A stretch of DNA of 64,000 nt from an uncultured Gemmatimonadales bacterium (GTDB taxonomy: Bacteria; Gemmatimonadota; Gemmatimonadetes; Longimicrobiales; Gaopeijiaceae), in contig CAWELD010000003.1 of assembly GCA_963809895.1 (NCBI GenBank), forward strand, positions 896,001 to 960,000. Reading direction: 5' to 3'. Of the stretch, positions 1 to 64,000 are shown piece by piece (the first letter of the stretch is position 1; each line of letters opens with the position of its first letter). Under the pieces are notes generated by a model. The model ran no database searches. It worked only from the letters and a program-made list of their open reading frames with translations, and had not been told where the DNA came from. The position numbers were made by a program, and so were the translations under genes.

Positions 1-84
1 CTGCTCGTAGAGCGAATGGTCGCCTCCGAACACCGCGCGCTCGGGCGAAAGGGCGGTGCCGTGATACGCCACCAGCCGGCACAT
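1..84 (-). CDS. 5' end of class II glutamine amidotransferase, EgtC-like (runs off window)
   Basis: Manual translation gives MCRLVAYHGTALSPERAVFGGDHSLYEQ, with the N-terminal MCR of Ntn/class II GATases. The ATG overlaps the TGA of the upstream gene (TGATG). Not in the ORF track. Confidence 0.7.
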   Translation of the reverse strand, partial: MCRLVAYHGTALSPERAVFGGDHSLYEQ

Positions 85-1073
85 CAGGAGGGCCCGGGGG
101 CGCCGGCCCCCGCAAGGAGGCCCGGCAGGTCGTCCAGGCCCACGTTTCCACCGGACAGGACGGCCACCACCACCGACTCGGGCTCGAGGTGGACGGCGCC
201 GGCGAGGAGGGCGGCGACGCCCGCGGCGCCGGCGGGCTCCACGAGCTGCTTCTCGGCCTCCAGCAGGCGGGCCAGACCGTGCAGGATCGCCCGGTCGGAC
301 AGCGCCACCATGGTCTCCACGTGGTCCCGGACCACGGGATAGGTGCGCTGGCCGGCCATGGGAGCCCCCAGCCCGTCGGCCACCGTGTCCACGCGTTCGA
401 GACGTACGGCCCGCCCCTCCTCCAGGCTCGCCCCCATGCCGCGGGCACCGGTGGGCTCCACGCCGACCACCCGCGTATCGGGCGAGGCCAGCGCCAGCGC
501 GCCCGCGATGCCGGCGATGAGGCCGCCTCCGCCCACGGGCACCACCACCAGATCCGGCGCCGGGTCGAGCTGGTCCAGGATCTCCATGGCGATCGTGCCC
601 GTGCCCTCGAGAATCTCCGGATCGTCGAAGGGATGCACGAGGGTGCGTTCTTCCCGGTCGCGGATCTCGAAGCAGCGCTCGAGCGCCTCGAAGACGTTGC
701 CGTGCAGCACCACGTTCGCCCCGTGCGCTCGGCAGGCCGCCACCTTGACCCGGGACGCGGTCTCAGGCATGACCACGGTGGCGTCGATCCCGGCCCGGGC
801 CGCGGCCCAGGCCACGGCTGCCGCGTGGTTGCCCGCCGAGATGGTCACCACGCCCCGTGCGCGGGCGTCGGCGTCCAGGCTCAGCATCCGGTGCAACGCG
901 CCCCGCACCTTGAACGACCCGGTGGGCTGGAGATGCTCGCACTTGAGGTGCATGCGCACGCCGAGGGAGGCGGACAGCCGCGGTGCGTGAAGCAGAGGTG
1001 ACACGGGCACGACGCCCCGGAGGCGCTCCCGGGCGGCGGCCACGTCCTGGAGGGTGAAGGGCGGGTGGGGCAC
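84..1073 (-). CDS. PLP-dependent threonine/serine dehydratase family protein
   Basis: Motifs KCEHLQPTGSFKVRGA, SAGNHA, VPVGGGGL, EPAGAAG and SGGN. GTG start inferred at 1073. Confidence 0.9.
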   Translation of the reverse strand: MPHPPFTLQDVAAARERLRGVVPVSPLLHAPRLSASLGVRMHLKCEHLQPTGSFKVRGALHRMLSLDADARARGVVTISAGNHAAAVAWAAARAGIDATVVMPETASRVKVAACRAHGANVVLHGNVFEALERCFEIRDREERTLVHPFDDPEILEGTGTIAMEILDQLDPAPDLVVVPVGGGGLIAGIAGALALASPDTRVVGVEPTGARGMGASLEEGRAVRLERVDTVADGLGAPMAGQRTYPVVRDHVETMVALSDRAILHGLARLLEAEKQLVEPAGAAGVAALLAGAVHLEPESVVVAVLSGGNVGLDDLPGLLAGAGAPGPS

Positions 1074-1179
1074 GAAAGGCTCCTCAGGGGGATCGGTGGA
1101 CCTGTGAACCTCGGAGGGTGGTGGTCGTCTCGCCAGGGCTGGGCCCCGCGCAAAGCGGGGATCGGGTGGCTCGTATCGC

Positions 1180-1208
1180 TCGACCTTGCGCCGGAAATGT
1201 GGTATGTT
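1180..1208 (+). promoter_or_regulatory. Putative sigma70 promoter for TBDR-trxC-argR
   Basis: TCGACC-N17-TATGTT with extended -10 TGn. Confidence 0.35.
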
Positions 1209-1293
1209 CGCAGCGCTTTCGCGCCCGGCGGGTGGACCCCCTCCCGACACGTCACGCCGGACGGCCCGCGAATTCTCGATCCGAGGTGACTCC

Positions 1294-3981
1294 ATGCGCG
1301 CCATCACGCGTTCCCTCCTGGTCTTTCTCCTTGCGGGATCCTCATTGCTGGTCCCGCCACTCGCGGCCCAGCAGACCGGTGTCATCGCCGGCATGGTCCG
1401 CGATGCCGAGACCGGCCAGCCGCTGGCCACAGCCCAGGTCCAGGTGCTGGGCGCCGGCGAAGCGCAGGCGGGGGGCATCCTGAGCAACCAGTCCGGCACC
1501 TTCCGGCTGCAGCTCGCTCCGGGCACCTACTCGCTGGTGGCTGTTCTGGTAGGGTACCGTCAGGCACGCGTGGACGGTGTGGAGGTGACGGCGGGGGCTA
1601 CCACCGACGCCACCATCGAGATGACGTCCGATGCCTTCGAGCTGAATCCGGTGGTGGTGACCGCATCGCGCGGCCGGCAGGAGAAGGCTCTGGAATCACC
1701 CTCCACCATCGTCACCATCCCTCGGCAGCAGGTCCAGGAGCGGGCGGCTTTGAGTCCCGTGGAACACGTCAAGGCGCTGCCGGGCGTGGACATCTCCCAG
1801 ACCGGACTCACCCAGAGCAACGTGGTCACCCGGGGATTCAACAACATCTTCTCGGGCGCGCTGCTGGTGATGACGGACAACCGCTACGCCCACGTGCCGT
1901 CGCTCCGTTTCAACGCCTACAACATGATCCCGGCCACGCAGTTCGACGTGGAGCGCATGGAGGTGCTGCTGGGACCGGCAGCGGCGCTGTACGGCCCGAA
2001 CTCCGCCGACGGCGTGCTGCACATCATCACCACCTCGCCCATCGACGACCCAGGCACCAAGGTGAGCTTCACGGGCGGAGAGCGGTCGGTCTTCCAGACG
2101 CAGTTCCGGACCGCCTACAAGTTCAGCGAGACCGCCGGCTTCAAGGTCTCGGGCCAGTACTTCAAGGGTGACGACTGGGTCTTCCACGACCCGGTGGAGG
2201 ACTCGCTTGCGGCGCTCCCCGGCGCCGATCCCCTCATCGGCAAGCGCAACTTCGACGCCGAGCGCTGGGGAGGCGAGGCGCGTCTCGACCTGCGCCCATG
2301 GGACGACGGCGAGCTCATCTTCACCGCCGGGTACAACAACCTGGCGCACAGCATCGAGCTCACCGGCGTCGGTGCGGGGCAGGCCGACGGCTGGGGCTAC
2401 GGATACGGCCAGGTGCGCCTGCGCAAGGGCCGCCTCTTCACCCAGGCGTACATCAACCAGAGCAACGCCGGCGACTCGTACCTGCTGCGCACCGGCCAAC
2501 CCATCGTCGACAAGTCGCGCATGATGGTGGCCCAGATCCAGCACGGACTCTCCATCGGTGACCGCCAGGACTTCATCTACGGTCTGGACCTCCAGCGCAC
2601 CGAGCCCCGCACCGAGGGGACCATCACCGGGCGCAACGAGAACGACGACATCATCGACGAGGTGGGCGGCTACCTGCATTCCGAGACCTCGCTCTCGGAC
2701 AAGGTGGATCTGGTGGCGGCGCTGCGCATCGATCACCACAGCCGGCTCGAGGACCTGGTCTTCTCACCCCGGGCCGCCATCGTCTTCAAGCCCGTGGAGG
2801 ACCAGAACTTCCGCGTAACCTTCAACCGCGCCTTCTCCACGCCGACCACGAACAACCTCTTCCTGGATCTGCTCGCGGCTCGCATTCCGCTCAACGCGCA
2901 GGTCGGTTACGACGTGCGCACCCTGGGCGTGCCCGAGACGGGCTTCACCTTCGACGACACCTGCCAGGGCGGGCTGCAGGGCTACTGCATGTACAGCCCC
3001 TTCGCGCCCGGCACTCAGCTTCCGGCCAACGCCGCGCTGTTGTGGGACGGCCTGGTGCAGGCCCTGGTGCCCGCCCAGCTCCAGCCGGCGCTGCTCATGC
3101 CCGGAACCCAGCCCGGCGATCCCGCGCTCGCGTCGGTGTTCCGGCGCTTCAACCAGGAGCAGCTCACCTTCCTGCCCGATGACGGCCCGGAAGCCATCGA
3201 TCGCATCAAGCCCACCATCTCCAACACCTTCGAGGTGGGCTACAAGGGGATTCTGGGCGATCGCCTCCTCATCGCCGCCGACATCTACTCGAGCCGCGTC
3301 AAGGACTTCGTGGGCCCGCTGCGCGTCGAGACGCCCAGCGTGTTCTTCGACGCGGCCTCGGTGCAGGCCTTCGTGTTGAAGCGGCTGGGCCCCCTCATCC
3401 AGGGCGGGTTGGTCACGCAGCAGGAGGCCGCTCAGATCATCGCCGGAATCGCCATGGTTCCAGTCGGGACCGTGGCGCCGGATCAGAACGGCAACCCGGA
3501 TCTGATCCTCACGTACCGGAACTTCGGCGACGTGGACCTGTGGGGCGCCGACCTCTCGTTCCAGTTCCTGGCCACCGACGCGCTCAGCTTCAGCGGCTCG
3601 TACTCGCGGGTGAGCGACGAGTGCTTCCGGTTCAGCGAAGGCACCAGCGACGCAGATTGCACGAGCCCCCTGGACATCGCCCTCAACGCGCCCAAGAACA
3701 AGGGATCGCTGGGCGTGCGCTGGGAGGACAAGCTCCTGGGGATCAGCGCCGAGGGGCGCGTCCGCTTCTCCGAGTCGTTCCCCATGAATTCGGGCGTGTA
3801 CACGGGAACCGTCGACGGCTATACCGTGGTGGACGCCAACGTGGGCTACCGCTTCCGCGCGCTGGCGGGGGCCTCCGTCAGCCTGACCGCCACCAACCTC
3901 TTCGACGACGTGCATCGGGAGTTCGTGGGCGCCCCGCGGCTCGGGCGTCTCCTCCTGCTCCGCATGCAGTACGCCTTCTGA
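1294..3981 (+). CDS. TonB-dependent receptor with N-terminal carboxypeptidase-regulatory-like domain
   Basis: Signal peptide, VVVTASR, plug motif ERMEVLLGPAAALYGPNS, NLFD and C-terminal Phe. Confidence 0.92.
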   Translation: MRAITRSLLVFLLAGSSLLVPPLAAQQTGVIAGMVRDAETGQPLATAQVQVLGAGEAQAGGILSNQSGTFRLQLAPGTYSLVAVLVGYRQARVDGVEVTAGATTDATIEMTSDAFELNPVVVTASRGRQEKALESPSTIVTIPRQQVQERAALSPVEHVKALPGVDISQTGLTQSNVVTRGFNNIFSGALLVMTDNRYAHVPSLRFNAYNMIPATQFDVERMEVLLGPAAALYGPNSADGVLHIITTSPIDDPGTKVSFTGGERSVFQTQFRTAYKFSETAGFKVSGQYFKGDDWVFHDPVEDSLAALPGADPLIGKRNFDAERWGGEARLDLRPWDDGELIFTAGYNNLAHSIELTGVGAGQADGWGYGYGQVRLRKGRLFTQAYINQSNAGDSYLLRTGQPIVDKSRMMVAQIQHGLSIGDRQDFIYGLDLQRTEPRTEGTITGRNENDDIIDEVGGYLHSETSLSDKVDLVAALRIDHHSRLEDLVFSPRAAIVFKPVEDQNFRVTFNRAFSTPTTNNLFLDLLAARIPLNAQVGYDVRTLGVPETGFTFDDTCQGGLQGYCMYSPFAPGTQLPANAALLWDGLVQALVPAQLQPALLMPGTQPGDPALASVFRRFNQEQLTFLPDDGPEAIDRIKPTISNTFEVGYKGILGDRLLIAADIYSSRVKDFVGPLRVETPSVFFDAASVQAFVLKRLGPLIQGGLVTQQEAAQIIAGIAMVPVGTVAPDQNGNPDLILTYRNFGDVDLWGADLSFQFLATDALSFSGSYSRVSDECFRFSEGTSDADCTSPLDIALNAPKNKGSLGVRWEDKLLGISAEGRVRFSESFPMNSGVYTGTVDGYTVVDANVGYRFRALAGASVSLTATNLFDDVHREFVGAPRLGRLLLLRMQYAF

Positions 3982-4448
3982 TGACCGTGGACACCACCCA
4001 GGCCAGCAACTCCGACACCGGTGAGGTCACCGTCCGCTGTGGGTTCTGTGCGACGAAGAACCGCATCGCTCTGTGGCGGGCGCCCGATCGCCCCAAGTGC
4101 GGCAAGTGTGGTCGGCCCATGCTGCTGGATCGCCCGGTGAAGGTGGACGAGGACGACTTCGACACCACCGTCCTTCAGGCCGGCGGACCGGTCCTGGTGG
4201 ATTTCTATGCGGACTGGTGCGGTCCCTGTCGCATGGCGGCACCGGTGCTCGACGAGTTGGCGGGAACGCACGTGGGCCACCTTCTCGTGGCCAAGGTGGA
4301 CACGGACCGCGCCCCGGGCCTGTCGCAGCGCCTGGGGATTCGCGGCGTGCCCACGATGATTCTCTTCCGCGACGGTGAAGAGGTGGATCGCGTCGTTGGA
4401 TTCGATCCGGGCCGGCTGCGCCAGATGGCGCAGGAGGCAACGGCCTGA
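3981..4448 (+). CDS. trxC: Thioredoxin 2 type with N-terminal Zn ribbon
   Basis: CGFC and CGKC followed by the WCGPC active site. TGATG coupling with the TBDR gene. Confidence 0.88.
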   Translation: MTVDTTQASNSDTGEVTVRCGFCATKNRIALWRAPDRPKCGKCGRPMLLDRPVKVDEDDFDTTVLQAGGPVLVDFYADWCGPCRMAAPVLDELAGTHVGHLLVAKVDTDRAPGLSQRLGIRGVPTMILFRDGEEVDRVVGFDPGRLRQMAQEATA

Positions 4449-4450
4449 CC

Positions 4451-4906
4451 ATGTCGTCCAAGCGCGAGCGCCAGACGGCCATCATGGAGGTGATCCGCGA
4501 GCACCGGATCACGAGCCAGGAGGGCCTGCGAGAGCTCCTGATGGAGCGTGGCATCGACGTCACCCAGGCCACGGTGTCCCGCGACGTTCGTGAGCTACGT
4601 CTGGTCAAGGTGCCCGACGCCGAGGGCGTCTCGCACTACACGCTGCCCGAGGAGTGGGAGAACACGCCGCCGCTGGAGACGTTGCTGCCTACCCTGTACC
4701 AGTCCGCGGAGGGCACGCGTAACCTGCTGGTGATTCGGACCATGACCGGGGGCGCGCAGGCGGTGGCCCTGGCCATCGACTGGGAGGAGTGGCCCGAGGT
4801 GCTCGGGAGCATCGCCGGCGACGACACCATCCTCCTCATCTGTCGCGAAGACGAGCAGGTGGAGGTGGTCCAGCAGCGTCTGCGGGAGATCGCAGGGCAG
4901 GGCTGA
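4451..4906 (+). CDS. argR: Arginine repressor
   Basis: VTQATVSRDVREL and GSIAGDDTILLI motifs; next to the arg genes. Confidence 0.95.
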   Translation: MSSKRERQTAIMEVIREHRITSQEGLRELLMERGIDVTQATVSRDVRELRLVKVPDAEGVSHYTLPEEWENTPPLETLLPTLYQSAEGTRNLLVIRTMTGGAQAVALAIDWEEWPEVLGSIAGDDTILLICREDEQVEVVQQRLREIAGQG

Positions 4907-4930
4907 GCCGCGGCTGGAAGGAACGAAGGA

Positions 4931-4961
4931 GGCCGACCTCTACGGGGTCGGCTTGTTTTTT
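4931..4961 (+). terminator. Intrinsic terminator after argR
   Basis: GCCGACCTC-TAC-GGGGTCGGC hairpin followed by TTGTTTTTT. Confidence 0.75.
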
Positions 4962-5043
4962 ATGCACCATCGGCCTTCGCCTTGTGAATCCCCGCGGTCC
5001 GCTACAGGATGGGAGTGGCACTCCCATCGTCCATCGCCCTCGA

Positions 5044-5082
5044 CCCTTGTGTTCATGCAGCAGGAATGTATTTTTATGCCCA
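5044..5082 (+). promoter_or_regulatory. Tandem ARG boxes (ArgR operator) before argC
   Basis: TGTATTTTTATGCC (5067-5080) plus a weaker box ending ATGCA 21 bp upstream. Fits TGMATWWWWATKCA with the 18+3 spacing. Confidence 0.75.
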
Positions 5083-6056
5083 TGAATGCACTCTCTGGCC
5101 CCTCCACCACCGTGGGTGTGGTGGGGGGGAGTGGCTATACGGGGCTCGAGGTCCTGCATCTGCTGGCACGCCACGACGGCGTGCGCGTCGGCTTCGCCAC
5201 GGCCCGCAGCGACGCGGGCAGCGCGACCCCGGTAGCAGGGCTGGACTTCAGCGAGGCCCACGGCGATGTCGTGTCGGAGGCCGACCTGCTCTTCCTCTGT
5301 CTGCCCCACGGCGCCGCCGTATCGTGGGTCGAGGAGGCCCGGGCCGCCGGTACGCGCGTCGTGGACCTGACGGCGGACCACCGGCCCGGCTCGGGGCGCG
5401 AAGCGGACGTGGTCTACGGTCTTCCGGACCGGTCACCGGCCGGATTGTCCGACGCGCCGGTGGTGGCCAACCCCGGCTGCTATCCCACTGGGGTGATCCT
5501 GTCGCTGGCGCCGCTGCTCGAGGCCGGGCTTCTCGACCTCGGCCGGCCCGCGGTCGTCCACGCCGCCTCGGGAGTCACCGGCGCAGGACGCTCGCCCCGC
5601 CGTGACCTCCTGTTCGCCGAGGTCCACGGGGATTTCCGGCCCTACGGTCTGGGCAACGACCACCGGCACCTGCTGGAGATGCGCGCCGCGCTGCCGGGAC
5701 TCCAGCTCCTCTTCACGCCCCACCTGCTACCCGTGCCGCGGGGCATCCTGGAGACGATGGCGGTGCCGGTGCGGCCGGGGGTCGACGCGGACACGGTGCG
5801 AGCGCTCTGGCGCGCGGCCTATGACGAGAGCCCGTCGGTCCGGGTGCGCGACGAGGCCCCTTCGCTGGGCCGGGTGGTGGGGACCGACGAACTGTTGCTC
5901 TCGGTCCACGACAACCAGGGCCTGACCGCGCCGACCCTCACGCTGGTGGCGGCTTTCGACAACCTGGGCAAGGGTGCCGCCGGCCAGGCGGTCCAGAACA
6001 TGAACCTCATGCTCGGCTTCGATGCCGGGAAGGGTCTTCGATGCGGACGGTGGTGA
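5082..6056 (+). CDS. argC: N-acetyl-gamma-glutamyl-phosphate reductase
   Basis: GGSGYTG, LCLPHG, ANPGCYPT and DNLGKGAAGQAVQNMN. The start could be 5076. Confidence 0.95.
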   Translation: MNALSGPSTTVGVVGGSGYTGLEVLHLLARHDGVRVGFATARSDAGSATPVAGLDFSEAHGDVVSEADLLFLCLPHGAAVSWVEEARAAGTRVVDLTADHRPGSGREADVVYGLPDRSPAGLSDAPVVANPGCYPTGVILSLAPLLEAGLLDLGRPAVVHAASGVTGAGRSPRRDLLFAEVHGDFRPYGLGNDHRHLLEMRAALPGLQLLFTPHLLPVPRGILETMAVPVRPGVDADTVRALWRAAYDESPSVRVRDEAPSLGRVVGTDELLLSVHDNQGLTAPTLTLVAAFDNLGKGAAGQAVQNMNLMLGFDAGKGLRCGRW

Positions 6057-6802
6057 AGGTGGGAGGACGCGTCGTGGAGGATCCCGACGCGCTCGAGGTC
6101 CTGGCGCGCCGGCTGGGTTCGCTTCCGGGGCAGCCCGTCGTGGTACACGGCGGCGGCTCCGCCATTACGGAGTGGCAGGCCCGCGCCGGTGTGCCGGTGG
6201 CCTTTCAGGACGGCTTGCGCGTGACCTCGCCCGAAGGCATGGAGGTCACGGCCATGGTCCTCTCGGGGCTCATGAACAAGCGCCTGGTCGCCGCGCTCCT
6301 GAGCGCCGGGGAGCCGGCAGTGGGCCTGTCCGGAGAGGATGGAGCCCTGCTGCAGGCGGCGTGGAAGGACCGGGAGCGTCTCGGCGAGGTCGGCGAGGTC
6401 GTAGCCGTGAACCCCACGCCCATCGCTGCGCTGCTGGCGGCGGGACTCCTGCCGGTGGTGTCACCGGTGTCGCGGGGACCCGACGGCCGTCCCCTAAACG
6501 TGAATGCCGACGAGGCGGCCATCGCCCTGGCCGTGGGGCTGAACGCGCATCGCCTGCTGCTCGTTTCCGACGTCGACGGGGTGCTGGTGGACGGCATGCC
6601 CCGGGGCATGCTGGATCCGGCGGGCGCGGACGATCTCCTGGACAGCGGCGTCGTCACGGGAGGCATGGCCGTGAAGGTGCGGCAGGCGTTGGTCGCCGCC
6701 CGGGCCGGGGTCGAGGTCCGCATCGGCGGTCCGGCCATCCTGAACGACGACTTCGCGGGCACCCGTATCCGGTCGGCCTCGCGCGCCGAGGCGGTGGCGT
6801 GA
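6041..6802 (+). CDS. argB: Acetylglutamate kinase
   Basis: VVKVGG, VVHGGG, NVNAD, SDVDGV and GGMAVK. Confidence 0.93.
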   Translation: MRTVVKVGGRVVEDPDALEVLARRLGSLPGQPVVVHGGGSAITEWQARAGVPVAFQDGLRVTSPEGMEVTAMVLSGLMNKRLVAALLSAGEPAVGLSGEDGALLQAAWKDRERLGEVGEVVAVNPTPIAALLAAGLLPVVSPVSRGPDGRPLNVNADEAAIALAVGLNAHRLLLVSDVDGVLVDGMPRGMLDPAGADDLLDSGVVTGGMAVKVRQALVAARAGVEVRIGGPAILNDDFAGTRIRSASRAEAVA

Positions 6803-7983
6803 GCGGAGCCGCCGTGGATCAGCGCGCCGGGCTTCTGGGGCTCTACGCCCCGCCCGAGCCCCTGTTCGTGGCCGGTGACGGAGCCTGGCTCATCGACGGC
6901 GAAGGGAAGCGCTACCTCGACTTCACCGCGGGCATCGCCGTGAACGCCCTGGGCCACGGCAGTCCCGTGGTGGCGGACGCCGTGCGCGAGGCCCTGGACA
7001 CGGGCTTGATCCACACCTCGAACCTCTTTCGCACCACCCCCGCGGAGCAGCTCGCCGCGGAGCTGATCGACGTCACCTTCCCAGGCGGCGTGTTCTTCTG
7101 CAACTCCGGCGCCGAAGCCGGCGAGGCGGCCTTCAAGTTCGCGCGGCGCTGGGCTCGCGCCGCCGGTGGACCGGACAAGCACGGCATCGTGGCCTTCCAC
7201 GGCTCGTTCCACGGTCGACTCTTCGGCACCCTCGCGGCCACGGATCGGCCGGCCTACCGGGAGCCCTTCGAGCCGCTCATGCCCGGTGTTCGCTTCGCCG
7301 ATCTCGATGACCTCTCCACGCTGGACGCCGCCGTGAGCGGCGCCGGCACGGCCGCCGTGGTGGTGGAGCCGGTGCAGGGTGAGGGCGGTGTGCGCCCCGT
7401 GCCCCCGGAGGTTCTTCGCCACATCCGGGATCTGTGTGACGCCCGCGGCGTGGCGTTGATCTTCGACGAGGTACAGTGCGGATACGGGCGCACGGGCGAC
7501 CTGTTCGCGTACGAGGCCTCGGGCGTGCGCCCGGACCTCCTCACGCTGGCCAAGCCCATGGCCGGTGGACTGCCCATGGGGGCGGTGGTGGCGGCGCCCC
7601 ACATCGCCGAGGCGCTGAAGCCCGGCGATCACGCGACCACGTTCGGGGGTGGACCGCTGGTGGCCACCGTGGCGCGCGCCGTCCTGCGCACCCTCTCCCA
7701 GCCGGCGTTTCTCGACGGTGTGCGCGAGCGCGGGCAACGACTCGAGCACGCACTGGAGGAACTGGCGTCGCAGGCTCCGGGGGTGCGCGCCTTGAGAGGG
7801 CGTGGGCTCATGCGAGGCGTCGTGCTCGACGGTCCGGCCGCGCCGGTGGTAACCGAGGCCAGGGAGCGGGGTCTTCTCGTCTGCTCGGCCGGCCCCGACG
7901 TGGTGCGTCTGGTACCGCCCTTGAACATCGATCTGGACCTGCTGGACCGGGGCGTGGACATTCTGCGCCGTGTCCTCTCGTGA
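6799..7983 (+). CDS. argD: Acetylornithine aminotransferase
   Basis: DFTAGIAVNALGH, NSGAEA, FHGR, DEVQCGYGRTG and HATTFGG. GTG start overlaps the argB stop. Confidence 0.93.
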   Translation: MSGAAVDQRAGLLGLYAPPEPLFVAGDGAWLIDGEGKRYLDFTAGIAVNALGHGSPVVADAVREALDTGLIHTSNLFRTTPAEQLAAELIDVTFPGGVFFCNSGAEAGEAAFKFARRWARAAGGPDKHGIVAFHGSFHGRLFGTLAATDRPAYREPFEPLMPGVRFADLDDLSTLDAAVSGAGTAAVVVEPVQGEGGVRPVPPEVLRHIRDLCDARGVALIFDEVQCGYGRTGDLFAYEASGVRPDLLTLAKPMAGGLPMGAVVAAPHIAEALKPGDHATTFGGGPLVATVARAVLRTLSQPAFLDGVRERGQRLEHALEELASQAPGVRALRGRGLMRGVVLDGPAAPVVTEARERGLLVCSAGPDVVRLVPPLNIDLDLLDRGVDILRRVLS

Positions 7984-8561
7984 GCGCGGCCGCACCCCTT
8001 GCGCTCTCCGAGCGCTCCCGCAGGGCCACGCTCGGCGACACCGCCGCCATGAGCGCCCTCATCAACGGCTATGCGGCCCAGGGCCTGATGCTGCCCAAGT
8101 CGGTGCCCGAGTTGTGCCGCTTCTTCCGGGAATACCGGGTGGCGACGTCGTCCAGCGGGGAGCTCCTCGCCTGCGGCGGATTGAGGATCTACACCCCGGA
8201 CCTCGCCGAGATCGTGGGCCTGGCCGTGGCGCCGGCGTCCCAGGGCAGGGGCCTGGGCCGCGTTCTCGTCGAGGAGCTCACCGAAGACGCACGCCGGCTC
8301 GGAATCGGGCGGATCTTCGCCATGACCTTCGAGGCCGACTTCTTCGGGCGTCTCGGCTTCCACCCCGTGACGCGGGACAGCATTCCGGAGAAGATGGCGG
8401 CCGATTGCAGGAGCTGCGCGCGCCGTGTGGGGTGCCAGGAGATCGCCGTCGCGCGCACGCTCGCCCCGCTGCCCCGGAGCGTTGCGGGGTGGCCGCGTGG
8501 GTCGGACGCACGGGCGCTTCGCCCCCTGCGGGTGTTGACATCATACAGTCATAGTGTATAA
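7980..8561 (+). CDS. argA: Short GNAT N-acetylglutamate synthase
   Basis: GNAT acetyl-CoA motif QGRGLG, FFGRLGF and a C-terminal CxxC...C cluster typical of short ArgA; located in the arg operon. Confidence 0.75.
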   Translation: MSAAAPLALSERSRRATLGDTAAMSALINGYAAQGLMLPKSVPELCRFFREYRVATSSSGELLACGGLRIYTPDLAEIVGLAVAPASQGRGLGRVLVEELTEDARRLGIGRIFAMTFEADFFGRLGFHPVTRDSIPEKMAADCRSCARRVGCQEIAVARTLAPLPRSVAGWPRGSDARALRPLRVLTSYSHSV

Positions 8562-8570
8562 TTATGCCCT
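8532..8570 (+). promoter_or_regulatory. Consensus sigma70 promoter overlapped by tandem ARG boxes
   Basis: TTGACA (8535-8540)-N16-TATAAT (8557-8562). Box TGTATAATTATGCC (8555-8568) and a weaker box ending ATACA 21 bp upstream. Confidence 0.85.
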
Positions 8571-8605
8571 GATGCGGGATCGTGGATCTCGCGTGGGAAC
8601 CATGA

Positions 8606-8697
8606 CGGGACCGGGGGCAGGACTGAAAGGGAGCGATCCCACCGGCGCCTTGGCGGGAGGCGTCCGGCGACCTGACCCCCGGCCCGGCTTCTTTTTT
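8606..8697 (+). ncRNA. Candidate structured cis-regulatory leader RNA (three-way junction plus U tract)
   Basis: P1 8606-8621/8671-8686; P2 GGGA-GCGA-TCCC (GNRA loop); P3 8642-8667; then CTTCTTTTTT. Confidence 0.5.
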
Positions 8698-8736
8698 CAC
8701 CCCACGGCGCGGTCCGGCGCCCCCACCCCGGACGCG

Positions 8737-8919
8737 GCCAGCGAGTTGGCGACCTTCGGCGCCAGCGACTACGATCACGCGGACGCCGCCGGGTTCATCC
8801 GGCTCTTCGGTCTGCCCGTGCGCGCCGCCGCGGCCCTCCAGGCCACCCGGAACGGGAATCACCGGGCTGGAGACGCGGTGGGCGCGTTGTTGCGCGAGGT
8901 GGCGGGCCTGGGAGTCTGA
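8737..8919 (+). pseudogene. argG: 3' remnant of argininosuccinate synthase
   Basis: ELATFGASDYDHADAAGFIRLFGLP matches the ArgG C-terminal helix. It lies directly before argH and the catalytic part is absent. Confidence 0.75.
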
Positions 8920-8977
8920 GGTCCGTTCCGGTCGCAGACCGGGGGCGCATCGACACTCTTCCATCCCGCCACGATCC

Positions 8978-10382
8978 ATGAGCCTGTCCGACGACACCCC
9001 GAAACCCGCCGGCGCCCTCTGGGGAGGCCGCTTCGAGGGCGGCATGGCGCCGTCCATGATCCCCCTGAACCTCAGCCTCGACGTGGATCGGCGCCTCTGG
9101 CGTCAGGATCTGCGTGGGAGCCGGGCCTGGGCCACGGCGCTGGGGCGCGCCGGTGTGCTGTCGGAGGATGAGGTCGACGCCCTCCACCGGGGACTGGACG
9201 CCGTGAAGGCGCGCCTGCAGGCCTGGACCTGGGGAGGCGAGCCCGACGAGGACATCCACTCGCTGGTGGAGCGGCTTCTGCACGAGGAAGCGGGACCGGT
9301 CGCCGGCAAGCTGCACACCGGTCGCTCGCGCAACGATCAGGTGGCCACCGACCTGCGGCTCTGGGTCCGGGACGAGATCGGGCCGCTGGTGGAGGCCCTG
9401 GGGCAGTTGGCCGGTGGTCTCGTGGAGCTGGCCACCTCGGGTGTGGACCTCATCATGCCCGGGTACACGCACCTGCAGCAGGCCCAGCCCATTCGGGCGG
9501 CCCATTGGGCCCTCGCCCACGTGTGGCCCCTGCTCCGGGATCGCCGGCGCCTGAGGGCGGTGGATCGCTCCGCCGCCGAGCTTCCCCTCGGGCAGCGGCG
9601 CGGTGGCGGGGTGCCCGTTTCCGGTGGACCGGGAAGAGCTGGCGCTGGCGCTGGGGTTTCAGACCGTGAGCGCCAACAGCCTGGACGCGATCAGCGACCG
9701 GGACTTCGTGGCGGAGCTCCTCTTCGCCGGCGCGCTCCTGGGGGTGCACCTGTCGCGGCTCGCCGAGGACCTGGTCCTGTTCTCCTCGCGCGAGTTCGCC
9801 TTCGTCCGCCTGGACGACGGCTACTCCACCGGCTCGAGCCTCATGCCGCAGAAGCGCAATCCCGACGTCGCGGAGCTCAGCCGGGGCAAGAGCGGGCGGC
9901 TGACCGGCAACCTCATGGGGATGCTCACGCTGCTCAAGGGTCTGCCCACGGGCTACAATCGGGACCTGCAGGAGGACAAGTCGCTCCTCTTCGATACGGT
10001 GGACACGCTCCGCCTGGTCCTGCCGGCGCTGGCCGGCGCCGTCGCCACGGCCCGCTTTCGGCCCGAGCACATCCACGAGCGGCTGGACACGCAGCTTCTC
10101 GCCACCGACCTGGCGGACTATCTGGTGCGCCGGGGCGTGCCGTTCCGCCGGAGCCACGAAGCCGTGGGCATCCTGGTGCGCCGAGCCGAGGAGCGCGGTT
10201 GCTCGCTGGAGGACCTGGCCGACGAGGACTACCAGGCCGCGCATCCGGCCTTCGACGCCGACGTGCGCGGGGTCTTCGACTGGGACCGCTCGGTCGACTC
10301 CCGCGCGGCCCAGGGCGGGACGGCCCGGGAGGCCGTCGTGACCCAGCTGGCCACGGCCCGGGAGCAGCTCTCGGAATCGTGA
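8978..10382 (+). CDS. argH: Argininosuccinate lyase (frameshift near 9590, probably a sequencing error)
   Basis: LWGGRF, HTGRSRNDQ and GYTHLQ, then GSSLMPQKRNPD in the next frame. One extra G in the LGSGA codons. Confidence 0.93.
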
Positions 10383-10392
10383 GCCGCAGCGG

Positions 10393-11430
10393 CTACGCCG
10401 CGGCCACTTCGACCTCGCGCATGGTGCGGCCCGCCGCGGCCGCGAAGGGCCGAAGCGCTTCCATGAAGGCGTCGAAGCCGTCCAGGGTGAGGGACTGATC
10501 ACCGTCCGAGACCGCCCGCTCCGGATCCGGGTGCACCTCCACCAGCAGCCCGTCGGCGCCCGCGGCCACCGACGCCAACGCAAGCGGCGTCACCAGCTCG
10601 CGGATCCCCCCGGCGTGGCTCGGATCGGCGAACACGGGCAGGTGCGTCTCGCGCTTGAGCACCGGAATCGCCGACACGTCCAGCGTGTTGCGCGTCGCCG
10701 TCTCGAAGGTGCGGATGCCCCGTTCGCACAGGATCACCTGCATGTTGCCCTGGCTCATGACGTACTCGGCGGCCAGAAGCAGGTCCTTGACCGTGGCGCT
10801 CATGCCCCGCTTCAGCAGGACGGGCCGGTGCAGGCGCCCCACCTCGGTGAGCAGCGCGAAGTTCTGCATGTTGCGGGCTCCGATCTGGAGCACGTCGGCG
10901 TAGCCGGCCACCAGCTCCACCTGACGGGTGTCCATGACCTCCGTGACCACCGGCAGGCCCGTCTCGCGCCGCACGTCGGCCAGGTGGCGAAGTCCTTCCT
11001 CGCCCAGCCCCCGGAAGGCGTAGGGAGAGGTGCGGGGCTTGAAGGCGCCGCCCCGGAGCCCGAGACCCCCGGCCGCCGCGACCCGGGCACCGGTCTCCCG
11101 CAGCATGTCGAGCCCCTCCACCGAGCAGGGCCCCGCCACCACCACCAGCTCGTCGCCGCCGACGTCGGTGGATCCCAGCGGGATGCGCGTGGGACCGGCG
11201 GCGAAGGGCCGTGACGCCAGCTTGTAGGGCTTGAGCACGGGGTGCACCGCCTCCACGCCCGGGATCGAGCGCAGGGGGATCTCCCGCAGGCGGGTCTCGT
11301 CGCCCACGCAGCCGATGACCGTGCGTTGCTCTCCCCGCGACAGGTGCGTGCGGAGCCCCAGCGACTCCACCCGCTCGCGAATGTGGTCCAGCTCCTCGTC
11401 GGTGACGCCGGCTCGGGTCACGATGATCAT
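10393..11430 (-). CDS. aroF: Type I-beta DAHP synthase with N-terminal regulatory (ACT-like) domain
   Basis: [41 protein letters not shown] and SDG. Confidence 0.93.
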
Positions 11431-11490
11431 GGTTCCTCTCTCCTGGTGTCGTGGCGGCGGGCGTCGCCGGCCGTATGGGGTTCGGACACG

Positions 11491-11529
11491 AAAAAACCGG
11501 GCCCCCGGGGGATCGTCCCGGGGGCCCGG
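11491..11529 (-). terminator. Attenuator terminator upstream of aroF
   Basis: Perfect 13-bp GC stem (11497-11509/11517-11529) followed by U6 on the minus strand. Confidence 0.9.
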
Positions 11530-11553
11530 CTCGGATGCCGTCTTGCGGCGATC

Positions 11554-11649
11554 TCAGAGCACGCGCGGACTCCCGGCGCCCGTGGGGTAGCCGTAATACC
11601 AGAAGCCGAAATGCCGGCGCCGGGTGAACGTGCTCGCGTGCGGTGTCAT
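11554..11649 (-). CDS. aroF leader peptide MTPHASTFTRRRHFGFWYYGYPTGAGSPRVL
   Basis: Six aromatic codons in 8 (FGFWYYGY), upstream of the terminator. TTGACA on the minus strand at 11680-11685. Confidence 0.85.
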   Translation of the reverse strand: MTPHASTFTRRRHFGFWYYGYPTGAGSPRVL

Positions 11650-11802
11650 GGCTTCAAGGTTCGGAGCCCCGTGTCGACGTGTCAATGGTCGGGGGCGGTC
11701 TGGACCCCGAGGGGGGAGCTTCGATACCTTTTCGCCGCCGTTCGCGCCCTCCCCGCGGGCACACACGTTCCCTCTTATCCACCCCGGTCGGAGGACCCCC
11801 TG

Positions 11803-12708
11803 ATGGAAGCCGCGACCCGCCCCTCACTCGACGAGCTGGGCCTCTCCCTGGGCAAGAAGACCCGACTGCATCGGCTCCTCTACGAGCACGGCCTCAAGAA
11901 TGGCACGCTGCTCCTGCTCCCCATCGATCAGGGGCTGGAGCACGGGCCCATCGACTTCTTCCCGAACCCGCCGTCGGCAGACCCCGAGTTCCAGTGGCGT
12001 CTCGCCGTGGAAGGGGGCTACAACGGCGTGGCCTGCCACTACGGTCTGGCCCGCAAGTACATGGACCGCTACGCCGGCAAGGTGCCCCTCGTCCTCAAGC
12101 TCAACGGAAAGACCAACATTCCGTCCGACGACGAGGCCTTGTCCACGCTCACCGGCAGCGTGGAAGACGCGGTCGCCATGGGCGCGGATGCGGTGGGCTA
12201 CACGCTCTACGTGGGCTCCCCCCGGCAGGACGAGGACTTCCTCCAGCTGCAGGCCGTGCGCGAGGACTGTGACCGCTACGGGATGCCCCTGATCGTGTGG
12301 TCCTACCCCCGCGGCGCGGCCATCGACGGCAAGGGCGGCCGGGACAGCCTCTACGCCGTGGACTACGCCGCCCGGGTGGCCCTGGAGCTCGGTGCGGACG
12401 TGGTGAAGCTCAACATGCCCAAGCACAGCGACAACGACGCCGCACAGCCGAAGAAGTACGCCGAGATCGACTTCGACTACGGCGAGGGCGCACGCCGGGT
12501 CGTGGCCTCGGCCGGACGCTGCCTGGTCCTCTTCAGCGGCGGGAGCAAACTGGGTGACGACGACCTGCTGGAGAAGGCGCGCGTCGGCATGCAGGGCGGC
12601 GCCACGGGCCTGATCTTCGGCCGCAACATGTGGCAGCGGCCCTTCGACGAGGCCCTCGCCATCACGCAGCGGGTCAAGGCCGAGGTCCTCAGCAACTTCG
12701 GGTCCTGA
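11803..12708 (+). CDS. fbaB: Class I fructose-bisphosphate aldolase (DhnA family)
   Basis: PIDQGLEHGP, WSYPRG, ELGADVVK (Schiff-base Lys) and IFGRN; followed by rpiA and rpe. Confidence 0.88.
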   Translation: MEAATRPSLDELGLSLGKKTRLHRLLYEHGLKNGTLLLLPIDQGLEHGPIDFFPNPPSADPEFQWRLAVEGGYNGVACHYGLARKYMDRYAGKVPLVLKLNGKTNIPSDDEALSTLTGSVEDAVAMGADAVGYTLYVGSPRQDEDFLQLQAVREDCDRYGMPLIVWSYPRGAAIDGKGGRDSLYAVDYAARVALELGADVVKLNMPKHSDNDAAQPKKYAEIDFDYGEGARRVVASAGRCLVLFSGGSKLGDDDLLEKARVGMQGGATGLIFGRNMWQRPFDEALAITQRVKAEVLSNFGS

Positions 12709-12713
12709 GCCCG

Positions 12714-13418
12714 GTGGCCACGGCGGCCGAGCTCAAGCGCGCCGCCGCCGAGGAGGCGTTGAAGCGGGTTGCTCCGGGCATGCGCCTGGGGCTCGGCACC
12801 GGGAGCACGGTGGCCCACTTCCTGGATCTCCTCGGGCACGCCGTCCAGGAGGGCCGCCTCGCGGGCATCAGCGGGGTGCCCACCTCGCACCGCACCGCGG
12901 ATCACGCCCGACGCCTGGGCATCCCCCTGGCCGAGCTCGACGGATCGCCGCTGGATCTGGCCGTGGACGGCGCCGACGAGGTGGATCCGGCCCTCAACCT
13001 GATCAAGGGGATGGGGGGAGCGCTGCTGCGGGAGAAGATGGTGGCGCAGGCGGCGAAGCGCTTCGTGATCGTCGTGGATGCCTCCAAGGAGGTGGAGCGG
13101 CTCGGGACGCGCTCCGCCCTCCCGGTCGAGGTGGTGCCCTACGGCTGGAAGGTCCACCTCGACGTGATCCGGGGTCTGGGAGGGAAGGGGAAGTTCCGAC
13201 GGGACGACAACGGCCGACCCATCTACACCGATAACGGTAACATCATACTGGACTGCGATTTCGAGGCTGGGGTCTCAGATCCGTTCGAGGTGGAGCGCGT
13301 GCTGCGGTCGCGGGCCGGCGTGGTGGCCACGGGCCTGTTCCTGGGCCTGACCCACGAGGTCCTGGTGGCCCACGCCGACGGCGTCCGGTCGCGGACCCTC
13401 GTCGAGGCCGGGTCGTGA
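12714..13418 (+). CDS. rpiA: Ribose-5-phosphate isomerase A
   Basis: [25 protein letters not shown] and TDNGN. Confidence 0.95.
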
Positions 13419-14095
13419 GCACCCTGCTCGCTCCCTCGATCCTGGCGTCGGATTTCGGACGACTGGCCGAGGAGATCGCCGCGGTGGAGGGGGCCGGCGC
13501 CGATTGGATCCACGTGGACGTCATGGACGGCCATTTCGTCCCCAACATCACCATGGGACCGTTGGTGGTGCGGGCGGCGCGGCGGGCGACGGAGCTGCCG
13601 CTGGACGTGCATCTCATGATCGAGGCGCCGGACCGCTACCTGGAGGCCTTCGCCGAAGCGGGTGCGTCTGTCCTGACCGTGCACCAGGAGGCGTGTCCCC
13701 ATCTGCACCGCACGGTCCAGCGGATTCGCGAGATGGGCGTGAAGGCCGGTGTGGCCCTGAACCCGGCGACCCCCGTGGAGTCCTTGTCCGAGATCGCCTC
13801 GTACGTGGACCTGGTGCTGGTGATGACCGTGAACCCGGGATTCGGCGGGCAGTCCTTCATCCGCACCGGGCTCGACAAGATCCGGCGCACGCGGGCGCTG
13901 CTGGACCGCACGGCGTCAGGCGCACGCCTCGAGGTCGATGGCGGTGTGGACGCCTCCAACGCAGCGGCGCTGGCCGAAGCCGGAGCCACGGTCCTGGTGG
14001 CGGGGTCGGCGGTGTACCGACACCCGTCGGGACCCGAAGAAGGTGTGGCTGCCCTGCGATCCGCGCTGGAGTCCGCCGGCACGCACCGGGTCTGA
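13415..14095 (+). CDS. rpe: Ribulose-phosphate 3-epimerase
   Basis: [28 protein letters not shown] and EVDGG. Confidence 0.96.
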
Positions 14096-14163
14096 CGCTC
14101 TCCGGACCGTGCGGCTCGGAGTCGTGATTGCCGGAGCCCTCTCCCCCGGATTAGACTCAGCAC

Positions 14164-14529
14164 ATGAGCGACGACGACCTGGTGATCGACCCTGCGGCCA
14201 TCGATCGGCTGCGGGAGTGGGGCGGTGACAAGCTGGTTCGCCAGATGATCCGTCTCTATCTGGAGAACGCCCAGGTCCGGCTGGATCAGATCCAGGCGGG
14301 CCTTTCGGGCGCCGAGCCCCTGGAGCGCACGCAGCAGGGCGCCCACTCGCTGAAGTCCAGCGCGGCCAACGTGGGTGCGCGACGGGTCAATCACCTCGCC
14401 GCCCAGCTCGAGGCCTCGGCCGGCGACGGAGACGGCGAGGCTTCCGCCGATCTCCGGGACCAGCTTCTTCCGGTCCTCGACGAGGCGAAGCACGCCCTGG
14501 AGACCCTGGTGGAGGGACTGCCGGAATGA
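14164..14529 (+). CDS. Hpt phosphotransfer protein
   Basis: AHSLKSSAANVGA motif. Confidence 0.9.
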   Translation: MSDDDLVIDPAAIDRLREWGGDKLVRQMIRLYLENAQVRLDQIQAGLSGAEPLERTQQGAHSLKSSAANVGARRVNHLAAQLEASAGDGDGEASADLRDQLLPVLDEAKHALETLVEGLPE

Positions 14530-14903
14530 AGCCCCGCATCGCCGTCGTGGAGGACAACCCCGACAATCGCCTGCTCGTCCAGGCCATCCTGGACGACCGC
14601 TTCGAGGTGTCCGAGTACGAAACCGGCACCGAAGCGGTGGAGGGACTGGAAGCGGACAGCCCCGATCTGGTCCTCCTGGACATCTCGCTCCCGGAGATGG
14701 ACGGGACCGAGGTCCTGGCCTGGATCCGCGCCAACGAGCGTCTGGCCGCGCTTCCGGTGATCGCGCTCACGGCCCACGCCATGGCCGGCGACCGGGAGCG
14801 GTACCTGGAGGCGGGATTCGACGACTACGTCACCAAGCCCATCGTGGACGAGGACGTGCTCATCGGAGCCATCGAACGATGGCTGGGGAAGGGCGAGTCC
14901 TGA
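14526..14903 (+). CDS. Single-domain response regulator (DivK-like)
   Basis: VVEDN, LLDISLPEMDG, ALTAHAM and KP. Confidence 0.92.
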   Translation: MKPRIAVVEDNPDNRLLVQAILDDRFEVSEYETGTEAVEGLEADSPDLVLLDISLPEMDGTEVLAWIRANERLAALPVIALTAHAMAGDRERYLEAGFDDYVTKPIVDEDVLIGAIERWLGKGES

Positions 14904-17900
14904 CGACGGCCCAGGCTTCCGACACCGTCGACGGGGCCACGCCCCAGCCGTCAGGGACCGCGCTGGACGAGGTCCCGCGGTCGTTCCGGGTAGAGCCCCC
15001 GCCGGCGGGGGGTGCGGTCCACGTCGTCATCGCCGTCGTCTTGCTGCTCGGGGCGTTGGTCCTTCCCCGCGAAGGCACCTCCACGACGGCATGGCACACG
15101 GGGATCGAGATGGCGGCCATCACGCTGGCCGCGGTGCTCGGCGGGCTGGGCCTGGTCCGCTACTACTCGCGCTTCCACCGGGCCTTTCTCTACATCGGCA
15201 CGGGCTTCCTGGCCACCGCGGCCCTGGACGCCATGCATCTGCTCCTGGTGTCGGGGTGGATCACGCCGCGCGCCCTGGCACCGAGCGCCGACCTGAGCGC
15301 CTGGAGCTGGTTGCAGGCCCGCACCTTCCTGGCGCTCTTCCTCTCGGTGAGCGTGCTGGCGCCACGCACTCCGCCGGAGGGTGAAGGGCGCCGGGGCGGC
15401 GAGAGCTCGGTCTACCTGACGGCGGGGCTGCTCACCCTCCTGGTCGTGGCCTTCTTCTCGATGGCGCCCATCTCGCCGGCCATCCATCCGACCTGGTTCA
15501 TCGCCCGTCCGGCCGAGTTCGTGCCGGCACTGCTCTTCGGTCTCGCCTACGTGGGCTACTTCAGGCGGGGGCGCTGGCGCACCGATCCCTTCGAGCACTG
15601 GCTGCTGCTGGCCCTGCTCGTGTCGACGCTCCTCCATGCCGCCTACATGTCACGTTCGGCGGCGTTGGGGGATCCCCTCTACGAAGCCGCGCACGTGCTG
15701 AAGGTGGCCAGCTACGGCATGGTCCTGGTGGGGCTGCTGGTGAGCCTGTTCCTGGCGTTCCGGCGCGAGGGGGAGGCCCTGACCGCGGTGACGACCGCCA
15801 AACAGGCCCTCGAGCGCGAGGTCGACGTACGACGGAGCGCGGAGGAAGTGCTGCAGCGTAGCGAGGAGCGCCTGCAGAACTTCCTGGACAACGCCCACGA
15901 TCTGGTCCTCAGCACCGCGCCCGACGGCCGCATCCTGTACGTCAACGCCGCCTGGACCCGGACGCTGGGCTATTCGGCCCGCGACCTGGAGGAGTTGCGG
16001 CTGCCCGACGTGCTGCACCCCGAGTCGCGGGAGCACGTCATGGCGGCGTTCCGACACGTGCTGGCCGGCGAGCGCATCGAGCGTCTCACGGCCGAGCTCG
16101 TGGCTCGAGACGGGCGCATCGTGGTGGTGTCGGGAAGCGCGAGCAGGCACGTGGTGGACGGCGTGCCCGTGAGCGCCCAGGCCATCTTCCGCGACGTGAC
16201 GCAGCAGCGACGCGCGGAGCGGGAGCTGGCCGCGTCCCGGGCCAACCTGGCGGCCCTGGTCGAGAACACCGGCGACGCCATCTGGTCCGTGGACACGCGC
16301 CAGCGCCTGGTCACCTTCAACTCCGGGTTCGCGCTGGCGGTGGAGGCCCGGTCGGGCCGTGAGCCGCGGGTGGGGGATCCTCCCGAGGTGGTGTTCGGGA
16401 CGCGAACGGCCCAATGGTACCGGGACATGTACGATCGCGTGCTCTCGGGCGAACGCTTCTCGGCGTTGCTGGAAGAGCGCATGGAGGGCCAGGAGCGGGT
16501 GGTGGAGATCTTCTGCAACCCGGTGCTGGAAGCGGACGGAACCACCGGGGCCGTCATGTTCGGCAAGGACGTGACGCGCCGCCTGCGGGCCGAGGAAGCG
16601 CTGCGGGTCGCCAAGGAGGACGCGGAGCTCGCCAACCGGGCCAAGAGCCAGTTCCTGGCCAACATGAGCCACGAGCTGCGCACCCCGCTCAATTCGGTCA
16701 TCGGCTTCGCCAACATCCTGCTCAAGAACAAGAAGGGGAACCTGACCGACCAGGACACCAGCTTCCTGGACCGGATCCTGGCCAACGGGCGTCACCTGTT
16801 GTCGCTCATCAACGAGGTCCTGGATCTGGCCAAGATCGAGGCCGGGCGCCTGGAGGTGAAGCTGGAAGACGTCGACCTCGCCGAGCTCATCACCGAGACC
16901 GTCGATCAGCTCGAGGGACAGGCCCGGGAGAAGCGGGTCACCCTGGTGGCCGACACGCCCTCGGTGGTGTCCCGGGCGGAGACCGACGCGCCCAAGCTGA
17001 AGCAGGTCATCATCAACCTGGTGGGCAACGCCCTCAAGTTCACCGAGGGCGGGCGTGTCACGGTGCGCCTGGAAACCGGTCCGGACGGCGTCACGCCCCG
17101 GGCCGTGGCCGTCGAAGACACCGGCATCGGCATCCCCCCGGAGCGTCTGGACGCGATCTTCGAGGCGTTTCAGCAAGCCGACAGCGGCACCGCGAGACGC
17201 TACGGCGGCACGGGGCTCGGGCTCACCATCTCGCGGTCCATCTGCAACCTCCTGGGTTACGAGCTCACGGTGACCTCGGAGGTGGGCCGGGGATCCATTT
17301 TCACGATCCACCTCACCGGCGAGGAGGTGGAGGTCGTGGAGGCGGTGGAGGTGGTGGAGACGCCGTCGTCATCCGACGCCCCCGGCCCGCCGCAGGACGA
17401 CGACGCCCAGACCCCGGGGGATGGTGACGGGCCGCGCACGGTCGCGGCACCGGCCTCCGGTTCACATCACAATCCCACCGACCTGAGCGTCCTGGTCGTG
17501 GACGACGAGGCCGACTCCCGGATCCTCATGACCCACTACCTGGCCGACCTGGGGTGTACGGTGCACACGGCCGCGTCCGGCGCCGAGGGCATCGAGGTCG
17601 CCCGCCAGGTGCATCCGGACCTCATCACGCTGGATCTGATGATGCCCGGAATGAACGGTTGGGACGCGCTGCGGGCGCTCAAGGAGGACCCCGAGCTCCA
17701 GGACATTCCGGTGGTGGTCGTGAGCATCGTCGCGGCGGAAGGGCCGCGGGCGACTCCTCGGTGCCGTGGATCTGCTCTCCAAGCCGGTGGATCGCGAAGA
17801 CCTGCTCCGGGTCCTGTGGCGGAATCTGGTGCGCCGGCGCTCGGGCCGCGTGCTGGTGGTGGAGGACGACGACGACCTGCGCACCGTGGTGGTGGAGCAC

Positions 17901-18218
17901 CTGGAGTCGGCGGGCCTCCAGGTCCGCGCCGTGAGCAACGGCGAAGCGGCGCTGGCGGCCGTGAACGAGGAAGCGCCCGACGCGGTCATCCTGGATCTCA
18001 TGATGCCGGTGATGGACGGCATGACCTTCCTGCGCCGGCTGCGAGAGAATCCCTACCACACGGGCCTGCCGGTGGTGGTGCTCACGGCCAAGGAGCTCAC
18101 CGACGACGAGCGCAGCTGGCTGGGCGAAAACGCCTCGGACGTGGTGTCCAAGGGAGACGACATGGGCGGCCGCCTGAAGGAAGTCCTGAGCGCCTTCCTG
18201 CCGCTGTCGCGGGACTGA
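14879..18218 (+). CDS. Membrane (MASE3-like) PAS-PAS hybrid histidine kinase with two receivers (frameshift near 17742)
   Basis: Multi-TM N-terminus, MSHELRTPL, NALKFT, GGTGLGL and two REC domains. An extra G splits the last part; start uncertain. Confidence 0.85.
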
Positions 18219-18287
18219 CCGAGAGGTTCGGACCTTTCGGGGTCCGATCCCGGAAACGCCGCGGGCGATCACGGGTATCCGCGTGCC

Positions 18288-19773
18288 ATGCCCCACGTGC
18301 CCGCCGACCGCATTCGCCTGCTCGCCGACCGACCCGTGCGCCGGGACGGCACGCACGTGCTGTACTGGATGGTGGCGCACCGCCGGCTGGACTGGAACTA
18401 CGCCCTCGAACAGGCCGTGGGGTACGCCCGCCAGCTCGAGCGGCCGCTGATCATTCTCGAGGCGCTGCGCGTGGACTACCCCTGGGCCAGCCAGCGCCAT
18501 CACCGCTTCGTGCTGGACGGGATGCGAGAGCACCGGAGGCGCCTCGCGGGCTCCCGGGTGGCGTATCATGCCTACGTGGAGCCGGAGAAGGGGGCGGGGA
18601 AGGGGCTCCTGGAGGCACTCGCGCGGAGACGCCTGCTTGGTGGTGACCGACGACTTCCCGGCGTTCTTCCTGCCCCGCATGCAGGAGGCGGCCGCTCGCA
18701 AGCTGGGGTGCCGACTGGAAGCCGTGGACGCCAACGGGCTTTATCCGGTGCGTGCGGCGGGCCGGACCTTCAGCGCCGCGGTCCACTTTCGCCGGCATCT
18801 CCAGAGGGAGCTGGGCCGGCACCTGGTGCAGCCGCCGGCGGCCCATCCGCTCATGGGCGACCCGCTGGTGGAATCCGCGGGCCTGCCGGGCGAGGTGTCA
18901 CGACGATGGCCTGCGGCCCCGGACGCCCTCCTCGACGGCGAGTCGGGCGCGCTGGACGCGCTGCCCGTGGACGCCGAGGTCGCGCCGGTACCGTTCGCCG
19001 GCGGCACGACGGCCGCAGAAGAGCGGCTCACCCGTTTCCTGGAGTCGGGCCTGGACCGCTACGCCGAGTCCCGGAACGACCCCGACGCCGACGTGGCCTC
19101 ACGCCTGTCGCCGTACCTCCACTGGGGCCACCTGTCGACGCACCGTGTCCTGGACGCCCTGGCGGAGCGGGAAGGCTGGACGCCGGCCCGGATCTCCGAC
19201 CAGGTGTCCGGCAGCCGGCGCGGCTGGTGGGGCATGTCGCCCGAGGCCGAGACGTTTCTGGACGAGCTGGTCACCTGGCGCGAGATCGGCTTCAACTACT
19301 GCGCTGAACGGCCCGACTACCACCGTTACGACACGCTCCCCGAGTGGGCGCTGAAGACCCTGGAGACGCATGCGGACGACGAGCGGCCGTGGGTCTACGG
19401 GCTCGAGGAGTTCCAGAGCGCCAACACCCACGACGAGCTCTGGAATGCCGCCCAGCGTGAGCTCCGGCGCGAAGGGACCATCCACAACTACCTGCGCATG
19501 TTGTGGGGCAAGAAGATCCTCGAGTGGACGCCCGACCCCCGCACCGCGCTGGACATCATGGTGGAGCTGAACAACCGCTGGGCCATCGATGGACGCGATC
19601 CCAACTCCTGGTGCGGCATCTTCTGGGTACTGGGCCGCTTCGACCGCGGATGGCCGGAGCGTGACGTCTACGGCAAGGTCCGCTCCATGTCGTCGGACAG
19701 CACGCGCCGCAAGGTGTCGCTTCACGGCTATCTCGGACGCTACGGCGCCCAGCCCGCCCTCGACCTCACCTGA
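18288..19773 (+). CDS. Deoxyribodipyrimidine photolyase, class II-like (frameshift near 18627)
   Basis: VLYWM..NYAL, SRLSPYLHWG, HNYLRMLWGKKILEW and DGRDPNS. Confidence 0.87.
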
Positions 19774-19794
19774 ACCACCCGGACCCCTCACGTC

Positions 19795-21192
19795 ATGCCT
19801 GTCTTCCGCTCCCGCGTCACCCTGTCCGCCAGTCCGGCCGACGTCTTCGCCTGGCACGAGCGTCCAGGCGCTCTGGAGCGCCTCACACCGCCCTGGGAGC
19901 ACGTCCGGGTGTTGGAGCGCTCCGGGGGCATCCGCGACGGTGCCGAGGTGCGGCTCAAGATGAAACGGGGGCCCCTGGACTTCACCTGGCACGTCCGCCA
20001 TCGGGACTACGAGGAAGGCCGTCAGTTCGTGGACGAGCAGGTGAAGGGCCCCTTCCAGCGCTGGGTGCACACCCACCGCTTCCTGCCCGGCGACGGCGGC
20101 GGCTGTGTCATGGAGGACGAGATCGAGTGGGAGCCACCGCTGGGATCGGCCGGCGAGCTGGTGACGGCCCCCATGATCGAGCGGGATCTCCGGCGGGCCT
20201 TCGCATTCCGCCATCGCCGGCTCGCGGACGACCTGGAGCTCCAGGGACGGTTCGCCAGCCAGCCGCGCCTCACCGTGGCCATCACCGGCGCCAGCGGACT
20301 GGTGGGAACCACGCTGGGCCACCTCCTCACCACCGGGGGCCATCGCGTGGTCCCCGTGACACGCGATCGCGCCGCCGCCGAGGCCGGTGGAGGTATCTAC
20401 TGGAACCCCTCCACCGGGGACATCGACGAACAGGGTCTGGTGGGCGTCGATGCGGTGGTGCACCTGGCCGGAGAGCCGATCCAGGCCATGCGCTGGACCA
20501 GCGACAAGAAGCGGGCGATCCGGGAATCCCGGGTCCAGGGAACGGAGCTCATCAGTCGCACGGTGGCGAGCCTGCGCGGCGGTCCCTCGACGCTGATCTC
20601 GGCGTCGGGGGTGCACTTCTACGGGGGCCGCGGCGACGAGATCCTCACGGAGACCAGCCCTCCCGGGCGCGGCTTTCTGGCTGAGACCTGTAAGCTGTGG
20701 GAGGGCGCCACGCGCCGGGCCGAAGGGGCCGGCATCCGCGTGGTGAGGCTCCGTTGCGGACTCATCCTGAGCACGGCGGGAGGCGCCCTGCCCGTGATGC
20801 TGTGGGCCTTCAAGGCGGGCCTGGCGGGCCGGATCGGCAGCGGTCGCCAATACGTGTCCTGGATCGATCTCGACGACGCCGTGGGTCTCTACTACCACGC
20901 GCTCATGGACCCGTCGATGAAGGGCACCTTCAACGCCACGGCGCCGCACCCCGTCACCAACGCCACCTTCACGGACGTGCTGGGCCGCATCCTGCACCGT
21001 CCCACGGTGATTCCGGTGCCGAAACTGGGCGTGCGCGCGTTGCTGGGTGAGATGGGTGACGAGCTGCTGCTCCAGGGCCAACGGGTGCGGCCGGCGGCGG
21101 CGCTGGCCGCGGGATACGGCTTCTTCTACGAGGGACTCGAGGACTCGCTCCGCCACCAGCTCGGGCGGCCGGCCCCGGACAGCCCGGACTGA
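19795..21192 (+). CDS. TIGR01777 (YfcH-like) NAD-dependent epimerase with N-terminal SRPBCC domain
   Basis: WHERPGALERLTPPW and FVDEQVKGPF, then ITGASGLVG, HLAGE and SWIDLDD. Confidence 0.88.
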   Translation: MPVFRSRVTLSASPADVFAWHERPGALERLTPPWEHVRVLERSGGIRDGAEVRLKMKRGPLDFTWHVRHRDYEEGRQFVDEQVKGPFQRWVHTHRFLPGDGGGCVMEDEIEWEPPLGSAGELVTAPMIERDLRRAFAFRHRRLADDLELQGRFASQPRLTVAITGASGLVGTTLGHLLTTGGHRVVPVTRDRAAAEAGGGIYWNPSTGDIDEQGLVGVDAVVHLAGEPIQAMRWTSDKKRAIRESRVQGTELISRTVASLRGGPSTLISASGVHFYGGRGDEILTETSPPGRGFLAETCKLWEGATRRAEGAGIRVVRLRCGLILSTAGGALPVMLWAFKAGLAGRIGSGRQYVSWIDLDDAVGLYYHALMDPSMKGTFNATAPHPVTNATFTDVLGRILHRPTVIPVPKLGVRALLGEMGDELLLQGQRVRPAAALAAGYGFFYEGLEDSLRHQLGRPAPDSPD

Positions 21193-21200
21193 ACCGCGCG

Positions 21201-22806
21201 TCAGCCGCCGGCCAGCGTGACCGGAGCGGGGCGGGGGCCGCGTCCGTCGGCGAAGCGCACCTCGCCCGGCGTATCGGCGTTCCACTGCGGGGCCAGCCCC
21301 AGATCCTCGGCGATGCACCCGTAGGTGGCCTCCGCCGACAGGATCACGCCGGGGACGCCGGCACCGGGGTGCGTGCCGGCCCCCACCAGATAGAGTCCGT
21401 CCACATCCTCGCTGCGGTTGTGCGGCCGGAACCAGGCGGTCTGCGTGATACGGGGCTCCACGGCGAACGCATTGCCCCAGGTAGCATTGAGCTCGGACTC
21501 GAAGTCGTCCGGGGTAAAGATATGAAGCACTTCGAGTTGTTCGCGTAGATCCGTGAGGCCCCATTCCTCCAGGAACTCCAGGATGCGGTCGGCGAAGGCG
21601 TCCTTGAGCGCGCTCCAGTCCAGCCCCGAGCGGTTGTTGGCCACCGGCACCAGCACGTACATGCTCTCGCAGCCCTCCGGAGCCATCTCCGGGTCGGTGC
21701 GGGTCGGCGCGTGCACGTACATGGAGAAAGTCGTCGGGCAGGATCTTGCGGTCGAAGATGTCCCGGATGAGCTCGCGGTAGCGCTCGGTGAGGATGAGGG
21801 TGTGGTGCGCCAGCTCCGGGTACTGCCGGCGCACGCCCAGATAGAGCAGGAAGCAGCTCATGCTGTAGTGCTGGCGCGCCACCTTGCGGTCCGTCCAGCG
21901 GCGGCGGTGGCTGCCGTCCACCAGATCCCGGTACGTGTGGCCGACATCGGCGTTGCTCACCACCACGTCGGCCGGGAAGTGGGTGCCGCGAGCGCGGACG
22001 CCCACGGCACGGCCGTCCCGAACCTCGATCTCGTCGACCTCGTGGTCCGTGAAGAGGCTCCCGCCGAGCTCCACGAACACGCGACCCATGGCCTCCACGA
22101 CGCTGTACATGCCGCCCTTTGAGAACCACACGCCGCCCTGGCGCTCCAGATAGGGGATCATGAGGTAGACCGAGGGTGCCGTGAAGGGACTCCCCCCGAC
22201 GAAGAGGGGGTGGAACGAGTACAGGAAGCGGTGCCGGAAATCGCGGAAATAGCGCGACACGAAGTGATGGACCGGGCGCCACGCACCCAGCTTCAGCAGG
22301 CGCGGAACAAATCGCGCCAGGCTTCCCAGCGTGTCGAAGGGCTGGGAGCCGAGCCGATCGCCGATGACGGCGTCGTAGATGGGCTCCACCTGCTCCATGA
22401 AGTCGTCCAGGCGCTCGGCGTCGCCGGCGTCGAACCGGCGCATCTGCGCCTTCATGCGCTCCACGTCACCCACGTAGTCCAGCGACGAGCCGTCGTGGAA
22501 GTGGACCCGGTAGTAGGGATCCAGCGGGATGAGATCCACATAGTCGATGAGCCGGCGGCCGGCCGCGCGAAAGACGTCGTCGATGATGCCCGGCGCCGTG
22601 ATCAGGCTGGGGCCCATGTCGAAGACGTAGCCACGGTCCTGGAGCTGATAGGCGCGCCCTCCGATGCGCTCGCGCTTCTCGAGGAGCGTGACCTGGAGGC
22701 CGGCGGCCTGGAGGCGGATGGCGAGGGCGAGGCCCCCGAAGCCGCTGCCGATCACCACGGCGCGACGGGGGCTTCCGGTCCTGTCCTCGAATGTGACGCG
22801 GGTCAT
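21201..22806 (-). CDS. crtI: Phytoene desaturase (frameshift near 21728)
   Basis: GSGFGGLA, FDMGPSLIT, YSMSCFLLY and LYLVGAGTHPGAGVPGV. One extra T before SMYVHAP. Confidence 0.92.
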
Positions 22807-22826
22807 GGGATGGCGGGCTCCGGCGA

Positions 22827-24734
22827 TCAGCCGTCCTGAGGGGCGAGGGTCCAGGCCGACCGGGTATCCGCCTGCCGGCGGGCTCTCCGCAGATCGCGGA
22901 GCCCGCGGATTCCGAGTCGGACCTTGTGGAGGCGTCCGGTGAAGGCCCGCCGGGTACCGTTGTCCCAGTCGTTTCTCCGGAGGGCGTCGTGAATGCCCTG
23001 GTAGAGGCGCGCGGCGACGGCCACGGGTCGGGCGTAGAAGGCCGGCAGGCGCGGAAGGGCTTCGAAGGCTTCGTCGTAGAGGCGGTCGGCTCGGGTGGCC
23101 AGGGACTCCATGAGCCCCTTCCAGGCGTCGTCCACGGCTCCCGGCAGGCCCCGGGCCACCGACGCCACTTGCGTCCGGGTCACCCCGTGGCGCTCCATCG
23201 CGTCCAGCGGCAGGTACAGGCGACCCGCTCGCCAGTCTTCACCCACGTCGCGCAGGATGTTGGTGAGCTGCATGGCGTGGCCGAGGCCATAGGCTCGGGC
23301 CAGCACGTCCGGATCCCGCACGCCGAACATCTCGGTGAGCCATCCCCCCACCACTGCCGCCACCCGGTACGTGTAGACCTCGAGCTCGGCCGTGGTGGTG
23401 AAGGGGGAGGGGTCGAGGTCCATGGCGACGCCGGCCAGGAGCTCGTCGGCGTAGTGGAAGGACACGCCGGCGCGCCGGGTGGCTCCCATGACCTCGTCGA
23501 GCAGCGGGACGCCCGTCTCCTCGCCGTCGTAGGCCCCCCGGGCCAGCTCCCGCCACGCAGCGAGAAGCGCACGGACGTCCTCCGGGGGCCCCTCGGCCTC
23601 GTCCACCAGGTCGTCGGTGAAGCGGCAGAAGGCGTACACCGACTCCACGCACCGACGCTCGCGGCGGGGAAAGAGTCGGGATGCGAAGCGGAAGGAGTGG
23701 CCGTGACGAGCCAGGTACCCTCCCCAGGCATCGGGGCCTCCCACGGCTGCGGCTCGCGCCCGCACCAGGGACTCCGTGGAGGGGCCCGAAGGGGACGGAG
23801 CGAGGGCCGCCCGCTCCCGCACCAGCGCCCTCTCGGCCACCGCGACCCAGGTGTGCGCGAGCTCGGCGACCGCCGGCGGCACTCGCACCGCCAGCGCGCA
23901 GGCCTCGGCGTGGAGCCGCACCAGCGCGCGTCCGAGGGGTGCCGGCCCTCCGTCGGGCGCGCCGTCGAGGAGCCGGCGTCCGAAGGCCTCCGGCCCGAGC
24001 CCGTCGGGATCGGGAAACTCCTCGACTCCCGCCTCGTCCAGCACGAAGGTCCACTTCTTCTGGCGCAGGTCCTGGAAGGGCGGCTTGCCGCGCCGGGCCG
24101 AGGCGCAGTAGTCCAGGAAATCGTCCACCATCTGATAGAGCGCGCCCAGGGCGGTGCCCGCGGCGTGGGCCTCGGCCGGATCTTCACCGCGCACGTCCGC
24201 CGCCAGCACCAGGGCGGCGCCGAAGAGCTCGCCCGACTTGCCTTCGATGGCCGAGCGGTACTGCTCGGGGGTGAGCCGCCGGCCGGCCGCGGCGCCCTGA
24301 CGCAACTCTCCGGCCACGGTGCGCTCCACCGACCGGATGAACCAGTCGAGAAAGACGGGCCGCCCGCTCCTGGCGGCCACGCGATAGGCTGCCGTCAGCA
24401 GGTGATCCCCCAGCACGAGTGCGGCCCCGACGCCGCGTTCGGCGGCCACCGTGGGGCGCCCCCTGCGCCGCTCCGCGCCGTCCAGAACGTCGTCGTGAAG
24501 CAGCGAGGCCTCGTGCGCCATCTGGATGGCCAGGGCTCCGTACCAGAACTCGTCCGGAACCGCGTCGGGGGCCCGGTCCGCCGCCAGGGCACGGTAGGCG
24601 ACCAGGGGGCGGAGCAGCTTCCCCTTCAGCGCGGGCACGGGCAGGCCATCGGCGCGCACGCGGCGGGCGACGCGGTCGAGCCCCGCACGCACCCGGTCCT
24701 CGACCGTCACGCCTCGGGTCGCCGGGATCGTCAC
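22827..24734 (-). CDS. Fused polyprenyl (GGPP) synthase and phytoene synthase (CrtE-CrtB)
   Basis: GKLLRP, LLHDDVLD..RRG and QMVDDFLD, then SFRFAS, YAFCRFTDDLVD and QLTNILRDVGED in one ORF. GTG start overlaps the cruF stop. Confidence 0.85.
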   Translation of the reverse strand: MTIPATRGVTVEDRVRAGLDRVARRVRADGLPVPALKGKLLRPLVAYRALAADRAPDAVPDEFWYGALAIQMAHEASLLHDDVLDGAERRRGRPTVAAERGVGAALVLGDHLLTAAYRVAARSGRPVFLDWFIRSVERTVAGELRQGAAAGRRLTPEQYRSAIEGKSGELFGAALVLAADVRGEDPAEAHAAGTALGALYQMVDDFLDYCASARRGKPPFQDLRQKKWTFVLDEAGVEEFPDPDGLGPEAFGRRLLDGAPDGGPAPLGRALVRLHAEACALAVRVPPAVAELAHTWVAVAERALVRERAALAPSPSGPSTESLVRARAAAVGGPDAWGGYLARHGHSFRFASRLFPRRERRCVESVYAFCRFTDDLVDEAEGPPEDVRALLAAWRELARGAYDGEETGVPLLDEVMGATRRAGVSFHYADELLAGVAMDLDPSPFTTTAELEVYTYRVAAVVGGWLTEMFGVRDPDVLARAYGLGHAMQLTNILRDVGEDWRAGRLYLPLDAMERHGVTRTQVASVARGLPGAVDDAWKGLMESLATRADRLYDEAFEALPRLPAFYARPVAVAARLYQGIHDALRRNDWDNGTRRAFTGRLHKVRLGIRGLRDLRRARRQADTRSAWTLAPQDG

Positions 24735-25654
24735 GCGACCTCCCCGGGAGCCAGACGCGGGCGCGGCCGGTGGGGTGGCGAGGCGTCGGGCGCGTCGTCG
24801 GTGGCCGGTGACGGCCGAAGCCCGGTCAGGACCACGGCGTGCAATGCCAGCGCCGTCACCGTGGCGCCCACCGACAGCCAGAGGCCGGCGGCGGCGACCA
24901 TGCCCAGCGGCATGAGAAGGACCGCCCCGTAATAGCCCGCCGCCCAGGACGCCGGAAGGCTCCCCGACCAGCGCAGGCGCCGGTCCAGGAGCTCCAGGGC
25001 GGTCATGAGGACGAGGCCCGTGACGAACCATCCGAGCAGGTTCACCCAGGGCATTCCGTAGAACGCTCCCTTCGACTCCCAGATCCAGTAGGGCGTGAGG
25101 TGGCTCATGGCCGGATCCAGCGCCAGATCCCAGGTCACCAGGAGCCCCGACGCCAACACGATGCGCGTGGGCGCCTGTCGCGAACGGGGGGCTCGAGCAC
25201 GTGCCACGACCCACGACACCGACGACATCAGGAACCAGCTCACGGGGATCAGCACCGGCACTCGGCCCAGCAGCTTGGGTCCCAGCAGACCGGTGTAGCC
25301 GTATCCGGAGAAGGGAACGCCGTAGCCGGTCCCGACGTGCTCGGCCAGGAAGCTGATCGCATACGCGACGGCGAAGGCCGGAAGCCAGCGCCATCCCGCG
25401 TGGCGAGCGAGGACCACGACCAGGACGGCGGCGGCAATCAGGATCTGCGCTCGGGCGAAGAGCGGAAACGAGACCTGGTAGACCCGGGCCGCCAGCGGGC
25501 CCGCGGGCAGGCGCTCCGGGTGGAGCCCGAAGTTCCAGTAGCCCAGGACGGCGACGACGGTGAAGAGCAGCAGCGTCAGAAGCGCGCGGCCTTCGAGGGA
25601 TCGCGGCAGCCAGCGCCGGGGGCCTGAGGTCACCCTGGAGAGAGGCGGGGTCAT
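24731..25654 (-). CDS. cruF: Carotenoid 1,2-hydratase-like membrane protein (DUF422)
   Basis: EHVGTGYGVPFSGY, WDLALDPAM and FYGMPWVNLLGW; in the crt operon. Confidence 0.75.
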   Translation of the reverse strand: MTPPLSRVTSGPRRWLPRSLEGRALLTLLLFTVVAVLGYWNFGLHPERLPAGPLAARVYQVSFPLFARAQILIAAAVLVVVLARHAGWRWLPAFAVAYAISFLAEHVGTGYGVPFSGYGYTGLLGPKLLGRVPVLIPVSWFLMSSVSWVVARARAPRSRQAPTRIVLASGLLVTWDLALDPAMSHLTPYWIWESKGAFYGMPWVNLLGWFVTGLVLMTALELLDRRLRWSGSLPASWAAGYYGAVLLMPLGMVAAAGLWLSVGATVTALALHAVVLTGLRPSPATDDAPDASPPHRPRPRLAPGEVA

Positions 25655-25673
25655 GGATTCGGGATCCTGACGG

Positions 25674-26627
25674 TCAGCCGCGGCTCGCGGCGGCGGACGG
25701 CGCGGCGAAGCCCTCGCCCAGCCGGCCCTCGAACGCCCGAATGGAATCGAAGATCTCGAGCTCGTCGAAGGGCAGCGTCATGTCGTCCAGCACCGGGGCC
25801 TGCTCCACGTCGCCACCGAGGGCCAGCGCGAAGGGATGCGCGGGGTCGTAGAACTCGCCCAGGATGCGAACGCACCGCTTCATGTCCGCGCCGGTGTTGG
25901 GGGGCGCGAACGAGATACACACCAGGTCGGCGCCGCGGGACCGTTGCACCGCGGAGAAATCCTCCACCGGGACGTCGGCGCCCAGGAAATAGACGCGCCA
26001 GCCCTTCCGCTCGAGGAGCAGGCGCACGCACAGTGCGCCGAGATGATGCCGGTCGCCCTCCATGGCGCCCACGATGGCCGCGGGCATGGAATCCCCTCGT
26101 TCGAGGGTCGCATCGCCGTCGCCCACACTTCGCAGGCCGAGGAGGGTCTCCACCAGGGCTTCCGACGCCATGTGCTCCTCGCCCACCCGCAGTCGACCTT
26201 CACGCCAGGCGTCGCCGATCTGGCGCATGAACCCGCGGATGCCCTCGTCGCAGAAGGCGGCGAAGTCCACGTCGGGATGGCGTCCGAGCTCGAGATACAG
26301 GCGCGCCAGGCGACGCAGGTGGCCGCGTGCGAGCCATCCCATGGCCAACGAATGAACCCGATCGAAGGCGCCGTCGTCCACGACCCTGCGGACGGCGGTC
26401 CACACGTGCCCCTCATAGGGAGAGAAGGGCGCGAGATACGTGTCGATGCCCCGGACGCGCGCGAGCTCGAGGGCCTCCTGCAGGTGGATACGCCTGTGGC
26501 CCCCCTCGGTCTTGTCCACCGACAGTTCCCCGTCGTTGCACCAGCGCTTCACGCTGGACGGGTGGACGTCCAGGAGGTCCGCCACCTGGGTCGTGGTGAG
26601 GAAGAGCTCGGAGTTGAAGCGTTCCAT
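25674..26627 (-). CDS. B12-binding transcriptional regulator, CarH/LitR-like
   Basis: N-terminal HTH (QVADLLDVHPSSVKRW..TEGGHRR), W-x9-EH (WREGRLRVGEEH) and DxHxxG; first gene of the crt operon. Confidence 0.85.
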   Translation of the reverse strand: MERFNSELFLTTTQVADLLDVHPSSVKRWCNDGELSVDKTEGGHRRIHLQEALELARVRGIDTYLAPFSPYEGHVWTAVRRVVDDGAFDRVHSLAMGWLARGHLRRLARLYLELGRHPDVDFAAFCDEGIRGFMRQIGDAWREGRLRVGEEHMASEALVETLLGLRSVGDGDATLERGDSMPAAIVGAMEGDRHHLGALCVRLLLERKGWRVYFLGADVPVEDFSAVQRSRGADLVCISFAPPNTGADMKRCVRILGEFYDPAHPFALALGGDVEQAPVLDDMTLPFDELEIFDSIRAFEGRLGEGFAAPSAAASRG

Positions 26628-26797
26628 GGTCGCGCCTCGATCGGATCAGGGGCGACGACGCAACGGCCTGTCGTCGCATAAACGACTACGACACAATATC
26701 CGAGCGAAACAGCGAAGACGTCAAGGGCGGATGAACGCGAGCTCTTCGTTCATCGCGCGCACCGACGAACGTTTCCGAGGTCCCGGGAGGTCGAGCG

Positions 26798-27457
26798 TCA
26801 GATCTCGGGGCGCTCCAGAAGGGATCCGTCCTCGGCGAGGGCGGGGTAGGGTGCCCCGGCGGCGCGGCACCGTTCCGCGAGCTCCGGATACGCCCACTCG
26901 AAGAGGCGACGCCCGAACGCGGGCTCCGGGATGCGGGCGCTTCGGTACATGCCGGCGTCGGCCCGTTGCCGCTGCGCTTCGAAGAGGAGAAGCGCCGTGG
27001 CCACCGACACGTTCAGCGAGCGCACCATTCCCACCATGGGAATCACGACGCGCGTGTCGGCCAGGGCCAGTCCCTCGTCGCTGATGCCGAAGAGCTCGGC
27101 GCCCATCATGAAGGCGGTCGGGCGCGTGTAGTCCACGTCGCGGAAATCGGTGGCGTCCCCTTCAGGGTGCGCCGCCACCACGCGGTATCCCCTGTCGTGG
27201 AGGCCGCGGACCGCGTCACCGATGGACGTGTGCTCGTGCACGTCCACCCATTTCGAAGAGCCCGCCGAGGTGTGGTGATGCAGCTCCACTCCACGCTCGG
27301 GCGGCACGATGTGGGCTTCCAACACACCCACCGCGTCGGCGTTCCTGAGAATGGCCGAGAAGTTGTGCGTCTTGTTGACGCGTTCCATGATGACGGTGAG
27401 GTCCGGTTGCCGGCGTGCCAGGACGCGGCGCAAGCGGGCGTACCGTTCGGGGGTCAT
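26798..27457 (-). CDS. trmH: tRNA (Gm18) 2'-O-methyltransferase
   Basis: RRQPDLTV, HNFSAILR, MGAELFG, IPMVGMVRSLNVSVA and FEWAYP. Confidence 0.93.
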   Translation of the reverse strand: MTPERYARLRRVLARRQPDLTVIMERVNKTHNFSAILRNADAVGVLEAHIVPPERGVELHHHTSAGSSKWVDVHEHTSIGDAVRGLHDRGYRVVAAHPEGDATDFRDVDYTRPTAFMMGAELFGISDEGLALADTRVVIPMVGMVRSLNVSVATALLLFEAQRQRADAGMYRSARIPEPAFGRRLFEWAYPELAERCRAAGAPYPALAEDGSLLERPEI

Positions 27458-27603
27458 GTGGGAGGACGCCTCCGGAAAGCTCCGGGAAGAGGTCGGTGAC
27501 TCGATGAAAGACAGTATAGCGTCGGGACCCGGATCGTGGGCGCAGGCGGGACCGATCGTTATACTTGAGGTTGTCCTACCCTCCCTTCTCACGACGATCT
27601 GAC

Positions 27604-28698
27604 ATGGCCGATTCTCCCCCGCGGGTCGCCGGCGCGCCCACCCACTCCGATGGGCCCGGCGCGTCCCAGCGGATTCCGCCTGCACCCGCGAGCACGCCCG
27701 TGGTCGTGGTCGACGACGAACCCGGCATCCTCAGGGCCGTCCAGCGCGTCTTGCAGGGCTCCGGATATCCCGTCGACGCCTTCGAGAGTGCTACCGAGGC
27801 ACTTCAGCGGGTCCGCCAGGGAGGCGTCGCGATTCTCATCACCGACCTGGTGATGCCGGAGATGTCCGGCCTGGAGCTTACGCGCCATTCGCTGGGGTCG
27901 GCGCCGGATCTGGCGGTCATCCTCATGACGGGCCGTGGCGACGAGAACACGGCCGCGCAGGCGCTCCGCCTCGGTGTGTGGGACTATCTCCAGAAGCCCT
28001 TCGGCGCCTCGGAGCTCGAGGCCGCGGTCCGCAACGTGCTGGTGCGACGGGCCCTGATCCTCAAGCGTCACGGCAGCTCGGCACGCCTGCGCGAGGCGGT
28101 GGCGTTGCAGGCCCGGGAGATCCAGCAGAGCCGGGCCGAGGTCCAGGATCTCACCCTCGGCGTGCTCACCGTCATGGCCAAGCTCATGGACCACCGCTAC
28201 CCGTGGCTGGAGGGGAACAGCGAGCGCGTGGGCCAGGTGGCTGCGGACGTCGCCCAGGTCCTGGATCTGGACGATCACGAGGTGGAGGACGTGCGCATCG
28301 CCGGCATGCTCCACGACATCGGCATGATCACCCTGCCCGACGACATCATGCGCAAACCCGGCCCCCTCAGCGGGCCGGAATACGACCAGGTCAAGGAGCA
28401 CCCGCGCATCGGGGCCGAGCTCCTGGCGCCGCTGCGCATCTTCAGTCGGGCCTCGGAGTACGTGCTGTTCCACCACGAGCGCATCAACGGCTCCGGTTAT
28501 CCCGACGGCCTCACCGGCAGCGAGACGCCTCTGGGCGCCCAGATCGTGGGCATTGCCGAGTCGTTCGTGACCCTCACCGAGACACGCCCCTTCCGCCCCT
28601 CGGTATCCGACTCCGAGGCGCTGGAGACGCTCCGCATGTCCGAGGGTGTCTGGTTCGACTCGGATCTGCTGGACGCGCTGGCGCGCACCCGGGAGTAG
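27604..28698 (+). CDS. Response regulator with HD-GYP phosphodiesterase domain
   Basis: REC domain, then LHDIG and HHERINGSGYPDGL. Confidence 0.9.
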   Translation: MADSPPRVAGAPTHSDGPGASQRIPPAPASTPVVVVDDEPGILRAVQRVLQGSGYPVDAFESATEALQRVRQGGVAILITDLVMPEMSGLELTRHSLGSAPDLAVILMTGRGDENTAAQALRLGVWDYLQKPFGASELEAAVRNVLVRRALILKRHGSSARLREAVALQAREIQQSRAEVQDLTLGVLTVMAKLMDHRYPWLEGNSERVGQVAADVAQVLDLDDHEVEDVRIAGMLHDIGMITLPDDIMRKPGPLSGPEYDQVKEHPRIGAELLAPLRIFSRASEYVLFHHERINGSGYPDGLTGSETPLGAQIVGIAESFVTLTETRPFRPSVSDSEALETLRMSEGVWFDSDLLDALARTRE

Positions 28699-28704
28699 CC
28701 GGAC

Positions 28705-29979
28705 TCAGCTCACGTCGCGCACCAGGTCGTAGCTCACGATGTAGGGCACGTCGAGGTCATCGGTCTCGGAACCCCAGACCCGGTCGCCCACTACGGCGAG
28801 GATGCGGAGGCCGGGCGGGGCGTAGACCCGCCCTTTCGGGGTGCCGTCGGGGGCCAGGACCCACCATTCGACGCCGTCTTCGGTCACCGGCGCACGCTGG
28901 AGCCAGACGCCACCTTCGCGCGTCACGATCACCGACGTCACCGCGGGCACGAAGGGCGGCGCGTAGATGGCGTCGCGGATCTTGCTCTCCAGCGTGGCCT
29001 GGGTGAGCGAAGCGTCCCGCTGTCCCATGAAGCCGAACAAGGCGGTCGCCTGAGCCTCGACGACGCTGTCCACGCGTTCGTTGGGCAGCTCGATCAGCGG
29101 ATACGGGATCTCCACATGGAAGACCGTGTCCCCGGCGGCCACCGCACCCGCGCCGGACATGCTGACGCGGGTGACGGTGAAGGTACCCATGCCCGAGGCG
29201 CCCTCGTCCGGAACCCGCCGCCCCACGGCCACGAAGGCGTCCGAGGAGGGGTGCGGGCCCGCGATGGCCCCGTCCCCGAAGGCCTGTGGAGCGAAGGTGG
29301 CGCCGTTGTCGAAGATGAGGGAGAGCTGGTCGGTGGTACGAAAGTGTTGGACGTAGAGCGTGTCCACCACCTGGCCCGCACTGTCCATGTGGAAGTGCGG
29401 GACACGCTTCAACGTGCCGTCGGCGATGGCCGACGACCAAGCTGGAACGGCACCGTAGAAGCCTCCGCCGCGCAGCGGAAGCTCCGGGCGCGGCGGGGAC
29501 TCGCCGGGCTGACCGCCCGTGACTCGCCCCATCTTCACCGGTGGCTGCTCACTGCCAAGGAAGCGACCGTCGAAATCGAAGAAGCTCATGCGGTACTGCG
29601 CGAGGTCGGCCACCCACAGCGTGTCCCCGAAGAAGCCGATACGGTAGGGTCGGGAGAACTCGCCCGGTCCCTCTCCTTCACGCCCGATGGTGCCGGCAGG
29701 CGCACCTTCCGGCGTCCAACGGCGGAGCGCGGCCTCCTGTCGGTGGAGCGAGACGACGCTGCCGTCAGGTGCCACGGCCAGCGCCTGCACGTAGGCGAAG
29801 CTGGTCGCCGGGTCGTCGACCGATCCGATGCGCACCCCGGGCTCCAGCCGCCACGGCGGCGCCTCGAAGGGATCGCCGGCCTCGGTCTCGCCACCGGCGC
29901 AGGCCGCGACGGCCAGGAGCAGGGCGGGCACACGGAGCGCGCCCAGGGCGCGAGGGACGAAAGGACCGGAGCGAGCCAT
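28705..29979 (-). CDS. 6-bladed beta-propeller lipoprotein
   Basis: Lipobox VAAC, IGREGEGPGEF and a C-terminal ETDDLDVPYIVSY motif. Confidence 0.8.
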   Translation of the reverse strand: MARSGPFVPRALGALRVPALLLAVAACAGGETEAGDPFEAPPWRLEPGVRIGSVDDPATSFAYVQALAVAPDGSVVSLHRQEAALRRWTPEGAPAGTIGREGEGPGEFSRPYRIGFFGDTLWVADLAQYRMSFFDFDGRFLGSEQPPVKMGRVTGGQPGESPPRPELPLRGGGFYGAVPAWSSAIADGTLKRVPHFHMDSAGQVVDTLYVQHFRTTDQLSLIFDNGATFAPQAFGDGAIAGPHPSSDAFVAVGRRVPDEGASGMGTFTVTRVSMSGAGAVAAGDTVFHVEIPYPLIELPNERVDSVVEAQATALFGFMGQRDASLTQATLESKIRDAIYAPPFVPAVTSVIVTREGGVWLQRAPVTEDGVEWWVLAPDGTPKGRVYAPPGLRILAVVGDRVWGSETDDLDVPYIVSYDLVRDVS

Positions 29980-30233
29980 GGGACGGAGCCTCCTGTGGGG
30001 TTCGGTCGCGCGGCGTCTACCACCTTAGACGCCACGGGTCGATACGGTGGGCCCTGGGAGGTGTTACGCGCAAGCTCGCCGAGATCGAAGGGTTCACCGT
30101 GATTCTCGCGCCTTGGATGGCCGACGGGTCCGGCGTATTATCGTGCCATCCATGGAGGGCGTCCCGACGAGCGGTCTCGCTGTCATGGCGGCCGCGCGAC
30201 GACGGGGCCCCTGCGCTGACAAGGGGGTACGCG

Positions 30234-33102
30234 ATGACGCCGACCCGCAGCACTATCCAGCCTCTCAGGTCGGGCCGCGCGACCATCGGCCTGGTCCTGC
30301 TCGCACTCCCCCTGACCGGTCTGGTGGCCACCCCCAGAGACGTACGGTCCGGTCAGGGACTCCCTGACACACTGCGGGTCGCGGTCCTCACGTCCTGGCC
30401 ACCGCACTATCAGGTCGATGAGGAGGGGGATCCCACCGGCTTCGCGGTCGATGTGATGCAGGCGGTGGCGAGGCGGGCGTCCATGGCCGTCCGCTTCGTG
30501 CCCTTCGGCACCTTTCCCGAGGCCACCGATGCGCTGAGCCGTGGCGAGGTGGACGTGATCCCCGATTTCGGGATCACGGAAGCGCGCGCGGACGAATTCG
30601 CGTTCACGCGCCCCTTCGAGGCGTTCCGGGTCGTGGTCTTCGCCCGCTCCTCCGATCCCCGTCACCGCTCCCTGGCCGACCTCGCGGGAGCCAGAATCGG
30701 GACCGTGGAGAGCAATGTCGGTGTCGGCCTGGCCCGTGAGCACATCGATCGTGCCGATGTCGTCGTCCTGGCGAGCGTGGAAGAGGCACTCCTGACACTC
30801 CTCGCCGCGGACCTCGACGCCGTGGTGTATCCGGAGGAGGTCTTCAAAGCCGTCGCACGCGCGGCGCAGGTCGACGACCGCATCGTGGTCGTGTCTCCAG
30901 CACTGGCGGAGATTCCCCGGGGCATGGCAATCCGACCGGGCGATCCGGAGCTCGTCGCCGCGCTCGATGGGGCGCTTGAACGATCTGGTGGGGTCTCCTG
31001 AATACGGTGACATCTACCGGAGCTGGTTCTCTAGCGGCCCGTCGTTCTGGACGACGCGGCACTTGTTGTGGTTCGGTGGCGCCTTGCTCGCACTGACCCT
31101 CGTGGGCATGGCGGCGTGGCGCTACCGAAGTGTCACTCGCCTCGCGGATCAGCTGACTCGCACCTTGACGGAGCGCGATGCGGCGCAGGAGGCCAGCCAG
31201 CGTGAAGAACAGCGCTTCCGGACCGTGGTGGACACCATCAACGAGGGGATCGTCATATCCAGTACGGACAATCGCATCGTCTTCGTGAATCCGAGCCTCT
31301 GCCAGCTGGTCGGCGCCGAGGCGGAGGATCTCATGGGCGAAGATCTGTTCACCTACGTGGACGCTTCGTACCACGAGCGACTCCGAGAGGGAATCGCCCG
31401 CCGACAGGCGGGCCTGGCCGACGCCTACGAGTTGGGCATCCGGCGCACGGACGGCGCCGAGGTACGGGTGCTGATCTCGGTGGCCCCACTCCAGGAAGGG
31501 GAAGAGTTCCGCGGCTCCGTAGCCGTGTTGACCGATATCACGGAGCGCACGCGCATGGAAGCGGCGCTTCGAGAACGCGAGCTTCGGTTCCGGGCCTTCG
31601 TGGAGAACGCAACCGACCTGATCAGCACCCTCGATGCCGAGGGGCGAATGGGCTATCAGAGCCCTCCGGTCGCGCGCATGCTGGGCTACCGGCCCGAAGA
31701 GCTGGAGGGCTCGTCCGTCTTCGAGTACGTCCATCCCGACGACCTGGAATCCGCGAGAGAGGCCTGGGGCCGCACGCTGGACAGACCCGGCCGGCCTCAG
31801 CAGGTGGCAGCCTTCCGGTTTCGGCACCACGACGGCAGCTGGCGGGTCCTCACGGCGACGCTGACCAACCTCCTGCAGGACCCGGCGGTGGAGGCGATCC
31901 TCTCCAACGCCCAGGACGTTACCGATCGCTACAGTCTCGAGCGGCAGCTACAGCAGGCCCAACGCCTGGAGGCCGTGGGGCGGCTCGCCAGTGGGATCGC
32001 GCACGACTTCAACAATCTCCTGACCGTCATCCGTTCTCAGGCCGACCTGATCCTTCTCGATCTGGAGGAGGGCGATACGCTTGCGGGAGAGATGGAGCTG
32101 ATCCAATCCGCCGCCGACCGAGCGGCACAGCTCACGAGCCAACTCCTCTCGTTCAGCCGCGAGCAGGTGCTCCAGCCCGAGGTCGTGAGCCTGTGCGAGG
32201 TCGTGCGGGACACGGCGGCACTACTGGATCGCGTCATCGGCGAAGATGTGCGCGTGGTCATCGACGCTCCGGGGGATCTGCCGGCGGTCCGCGTGGACCC
32301 GGGGCAATTGGAGCAGGTCGTGCTGAACCTGGGGGTCAATGCCCGAGATGCGATGCCCGAGGGAGGGATCCTGAGGTTGTCGACCCGGAAGGAGGTGCTG
32401 GATCCGCAGACCGCCCGGAAGCTGGGCCTCGAGGATCTGGCGGCGGGAACGTACACCGTGCTGGAGGTCGCGGACACCGGCTCCGGGATGGACGAGGAGA
32501 CGCTGGCGCGTGCGTTCGAGCCGTTCTTCACGACGAAGCAACGCGGAAAGGGCACCGGATTGGGTCTCGCCATGGCGTACGGCTTCGTGAAGCAGAGCCG
32601 AGGAAGCATCCAGGTAGAGAGCCGGCCCGGCGTGGGCACGACCTTCATCCTCTGGTTCCCATCCGTCGCGGAAGAGCCCTCCCCTCGTTCGGCCCCGGCC
32701 CGCCCGACGGCGAGCAGGCACGCCGAGACGGGAACGCTCTTGCTCGTGGAGGACGACGACAGCGTGCGCAGAGCGATCGAACGAACCTTGTCTCGGGCGG
32801 GATTCGATGTGCTCGCGGTACCCAACGCCGAGGCCGCGCGAGGGATTCTCGACCAACGCGAGGACCTCTTCCTTCTTCTGACGGATCTCGTGCTCCCCGG
32901 TGGCAGCGGGTGGACGCTCGTGGACCATGCCAGGAAGACGCGCCCGGACCTGCCCGTCATGGTCATGTCGGGCTACGCCGAGGTGACCCCCGGCGACTCC
33001 CGAGATCTGCCGGCAGACATCCCGTTCATCCAGAAACCGTTCGCGATGGATCGCCTGGTCGAGGCGGTGCGCGGACTCCTCGTCGTTCCGCCGACCGGCT
33101 AG
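30234..33102 (+). CDS. Substrate-binding-domain PAS-PAS hybrid histidine kinase (frameshift near 30970)
   Basis: PBPb domain, TM helix, two PAS domains, GIAHDFNNLL, EPFFTTK, GTGLGL and REC. Confidence 0.85.
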
Positions 33103-36100
33103 TGGATCCCGGCCGCCGTGCTGGGCTCGGGCTCCCACCACATCAGGGGCGGAAGCTCCCGCTGACGGGGCCACACCTCGTTCAGGGTGTCCCCCTCGTA
33201 GAGCCGGCCGTTCTTCATGACGAAGTGCACGGTATTGGTGTTGTGGATGTCGTCCAGGGGATTCGCGTCCAGGACCACCAGGTCCGCCAGCTTGCCTGCC
33301 TCGAGCGAGCCCAGGTCCTGCTCCATACCGATGGCCCAGGCGCCTGAGAGCGTCGCGCTGCGGAGCACCTCCATGGGCGTCATTCCCCCCGTGGCCATCA
33401 TCCACATCTCCCAGTGCATGCCCAGCCCCTGGAGCTGGCCGTGGCTCCCGGTGCCGACGCGGCCCCCGGCGTCCACCACGTCCTTGGCGAACTTCGCGTG
33501 CAGCGGGAAGACGTACTCGTCGTCCATGAACCAGCCGCCGGGCCCGGGCGAGCCGCCGCTGCCGGTGCCGCGCCGGCGCGCCTTGGCATCGATGTCCTGA
33601 TGCGGCGTGAAGCGGCGCAGCTTGGCGTCGCCGTGCACGTCGGTGTTGGTGTAGAAGTAGTTCTCCCCGAAGGGTCCCCCGTAGGAGACGATGAGGGTGG
33701 GGGAGTTCACGGTCTGGGAGCGCGCCAGCAGCTCCACGGCGTCCTTGTACTTGGGCTCCACGGGCAGGGCGTGCTCGACGCCGGCGTAGCCGTCCAGGAT
33801 GTGGGTCATGTCGAGCTTGTAGTCCAACCCGCCCTCGGTGGTGGGCGAGAGCTCCAGCTCGTGGGCGGCCATGATCACCCACTGCCGCTGCTCACGGTTG
33901 CCCGTCATGTACATCTTGAGCGTCTTGGTGTCGTAGTGCTTGGCGTAGCGCTCCAGGACGTGTCGGGCATCGTCCAGGCTCGAGATCATCTCGCTGGAGA
34001 AGACGCCGGGGCCGGTGGAGTAGATGCGCGGGCCCACGATCTCGCCGCTCTCCACCTTGTCCTCGTAGGTGAGGACGTCGGTGGTCGAGGTCTGGGGATC
34101 CCGGGTCGTGGTGGTGCCGTAGGCGAGGGTGGCCAGGTACTGCCACACCGCCGAGCTGTGGATCTCCGGGATCAGCCACTGGGGATGGTAGTGGGTGTCC
34201 ACGAACCCGGGCACGATGGTCTTGCCGCTGACGTCGATCTCGCGAGCTCCCTCGGGGATGTCCACCGAGCCCCGGGCGCCCACGGCGGCGATGCGGTCGT
34301 CACGAATGACGATGTCGCCGTTGTCGATGACCTGGTCGCCGTTCATGGTGATGATGCGGGCGCCACGCAACACGGCCACCCCCGAGGGGATGTCGCGGGA
34401 CACCGAGATGGCGACGTCGTGGGATTCGCCCTCGAAGCGGGGTGGTTTGCCGGCTTCGTCCTCGTCCTCGCGGGCGGCAGAGACGCTGTCGTCGAAGGCC
34501 TGGGCACGATCCAGATCGTAGACGGTGTGCGTGTTGCCGATGGACCAGTGGGCGGTGCGGCCGTCGGCGCTCCAGGCCGGGAACTCGCCGCCCACCACCG
34601 AGAGCTGCCGGGCGGGAAAGGCGGCCTTGGTCGGATCGGCCAGGGAGATGGTGAGGGTGTCGCCCCCCATCATGGGCACGGTGATGGCGTAGAGCTCGTG
34701 GTCCAGCAGCACCAGCGCCTGATCCCCCTGAGGCGCCATCAGCACCTGATCGGCGCGCATGGGCTGGCGGCTACCGGGCACCGTCTTGCCCGTCACCTTC
34801 ACGATGCTACGCTCGTCGGTGCCGTCCCAGCGGAACGAGACCAGCCCGTCCTGGCCCGAGTAGGCGTAGATGCGGTCCGGATCCTGGGTGAAGTGGGGAT
34901 GCTCGCGTCCGGCGGCCGGCGCGATCACCTGCATGGCGCCCCCCGCGGCGGGCACCCACACGAACTCGGCGCCCGTCCCGCCCCCGAAGGATCCCAGCGC
35001 CTCGTGGAGCTGCCGCGCCGCCACCCGCACCGCGACGATGCGCCGGCCGTCCGGCGACCACGCGGGCTCGCGGTAGAGCGCGCCTTCCGGGGTGAGCCGC
35101 GTGGGGGCGCCGCTGCCGTTGGACGCCACCTTCCACAGGTAGCCGGCATCCTGATCTTCCCACGACACGAAGGCGATCTGACGACCGTCGGGCGACCAGG
35201 TCGGCTGGGCCTCGATGATGCCGTCGCCCGTGTCGGTCAAGCGCTGGGGTGTGCCGTCCGGGTAGTCCATGACGTAGAGCTTGTCCATGGCCGCGAAGGC
35301 CATGCGGCTGCCGTCGGGTGAGGGGACGGCGTCACGGATCTGGTGGGCCGTGAAGGTGGGCTCGGTGTCGACCCGGTACTCGAAGCGGGACAGCGGCCCC
35401 AACTCCACCGACACGTCGGCGCTGAAGGGGATCCTGGACGGGGCGCTCCCGTCTACCGGAATCTTCCAGATCTCACCGCCGTACGAGGCCACCACGCTCT
35501 GGCCGTCGGGGGTGAAGCTCATGCCCGGGAGCACGTCCATGGTGGACACCGACGCCTCCTGCTCGTCGCGCTGCACCGGATACGCCAGCCAACGCTCAGC
35601 GCCCGTCTCCTGGTTTCGGAGCAGCAGGCCCGTCTTCGTGTCCAGACGCGTGCCGTAGACCATCCACCGCCCGTCGGGCGAGAGGGTCGGCCGGAAGCCC
35701 GAGCCCACGCGGTTGCTCATGACCGTGCGCTTGCCGGTGCGCCGGTCGTACACCGCGAGCTGGTACTGCGGGAGAATGGCGTTGTACTGCCAGTTCCCCT
35801 GGCGCTCGGCGAACCAGATGTAGCGGGGATCGTCGCCGAAGGCCGCGCCCAGCGTCTTCAGGTTCTGGGGCTCCTTGATGAGCTGGGCCCCGCCGCCCCC
35901 GTCCCTGTGGAAGAGCCAGAGCTGCTCCACCCCGGTGCCCTTGGACACCACGATGTACTCGCCGTCGGGCGTCCACTCCGGCGAGATGTACTGGAAGTTC
36001 TTGCCCGTGGTCACCTGGGTCGTGTCGCTACCGTCCAACGCCATCGTCCACACGTTGTTGCCGCCGTCCCGGTCCGAGACGAACACCACCGAACGGCCGT

Positions 36101-36428
36101 CCGGACTGAAGCGCGGCTGCGCGTCGTACGCCATCCCCTCGGTCAACCGGGTCGCCGTGCCGCCGGCCATGGGCAGCGTGTAGAGGTCGCCCAGCAGGTC
36201 GAACACCAGCATCGAGCCGTCGGGCGACACGTCCAGCGACATCCACGTGCCCTGGTCCGTCTCGAACGAGATGGTCCGCCCCGGCGTCAGCGGCAGCCCC
36301 TTCCTGGCCTTGGTGCTGTCGTTGTTCGAAGGAGTGTCCTGAAGTGGTGCGGCGACGGCCCGGCAGGGAGCCAGGGCGAGCCCGAGGACGAAGGCCAGCG
36401 AAAGGGCGTGACGTACGGTGGTGCGCAT
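33099..36428 (-). CDS. Secreted amidohydrolase with PD40/TolB-like repeats
   Basis: Signal peptide, repeated SPDG motifs, PGFVDTHYH and GSLEAGKLADLVVLDANPL. Confidence 0.9.
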   Translation of the reverse strand: MRTTVRHALSLAFVLGLALAPCRAVAAPLQDTPSNNDSTKARKGLPLTPGRTISFETDQGTWMSLDVSPDGSMLVFDLLGDLYTLPMAGGTATRLTEGMAYDAQPRFSPDGRSVVFVSDRDGGNNVWTMALDGSDTTQVTTGKNFQYISPEWTPDGEYIVVSKGTGVEQLWLFHRDGGGGAQLIKEPQNLKTLGAAFGDDPRYIWFAERQGNWQYNAILPQYQLAVYDRRTGKRTVMSNRVGSGFRPTLSPDGRWMVYGTRLDTKTGLLLRNQETGAERWLAYPVQRDEQEASVSTMDVLPGMSFTPDGQSVVASYGGEIWKIPVDGSAPSRIPFSADVSVELGPLSRFEYRVDTEPTFTAHQIRDAVPSPDGSRMAFAAMDKLYVMDYPDGTPQRLTDTGDGIIEAQPTWSPDGRQIAFVSWEDQDAGYLWKVASNGSGAPTRLTPEGALYREPAWSPDGRRIVAVRVAARQLHEALGSFGGGTGAEFVWVPAAGGAMQVIAPAAGREHPHFTQDPDRIYAYSGQDGLVSFRWDGTDERSIVKVTGKTVPGSRQPMRADQVLMAPQGDQALVLLDHELYAITVPMMGGDTLTISLADPTKAAFPARQLSVVGGEFPAWSADGRTAHWSIGNTHTVYDLDRAQAFDDSVSAAREDEDEAGKPPRFEGESHDVAISVSRDIPSGVAVLRGARIITMNGDQVIDNGDIVIRDDRIAAVGARGSVDIPEGAREIDVSGKTIVPGFVDTHYHPQWLIPEIHSSAVWQYLATLAYGTTTTRDPQTSTTDVLTYEDKVESGEIVGPRIYSTGPGVFSSEMISSLDDARHVLERYAKHYDTKTLKMYMTGNREQRQWVIMAAHELELSPTTEGGLDYKLDMTHILDGYAGVEHALPVEPKYKDAVELLARSQTVNSPTLIVSYGGPFGENYFYTNTDVHGDAKLRRFTPHQDIDAKARRRGTGSGGSPGPGGWFMDDEYVFPLHAKFAKDVVDAGGRVGTGSHGQLQGLGMHWEMWMMATGGMTPMEVLRSATLSGAWAIGMEQDLGSLEAGKLADLVVLDANPLDDIHNTNTVHFVMKNGRLYEGDTLNEVWPRQRELPPLMWWEPEPSTAAGIH

Positions 36429-36671
36429 GGAGGGTCTCCCGAGAGGGTCAAGACATTGAACATCGGGGGGATGGCGGGCGGGAGGCAAACGGGCGGTCGC
36501 CGGGGTGGGTTGCGGGTTTGTTGTGGGGGGGGGTACTCTTGGAGGAGCACCTTACCCGTGACGGCCTTCGCCGTCGTCTGGGCGCGCCCTCGGACCGGGG
36601 CGCGGGCTCAATTGGACGTTGGGGCGCCTCGCCAGACCTCCCGAGATGTAGGGCGGGGCCGAGGAGGAAGT

Positions 36672-37451
36672 GTGATTCTGGTCCTCGCTCCCTGGGGAGT
36701 GAATCGGAGGATGCTCGACGGTGTACGCTGCGAGTTCGTGTTGGACCGTTCAGCGTTTGCCGCCCGCCTTCCGGCCGCGGACGCGGGGGTGATCATGTGC
36801 GATGAGGAGGCGGGTGCGGACATCGATGATTGGTTGCCTCGCCTCCGCGCCCATGCTCCTCTCACGCCGATCCTTTGTGTGGCGCCCCTTACCCATACCG
36901 TGGCGCGAGCTCTTGCTCGGTCGGGCATCGTTGAGGTCGTGTGGGAATCTGAGCCGCCGAGCACTCTCGCCCAACGACTCGCGGCTCTCGAGGCGGTGGG
37001 TCCCGAGCGACTGCTGAGGCGGCTCGGAGCCGGTGTGGAGCAGGCGCATCCGATCGTTCGGAAGGCCATACGGGAAATGTGCGACCTCGGCCGGCCGGTC
37101 GTGACATCCGTCAGACATCTCTGCGAGAATATCGCCGTTCCTGAGAGCACGTTCCGGGAGACATGGAGCCAGGAGCTACCGGGGTGCGCCCCAAGCCTCA
37201 TGGTTCGTTGGATCGTCCTCCTCCGCGCTCTCTCACTTCTGCCGGAGCACGGCAGCGCTCTTGCCGTGGCCACCCTCGTCGGCGTCCACGAGTCGACGCT
37301 CAACCGAAACGCGAAGCTGCTCGGTGGAGAAACCTTCCTCTCGCACCTCGACCCTCAGGTCGTCCGTCGGACGTTACGGAGGTTCTCCACCTTCGTCACC
37401 GAGGTCTTCCCAGAGGGCCCGGGCCCGGGTTGGAGAGAGAGAAAGTGGTGA
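36672..37451 (+). CDS. Putative transcriptional regulator (degenerate receiver-like N-terminus, AraC-like double HTH)
   Basis: SD GAGGAGG then GTG. Two HTH-like segments: SVRHLCENIAVPESTF and VATLVGVHESTLNR. Confidence 0.5.
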   Translation: MILVLAPWGVNRRMLDGVRCEFVLDRSAFAARLPAADAGVIMCDEEAGADIDDWLPRLRAHAPLTPILCVAPLTHTVARALARSGIVEVVWESEPPSTLAQRLAALEAVGPERLLRRLGAGVEQAHPIVRKAIREMCDLGRPVVTSVRHLCENIAVPESTFRETWSQELPGCAPSLMVRWIVLLRALSLLPEHGSALAVATLVGVHESTLNRNAKLLGGETFLSHLDPQVVRRTLRRFSTFVTEVFPEGPGPGWRERKW

Positions 37452-37605
37452 AATCGCCTGAATCTGGCGGAATCGCGATAGCGTACCGGCCCTGGAAGTC
37501 GTTTCATGAGAGAGAGACGAGCGTTCCTGATTCCCAGGCTCATTCGGCGACGAGCGAGCCCTGAGGGACGGGGGCTGACCAGGCGTATCGGCGCAAGGAG
37601 TTGGG

Positions 37606-38450
37606 ATGCGGACGTGGATTGTGGCTGCCCTCGTGGCCGGTCGGATGCGGCCCGGTGTCACTCGGACCCATTCAGCCTGACGCTCCTCTCATCCACGCCC
37701 GCGCCGCTGGCCCTTCCGCCTCTCCGCCTCGACTGGTGGGCTGATTCGACGTTCGTCGCCGTCACCCAGGACACACGCGAAGCCGTGACGATCGTCGGGA
37801 ATGTCTTGGGCCCGCGAATCAGTGGCTTGGCCGTCCTCCAGGACGCCACGGCCGGGTCGGGTGGAATTCTGATGGCTACCGAGCGGGATGTGCTCGTGGC
37901 ATTCAGATCCACCGGGTCCTTCAACGAGCCGCAACTCGTGCTGTCGAGCGCTGAGTGGATCAACGGCGTGGCGGCAGCGCGCGACGGACGGCTTTGGGTG
38001 GAGTCGAAGACCGGAGACTCCCTCCACGTTCGACAATACTCGCTACAAGGGCGAGCGGCGTCCCTGGATGGCGAGTGGGTCGTCGGTTCGGGTTCAATGA
38101 CCGTGCCCTTCGCTGAGGGGGCAGTTGGGATTCGTCGGCGATCACCCTTCGGGATGGCACGGCTGGAGGATGGTGGGGCGACACGCGTGCCAATCGAGAT
38201 GGCCGTGGACAGCACCTACGTCCTCGCCGCAGCGGTCCCGGTGGGCTGCGGAAGGATCCTGGCGACCTTCGTGGACCTCGCCTCCACGGCTCGAGCGATA
38301 CGGATTCTGGCGCCCGAAGACGGCGCTGTCCTCCGGTCGGCCGAACTCGATGAGACGATGAGCTTCTTCGCGGCGGATACCCTCTCACGGAGGGTGTTCG
38401 CGTTCAGGGGTCTGGCCCGGGGGGGAGAGATCCTGACGTATCGGTACTGA
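37606..38450 (+). CDS. Hypothetical exported beta-rich protein (start uncertain, possibly frameshifted)
   Basis: AAGGAG then ATG at 37606 gives signal-like MRTWIVAALVA, in a different frame from the long ORF 37506-38450. Confidence 0.45.
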
Positions 38451-38501
38451 GGTGGCACGTCGGTCGCCTCAGAGATAGAGTCTCACAGATGGAGGAGAAC
38501 C

Positions 38502-38927
38502 ATGCGGATCTCGACAATCCTGGGAAGCATCTTGGTCGCGCTGTTGCTGGTGGCAGCCCCGAAGAGGGCTTCCGCGCAGGGAGAGGTGACTTACTACTGC
38601 ATGGGATGCTACAACATCAGCGGCACAAACGACCAAGGCTGCACCAACGAAGACCCGCCCACCGGAATCCACGAACAGTGTATCCTACAGAACTACCAGG
38701 GCTCGGTGGTTTGTAGTTGGGAGGGCCCCAGCACGCTCTGCCCCGAGTACGCCTTTGCCACCTTTGATGATGGGAAGAACCTATCGGCGGCAGGTACATT
38801 CGTTCCGCTCGTCAACCGGCTTGCCGTAGACGGTGACATCGTTAGGAACATGTGCACAGGATTCGTGGTGCGGCCCGCCAAGGTGGACAAAGGACCACCA
38901 ACCCGTATCAGGTTCGATATTCCATAA
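38502..38927 (+). CDS. Small secreted cysteine-rich protein
   Basis: SD GGAGGAG, signal peptide ending ASA-Q and 7 Cys. A homologous remnant lies at 40473. Confidence 0.8.
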   Translation: MRISTILGSILVALLLVAAPKRASAQGEVTYYCMGCYNISGTNDQGCTNEDPPTGIHEQCILQNYQGSVVCSWEGPSTLCPEYAFATFDDGKNLSAAGTFVPLVNRLAVDGDIVRNMCTGFVVRPAKVDKGPPTRIRFDIP

Positions 38928-39001
38928 GATTGTCTCCCCCCGGGCCACACCGGCGGAGCCGCCGTGGAGCCTCCCAACTTGGTCTCGACATCAAGGAAGC
39001 C

Positions 39002-40102
39002 ATGTGCGACGGTACACGCATCACGCACCGGAGTCTCACACTTCTACTACTCCTTCCCGCGACCCTTCTCGGGCAAACTCGGGCGCCAAGACTCGTCTGG
39101 GAGATCGGAGCCGTTTCCGGGGCCCGACACGAGACGTGGGGGCGGGTCATTTCCGCTGCTGTGAACGGAGCGTGGGTGGCAGCGTATGACATTGACGCGT
39201 CTCGCGTAACCGTGATCGGAAGCGACGGTGAGTACCTTCGCTCGATTGGGCGGCCGGGGCAGGGTCCGGGAGACCTCAGCGGCCATGTGTCTCTAAGCCT
39301 CAAGGGGGATACCCTGATCGCCGTCCAGGGGGAGCAGGATCGCGTGAGTGAATTCCTGCTGTCCTCCGGTGCCTTCTTGGGGTCGCAGCGCATTGAGACG
39401 GAAGGCAGGCTGGGAGTGCGCGCTTCGCGAAAAGTCGGCGATACCCGCTACTACCTTACTCGTCCGATTGGCGCCGGCGACCTTGTGGCGCGTCTGTACC
39501 GAATTCGGGACGGGGAGGCACGACCGGATACCTTTCTCACGGTTAGGAGCCTCTACCTCACATTTCGGTCCAAGCGACAACGGAACATCGAGATGTTGGT
39601 TCCGATGGCCCAAACGGGGCCCGCCGGAGTGGTCCGATTCCTCGGCGACTCGTCCGTCGTGATCGTGGATGGCCTAGGGGGTACGCTAACCGTCGCCCGA
39701 CTCGCAGAATCGGACCTCGACACGATCTCCCAGATAGAGCTTCCGGAGAAGGGAGGTCCGACGACGGAGGACGACGAGCGCCAGTTGCGCGACTACGTGG
39801 AACAGTGGCATGAGACCATGCATTGGGACGAGCTCTACGTGCCGGCAGTCACCTCAGCCTGGGTTGCCATGGTCTTGGACGGTGATTCTGCCGTGTGGGT
39901 CAAGCGGTATGGGCTACTCGATGACGTCCCTGAAACCTGGATCCGGATGCGCTTTGACCAGCCGGGCGTGTTCCAGCGCTTTACCTTTCCAGCCGGGGTG
40001 GCCGTGATGAACGTGCACGCCAACCAAGTGGTCGCGGTGCGAAAGGGCGAGTACGATGAGGACTACCTGCAGCTCTATCAGGTGGAGCCCTGGGGCCGGT
40101 GA
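39002..40102 (+). CDS. 6-bladed beta-propeller protein, paralog 1
   Basis: Signal-like N-terminus, SIGRPGQGPGDL and C-terminal KGEYDEDYLQLY. Confidence 0.8.
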   Translation: MCDGTRITHRSLTLLLLLPATLLGQTRAPRLVWEIGAVSGARHETWGRVISAAVNGAWVAAYDIDASRVTVIGSDGEYLRSIGRPGQGPGDLSGHVSLSLKGDTLIAVQGEQDRVSEFLLSSGAFLGSQRIETEGRLGVRASRKVGDTRYYLTRPIGAGDLVARLYRIRDGEARPDTFLTVRSLYLTFRSKRQRNIEMLVPMAQTGPAGVVRFLGDSSVVIVDGLGGTLTVARLAESDLDTISQIELPEKGGPTTEDDERQLRDYVEQWHETMHWDELYVPAVTSAWVAMVLDGDSAVWVKRYGLLDDVPETWIRMRFDQPGVFQRFTFPAGVAVMNVHANQVVAVRKGEYDEDYLQLYQVEPWGR

Positions 40103-40474
40103 AGCTCCTCACCGTCATGGCCCTCATCCAGGGATTGGCGAGCGCACCCGCCGCTGTCCATTCGACAACCTCAGTCGCAGATGCCGTGGCTCGAGTCATC
40201 GGCGATTTTCATCGAGTCGAGCTAGGGCAATTCGCGGCGACGGTTCCGGGCGATAGCCTGAAGTCTTGGAGGACGCGCCTCGGCTCGGATGGACCTCTGC
40301 ATGACGCGGACTCGGCGACCCTGCGCTGGGTACTCGACGCTGCCTTGGTTCGTGCCGAATGTGAGGCCGGGCTAGGAGCCGCGACGTGTGATGCCGCCCG
40401 AATTCTCGAGGCCACCGGTCTTGAGATGAAGTCTCCGGAGTTGCGGGCCATCGCGGCTGCCATGCTGGACGCGT
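40070..40474 (+). repeat. Near-identical ~405-bp direct repeat, copy 1
   Basis: Matches 41842-42246 (offset 1772) with few substitutions. Confidence 0.92.
40099..40474 (+). pseudogene. 3'-truncated duplicate of the DUF885-like gene
   Basis: First ~125 codons nearly identical to the gene at 41871; broken after ..MLDA. Confidence 0.85.
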
Positions 40475-40717
40475 CAACGTTGACGGTACAATATTCTGCC
40501 AACAGTCCGGGACTGGCAGCATCTGCCCGGAGTTCTCCTTCGCTTCACTGGATGATGGTAAGAACGTGACGGCGGCAGGTACCTTCGTCCCCCTCGTCCA
40601 CCGGCTCTTCCTTGATGAGGATCTAGCCTAGTCAGAAACAACTGTACCGGGTTTGTGGTGGCATCAACCAAGGCCGACGACGGACCTCCGCTCCGAATCA
40701 CCTTCGATAACCGTTAG
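40473..40717 (+). pseudogene. 5'-truncated, frameshifted paralog of the Cys-rich secreted protein
   Basis: Manual translation ..FCQQSGTGSICPEFSFASLDDGKNVTAAGTFVPLVHRLFLDEDL/VRNNCTGFVVASTKADDGPPLRITFDNR aligns with the 38502 protein; 5-bp insertion at ~40627. Confidence 0.88.
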
Positions 40718-40773
40718 GACCTCCCCCCGGGCCGCATCTCTTGGATGCCAGCTCTTTCGCCTTGAGGGCACAC

Positions 40774-41874
40774 ATGAAGACACTCCACCGCGTGATCGGG
40801 GACCTCAGTGTTCTCGCCGTGTTCCCGGGCGTACTCTCTGCACAGAATCGGCCGCCGAGCCTCGCATGGGAGATTGGTGCGATCTCGGGTTCACGCTATG
40901 AGACCTGGGGACGAATCAGCTCAGCGGCTGTAGATGAGAAATGGATAGTAGCCTACGATGTCAATGTCTCGGAAGTCCGCGTCTTTGACGCGGGCGGACA
41001 CTACCTCCGGTCCTTCGGGAGGCCCGGAAATGGACCCGGTGACTTTGCTGGCCCAGTTGGGATGGAGGAGATCCGTGGGGACACGCTCGTCACGCTCCAG
41101 CCACTGGACCGCCTGACCAGTCGCTTCCTTCTCACCAGTGGCGAGCATCTTGTGACGAGGCGAATGGACACCCATGACCTGCGGTCGGTCCGGGATTCCC
41201 GAACCGTCGGAGGGACGCGTTTCTATCTGACCAACCCCTTTGGAGGCATCCCATTCGCGGCGCGCCTCTATCGACTGGGGCCAAGTCAGGAACGGCCGGA
41301 TACCCTCCTTCAGATGCGCAACCTCCAACTCACCTTTCGCCCAAAGAATCGACCGGGTCTGAAGATAGTGCTCCCGCCAGCGAAGACCGGGCCGGAAGCA
41401 GTGGCTCGGTTCCTAGGTGATTCCTCGATACTCATCCTAGACGGAATCAAGGGTACGTTGAGCACCGCACGCCTGGGGGAGTCGCGACTGGACACTGTGG
41501 CTCAGGTGGATCTTCCCGAGAAGGGGGGCCCGACGACGCCCGAGCAGGAGCGTCGGCTGCGGGAATATTCCGAGCAGTTCAAGGAGGTCTTCCAGTGGGA
41601 CGAGTTGTACGTTCCTGACATGACCTCCGCCTGGGCCGCCATGATCTTGGACGGCGAGTCCGCCGTATGGATCAAGCGGAATGGGCTGCTCGCTGATGTG
41701 CCAGAGACCTGGATGCGAATGCGCTTCGACCACCCTGGTGTGTTCCAGCGCCTTACTTTCCCGCCTCGTGTAGCAGTCAAGGGTGTGCACGGCAATCGCG
41801 TGGTCGCGGTCCGCAAGGGTGAGTACGACGAAGAGTACCTTCAGCTCTATCAGGTGGAGCCCTGGGGCCGGTGA
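40774..41874 (+). CDS. 6-bladed beta-propeller protein, paralog 2
   Basis: Colinear with paralog 1 (ETWG, GRPGNGPGDF, LPEKGGPTT, WDELYVP). Confidence 0.82.
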   Translation: MKTLHRVIGDLSVLAVFPGVLSAQNRPPSLAWEIGAISGSRYETWGRISSAAVDEKWIVAYDVNVSEVRVFDAGGHYLRSFGRPGNGPGDFAGPVGMEEIRGDTLVTLQPLDRLTSRFLLTSGEHLVTRRMDTHDLRSVRDSRTVGGTRFYLTNPFGGIPFAARLYRLGPSQERPDTLLQMRNLQLTFRPKNRPGLKIVLPPAKTGPEAVARFLGDSSILILDGIKGTLSTARLGESRLDTVAQVDLPEKGGPTTPEQERRLREYSEQFKEVFQWDELYVPDMTSAWAAMILDGESAVWIKRNGLLADVPETWMRMRFDHPGVFQRLTFPPRVAVKGVHGNRVVAVRKGEYDEEYLQLYQVEPWGR

Positions 41875-42246
41875 AGCTCCTCACCGTCATGGCCCTCATC
41901 CAGGGATTGGCGAGCGCACCCGCCGCTGTCCATTCGACAACCTCAGTCGCAGATGCCGTGGCTCGAGTCATCGGCGATTTTCATCGAGTCGAGCTAGAGC
42001 AATTTGCGGCGACGGTTCCCGGCGATAGCCTGGAGTCTTGGAGGACGCGCCTCGGCTCGGATGGGCCTCCGCATGACGCGGACTCGGCGACCCTGCGCTG
42101 GGTACTCGACGCTGCCCTTGCTCGTGCCGAATGTGAGGTTGGGCTAGGAGCCGCGAAGTGTGATGCCGCCCGAATTCTCGAGGCCACCGGTCTTGAGATG
42201 AAGTCTCCGGAGTTGCGGGCCATCGCGGCTGCCATGCTGGACGCGT
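41842..42246 (+). repeat. Near-identical ~405-bp direct repeat, copy 2
   Basis: Matches 40070-40474. Confidence 0.92.
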
Positions 42247-43055
42247 TGGATCACTCACCAACCGCCGATTCCAATGGCTCGGCCGGTACTCTTGCAGACG
42301 GCATCGCCGCGATATCGAAAGCGGCATCTCGAATGTCAACCCTGTTTCCCCGCCCCGTCTCCGGGGTGGATGTCCAGCTGGGTGCCGGTCTGGGCGCCCC
42401 GGCCAGATATTTTCCGACATGGGCCGGTGGCCCTGAGTTGCTCGTCGACACCCTCCTGCTTCGTGAGACCGTCCCCGGGACGCTCGATCTGATCCTCGCC
42501 CATGAGGTCTACCCCGGGCATCACCTCCAGGCCGAGCACAACGGCGGCGCACGGCTCGCGGTCTTCGGCGGCTTGCCCTGGACGGCCTTCGTCGAGGGCT
42601 GGGGCGTCTACTCGGAAGGATATGCGGCAGCCGTGTTCCCCCAGGATGCTGCGGTCGCGAGGCATGCGTGTCTCGCACATCTTGGTACGCTGGCGCAGAA
42701 CGTCCTGGACACCGATGAGGACGATCGGACCGACGAACTGAACGCCACGCAGCTCAAGGCAGCCACCTACCTGATGGGCTATTTGGAGATCCTCACGCTT
42801 CGCGCAAGCGCACGCGAGGCTGGGCTCTCCGACGGTGAGTTTCACCGCAGACTGCTGGCTTCCTTCCCCGGTCCTTGGGACTGGGTGGAGTACGCCGTCC
42901 TTGGCGCCGAGCGAAGGGCCCGCGAACCGATCGACTGGCCCTCGCAGATTGCCGTCCTGGAGAACGACTTCTGTGGCACGGCGATCGACGCTGAGCGCAC
43001 CAGTGGTCAGGGCCAACCACTTTCCGCATCCGACACCTCACTCGTCCCAGCCTGA
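41871..43055 (+). CDS. DUF885-family (metallopeptidase-like) exported protein
   Basis: AHEVYPGHHLQ, FVEGWGVYSE, ATYLMGYLEILTLR and EFHRRLL. Confidence 0.8.
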   Translation: MKLLTVMALIQGLASAPAAVHSTTSVADAVARVIGDFHRVELEQFAATVPGDSLESWRTRLGSDGPPHDADSATLRWVLDAALARAECEVGLGAAKCDAARILEATGLEMKSPELRAIAAAMLDALDHSPTADSNGSAGTLADGIAAISKAASRMSTLFPRPVSGVDVQLGAGLGAPARYFPTWAGGPELLVDTLLLRETVPGTLDLILAHEVYPGHHLQAEHNGGARLAVFGGLPWTAFVEGWGVYSEGYAAAVFPQDAAVARHACLAHLGTLAQNVLDTDEDDRTDELNATQLKAATYLMGYLEILTLRASAREAGLSDGEFHRRLLASFPGPWDWVEYAVLGAERRAREPIDWPSQIAVLENDFCGTAIDAERTSGQGQPLSASDTSLVPA

Positions 43056-43061
43056 CTGAGA

Positions 43062-44294
43062 ATGTCGAGCGGCCCCCCACGTCCCCCGTTCCGGCAACTG
43101 CCAATAGGGTCGGCTCGGAGAATCGGTCTTCTCCACCACAGAGTGGTGGGGGCCGGTCGAGCGATCATACCCAGACGGCGCGCGCCCGCCATTCGTATTC
43201 TCCTCCTCTTACCGCTGTCGGCGTGCGAGGCCCCGGCCCGACCGGCGGCTTCGCCTTGGGCGTTGGTCCCGGGCGACGGGGATCTGGAGCGTCCCCTCGT
43301 GGAGCAGCCGAGATACACGCTCCGCGAGGTCGCGACGATCGGGACATTCGACGGTCCGGGTGCCTTCGGTCGTGTCGTGGACCTCGCCTTCTCGGACGAC
43401 TCGGTGCTGGCCGTAGTGGATGCCTACGGGTGCGCGATCAAGCTCCTTGCCCCGTCGGACTACCGAACCGTCGCGGAATTCGGCGCATGCGGCCCCGGTC
43501 CCGGCGAGTTCCGTGACATACACGGAATCGCGTTCGAGGGCGACTCGCTCTGGATCTTCGACGCAGGCCGCAGACGGCTCCTCGTGGTTCTGCGTGACGG
43601 GACCGAGGTGGCTGCCCGGACCCCGGGCTTCCTCGCCGAGGCACCGGGACTCGCCTCGCTGAGCCGCAGCGACGGGAAGCTGGTCTTCTCCCCTATGTGG
43701 GTAGGGCCCTCGGAGCGCCGGCTCCTCGCTGTCGAAGACGGTCCGCGTGAAGTCCGGGGCATCGAAGACTCCCAACGCTCGCTTCGCAACCGAGACCGCT
43801 CGCTGGCCCGGTTTGCGCCATCCTGCGCGTTCCGATCAGGTCGGTCGATCCTCGTGGCGAACGCCTGGCAGATCGAGGCTCTCGTCGTGGACGAGGGGCT
43901 GGAGCCGATTGCCGTGACGCGCGCCCGCCGCGACTGGTACACACCGCGACCTGGCGCCACCGAAGGCGAGTTCACGCCGGCTTCGTTTCCCGTGCTCACA
44001 TGCGGTGACTCCGTGGGCGTCGTCAGGTATCGCACCAACGACTTGTCCGCCGGACGTGCCCACCCGAGGGTCGCGCACGCGCTACTGCTCGTTGTCGACA
44101 AGGAAGGGACCACCAGCATCCTGGAGGAGGTCGCCGACACCGCTTGGCCGAGCGTGACCGCGATGGCCCCCGGCGCCGGGATCGGAAATCTCTTCGCGTT
44201 CTACTCGAACGGCTTCGGACCCTATCCCATCATCCGCTTGCTCGAGCTCGAGCCGCTGGAGCGAGAGGGCCCATCGGGGGGAGCCCAGCCATGA
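43062..44294 (+). CDS. 6-bladed beta-propeller lipoprotein (start probably further downstream)
   Basis: LLLLPLSAC lipobox and FGACGPGPGEF. Confidence 0.7.
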   Translation: MSSGPPRPPFRQLPIGSARRIGLLHHRVVGAGRAIIPRRRAPAIRILLLLPLSACEAPARPAASPWALVPGDGDLERPLVEQPRYTLREVATIGTFDGPGAFGRVVDLAFSDDSVLAVVDAYGCAIKLLAPSDYRTVAEFGACGPGPGEFRDIHGIAFEGDSLWIFDAGRRRLLVVLRDGTEVAARTPGFLAEAPGLASLSRSDGKLVFSPMWVGPSERRLLAVEDGPREVRGIEDSQRSLRNRDRSLARFAPSCAFRSGRSILVANAWQIEALVVDEGLEPIAVTRARRDWYTPRPGATEGEFTPASFPVLTCGDSVGVVRYRTNDLSAGRAHPRVAHALLLVVDKEGTTSILEEVADTAWPSVTAMAPGAGIGNLFAFYSNGFGPYPIIRLLELEPLEREGPSGGAQP

Positions 44295-45400
44295 TGCGCA
44301 ATCGAAATCGCCTGATCCCGGTCCTGCTGCCTCTCGCGTTTCTTCTTTCCGCCACCCTGGGCGCACAGACTCCGGCGCCCGAGTTCCTGTGGGAGGTGGG
44401 GGCGGTCACCGGCGGACCTCACGAGACGTGGGGCCAAGTCTTTTCGGCAGCCGTGAGCGACTCGTTTGTGGTGGCCTACGACATCAACGTGTCGGCTGTG
44501 AGCATGTTCGACACGGAGGGGCACTACGTCCGGTCGGTGGGAAGGCCGGGCCAGGGACCAGGAGACCTGGGCGGACCCGTCGAGATCTACGACATCCGAG
44601 GCGATACCCTGGTCACGCTGCAATCCCTCGACGGAATGAAGAGCCGGTTCCTCCTCAGCACTGGAAGGCACCTGGTAACCCGGAGGATGGACACGGATGA
44701 TCTCCGATCGGTCCGGGACAGCCGCGCGATCGGAGGTAGCCGCTACCACCTGACCAATCCCTACGGTGGCATCGGTGGCCTCGCCGCGCGGCTCTTTCGA
44801 AGCACCGACGGCGACGCCCAGCCGGACACGCTGTTGGAGCTGAGCGACCTGTTCCTGACCTACCGGTCGAAGCGCGAGGGGAACATCGAAATGACGCTGT
44901 CCACCGCTCAAACGGGCCCCGAAGGAGTGGCCCGTTTCCTGGGTGATTCCTCGCTCCTCATTCTGAACGGAATCCAAGGCACGCTGACGACGACCCGCCT
45001 GACGGAATCGGGGCTAGACACGTTGGCTCGGGTGGAGCTTCCCGAGAAGGGAGGGCCGACCACCGAGAAAGACGAGCGCCGCCTTCGCGACTATGTCGAG
45101 CAGTGGCACCAATACATGCATTGGGACGAGCTCTACGTGCCCGAGATGACCTCGGCCTGGGTTGCCATGATCCTGGACGGCGAGTCCGCCGTGTGGATCA
45201 AGCGGAACGTGCTCCTCGACGACGTCCCCGAGACCTGGATCCGCATGCGCTTCGATCACCCCGGCGTGTTCCAGGAGTTCACTTTTCCGGCGCGGGTGAC
45301 GGTGAAGGGTGTCCACGGCGACCGCGTGGTGGCGGTTCGTAAGGGCGAGTACGACGAGGAGTACCTGCAGCTCTACCGCGTGCAGCCCTGGGGCGAGTGA
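44291..45400 (+). CDS. 6-bladed beta-propeller protein, paralog 3
   Basis: Signal peptide; colinear with paralogs 1 and 2; ATGA overlap with the previous gene. Confidence 0.85.
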   Translation: MMRNRNRLIPVLLPLAFLLSATLGAQTPAPEFLWEVGAVTGGPHETWGQVFSAAVSDSFVVAYDINVSAVSMFDTEGHYVRSVGRPGQGPGDLGGPVEIYDIRGDTLVTLQSLDGMKSRFLLSTGRHLVTRRMDTDDLRSVRDSRAIGGSRYHLTNPYGGIGGLAARLFRSTDGDAQPDTLLELSDLFLTYRSKREGNIEMTLSTAQTGPEGVARFLGDSSLLILNGIQGTLTTTRLTESGLDTLARVELPEKGGPTTEKDERRLRDYVEQWHQYMHWDELYVPEMTSAWVAMILDGESAVWIKRNVLLDDVPETWIRMRFDHPGVFQEFTFPARVTVKGVHGDRVVAVRKGEYDEEYLQLYRVQPWGE

Positions 45401-45440
45401 CGGGATCCTGAGAGACTTGACGCCACGCTCGCGACGCCCG

Positions 45441-45464
45441 ACATATGAACAACTGCTCATATGT
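45441..45464. promoter_or_regulatory. ArsR/SmtB-type operator palindrome
   Basis: ACATATGAACAACTGCTCATATGT is an imperfect inverted repeat, downstream of TTGACG (45417). Confidence 0.8.
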
Positions 45465-45471
45465 TCACGGG

Positions 45472-45846
45472 ATGGCCGAGACCATGACCCAGTTCGACAC
45501 CGAAGCCCTCTGCGATCTGCACCTCGTCCACGAAGATGCGGTGCTCGCCGCGGTGGAGGACCGCGCCGACGACGAGGAGGTCACGTATCTCGCGGACCTC
45601 TTCCAGATGCTGGCCAGCCCCACGCGGCTGCGCATGGTGGAGGCGTTGGCCGGGCGAGAGCTGTGTGTCTGCGACCTGTCGGCAGTCGTGGGGGTCAGCG
45701 AATCCGCCGTGAGCCATCACCTCCGCCAGCTCCGCCAGATGCACGTGGTGCGCTACCGGAAGGAGGGCCGCATGGCCTATTACCGGCTGGACGACGCGCA
45801 TATCCAGGCACTCTTCCAGACGGGGCTCGAGCATGTCCGGGAATAG
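45472..45846 (+). CDS. Metalloregulator of the ArsR/SmtB family (CadC/ZiaR-like)
   Basis: [24 protein letters not shown], and DDAH..EH alpha5-type ligands. Confidence 0.92.
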
Positions 45847-48000
45847 CGCCACGGCTCCATCCCGGGACGTGGTATTCCGGGTTCCCACCATGGACTGCGC
45901 CGACTGCGCGCGGCGGCTGAGGACCGGCCTGGAAGCGGTGGAGGGGGTGTGCGAGGTGGCGGGCCAGCCGGTCCAGCGGCGGCTGCGGGTGCGGTACGAT
46001 CCCGAGCGCGTGGATACCGACCGGCTCCGGGACGCGGTGGGTCGCCTGGGATACGCGGCTCGGGAAGAGGGAACAGGGGACGACGGCGAGGCCCCCGGGA
46101 TCTGGTCGGGGCCCGAGGCCCAGCGGACGTGGATCGCCGGGGCCTTCTTCGCCCTGGCGCTGCTCCTACAGACGCTCTCCATCGGCCCCACCGTTGCGGC
46201 GCTGCCCTTGGGAGAGCTCCGCCTGGCGGGCGTCGCCTTCCTTGTCGCCGCCCTGGTGGGCGGCTGGAATTTCTTCCCCAAGGGCGTGCGCTCGGCGCGA
46301 AACCTCTCGCTGGACATGAACTTCCTGATGACCATCGCCATCCTGGGGGCGGTGGGCATCGGCAAGTATCTGGAGGCGGGCGCCATCGCCTTCCTCTTCT
46401 CGCTGGCCGAGCTCCTGGAGCACTACTCGGTGGAGCGGGCCCGGCGCTCCATCGAGTCCCTGGTGGACCTGTCGCCCCAGACGGCCACCGTCCTCGTGGA
46501 TGGCCAGGAAGTGAGCCGCTACGTCGAGAACGTGTCTCCGGGCGAGCTGGTGGTGGTACGTCCGGGCGAGCGCATCCCGGTGGACGGTCGCGTCGAGGAC
46601 GGCGCCTCGGCCGTGGACCAGTCCGCGGTCACCGGGGAGTCCATGCCCGTGGAGAAGACCGTGGGCGACGAGGTGTTCGCCGGCACGGTGAACGCCGAGG
46701 GCCACCTGAAGGTGCGGGTGGAGAAGGCCGCTCAGGACACGACGCTGGCCCGCATGATCCACCTCGTGGAGGAAGCCGAGGGGCGCCAGACCCGGAGCGA
46801 GCGCTTCGTCGAGCGCTTCGCCCGCTGGTACACGCCGGCGGTCACCGTGGGGGCCGTCCTGGTCGCCGCGGCGCCTCCGCTCGTGGCCGGCGCGGACTTC
46901 GGACTCTGGTTCGTGCGGGGACTCACGCTGCTGGTCATCGCCTGTCCCTGCGCCCTGGTCATCTCCACGCCCGTGGCCGTCGTCAGCGGCGTCACGGCCG
47001 CCGCCCGCAACGGCGTGCTCATCAAGGGGGGGATCCACCTGGAGACCATGGGCGAGGTGCGGGTGGTGGCCTTCGACAAGACGGGGACCCTGACCCGCGG
47101 GCATCCGGACGTGGTCGACGTGGTGCCGGCCCCCGACGCCGGTGTCACGCCCGAGGAATTGCTGGCGCTGGCCGCGGCGGTGGAACGCTACTCCGAGCAT
47201 CCGCTGGCCCGGGCCATCGTGCGCGCGGCGGAAGAGGGATCGCAGACGCGGCATCCCCCCTCCTCGGAAGGCTTCGAATCCCTCCGCGGACAGGGGGTTC
47301 AAGCCCATGTCGACGGAGGCGTCATGCAGGTCGGCAAGCTGGCGCTCTTCGGACAGGCCGGGGGACTGGACCGGCGCGTGCACGAGCTCCAGGGGGAAGG
47401 GAAGACCGTGGTCGCCGTGGGACCACCGGACCGCCCTCTGGGACTGCTGGCGCTGGCGGATCGTCCCCGCGAAGGGGCGGCGAAGCGCTGGCGGCCCTTC
47501 GCCGCGCCGGCGTCAGGCACCTCGTCATGCTCACGGGAGACAACGAGGAGACCGCCCGGGCCATCGGCCGGCAACTCGGCATCGACGACGTGAGGGCCGG
47601 CCTGATGCCCGAGGCGAAGGTGCGGATGGTGGAAGCGCTGGAGCGCGAGCTCGGCCCCGTGGCCATGGTCGGCGACGGCGTCAACGACGGCCCGGCCCTG
47701 GCCACGGCCTCGGTGGGCATCGCCATGGGCGCCGCCGCCAGCGACACGGCGCTGGAGACCGCCGACGTGGCCCTCATGGGCGATGACCTCGGCAAGCTGG
47801 CCTACCTGTACCGCCTATCCCATCAGGGCCGACGCGTGATCCGTCAGAACATCGCCGCCTCCATCGCCCTCAAGGGTGCGCTGGCGCTGGGCGTGCCGCT
47901 GGGCTGGGTGAGCCTCATCGTGGCGGTGGTGGTCGGGGACATGGGCGCCTCGCTGGGGGTGACCTCGAACTCGCTGCGGCTGGCACGGCTGAGGCCCTGA
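45833..48000 (+). CDS. zntA: Zn/Cd/Pb P1B-type ATPase (frameshift near 47482)
   Basis: [36 protein letters not shown] and GDMG. Confidence 0.88.
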
Positions 48001-48037
48001 CCGTGCGGAATGGGCCCGTCGCTGGCCTCACCGCCTC

Positions 48038-49345
48038 TCAGTTCCCCACGTTCCAGGCATTGAATCCCCCGATCACCTTGACGCCGTCCTTTCGCGTGCC
48101 CGCGGACATGGTCCAGCCCTCCAGGTTGAACTGGCCCTGAAAGCGCCCTTCCACGGTGGCGATCTTGACCGATCCCGACTCCGTGACGAACACGAGATCG
48201 GGCCCGATGAGCGCAGCCACAAAGGGGTGCTCCACACCGGCGGGAGGTCCGGACTCCTGAAGCGTCCTGGACAGGCGCAGCACGTCGTAGCTGCCCACGT
48301 CGGGCAGGCCTTCGGGACTGAAGAGCACCAGGCAGTAGAAGGGATCAGCGTCCACCTTGCCCAGGACCATGACGAGCTCACCGTCGTCCTCGACCCGGTA
48401 CGCCGCCTGACCGATGCGCTGCTCCTCGTCGAAGGTGACGACGGAGGCCGAGTTGCTGCCGGCCGCGGTGAGCAGGGTGGGATCGCACGCGAACGCGAAG
48501 TCTTCCGACATGGCGAGGGCTTCGGCGTCTTCTGGAGCGAGCTCCGCGGCAGGCGGCGGCACGTCGTCAGTGGTGGCCACGGCATCCATCACGGTCCCCG
48601 GGACCAGCTCCAGAACCAGCACGTTGGTGCGTTGCCGGACGTCCGGCAGCGGCGAGTCGTCCATGGGAGAGCGATAGGAGAGGTTCAGGCGGAGCTCCAT
48701 CACCGTGCGACCGGCATCTCCGCGGCAGCACCGGAAGTGATACTCGTCCCAGCCCGGGTCGGCGACGGGCAGGTCGAACTCGCGGACCTCCAGGCTCGCC
48801 ACCCGGAGCCCCAGGCGCCCCGCCGCTGGAGGCTCCTGAAAGGCCTCGGACGACTGAGGGAGCCCGATGTCCAGGGCGTCCACGAGGCTGGACCAGGCCT
48901 CCTCCTCATTCCATCCGGGGATGTCGTAGTCGTCCCATTCTCCCGGCGTATCCGCGTCGGGCCAGCCGTGTGAGGCTCGGACAGCGGCTGTGAAGGGGAA
49001 GGTGGCAAGTGATTGGTCGCCCCCGTAGCGTACGCCCAGGCTGCTGGACTGGACCATGTACCCGGGCTGGGCCCCGTCCACCTCGCCCGCCCATCCCAGG
49101 AAGTCCACCTGAAGGACCTGATCCAGTGGCATGCCGAGCTCGATGCCAAGCTCGTCACGGAGTGTCCGGACGAGCTGCGCCGAACTCGTCACGCCCTCGA
49201 ATGCGTCATCGGGGAGGACGAACCGGGCCACCATGGCCGGCTCGACCGGCTGATCGGCGACCTGACGGCCCCGAAGCGGTGCGGGCAGTCCGGCCAAGGC
49301 AATGGCTGCAGTCCCGACGACGGAGCGAATCGTGGATCCCTGCAT
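48038..49345 (-). CDS. Hypothetical secreted protein
   Basis: 435-aa ORF with SD-like GGAGG, signal-like N-terminus and acidic composition; no recognised motif. Confidence 0.65.
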   Translation of the reverse strand: MQGSTIRSVVGTAAIALAGLPAPLRGRQVADQPVEPAMVARFVLPDDAFEGVTSSAQLVRTLRDELGIELGMPLDQVLQVDFLGWAGEVDGAQPGYMVQSSSLGVRYGGDQSLATFPFTAAVRASHGWPDADTPGEWDDYDIPGWNEEEAWSSLVDALDIGLPQSSEAFQEPPAAGRLGLRVASLEVREFDLPVADPGWDEYHFRCCRGDAGRTVMELRLNLSYRSPMDDSPLPDVRQRTNVLVLELVPGTVMDAVATTDDVPPPAAELAPEDAEALAMSEDFAFACDPTLLTAAGSNSASVVTFDEEQRIGQAAYRVEDDGELVMVLGKVDADPFYCLVLFSPEGLPDVGSYDVLRLSRTLQESGPPAGVEHPFVAALIGPDLVFVTESGSVKIATVEGRFQGQFNLEGWTMSAGTRKDGVKVIGGFNAWNVGN

Positions 49346-49529
49346 GGTGCGCCTCCCCTCGGTTAACGGAAGCGGTCACCCTCGCCCGGCGGCGAGGTCG
49401 GACCACACTCCGAAACGTAAAAGCGCGCGGGGACCCGCCACTTGTCGCTCGCATGCTTGCGCCAGGCTTCCCCACAATGTAAAGATGCAAGTCCACAAAG
49501 TTATGTTGCAGGTCGACGGAGGATCGATC

Positions 49530-49859
49530 GTGGGGGAGCCCACCTTTCTCGGGGAATTCGAGCACCTGGTGATGGCGGCCGCGCTGCGCCTCGAACGCGC
49601 CTACGGGGCGCAGCTCATGCGAGAGATCGAGGACGTCACCGGCCGCACGGTGCAGGGGGGCTCACTCTACGTCACGCTGGATCGGCTCGAGGCCAAGGGA
49701 TACCTGTCCAGCCAGGCGGGCGCGTCGGACCCGGAGCGCGGCGGGCGGCCACGACGCTTCATCACCGTCACGCCCGAGGGAGCCCGGGCCCTGGCCGAGC
49801 ACCGCCAGGCGCTCCTGAAGATCTGGAGCGGCCTCGAGGAGCGTCTGGAGAACGCATGA
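49530..49859 (+). CDS. PadR family regulator (acidobacterial type)
   Basis: LGEFEHLVM, GSLYVTLDRLEAKG and ERGGRPRRF. Confidence 0.9.
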   Translation: MGEPTFLGEFEHLVMAAALRLERAYGAQLMREIEDVTGRTVQGGSLYVTLDRLEAKGYLSSQAGASDPERGGRPRRFITVTPEGARALAEHRQALLKIWSGLEERLENA

Positions 49860-52498
49860 GCGGCCCTCGTCCGTGGCCTCCGCTGCGCTGGCTGCTGTCC
49901 AGGGTCCTGCCCCCGGGGCTCACCCGGGACGGATTGGTGGGTGACCTCGACGAGCTCTACCGCGAGCGCCGGCACGGCTCGGGCCGCGTGCGCGCCGATG
50001 CCTGGTACCTGGCTCAGGTCGCGACGGCGGCCTACCGCTACCTTCCCCGGCGTCTGGGCTTCGGCGGCCGCGCGGCGCCCAGGGCCCGACGCTCACGCCT
50101 CGGGGCCTGGCTCGGCGATCTGCGACAGGATGCCCGCTTCGGAGCACACACCCTGATCCGCCGGCCGCTGCTGGCCGTGGTCGCCGTGGTCACGGTGGCG
50201 TTGGGCGTAGGGGCCACCACGGTGGTCGTGAGCGTGGTGAACGCGCTCCTGGTGCGCCCCATGCCGGTGGCGGATCCGGGGAGCCTCTACGTGGTCAACG
50301 AGGATCGCTCCGGCCAGACCTCGAGCCCTCTGGGCGTGGAGGCCGTGCCCTACGAGCGCTACGTGGCGTATCGGGCAGCCCTCGGCGAGGTGTTCGCCAC
50401 CATGGGCGCCGAGCGCTTCGACAGCTACGCCCTCTCCACGGGGGATGGGGCGTCGGCGGAGTGGGGCTACGAAGTCTCCGGGGACTACTTCCAGACCCTG
50501 GACCTGGTGCCCGCCGCCGGTCGATTCATCACCGACGACGACGAGCCCTCCGTGGTGCTCGGCTACGGCCTGTGGAGGGCCCGCTTCGGCGGGGATCCCG
50601 CCGCCGTCGGACGGACTGTTCGCATCGACAGCCGGCCCTACACCGTCATTGGTGTGGCGCCTGCGGGCTTCCGGGGCACCACGCACGGGCTGGGGGGCGA
50701 TCTGTGGTTACCCATCGGGGCGCACGGCGGCGAGGGCTGGGTCACCTTCTTCGGCCGGCTCCGCCCCGGCGTGGAGCCGGTGCGGGCCAGGGAGGTGGCG
50801 GACGCGGTGGCCCGGGGCATCCCCCCACTCCAGCCTCAGAGCCGGGTGCGCGGGGCGGCCCTGGAGCCGCTCACGGGACTTCCCGAACTCGTGCGGCCGT
50901 ACGTCGAGCGCTTCCTCGCCCTGCTCGGGGGCATGGCGGTGCTGGTGCTCCTCATCGCCGGCGCCAACATCGCGGGAATCCTCCTGGCCCGGGGCGCGCG
51001 GCGCCGGCGGGAAATGGCAGTGCGCGTATCGGTGGGCGCCGGCCGCGGTCGCCTGCTCCGGCAACTCCTGACCGAAAGCGTACTGCTCTTCCTGGTCGGC
51101 GGCGCCGCCGGGGTGCTGCTGGCGGTGCTCGCCACGCACCTGCTCCAGGGGATCAGTCCTCCGGTGGGCTTCGACCTCGCCCTCGACCTGCATCCCGACC
51201 TCTCCGTGCTCGCGCTGGCCCTGCTGGTCGCCGGCGCGACCGGTATCGTGTTCGGGCTGGCGCCGGCCTTCCAGGCGTCCGGCGAAGATCCGGTACGGGG
51301 CCTCAAGGACCTGACCGGCGAGGCGGCCCGGGGGCGGAGAGGCCGAAGCTGGTTCGTGGGTGGCCAGGTGGCGCTGTCCGCGCTGCTCCTGGTGATGGCC
51401 GGGCTCTTCGTGCGCTCCCTGTACGAGGCCACCCGGGTGGAGCTGGGCTTCGACCCGCGGGGGGTGGTCATCTCCGCCATCGATCTGGGGCCCCACGGCT
51501 ACGACGAGGCCCGGGGCAGGGCCTTCCAGACGGCACTCCTGGAGCGGCTGCGCGCCGTGCCTGGCGTCACCGCCGTGGGGATGGCCACCGCGGTGCCGCT
51601 CTTTCCGATCGCGGGCCGAATGACGAGTGACGCGCGCACCGCCGAGGACCCCCCGGGCACGCGCCGCGCCAACGTGGCCTACAGTACGGTGGATTCCGGC
51701 TATTTCGACGCGGCGGGCGTGCGGGTGCTGGCCGGCCGGGGCTTCACGGCACAGGACGAGGAGGGTGCCCCGGCGGTGACCGTGGTGAACCGCACCCTGG
51801 CCGACCGCTTCTGGCCCGGACAGAATCCGCTGGGCCGACGCCTCCACCTGCTGGGCCGGGACTTCGAGGTGATCGGGGTGACGGCGCCCGGCAAGTACCT
51901 CTACCTGAACGAGGCGCCGAGCCCGTGGGCGTGGCTGTCGCTGAGGCAGCGCTATTCGTCGTCGGTCACCCTGCACGTTCGGTCCCGCCTCGGGCCCGCC
52001 GCGGCGCTGCTGGCCGTGCGGGAGGCCGTGGAGGCGCTGGACCCCGACGTGGCGCCGCGCACACAGATGCCCCTGGCGAGCGCCATCGACATCACGCTGT
52101 TTCCGCAGCAGCTCGCCGCGGTCCTGGTGGGCCTGTTCGGGCTCGTGGGTGCGGTGCTGGCCGCCGTGGGCGTCTACGGGATTCTCGCCCACGAGGTGGC
52201 GCGGCGCACCCACGAGCTGGGCATCCGTCTGGTGCTCGGCGCTCGGCCCGACGCGCTCCGACGGCAGGTGGTGGGACGGGGTCTGCGCGTCGTGGGCCTT
52301 GCCGTGGTCACGGGCCTCGGGCTGGCCGCCGTCTCGAGCCGAGCGGTGCAGGGACTCATGATCGGCGTGAGCCGCTGGGATCCTCTCACGTACGCGGGCG
52401 TCGCGACGCTCCTGGTGGGCGTCGCGGTGCTGGCGAGCTGGGTGCCGGCCAGGCGCGCCACCCGCGTGGATCCCTCGGAGGCGCTCCGGGCCGAGTGA
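49856..52498 (+). CDS. ADOP-family duplicated MacB/FtsX-type ABC permease
   Basis: GDLDELY prefix, QDARFG, RLLRQLLTES, RRTHELGIRLVLGA and PARRATRVDP; ATGA overlap with padR. Confidence 0.9.
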   Translation: MSGPRPWPPLRWLLSRVLPPGLTRDGLVGDLDELYRERRHGSGRVRADAWYLAQVATAAYRYLPRRLGFGGRAAPRARRSRLGAWLGDLRQDARFGAHTLIRRPLLAVVAVVTVALGVGATTVVVSVVNALLVRPMPVADPGSLYVVNEDRSGQTSSPLGVEAVPYERYVAYRAALGEVFATMGAERFDSYALSTGDGASAEWGYEVSGDYFQTLDLVPAAGRFITDDDEPSVVLGYGLWRARFGGDPAAVGRTVRIDSRPYTVIGVAPAGFRGTTHGLGGDLWLPIGAHGGEGWVTFFGRLRPGVEPVRAREVADAVARGIPPLQPQSRVRGAALEPLTGLPELVRPYVERFLALLGGMAVLVLLIAGANIAGILLARGARRRREMAVRVSVGAGRGRLLRQLLTESVLLFLVGGAAGVLLAVLATHLLQGISPPVGFDLALDLHPDLSVLALALLVAGATGIVFGLAPAFQASGEDPVRGLKDLTGEAARGRRGRSWFVGGQVALSALLLVMAGLFVRSLYEATRVELGFDPRGVVISAIDLGPHGYDEARGRAFQTALLERLRAVPGVTAVGMATAVPLFPIAGRMTSDARTAEDPPGTRRANVAYSTVDSGYFDAAGVRVLAGRGFTAQDEEGAPAVTVVNRTLADRFWPGQNPLGRRLHLLGRDFEVIGVTAPGKYLYLNEAPSPWAWLSLRQRYSSSVTLHVRSRLGPAAALLAVREAVEALDPDVAPRTQMPLASAIDITLFPQQLAAVLVGLFGLVGAVLAAVGVYGILAHEVARRTHELGIRLVLGARPDALRRQVVGRGLRVVGLAVVTGLGLAAVSSRAVQGLMIGVSRWDPLTYAGVATLLVGVAVLASWVPARRATRVDPSEALRAE

Positions 52499-52524
52499 GC
52501 GGGGGTCGGGAATCCCCCCTGGGA

Positions 52525-53004
52525 CTACCGCAGCCCTCCGGCCCTCCCTATGGGCGTCATCTCGATACGCACGTCGACACCCCGCGTGTCGCGCGTGTCG
52601 CGGCGGTCCGCATAGCGAATGCACTGGCCCGAGGCGCCTCGCTCGGTGCAGACGCTCGTCACCCGCGTGGTGGCAGTGGAGCTGGCCTGCACCAGCCCGT
52701 AGAGTCCGCCCTCGTCGTCGTGGCGCACCCGCAAGGTGGTCCCGCACGCGGCAACCCGGGCTTCGGTGTTGGCCCACACCTCGTACTTGATGGGCGTGGC
52801 GCGGGGGGATTCACCGTCGCAGGTGACCCGTGCGAAGCGATCCGGAAGGAACTCGATGGTGCCGGCGAGGGGGGCGGTCGCGACGCCGCTGAAGCGCCAG
52901 GCGCCGCCGAACTCGAGAGGCGGCCCCTCGGGGGCGCCGGCGCAGGCGGCGGAAGCGAGGATCGACGCGACCACGGCGCTGAGCAGGGCAGTGAGACGGC
53001 TCAT
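52525..53004 (-). CDS. Hypothetical lipoprotein
   Basis: Signal peptide with SAAC lipobox; several Cys. Confidence 0.65.
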   Translation of the reverse strand: MSRLTALLSAVVASILASAACAGAPEGPPLEFGGAWRFSGVATAPLAGTIEFLPDRFARVTCDGESPRATPIKYEVWANTEARVAACGTTLRVRHDDEGGLYGLVQASSTATTRVTSVCTERGASGQCIRYADRRDTRDTRGVDVRIEMTPIGRAGGLR

Positions 53005-53132
53005 GGGGAGGCTCCTGGTTCGGGGCTCGGGGCGTCCGCCTTCGTTGCGCCTCGTTCGATACCTATGCTAACCTCCCGCCGCCGTCGGCGCCGCCCGGCG
53101 TCGGAAAGGCCCCAACCCTCCGGAGGCAATCA

Positions 53133-53624
53133 GTGGACACCACCGAGTTCAACAAGATGTGCTGGGCGCAGGAATACCCGAACTTCCGCAAGGTCATCGC
53201 CGCCGTGGCCCACGACCAGATGGACTGGGCTCCCGACGACAAGTCCCGCTCGGCCCGCCGGCTCATCGGCCACATCATCGGCCACGTCCAGGATCTGTGC
53301 GAGCTGGTGGACGACGGTGTGATCCACCATCGGAACGAGGTTCCCTTCGACACGCTCGACGAAGGCCTGGAGGTGTTCGACGAGGCGTATCAGGAGCTGC
53401 AGTCCAAGCTGGCTTCACTGGACGCTGAAGGGTGGGCCACCTCGGCCGATTTCCTCGCCGGCGACCACCTCATCATGAACGCCCCGCGCGAGCAACTGTC
53501 CTGGATCTTCCTCTTCGATGCCATCCAGCACCGGGGGCAACTCATGACCCATCTGCGGCCCACCGGCCGACAGGTTCCGGCGGTGTACGGTCCGTCGGCG
53601 GATGCGGGGATGCCCGAGCACTAG
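53133..53624 (+). CDS. DinB family protein
   Basis: SD GGAGG, WAPDDKSRSARRLIGHI, QHRGQLMTHLR and VPAVYGPSAD. Confidence 0.85.
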   Translation: MDTTEFNKMCWAQEYPNFRKVIAAVAHDQMDWAPDDKSRSARRLIGHIIGHVQDLCELVDDGVIHHRNEVPFDTLDEGLEVFDEAYQELQSKLASLDAEGWATSADFLAGDHLIMNAPREQLSWIFLFDAIQHRGQLMTHLRPTGRQVPAVYGPSADAGMPEH

Positions 53625-53929
53625 CAGGTCGCTGAAGAAGAGGAGCACCCCGCGTTGGGAGCGCCACGGCCCCTCATCCTAGGCGAAGTGACGAAGGCAT
53701 AGCCAAAGCTACGTCGAGGCGCTTCAACGACGGAGGAGGGGCCGTGCCGCCCCAACCCACTGCCGTCCAAGTTCATAGGCCGCATATGGATGGGCGCATG
53801 GCGGTTCCGCGGTTGATCCATCGTCTCTCCTCCTCGCCGTAGCGCTGCTACGACTCGTCGTCGCTCCTTGCCTGAACGCGCGAAAGCGCCATGCGCGCGG
53901 GGTACTCCCCTTCTTCAGCGACCTGCTAG
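53621..53929 (-). mobile_element. MITE copy 1 (309 bp including CTAG flanks)
   Basis: ~30-bp terminal inverted repeats CAGGTCGCTGAAGAAG.. flanked by CTAG; reverse complement of 62783-63091. Confidence 0.88.
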
Positions 53930-53969
53930 AACGGGTTCCCTCGGGCGGCTCCCGGCCGCGCCCGGTGTC

Positions 53970-54113
53970 GTATCACATACGATGCGAGAGAGCAGCACAG
54001 AGTCCATTTGCATCGTATGTGATGCCTTTCCCTTGCGCTTCAGTGCCGTACGGTGCAGCTTCGTATATGATGCATCTCTCCCATGGGAGGGCTTTATGCC
54101 GCATATACGATTC
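53970..54113. promoter_or_regulatory. Four 16-bp operator-like imperfect palindromes before hipB
   Basis: GTATCACATACGATGC (53970), GCATCGTATGTGATGC (54010), GCTTCGTATATGATGC (54058) and GCCGCATATACGATTC (54098). Confidence 0.75.
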
Positions 54114-54389
54114 ACGAACCGGCCCGATCCTGACGTGATGGCCGAAATCGGCCGGCGCCTGGCCCGGGCACGGAGATCCAGGGATCTGACGCAAGGGGAA
54201 GCCGCGGCGCAGGCGGGATTGGGACGCGCCACTGTCTCGCGCGCGGAGCGGGGCGAGAATCCCAACCTCCTCACCCTCGTGCGCTTGCTGCGGGTCTACG
54301 GCCGGCTCGACGCCCTGGAAGCCTTCCTGCCGGAGCCCGACGTCAGCCCCATGGCGCTGATCCGTTCGGCGGGGCGAAAGGATGCCTGA
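54096..54389 (+). CDS. hipB: XRE HTH antitoxin, HipB-like
   Basis: LTQGEAAAQAGLGRATVSRAERG; overlaps the hipA start. Confidence 0.78.
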   Translation: MPHIRFTNRPDPDVMAEIGRRLARARRSRDLTQGEAAAQAGLGRATVSRAERGENPNLLTLVRLLRVYGRLDALEAFLPEPDVSPMALIRSAGRKDA

Positions 54390-55671
54390 GGTCTCGGCCT
54401 TCGCCGAGGTCCGCCTGTGGGGACGGACCGTGGGAGGCGTCGCCGAGCTCGACGACGGCGCCATCGTCTTCGAGTACGACGGGGAGTTCCGCACGTCGGG
54501 CCTGGAGATCTCGCCGATCCACCTGCCGCTGGCCATCCGGGGCCCGGTGCGTTTCGAGGAGCTCCGTCGCAAGGGGGGATTCCGGGGTCTGCCCGGGGTG
54601 CTGGCCGACGCCCTGCCCGATGCCTTCGGCACGCAGGTGATCCGGGCCTACTACACGGCGCGGGGCGAGCTGGACAAGGCCCTGTCGCCCGTGCAGCACC
54701 TGCTCTACGTCGGGGAGCGGGCCATCGGGGCCCTGTCCTTCCATCCGGCCGAGAAGCTGCCCCTGCGGGCCGCCGAGTCGGAGGCGCTGGAGGTTGCGGC
54801 GCTGGTGGCCGACGCCCGCCGCATCATCGCCGGGGACGCCGACGTGGCCATCCCCGAGATCTACCGCATCGGGTCGTCGGCCGGCGGCATGCGGCCCAAG
54901 GCCGTGGTCCTCTACAATCCCGCCTCCGGCGAGATCCGCTCGGCGTTCGCCCCGGCGCGACCCGGCGATGTGCCCGCCATCCTCAAGTTCGACGGGGTGG
55001 GGGAGGAAGGCGTGGAGCGGCGAATCGGCGAGCCACGGCCCTTCAACCGCGTGGAGGCCGCCTACGCGCGCATGGCCCGGGACGCCGGCCTCGACGTGGC
55101 CGAGGTCATCGTGCTCGAGAGTGACCAGGGCCACGCGCACCTCGTCATCCCGCGCTTCGACGACCCACTGGAGGGTGGCCTCCACCAGCACACGTTGGGG
55201 GGCCTGCTCCACCTGGACTACAACGATCCCGGCGCCAGCAGCTACGAGGAGTTCCTGCGCACCGTGCTACGGCTGGGGATGCCCCCGGCGGCGGTCATCG
55301 AGGGTTTTCGCCGCATGGTGTTCAACGTCCTCGCCGTGAACCAGGACGACCACGTGAAGAACCTGTCCTTCCACATGGACCGCGCCGGTACGTGGTCTCT
55401 CACCCCCGCCTACGACCTCACCTTCGCGCGCGGGGGCGGCTGGACGGCGAGACACCAGATGCGCGTGGCCGACAAGCAGTCGGGCATCACGCGCAACGAC
55501 CTGCTGGAGGTCGCGTCGACCTTCGGCATCCGGAACCCCGGGGCGGTGATCGACCGCGTCGCCGACGCCGTGGGCGACTGGCCCCGGTACGCGGCAGCGC
55601 AGGGGGTTCCCGCGAGCACGCTGGATCGGGTGGAGGACGCCCTGCAGGAGCGGGCGGAGGAAGTGGGGTAG
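54382..55671 (+). CDS. hipA: HipA-family kinase toxin
   Basis: N-terminal couple domain, LADALPDAFG, SAGGMRPK, RFD, NQDDHVKN and LTPAYDLT. Confidence 0.92.
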   Translation: MPEVSAFAEVRLWGRTVGGVAELDDGAIVFEYDGEFRTSGLEISPIHLPLAIRGPVRFEELRRKGGFRGLPGVLADALPDAFGTQVIRAYYTARGELDKALSPVQHLLYVGERAIGALSFHPAEKLPLRAAESEALEVAALVADARRIIAGDADVAIPEIYRIGSSAGGMRPKAVVLYNPASGEIRSAFAPARPGDVPAILKFDGVGEEGVERRIGEPRPFNRVEAAYARMARDAGLDVAEVIVLESDQGHAHLVIPRFDDPLEGGLHQHTLGGLLHLDYNDPGASSYEEFLRTVLRLGMPPAAVIEGFRRMVFNVLAVNQDDHVKNLSFHMDRAGTWSLTPAYDLTFARGGGWTARHQMRVADKQSGITRNDLLEVASTFGIRNPGAVIDRVADAVGDWPRYAAAQGVPASTLDRVEDALQERAEEVG

Positions 55672-55792
55672 GGCGAGCACTCTTCGCCGCACGCCGCTCC
55701 GGCCCAGGCAGCCATGGGAGCGCCCCGGTCGTGGGATCATCCTGGACGGGTGGCGGACGCAGGCGCGTCCCGACTCCCCCCCGACCGAGGCT

Positions 55793-56050
55793 GTGGATGT
55801 GGCGAAGCGACGTTCCAACGGAAAGGAGCCGACTCGACCGGAGACCCTGACAGGCGTCCGGCTGAAGGAGCTCAACGGATACCTGGAGGCGCTCCTCGTT
55901 CGCGAGGCGTGCGACCAGACCCATCGTTTCACGCAGGAGTTCCTCGAGGCGCGTGGTATAGCGGTGCGACCGGCCCTCCGCTGGCTCCAGCACATGGGCG
56001 GATACTGCGACTGCGAGGTCTACCTGAACGTGACCCGAGCGGAGTGGTAG
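55793..56050 (+). CDS. DUF2695 family protein
   Basis: CDQTHRFT and WL..MGGYCDCEVYLNV. Confidence 0.8.
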   Translation: MDVAKRRSNGKEPTRPETLTGVRLKELNGYLEALLVREACDQTHRFTQEFLEARGIAVRPALRWLQHMGGYCDCEVYLNVTRAEW

Positions 56051-56290
56051 CGGGCGCTCCCTGACGACCCCCTTCGGCCGGGTGGGGTGCGTCGTGGTCG
56101 CTCCGATACGGGCACTCCGACGTTGCGGTGCCAAGCGGGCTGATGCACCATGTTCTCACATGATCGGTCCGCCCCCCCGCCTCTCCAACGCCCTCGGCCG
56201 ACGGCGGATACGCCGTCCCGAGAGAGGCGCCTTGCGTGCGCCCCATCCGTGCCCGGACGTGACGCAGCCCTCGCACCCGACGTGCACCTC

Positions 56291-57949
56291 ATGACGGCGA
56301 GCACCTTCTGGGGCGAGCTACAGCGGCGGAAGATCGTCCAACGCGCGGTCCTGTACGGGATCGTGGCGTGGGTGGTGATCCAGGCCGCCGACATCGTGAT
56401 CCCGGCGCTCAACATCCCCGAATGGGGTGTGTCCCTGGTGGTGGTCCTCCTGGCCCTCGGTTTTCCCGTGGCCATGATCCTCGCCTGGATGTTCGACAGC
56501 CCGGCACAGGTGATCAAGGGCCAGCGCCGGCCTCCACGTTCGGCCCGCGACCGCCGGGGTGACGAGGCCGAGGGCGGTCCTCGTTCCATCGCCGTACTGC
56601 CTTTCGTCAACATGAGCGACGACAAGGACAACGAGTACTTCTCCGATGGGATGACCGAGGAGATCCTCAACGCCCTGGCGAAGGTCCCGGATCTGCGCGT
56701 GGCCTCCCGCACCTCGTCGTTCGCCTTCAAAGGCAGGGTGCAGGACGTGCTCGAAATCGCGGACGAGTTGCGTGTGGATACGGTGGTGGAGGGGAGCGTC
56801 CGCAAGGCGCAGAACCGGGTGCGGGTCACGGCCCAGCTCATCAACGCCGACGACGGCTACCACCTCTGGTCCGAGACCTACGACCGGGACCTGGAGGACA
56901 TCTTCAAGGTCCAGGACGAGATCGCCCGTTCCATCGTGGAGGCCCTGAAGCTCGAGCTCGTGGGCGAGGACACGGAGCACCTGGTCTCGCCCGAGACGGC
57001 GGACGTGGAGGCCTATACGCTCTATCTGAAGGGTCGCTTCTTCTTCAACCGGTACCAGGAGACCGATCTGCGCCGCAGTCTGGACCACTATGCCCAGGCC
57101 CTGGAGCACGATCCCGGCTACGGCCGCGCCTACGCGGGCATGGCCGACACGTGGATGCAGCTCGCCGACGACTGGGTGGCGCCGGAGAAGGCGTATCCGG
57201 AAGCGAAGGCGGCGGCCGAGAAGGCCATCGCGCTGGACGACAGCCTGGCCGAGGCCCACACGGCCCGCGGCAAGGTGCTGGGGTGGTTCGAGTGGGATTT
57301 CGATGGCGCGGAGCTGGCGCTTCGTCGCGCGGTCGGATCCAACCCGCGCTACGCCGACGCCCATTGGGGACTCGCCAGCGTCCTCCCCTCGAACGGACAG
57401 TTGGAAGGGGCCATCGAAGAGGCGCGCACAGCCCTGTCCCTGGACCCGCTCTCAGGCATCTTCAGCTACTGGTTGGCGCGCTTCCTCTACTTCGCGCGAC
57501 GCTACGACGAGTCCCGGGAGGAGGCCACCCGCGCGGCCGAGCTGGATCCGACGTCGTTCCGGCCTCACCTGGTGTTGGGCCTCTGTCATCTGATGGAGGG
57601 CCGGGCCGAGGACGCGCATGCGTCCTTCAGCCGATCGCTGGAGGTGAGCGGGGTGGTCTCGGCCAACGCCTTCATCGCCCGAGCCCTCGTGGCCGCCGGG
57701 CGGACGGACGAGGCCAGGGCCCTCCTCGCTCGCCTGGAGGACGGGGACGACTACGTACGCCACGAGTTCATGGCACCCGCCTATGCAGCGCTGGGGGAGC
57801 TGGATCGCGCCCTCGCCGCCCTCGAGACCGCCTACGAGGAGCGCTCGGCGGGGCTCGTCTACCTGCACGTGGATCCCAGCTACGACGACCTGCGAGGGCA
57901 TCCCCGTTACCAGGCCCTGGTAGAGCGCATCGGGCTGAGGTCGGGCTAG
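56291..57949 (+). CDS. Membrane TolB-N-like/TPR protein (adenylate-cyclase-associated module without catalytic domain)
   Basis: ELQRRK plus two TM helices, SIAVLPFVNMS..EYFSDGMTEE and TPR repeats. Confidence 0.85.
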   Translation: MTASTFWGELQRRKIVQRAVLYGIVAWVVIQAADIVIPALNIPEWGVSLVVVLLALGFPVAMILAWMFDSPAQVIKGQRRPPRSARDRRGDEAEGGPRSIAVLPFVNMSDDKDNEYFSDGMTEEILNALAKVPDLRVASRTSSFAFKGRVQDVLEIADELRVDTVVEGSVRKAQNRVRVTAQLINADDGYHLWSETYDRDLEDIFKVQDEIARSIVEALKLELVGEDTEHLVSPETADVEAYTLYLKGRFFFNRYQETDLRRSLDHYAQALEHDPGYGRAYAGMADTWMQLADDWVAPEKAYPEAKAAAEKAIALDDSLAEAHTARGKVLGWFEWDFDGAELALRRAVGSNPRYADAHWGLASVLPSNGQLEGAIEEARTALSLDPLSGIFSYWLARFLYFARRYDESREEATRAAELDPTSFRPHLVLGLCHLMEGRAEDAHASFSRSLEVSGVVSANAFIARALVAAGRTDEARALLARLEDGDDYVRHEFMAPAYAALGELDRALAALETAYEERSAGLVYLHVDPSYDDLRGHPRYQALVERIGLRSG

Positions 57950-57996
57950 CCGCCGTAGCCACCGCAGGGGAGGGCAGGGTAGGTTGGCCATGATCG

Positions 57997-58079
57997 GCCG
58001 GGGTGGCGAAACGGTAGACGCAGGGGACTTAAAATCCCCCGGGAGCAATCCCATGCGGGTTCGAATCCCGCCCCCGGCA
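57997..58079 (+). tRNA. tRNA-Leu (TAA)
   Basis: Acceptor stem GCCGGGG/CCCCGGC, anticodon arm GGGGA-CTTAAAA-TCCCC, long variable arm and GGTTCGAATCC. CCA is not encoded. Confidence 0.96.
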
Positions 58080-58113
58080 CTTCGCGCACCGCTCTGTTCC
58101 CGGAGGAATGCCC

Positions 58114-58812
58114 ATGGATCTCTCGAAAGCCGCCCGCAGAGGCGTTTCGCTGACCCTCGCCGGCGTGGCCGTCATGGTCTACGCCACCTGGCTGGTCTTT
58201 TTCTGGGTCCCGACCGAGGCGCTCCAGGGGGTTGTACAGCGGATCTTCTACGTGCACGTGCCCGCCGCGTGGATCGCCGAATTCGCCTTCGGCATGGCTG
58301 CGGTCCTGGGCGCCACCTACCTCTGGCTTCGTGACGATCGGTTGGACGCCGCTGCGGTGGCTGCCGCCGAGGGGGGGCTCTTCTTCTCGGCCCTCCTGCT
58401 GATCGTCGGACCGCTGTGGGCCAAGGTCGCCTGGGGCGCCTTCTGGGTGTGGGAGCCACGGCTCACCCTGACCCTGCTGCTCGTCTTCATCTTCATCGGC
58501 TACTTCATGGTCCGGGGGTCCGCGCGGGATCCCGAGAGCGGCAAGCGCCTGTCGGCCATCGTCGCCATCGTGGGCGCGCTGGACATCCCCCTGATCCACG
58601 TGAGCGTGGTCTGGTTCCGCTCCCTTCACCCGGAGCCGGTGGTCGTACGACCCGATGGCCCGACGGCCGACGGAAGAATGCTGTTCACGCTCCTGGTGGG
58701 ATTGGTGGCCTACACGCTGGTCTTCCTCGGTCTCTTCTACCTGCGCTTCGCGGTCGAATGGGCCGCACGCCCGTCATCCTCGCTCAGACTCTCCCAGGCG
58801 GAGGCATCCTGA
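58114..58812 (+). CDS. ccmC: Heme chaperone / cytochrome c biogenesis protein CcmC
   Basis: RIFYVHVPAAW, WAKVAWGAFWVWEPRLT and WFRSLHP. The start could be 58108. Confidence 0.9.
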   Translation: MDLSKAARRGVSLTLAGVAVMVYATWLVFFWVPTEALQGVVQRIFYVHVPAAWIAEFAFGMAAVLGATYLWLRDDRLDAAAVAAAEGGLFFSALLLIVGPLWAKVAWGAFWVWEPRLTLTLLLVFIFIGYFMVRGSARDPESGKRLSAIVAIVGALDIPLIHVSVVWFRSLHPEPVVVRPDGPTADGRMLFTLLVGLVAYTLVFLGLFYLRFAVEWAARPSSSLRLSQAEAS

Positions 58813-59024
58813 TGAAGACGCTCACCCGGGTCCTGCTCACCGGTCTCCTGATCGCCGTCCCGTCCTCCCTCGCGGCCCAGAGCAACGGCTTCGGCAGCGA
58901 CGCGCGCTCGCGTCTCATCGTCTTCCTCGCGTATGCCGCAGCCTGGGTCGTCATCGGCGCGTGGGTGTACCGCATCGGCGCGAAGGTCAAGCGGCTGTCG
59001 ATTCAGCAGGAGCCGAAGGGGTAG
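58812..59024 (+). CDS. CcmD-like small membrane protein
   Basis: VFLAYAAAWVVIGAWVYRIG..KRL; TGATG coupling to ccmC. Confidence 0.7.
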   Translation: MKTLTRVLLTGLLIAVPSSLAAQSNGFGSDARSRLIVFLAYAAAWVVIGAWVYRIGAKVKRLSIQQEPKG

Positions 59025-59124
59025 GGCTCCGAGGGGAACGCGACACGCGATCCTTGTCCTGTCGGCGCGGCCGTGTATCCTGTGTGGCGGAGCGTAAACG
59101 CCAACCCGAGCCGCCCAGGATCCC

Positions 59125-62100
59125 ATGTCGTCGCCAGCCTTTCGCATGTCTCTGCTGGGCACGCCGCGGATCACGCGAACCAGGGACGGCGAGCCCATCG
59201 ATGTGCCGTTGGGCAAGCCGTTCGCGGCCCTGGCCTACGTGGCTCTGGCCACGGAGCGGGTCACGCGTGACGATCTGGTGCACCTGCTGTGGCCGTCCAC
59301 CATGGGCGGACGGGGCCGTGCCTCCGTTCGCCAGGCGCTCTGGCTACTGAGAAAGCAGATCCACCCCGACGTCGTGGTGGAAGCCGACGGGGTGCTGAGC
59401 GTCAATCCGGAGGTCCTCCGGCACGATCTCTCCGACCTGGGCACACAGATCGCCGAGGGTCATCTGGAGGAGGCCTGGCGTGGGTGGCGGGGGGTCCGCT
59501 CCGCGGGCTGGCCCTGCCCGACGCCCCAGGTTGGGATGCCTGGGCCGACGAGCTCCGGACTCGTTGGGAACGGCGGCTCGGCGAGGCTCTGGAAGCAGCG
59601 GCCGACGTGGCCGAGGGGGAGGAGCGCCTGACCTGGCTGGACCGTGCCCTCGAGGTGCGGCCGTTCCGCGAGGCCGTGCACGAGGCACGCACGCGCACCC
59701 TGCTTTCGCTGAGGCGCGAGGACGAGGCCGAGGAGGCCCTTCACCGTCTGCGGGCGACCGTCGACGAGCCCGACCCGAAGCGCCTCTCGGAGCTGGAAGA
59801 CGCCCTGCGCACGCTGCGGCGAGAGGTGGGCGGCGACGACGCACGGCTCACGCTCGAGTTCGTGGGACGCTCCCGGGAGCTCGCAGCGCTGTCCGGGCTG
59901 TGGCGCTCCGTGATGTCGGGCCGCTCCTCGTCTGGTCTCGCTGCAGGGGCCGGCCGGCATCGGCAAGTCGCGCCTGGCGGCCGAAGTCCTCAGGCGCACG
60001 GCGTTGGATGGAGCCGTCGTCGCGGAGGCAGCAGCCCTGGAAGTCGAACGATCCCTGCCTCTCGGTGTGGTCGCGGCCCTCGTACGGTCGCTGCTCGATC
60101 TTCCGGGCGCCGCGGGGATCAGCGCAGGCTCCGCTGACGCCCTGCATGCCCTCCTACCGTCCAGGAGGACGGGTGAGGCGCCCATCCATCCGGGGTCGCC
60201 GACGGCGCTTGCCGACGCCCTGATCGACCTCATCGAAGCGGTTGCGCACGAAGCGCCGCTGGTCCTCCTGGTGGAGGACGTGCAGTGGAGCGACCCGGAG
60301 TCCCGGACGCTCCTGAGTCGTGCGCTTCGGAGCGTCCGCGACGGGCGTGTCCTGATGGTGTGGACCTGCCGCACGGAGGAAGGCGACGCCGCGACGCTCC
60401 GCGACATCCAGGCGTTGCAGGCGGCCAAGAGCGCCGAGATCCTCGAGCTCGGCCCGCTGTCGTTGGGCGAGACCCGGGAGATGGTCGCTCTCCTGCTCGA
60501 GCACGCGACGGCCGACGGCATCGAACGACTCGCCGCCGCCATCCACGATGCGTCCGGCGGCAATCCCCTTCATGTCGTGGAGCTCATTCACAACCTCCGG
60601 GACGAGGGGGTGCTCATCCACGAATCCGGAAACGGATGGATCGCCGCCGAGGACCGCATCCCGTCGGCTCTCGAGCTACCGCCATCCGTGCGACAGGCCC
60701 TGGCGCGTCGCCTGGCGCTGCTCTCGCCGGACGCCCTGACGTTGGCACGGGAGCTGGCGCGGGCGGATCGTCCCCAGACCCCCCGCACATTGATCGCGGC
60801 GTCGCCCGGCCGGTGGAGTGAACGCATCGGATGCCCTCCAGGAGCTCCTGCAGCGCGACGTGGTCCGCTGGACCCGCGACGACCGGGTGGCCTTCGCCCA
60901 CGGTGCGATCCGGGAGGCGGTGACACCTCTCGATCAGCCCGCCTCGTTCGGCCCCAGGTGGATCGCGGCGGCCATCGCCGTCACGGCGCTGCTCGTCACA
61001 GGCGTGGTGGCGAGCAGATCCGGCGCCAGCACCGATCCCTTGCCCTTCGGAGGAGGCACGCTCTGGCTGGTTTCGGCGAGCACGGACTACCGGGGATACC
61101 GGGTTGCCCGGGGTGACCCGAGCACCTGGCTGGCGACGGACTCGGTGGCGCTGCCGGTGGGATTCCGTTCACTGGCGGCCCCTGTGCTCGGCGCGGATGG
61201 AAGCTGGTGGTTCGGAGGGCACTCCGGCCTGGACCCGGAGGCGGCGCCCGATGCCCTCGTGTTCCACGATGGGACCATCGACACGCTCCTCGCGACTGCG
61301 GGAGACGACGGTGTCCTCACGCTCGGGCCGAACCTGCATGCGGCCATTCTCAGTATGCAGGTGCCGGATGCGGTGCCGTATCGGAAAGCCATGGTCCTCG
61401 CCGACCTCGAGTCGGGTGAAGCCCGAGTGCTCGCCGAGGGGGAGAGCACCGTATCCGGGCACGACTGGTCGGCCGACGGTGCGTCGATCCTGGGGAGCGT
61501 CGATGCCGCCTGGGACACGGTGGTGGTGTTTCGGCCGGACGGACGGCGCCTCGCCGCCATGCCGGCACCCGATGCCATCCTGGATCGCCTCCGCTTCTGT
61601 GGGACTCGGGGCGTCGTGGGGACATCCCTTCCGCCGGGACGCCTGAGCCGCGCCTGGTATTGGGACCTGGACAGTGGGGAAGTGCGCGAGCTTCCGCGCC
61701 CACAACCCAATCCCCGGAGATTGGCGTGCTCGCCGGATGGCCGTGCGATCGCGTATCTCAATGGAGATCGGGAGGTGGTCGTCCAGGACCTCGACGGGTC
61801 GGTGATCGCGTCGATCCCGTCCCCGACTCCGCTGACCGACGTCCGCTGGAGTCCGGACCCCGCGCCGGCCCCGTCCGCTGTCTTGGTCGAGGCTTCCGAC
61901 ACGACGTTGCCTCGCGGAGCACGAGCTCACCTCGCGGCCCGGGTACTGGACGGGCGAGGGCGCCCCATGGATCTGCCGGTGGAGTGGTCGTCGGACGATC
62001 CAGCGGTGGCCTCCGTCGCCGCGGACGGTCGCGTATGGGCGAACCGATCGGGAGAGGTGACGCTCCGGGGCACGGTCAATGGATGGATCGCAGACTCGGT

Positions 62101-62797
62101 CCGGGTCCGGGTGACCGAAACGGAGTCGAGGGGCCTCCTGCTTTCCGACTCCTTCTCCGATCTGGATGAAGGGCGCTGGGTGCTCCTGGGCTCTCCCAAG
62201 CCCGTCGCGTCGACCGACGAGGCCGGGAGGGCGGTGTTGGACATGCGGGGCGACGGTCGGGAGGAGGACGGCATCCTGTCGCGGGAAGAAACGTCTCTGC
62301 CTCGAGGCGGCACGGTGGAAATCCGGTTTCGGCTACCCCTCACGGACCGTGTGGACCGCCAGTCCATCACCCTCTGCCTGGTACAGGCGCACCGAGGCGA
62401 GCCGGAGGAGATCCTGACGGCGTGGGCCATCAGCAGTCGCTGGTGTTCGAGGTGGCCGGCTCGCGAGCTCACGGACTTCGATCCGGACATGGTGTCGCTG
62501 AGCGGGACCGCGGGCGGGCTGGGTCCCGTAGACGCCGGTGAGTATCTGAATCCGGACGGATGGAACCGCTTCGCGCTGCAATTGAGGGCCGACGGCAGGG
62601 TGAGCCTGTTCATCAACGATGCCTTCGTCGTGTCACATCCCAAGCCGCTCAACAACGCGCCCGGCTCGAAATGGCGGGTCCTCATCCTGGACCGTGCGGC
62701 CGACACCCACGTCTACCTGCGTGACGTCGCGCTGTGGGACGAGGCACGATACCCCGTGCCCGAGCGCGCTTCGGCCGACAGCCTAGCAGGTCGCTGA
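59125..62797 (+). CDS. Large BTAD/AAA-ATPase transmembrane regulator with extracellular propeller, Ig-like and lectin-like domains (three frameshifts, near 59490, 59930 and 60810)
   Basis: SLLGTP, SVRQALW and BTAD, Walker A GPAGIGKS across a frameshift, VEDVQWSD, SGGNPLH, TM helix, SPDG repeats and VEWSSDDPAVASV (Big_2-like). Confidence 0.75.
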
Positions 62798-63091
62798 AGA
62801 AGGGGAGTACCCCGCGCGCATGGCGCTTTCGCGCGTTCAGGCAAGGAGCGACGACGAGTCGTAGCAGCGCTACGGCGAGGAGGAGAGACGATGGATCAAC
62901 CGCGGAACCGCCATGCGCCCATCCGTATGTGGCCTATGAACTTGGACGGCAGTGGGTTGGGGCGGCACGGCCCCTCCTCCGTCGTTGAAGCTCCTCGACG
63001 TAGCTATGGCTATGCCTTCGTCGCTTCGCCTAGGTTGAGGGGCCGTGGCGCTCCCAACGCGGGGTGCTCCCCTTCTTCAGCGACCTGCTAG
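62783..63091 (+). mobile_element. MITE copy 2 (309 bp including CTAG flanks)
   Basis: Ends CTAGCAGGTCGCTGAAGAAGGGGAGYACCCCGCG are inverted; about 7 substitutions relative to copy 1. Confidence 0.88.
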
Positions 63092-63133
63092 AGGGTTCGC
63101 TCAGGCCTTAGTGGGATCCCGAGGTTGGTCCAC

Positions 63134-63532
63134 TTAGCGCGTCGAGCACTCCCTCACGATCCGCTCGACGTGCCGCTCCACGCCGGCGATGGCGCGGACG
63201 AGGTCGGGGCGCGTCTCGGCTGCCGAGATCTCCCGGGCGAACGCGAGCAGGCTCGCACGAACGACGTCACGGAGCTCGCCGGAGGCATCCCGGCTCGCGT
63301 CACGTCGCCGGCGTCGGACACGCGGTACCCCATCGCGAGCCTTGCGCCGGGGGCGCCGTCTCCCGGCTCCATCGGAAGGAAGAAAGCGCGAGCGGAACTC
63401 GTCGTCTGACAGGGCTTCGAGCGCCGGATCGATCCGGTGGGCCAGCCACCGGAGGTCCTTCAGCGCGACCGACGGCAGGCGAGCCAACTCGGCGTCGATC
63501 ATCTCCTGAACGTCCAAGGCATTCGTGGTCAT
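63134..63532 (-). CDS. Hypothetical protein
   Basis: 132-aa ORF with plausible composition, co-oriented with the upstream reductase. Confidence 0.5.
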   Translation of the reverse strand: MTTNALDVQEMIDAELARLPSVALKDLRWLAHRIDPALEALSDDEFRSRFLPSDGAGRRRPRRKARDGVPRVRRRRRDASRDASGELRDVVRASLLAFAREISAAETRPDLVRAIAGVERHVERIVRECSTR

Positions 63533-63600
63533 GCCTGCAGCCTATCGGCTATGCCGACGTCGTCGCAAGGCCTTGGCGTCGTGGCGAGCCCCGAAGGACG

Positions 63601-64000
63601 TCATCGCCCCCGGACTCCCTCCGGCTCCCCAAGGAACTCCACCCACGCCTTCTTGACGCAGGGGTAATGCTTCGCGGCCTCCACGAGGTCCATGAAGGCG
63701 GTCACCGTGCGCTCGAAGCGGTCCGCGAGACCGGGGTCCGCGATCCCGCCTTCCTCGTCGAAGGCCTCGTGGGCACGCGCCAGGGAGAACATGTCGGGGT
63801 AGACCCGCGCCCCGAGGTGCTCCAGGGGCACACGCAAGGACCACAGGCCCCTGTTCCCGCCCACCATGGACGGCGACGCCGACATGAGGAGGGCGTGGTG
63901 CTCGTTGAAGGGCTGGGGGCGGTAGCGCGACACCCAGTCGATCATGTTCTTCACCACGCCGGCCATGGAGGCGTTGTACTCCGGTGACGCCATGACCAGG
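63601..64000 (-). CDS. NADPH-dependent FMN reductase (5' part outside window)
   Basis: SPEYNASMAGVVKNMIDWVSR and SASPSMVGGNRG. Confidence 0.9.
   Translation of the reverse strand, partial: LVMASPEYNASMAGVVKNMIDWVSRYRPQPFNEHHALLMSASPSMVGGNRGLWSLRVPLEHLGARVYPDMFSLARAHEAFDEEGGIADPGLADRFERTVTAFMDLVEAAKHYPCVKKAWVEFLGEPEGVRGR

Follow-up and report, generated by a model that had tools for sequence, protein, structure and literature searches.

An uncatalogued structured RNA with an invariant loop, associated with arginine biosynthesis genes in one family of the Gemmatimonadota and probably a regulator in its own right

The window considered here, a stretch of 64,000 nucleotides from an uncultured Gemmatimonadales bacterium (G000:C3:896001-960000), contains an arginine biosynthesis locus in which argR (4451-4906) opens a cluster of five genes. 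The last of these, an argA-like acetyltransferase gene, ends at 8561 and is followed by a promoter, a structured RNA element and argH. The features of the locus are listed below by window position.

4451..8561, + strand: gene cluster of argR, argC, argB, argD and an argA-like N-acetyltransferase
8535..8562, + strand: sigma-70-type promoter (consensus scan; a TTGAC counterpart lies near 65/65 homologues)
8555..8568, no strand: ARG-box-like operator overlapping the -10 hexamer, a putative ArgR site (two mismatches to a 14-nt palindrome that was itself derived from these promoters and from known ARG boxes)
8568..8605, + strand: 5' segment of variable sequence that contains a small hairpin and the beginning of the peptide MRDRGSR (not conserved; probable start site judged from the promoter)
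8606..8686, + strand: conserved RNA core of P1, purine-rich junction, variable P2 and P3 (folding and covariation)
8606-8621/8671-8686, + strand: P1
8622-8628, + strand: junction, purine-rich
8629-8640, + strand: P2, variable
8642-8667, + strand: P3
8652..8658, + strand: GGCGGGA tip, consisting of a GGCGG pentaloop and the next two bases, a likely recognition site
8689..8697, + strand: U tract 3' of P1, probable 3' end of a released RNA (U counts in homologues)
8740..8919, + strand: 3' remnant of argG, about 360 codons deleted (comparison with the ArgG of a relative; spanning contig)
8978..10382, + strand: argH with a one-base frameshift near 9589 (extra base absent from the X1 and X4 contigs)

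A second ARG-box-like site is found at 5045-5080, just before argC, where relatives carry TTGAC and an operator.

What remains of argG corresponds to the last ~32 conserved codons of the gene (361-392 of a relative's ArgG). The deletion is real, because a 590-nt contig of run X1 spans positions 8407-8996 without a gap (98% identity, 11 differences); this contig and the presence of argG remnants at the same place in two other genomes rule out an assembly artefact. A contig of run X4 agrees with the window starting at 8742; its preceding 176 bases are different and possibly come from a strain in which argG is intact or the junction is not the same. A complete argG of another lineage, approximately 50% identical to the operon type, is located 1.66 Mb away (C3:2564888-2566120), which rules out a split or trans-spliced argG. 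The extra base in argH is missing from both contigs, each of which is under depth 5, and the frameshift is probably an assembly or strain error. Many genomes of the family carry argH with no argG in the operon, and this distribution suggests repeated replacement of argG. An earlier note on this DNA had described the element as part of the control of argG and argH; its placement before arginine genes stands, and the argG of the window proves to be only a 3' remnant, the deletion having escaped the first reading.

The promoter consists of TTGACA (8535-8540) and TATAAT (8557-8562) separated by a 16-nt spacer. It matches the consensus at 12 of 12 positions and is the sole such site between 7500 and 10000, shuffled sequences yielding 0.0 +/- 0.2. 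The ATG of MRDRGSR follows at 8572, in a frame that happens to extend through the RNA into the argG remnant. The three-way junction is both the minimum free energy and the centroid structure (ViennaRNA), with z = -1.8 for 8560-8720 and z = -4.6 for the core (8600-8700); the homologues have a median of -3.4 and 57/65 fall below -2 (40 shuffles each). A terminator scan restricted to short loops did not flag the U tract at 8689-8697. The promoter, start codon, junction, helices and U tract all lie where the earlier note had placed them, its fold by eye agrees with both computed structures, and the ArgR box it named corresponds to the palindrome at 8555-8568, which ArgR presumably binds.

Searches with the Rfam 15 covariance models at gathering threshold return a tRNA-Leu(TAA) at 57997-58079 as the only match in the window, and at E<=10 the best score within 8450-8800 is 18 bits against thresholds of 37-71. 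Ten homologous loci likewise gave no Rfam matches. Comparison with the T-box, FMN, ZTP, guanidine, lysine, glycine, hammerhead, SRP and other families identified no family match, in line with the earlier note; an SRP-like reading of P2 was rejected at 10.6 bits against 70, P2 moreover not being conserved. The host genome contains one copy of the element by both blastn and covariance model, so that a genome-wide repeat is ruled out.

A search of the element against 45 argG upstream regions produced eight matches above the inclusion threshold, from seven genomes, and in an unfitted alignment of eight sequences 10/21 pairs are changed on both sides. The covariance model built from this alignment has matches in 68/150 genomes of the host family, a family of the Gemmatimonadota. 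From 75 model matches, five were dropped on inspection (no loop; terminators or tRNA) and five more were left out at E>=0.018, leaving 65 credible copies in 64/150 genomes. In the alignment fitted to the model (A3, in which 6 of 71 rows are false hits), 90.5% of cells pair and 19/21 pairs show two-sided change; none of 500 shuffles equals this, and slid controls pair at 44-58%. A second model added five further copies, all from the genus g66. With strong covariation in the leaders of relatives, no Rfam family and a single genomic copy, the proposal of an unrecognised structured RNA tied to arginine genes is supported, and the outcomes that the earlier note had named as refuting it did not occur: the RNA is an uncatalogued family with a real fold, lineage-restricted and probably regulatory.

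The distribution of the family is patchy. The RNA was not found in 86/150 searched genomes of the host family, nor in the 19 other genomes of the host's genus that were searched, and at least three genomes (G064, G061, G107) have lost the arginine genes as well as the RNA. No credible copy occurs outside the host family in 150 genomes of the phylum, where the weak matches inspected are coding sequence or plain hairpins, nor in 99 genomes of two sister families. A scan across all species, covering 80 loci from at least 120 pattern matches, gave three full-length model matches; all are Gemmatimonadota MAGs, which places the family in that phylum. A search with a 16-nt pattern in 201 genomes was uninformative, its reversed control matching equally often. 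The unpublished genomes G232, G185 and G292 are counted only in the tallies for this pattern and for the sister families. Other leader sequences were encountered along the way. Several RNA-lacking loci (L180-L182 in G158, G178 and G132; L201; L211) have a different leader of 150-250 nt leading from the same promoter to argG/argH, possibly another or a degenerate element. Loci L052, L054, L058 and L060 share a segment of ~80 nt with a ribosome-binding site and start codon at its end; its 16-nt pattern appears five times in G224 and looks like the end of an insertion sequence. At L219-L222, in several genomes of the stand-alone clade, a similar hairpin plus U tract and a long leader are found upstream of gdhA.

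Across the homologues, TTGAC with a -10-like hexamer 16-18 nt further on is present within 250 nt upstream of 65/65 copies (a count made without a shuffled control), mostly 20-60 nt from the RNA. The operator palindrome is matched with two or fewer mismatches in 34/65 and with three or fewer in 45/65. Length to the U tract is 124-147 nt (10th-90th percentile), and the tract itself has at least six U in the best 8-nt window in 45/65 copies and five in 16. P1 is a long helix with one G-rich and one C-rich strand, P2 is free to vary, and neither the length nor the sequence of the junctions is constant. Conservation is confined to the tip of P3, with GGCGG in 65/65 and GGCGGGA in 64/65 copies. The tip is closed by Y.G and U-A pairs, and the loop is predicted to be open (>0.8) in 54/65. 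The 5' partners of the two bases 3' of the loop vary within the limits that pairing sets (U.G in 57, C-G in 7, U-A in 1). Such restriction of conservation to an exposed loop and two 3' bases is typical of a site that is recognised, not of a pocket for a ligand. In genus g66 (six copies) an internal loop takes the place of P2 and the U tract is mostly missing, and P1, P3 and the tip are retained; the minimal unit is therefore a rod showing one loop.

Gene context further defines the element. The next gene is argG in 39 of 65 copies, an argG remnant followed by argH in 3, argH in 13 and an eroded argH in 1; no arginine gene follows in 7, and 2 copies lie at a contig end. Thus argG, its remnant or an intact argH stands directly 3' of the RNA in 55/63 readable contexts. 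The argG start is 12-107 nt past the RNA, TTGAC occurs in 0/39 of these gaps, and in relatives that lack the RNA the same promoter runs straight into argG. From this it follows that the RNA is a leader and that argG needs read-through.

Stand-alone copies are found in several genomes. In G048, G100, G082 and G045, argR is followed by the promoter and the RNA, which face a convergent aroF, and the next gene is rpiA in G139, fba in G087 and an unrelated gene in G120. No match to argG or argH was obtained in G100, G082 and G045, which are 93-96% complete. Six such RNAs keep the loop, the fold and the operator (0-2 mismatches), with 16/36 pairs changed on both sides in an unfitted alignment, and the ArgR proteins of their genomes are only 71-84% identical. 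In G079 a perfect RNA precedes an eroded argH remnant, reduced to fragments of 46-49% identity. G048 is sister to the argH-bearing G072 (support 99) in a five-gene tree, which is disturbed by two tonB paralogues and was used at its well-supported tips only; argH was therefore lost more than once while the RNA was kept. The reverse situation is seen in three g22 genomes (L286-L288 in G044, G147 and G170), where argR has been cleanly lost between trx and the promoter and the operator has decayed (six mismatches), with the RNA intact before argG. The RNA is kept independently of its neighbouring genes.

Taken together, we favor a model in which the RNA is a leader under ArgR control that in most cases is set free as a stable molecule of ~125-150 nt and acts in trans via its loop; we assign this reading a probability of roughly 0.45. 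A released RNA displaying its loop is preferred because the element persists where no arginine gene follows. Also in its favor are the invariant exposed loop, which provides a conserved seed as expected of a trans-acting sRNA, and the lack of a competing fold. ArgR with arginine represses its promoters. By analogy with this established biology, the operator would allow ArgR and arginine to close the promoter and low arginine to open it. As covariation and folding show, the transcript forms a long rod of P1 and P3 with P2 as an optional side arm and GGCGG open at the tip. In most lineages the U tract would end a portion of the transcripts, leaving a stable RNA that P1 closes, whereas the remainder would read through into argG/argH, there being no room for another promoter. 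The released RNA might then act in trans via the 7-nt tip, whose partner could be a protein or a target RNA carrying the complement UCCCGCC, and most plausibly would serve to spare arginine when it is scarce. Trans action would explain why the RNA is kept when arginine genes go. Several observations count against this model: no conserved target was found, the six g66 copies lack P2 and mostly lack a U tract, so that release by termination is not universal, the three g22 genomes retain the RNA without argR or operator, the RNA was not found in more than half of the family genomes searched, and at least three genomes lost it together with the arginine genes. Hfq was not found in 5/5 genomes, so pairing with RNA would need chaperone-free loop kissing. 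Among the three options offered by the earlier note, an ArgR-repressed sRNA fits best, given the persistence of the RNA with no arginine gene after it.

Several other readings of the element must be weighed against the released trans-acting RNA. On its invariant U-A pair the tip forms a 7-nt loop that can be read as Y32-G33-G34-C35-G36-G37-G38, with GCG as an arginine anticodon. The leader could then be a protein-bound cis attenuator whose tip mimics tRNA-Arg, which we regard as unlikely. As long as its tRNA is charged, free ArgRS would occupy the leader and change argG read-through or translation, uncharged tRNA-Arg would draw ArgRS off, and released copies would be ArgRS decoys. C35 and anticodon position 36 (G36, or U36 in yeast) are reported as arginine identity elements, and the thrS operator provides a precedent for an mRNA anticodon mimic (PMC9976931); C35 and G36 are both present in the tip. 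C35-G36-G37 (65/65) matches the loops of the host tRNA-Arg(ACG) and tRNA-Arg(CCG), and the sole 7-mer change among 65 copies gives A at position 38, as in those tRNAs. In most copies ~10-12 nt separate the loop from the junction, and its distance to the U tract is 28-39 nt. The argS gene is present in 5/5 genomes tested, and a sensor that stands by itself would agree with the survival of the RNA in g22, where ArgR has been lost. However, position 33 is G where tRNAs have U, the flanking Y.G is pairable in 65/65 and so favors a 5-nt loop, and the RNA has no invariant counterpart of A20, on which recognition by E. coli ArgRS mainly depends (PMC9976931). A C-G/U match at two loop positions would arise by chance in about 1 in 8 cases by our own estimate, a pattern check did not place the RNA at argS, and no synthetase-bound leader on a biosynthetic operon was found in the literature searched. 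A purely cis role also leaves the stand-alone copies unexplained. A version in which the anticodon mimic recruits ArgRS both to report tRNA-Arg charging to argG/argH in cis, with neither T-box nor leader peptide, and to form an ArgR-controlled decoy kept even by arginine auxotrophs is rather unlikely as well.

Alternatively, the element might be a structural leader only, a stable rod with a leaky terminator or RNase site that sets the level of argG/argH mRNA and also terminates argR, with no ligand and no trans role. P1 is indeed very stable and shows no switch: a median of 19.6 and a minimum of 8.4 kcal/mol would be needed to open the 12 nt that precede the U tract (61/65 copies; equilibrium folding only), the RNA directly follows argR in stand-alone genomes, and it is often lost. 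Such a role is nevertheless improbable, since it accounts neither for a loop that stays unpaired and invariant in many genera while all stems turn over, nor for the promoter and operator kept in stand-alone genomes. The same stability counts against a metabolite riboswitch in which closure of P1 at the U tract would depend on arginine, citrulline, argininosuccinate or ornithine, as does the lack of any competing fold or antiterminator within 8 kcal/mol (61 copies, equilibrium folding). The preponderance of argG, its remnant or argH next to the RNA, the need of argG for read-through and retention after ArgR loss in g22 speak for a riboswitch, but column counts over 65 copies reveal no conserved junction bases, and g66 can dispense with both P2 and the U tract. 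Stand-alone copies would have nothing to switch (7/63 have no arginine gene next, four of these facing a convergent gene, and one precedes an eroded gene), and among 70 copies the RNA is never found before a transporter or an unlinked arginine gene. Caution also applies to any binding signal, as arginine is reported to give misleading ones with RNA (PMC7266159). The riboswitch-like element proposed in the earlier note is thus at best weakly supported, and we consider it quite improbable. That note had also raised an attenuator in which ribosomes read Arg codons in a leader peptide, prompted by MRDRGSR with three Arg in its first seven codons in the window. This is hardly credible, because an upstream frame with at least three Arg in ten codons is present in only 4/65 leaders, no ATG precedes P1 in 35/65, no reading frame is shared through the loop (12, 9 and 9 of 65), and no antiterminator is formed.

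The released RNA can be compared with known systems. Hallmarks of the T-box are the stem I motifs and the UGGN-ACC antiterminator bulge. Like a T-box, the element leads an amino-acid operon and has a U tract at its end, and its loop holds CGG (an Arg codon) and UGGC; unlike a T-box, it has no Rfam T-box match, stem I motifs or UGGN-ACC bulge, and in 7/65 copies C replaces the U of UGGC. The Sinorhizobium rnTrpL is an attenuator-derived sRNA whose levels rise in abundant Trp and which requires a leader peptide with Trp codons (PMC6614838). Both RNAs are 5' leaders of amino-acid biosynthesis genes, released by termination and active in trans (release and trans role being putative here); in contrast to rnTrpL, the present RNA has no conserved uORF, carries an ArgR operator, is expected to increase when Arg is scarce and outlives its operon. 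ArgX of Lactococcus lactis is a 66-nt RNA, arginine-induced and CcpA-repressed, proposed to block arcC1 and reported as not found outside L. lactis (PMC6586332). Stand-alone copies resemble ArgX in having their own promoter right after argR and a link to arginine metabolism. The RNA of this family differs from ArgX in size (120-150 nt), in traveling with argG/argH rather than argR and in that its candidate arcC pairing site is not general. In the E. coli thrS operator two anticodon-like arms regulate the synthesis of the cognate synthetase (PMC9976931), and the leader hairpin described here could similarly present anticodon identity elements to a synthetase. It would do so with one loop, with G for U33 and before biosynthetic genes, and synthetase binding is hypothetical in this case. 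By analogy, the RNA would work most like rnTrpL or ArgX, possibly like the thrS operator; it has no leader peptide, the opposite expected response to its amino acid and no Rfam match, and so is a member of none of these systems.

A search for a trans target at the gene starts of chosen genes found no conserved mRNA target. Gene starts of the host genome show no enrichment of the motif TCCCGCC (56 of 4214 predicted genes; controls 37-101). The tip complement is missing before gdh in 5/5 stand-alone genomes and is not conserved before pdaD, OTC or argS (3-5 genomes each). A perfect complement at 8963-8971, 15 nt before the argH start, was rejected, as such a site is found in 6/79 argH and 0/93 argG upstream regions. 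The best lead is the carbamate kinase gene arcC, although apparently not a general one. CCCGCC lies before arcC in 7/27 RNA-bearing compared with 2/19 RNA-lacking genomes (4/50 loci unread), and the host genome has an arcA-arcC pair (C3:972149-974342) with the tip complement in its 50-nt gap. CCCGCC and a purine run before the arcC ribosome-binding site are common to five related RNA-bearing genomes, G045, G100, G110, G075 and G079. The tip is also complementary to the last 9 nt of tRNA-Sec (C3:1127790-1127886, minus strand, in the host genome), which is present in 5/5 genomes tested (including L292-L295) with an identical 3' end. This pairing is attributed to chance, the end being identical even where the loop differs and the pairing U being C in 7/65 copies.

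No comparable RNA-level control of bacterial arginine biosynthesis genes was found in Rfam or in the literature searched. Neither one supplement of PMC8632094 nor PMC11109978 in its main text mentions argG or Gemmatimonadota, and the validated amino-acid riboswitches listed in the available text of PMC5584792 are those for glycine, lysine and glutamine. The RNA is probably a regulator in its own right, often kept after arginine genes have been lost. The family offers approximately 70 natural variants that share the invariant 7-nt tip, together with a minimal form without P2 and natural knock-outs of argR and of argG/argH, and these make ligand binding, ArgRS binding and capture of an RNA target cleanly testable. 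Any positive result would add a layer of arginine control in a poorly studied phylum, five genomes of which yielded no Hfq.
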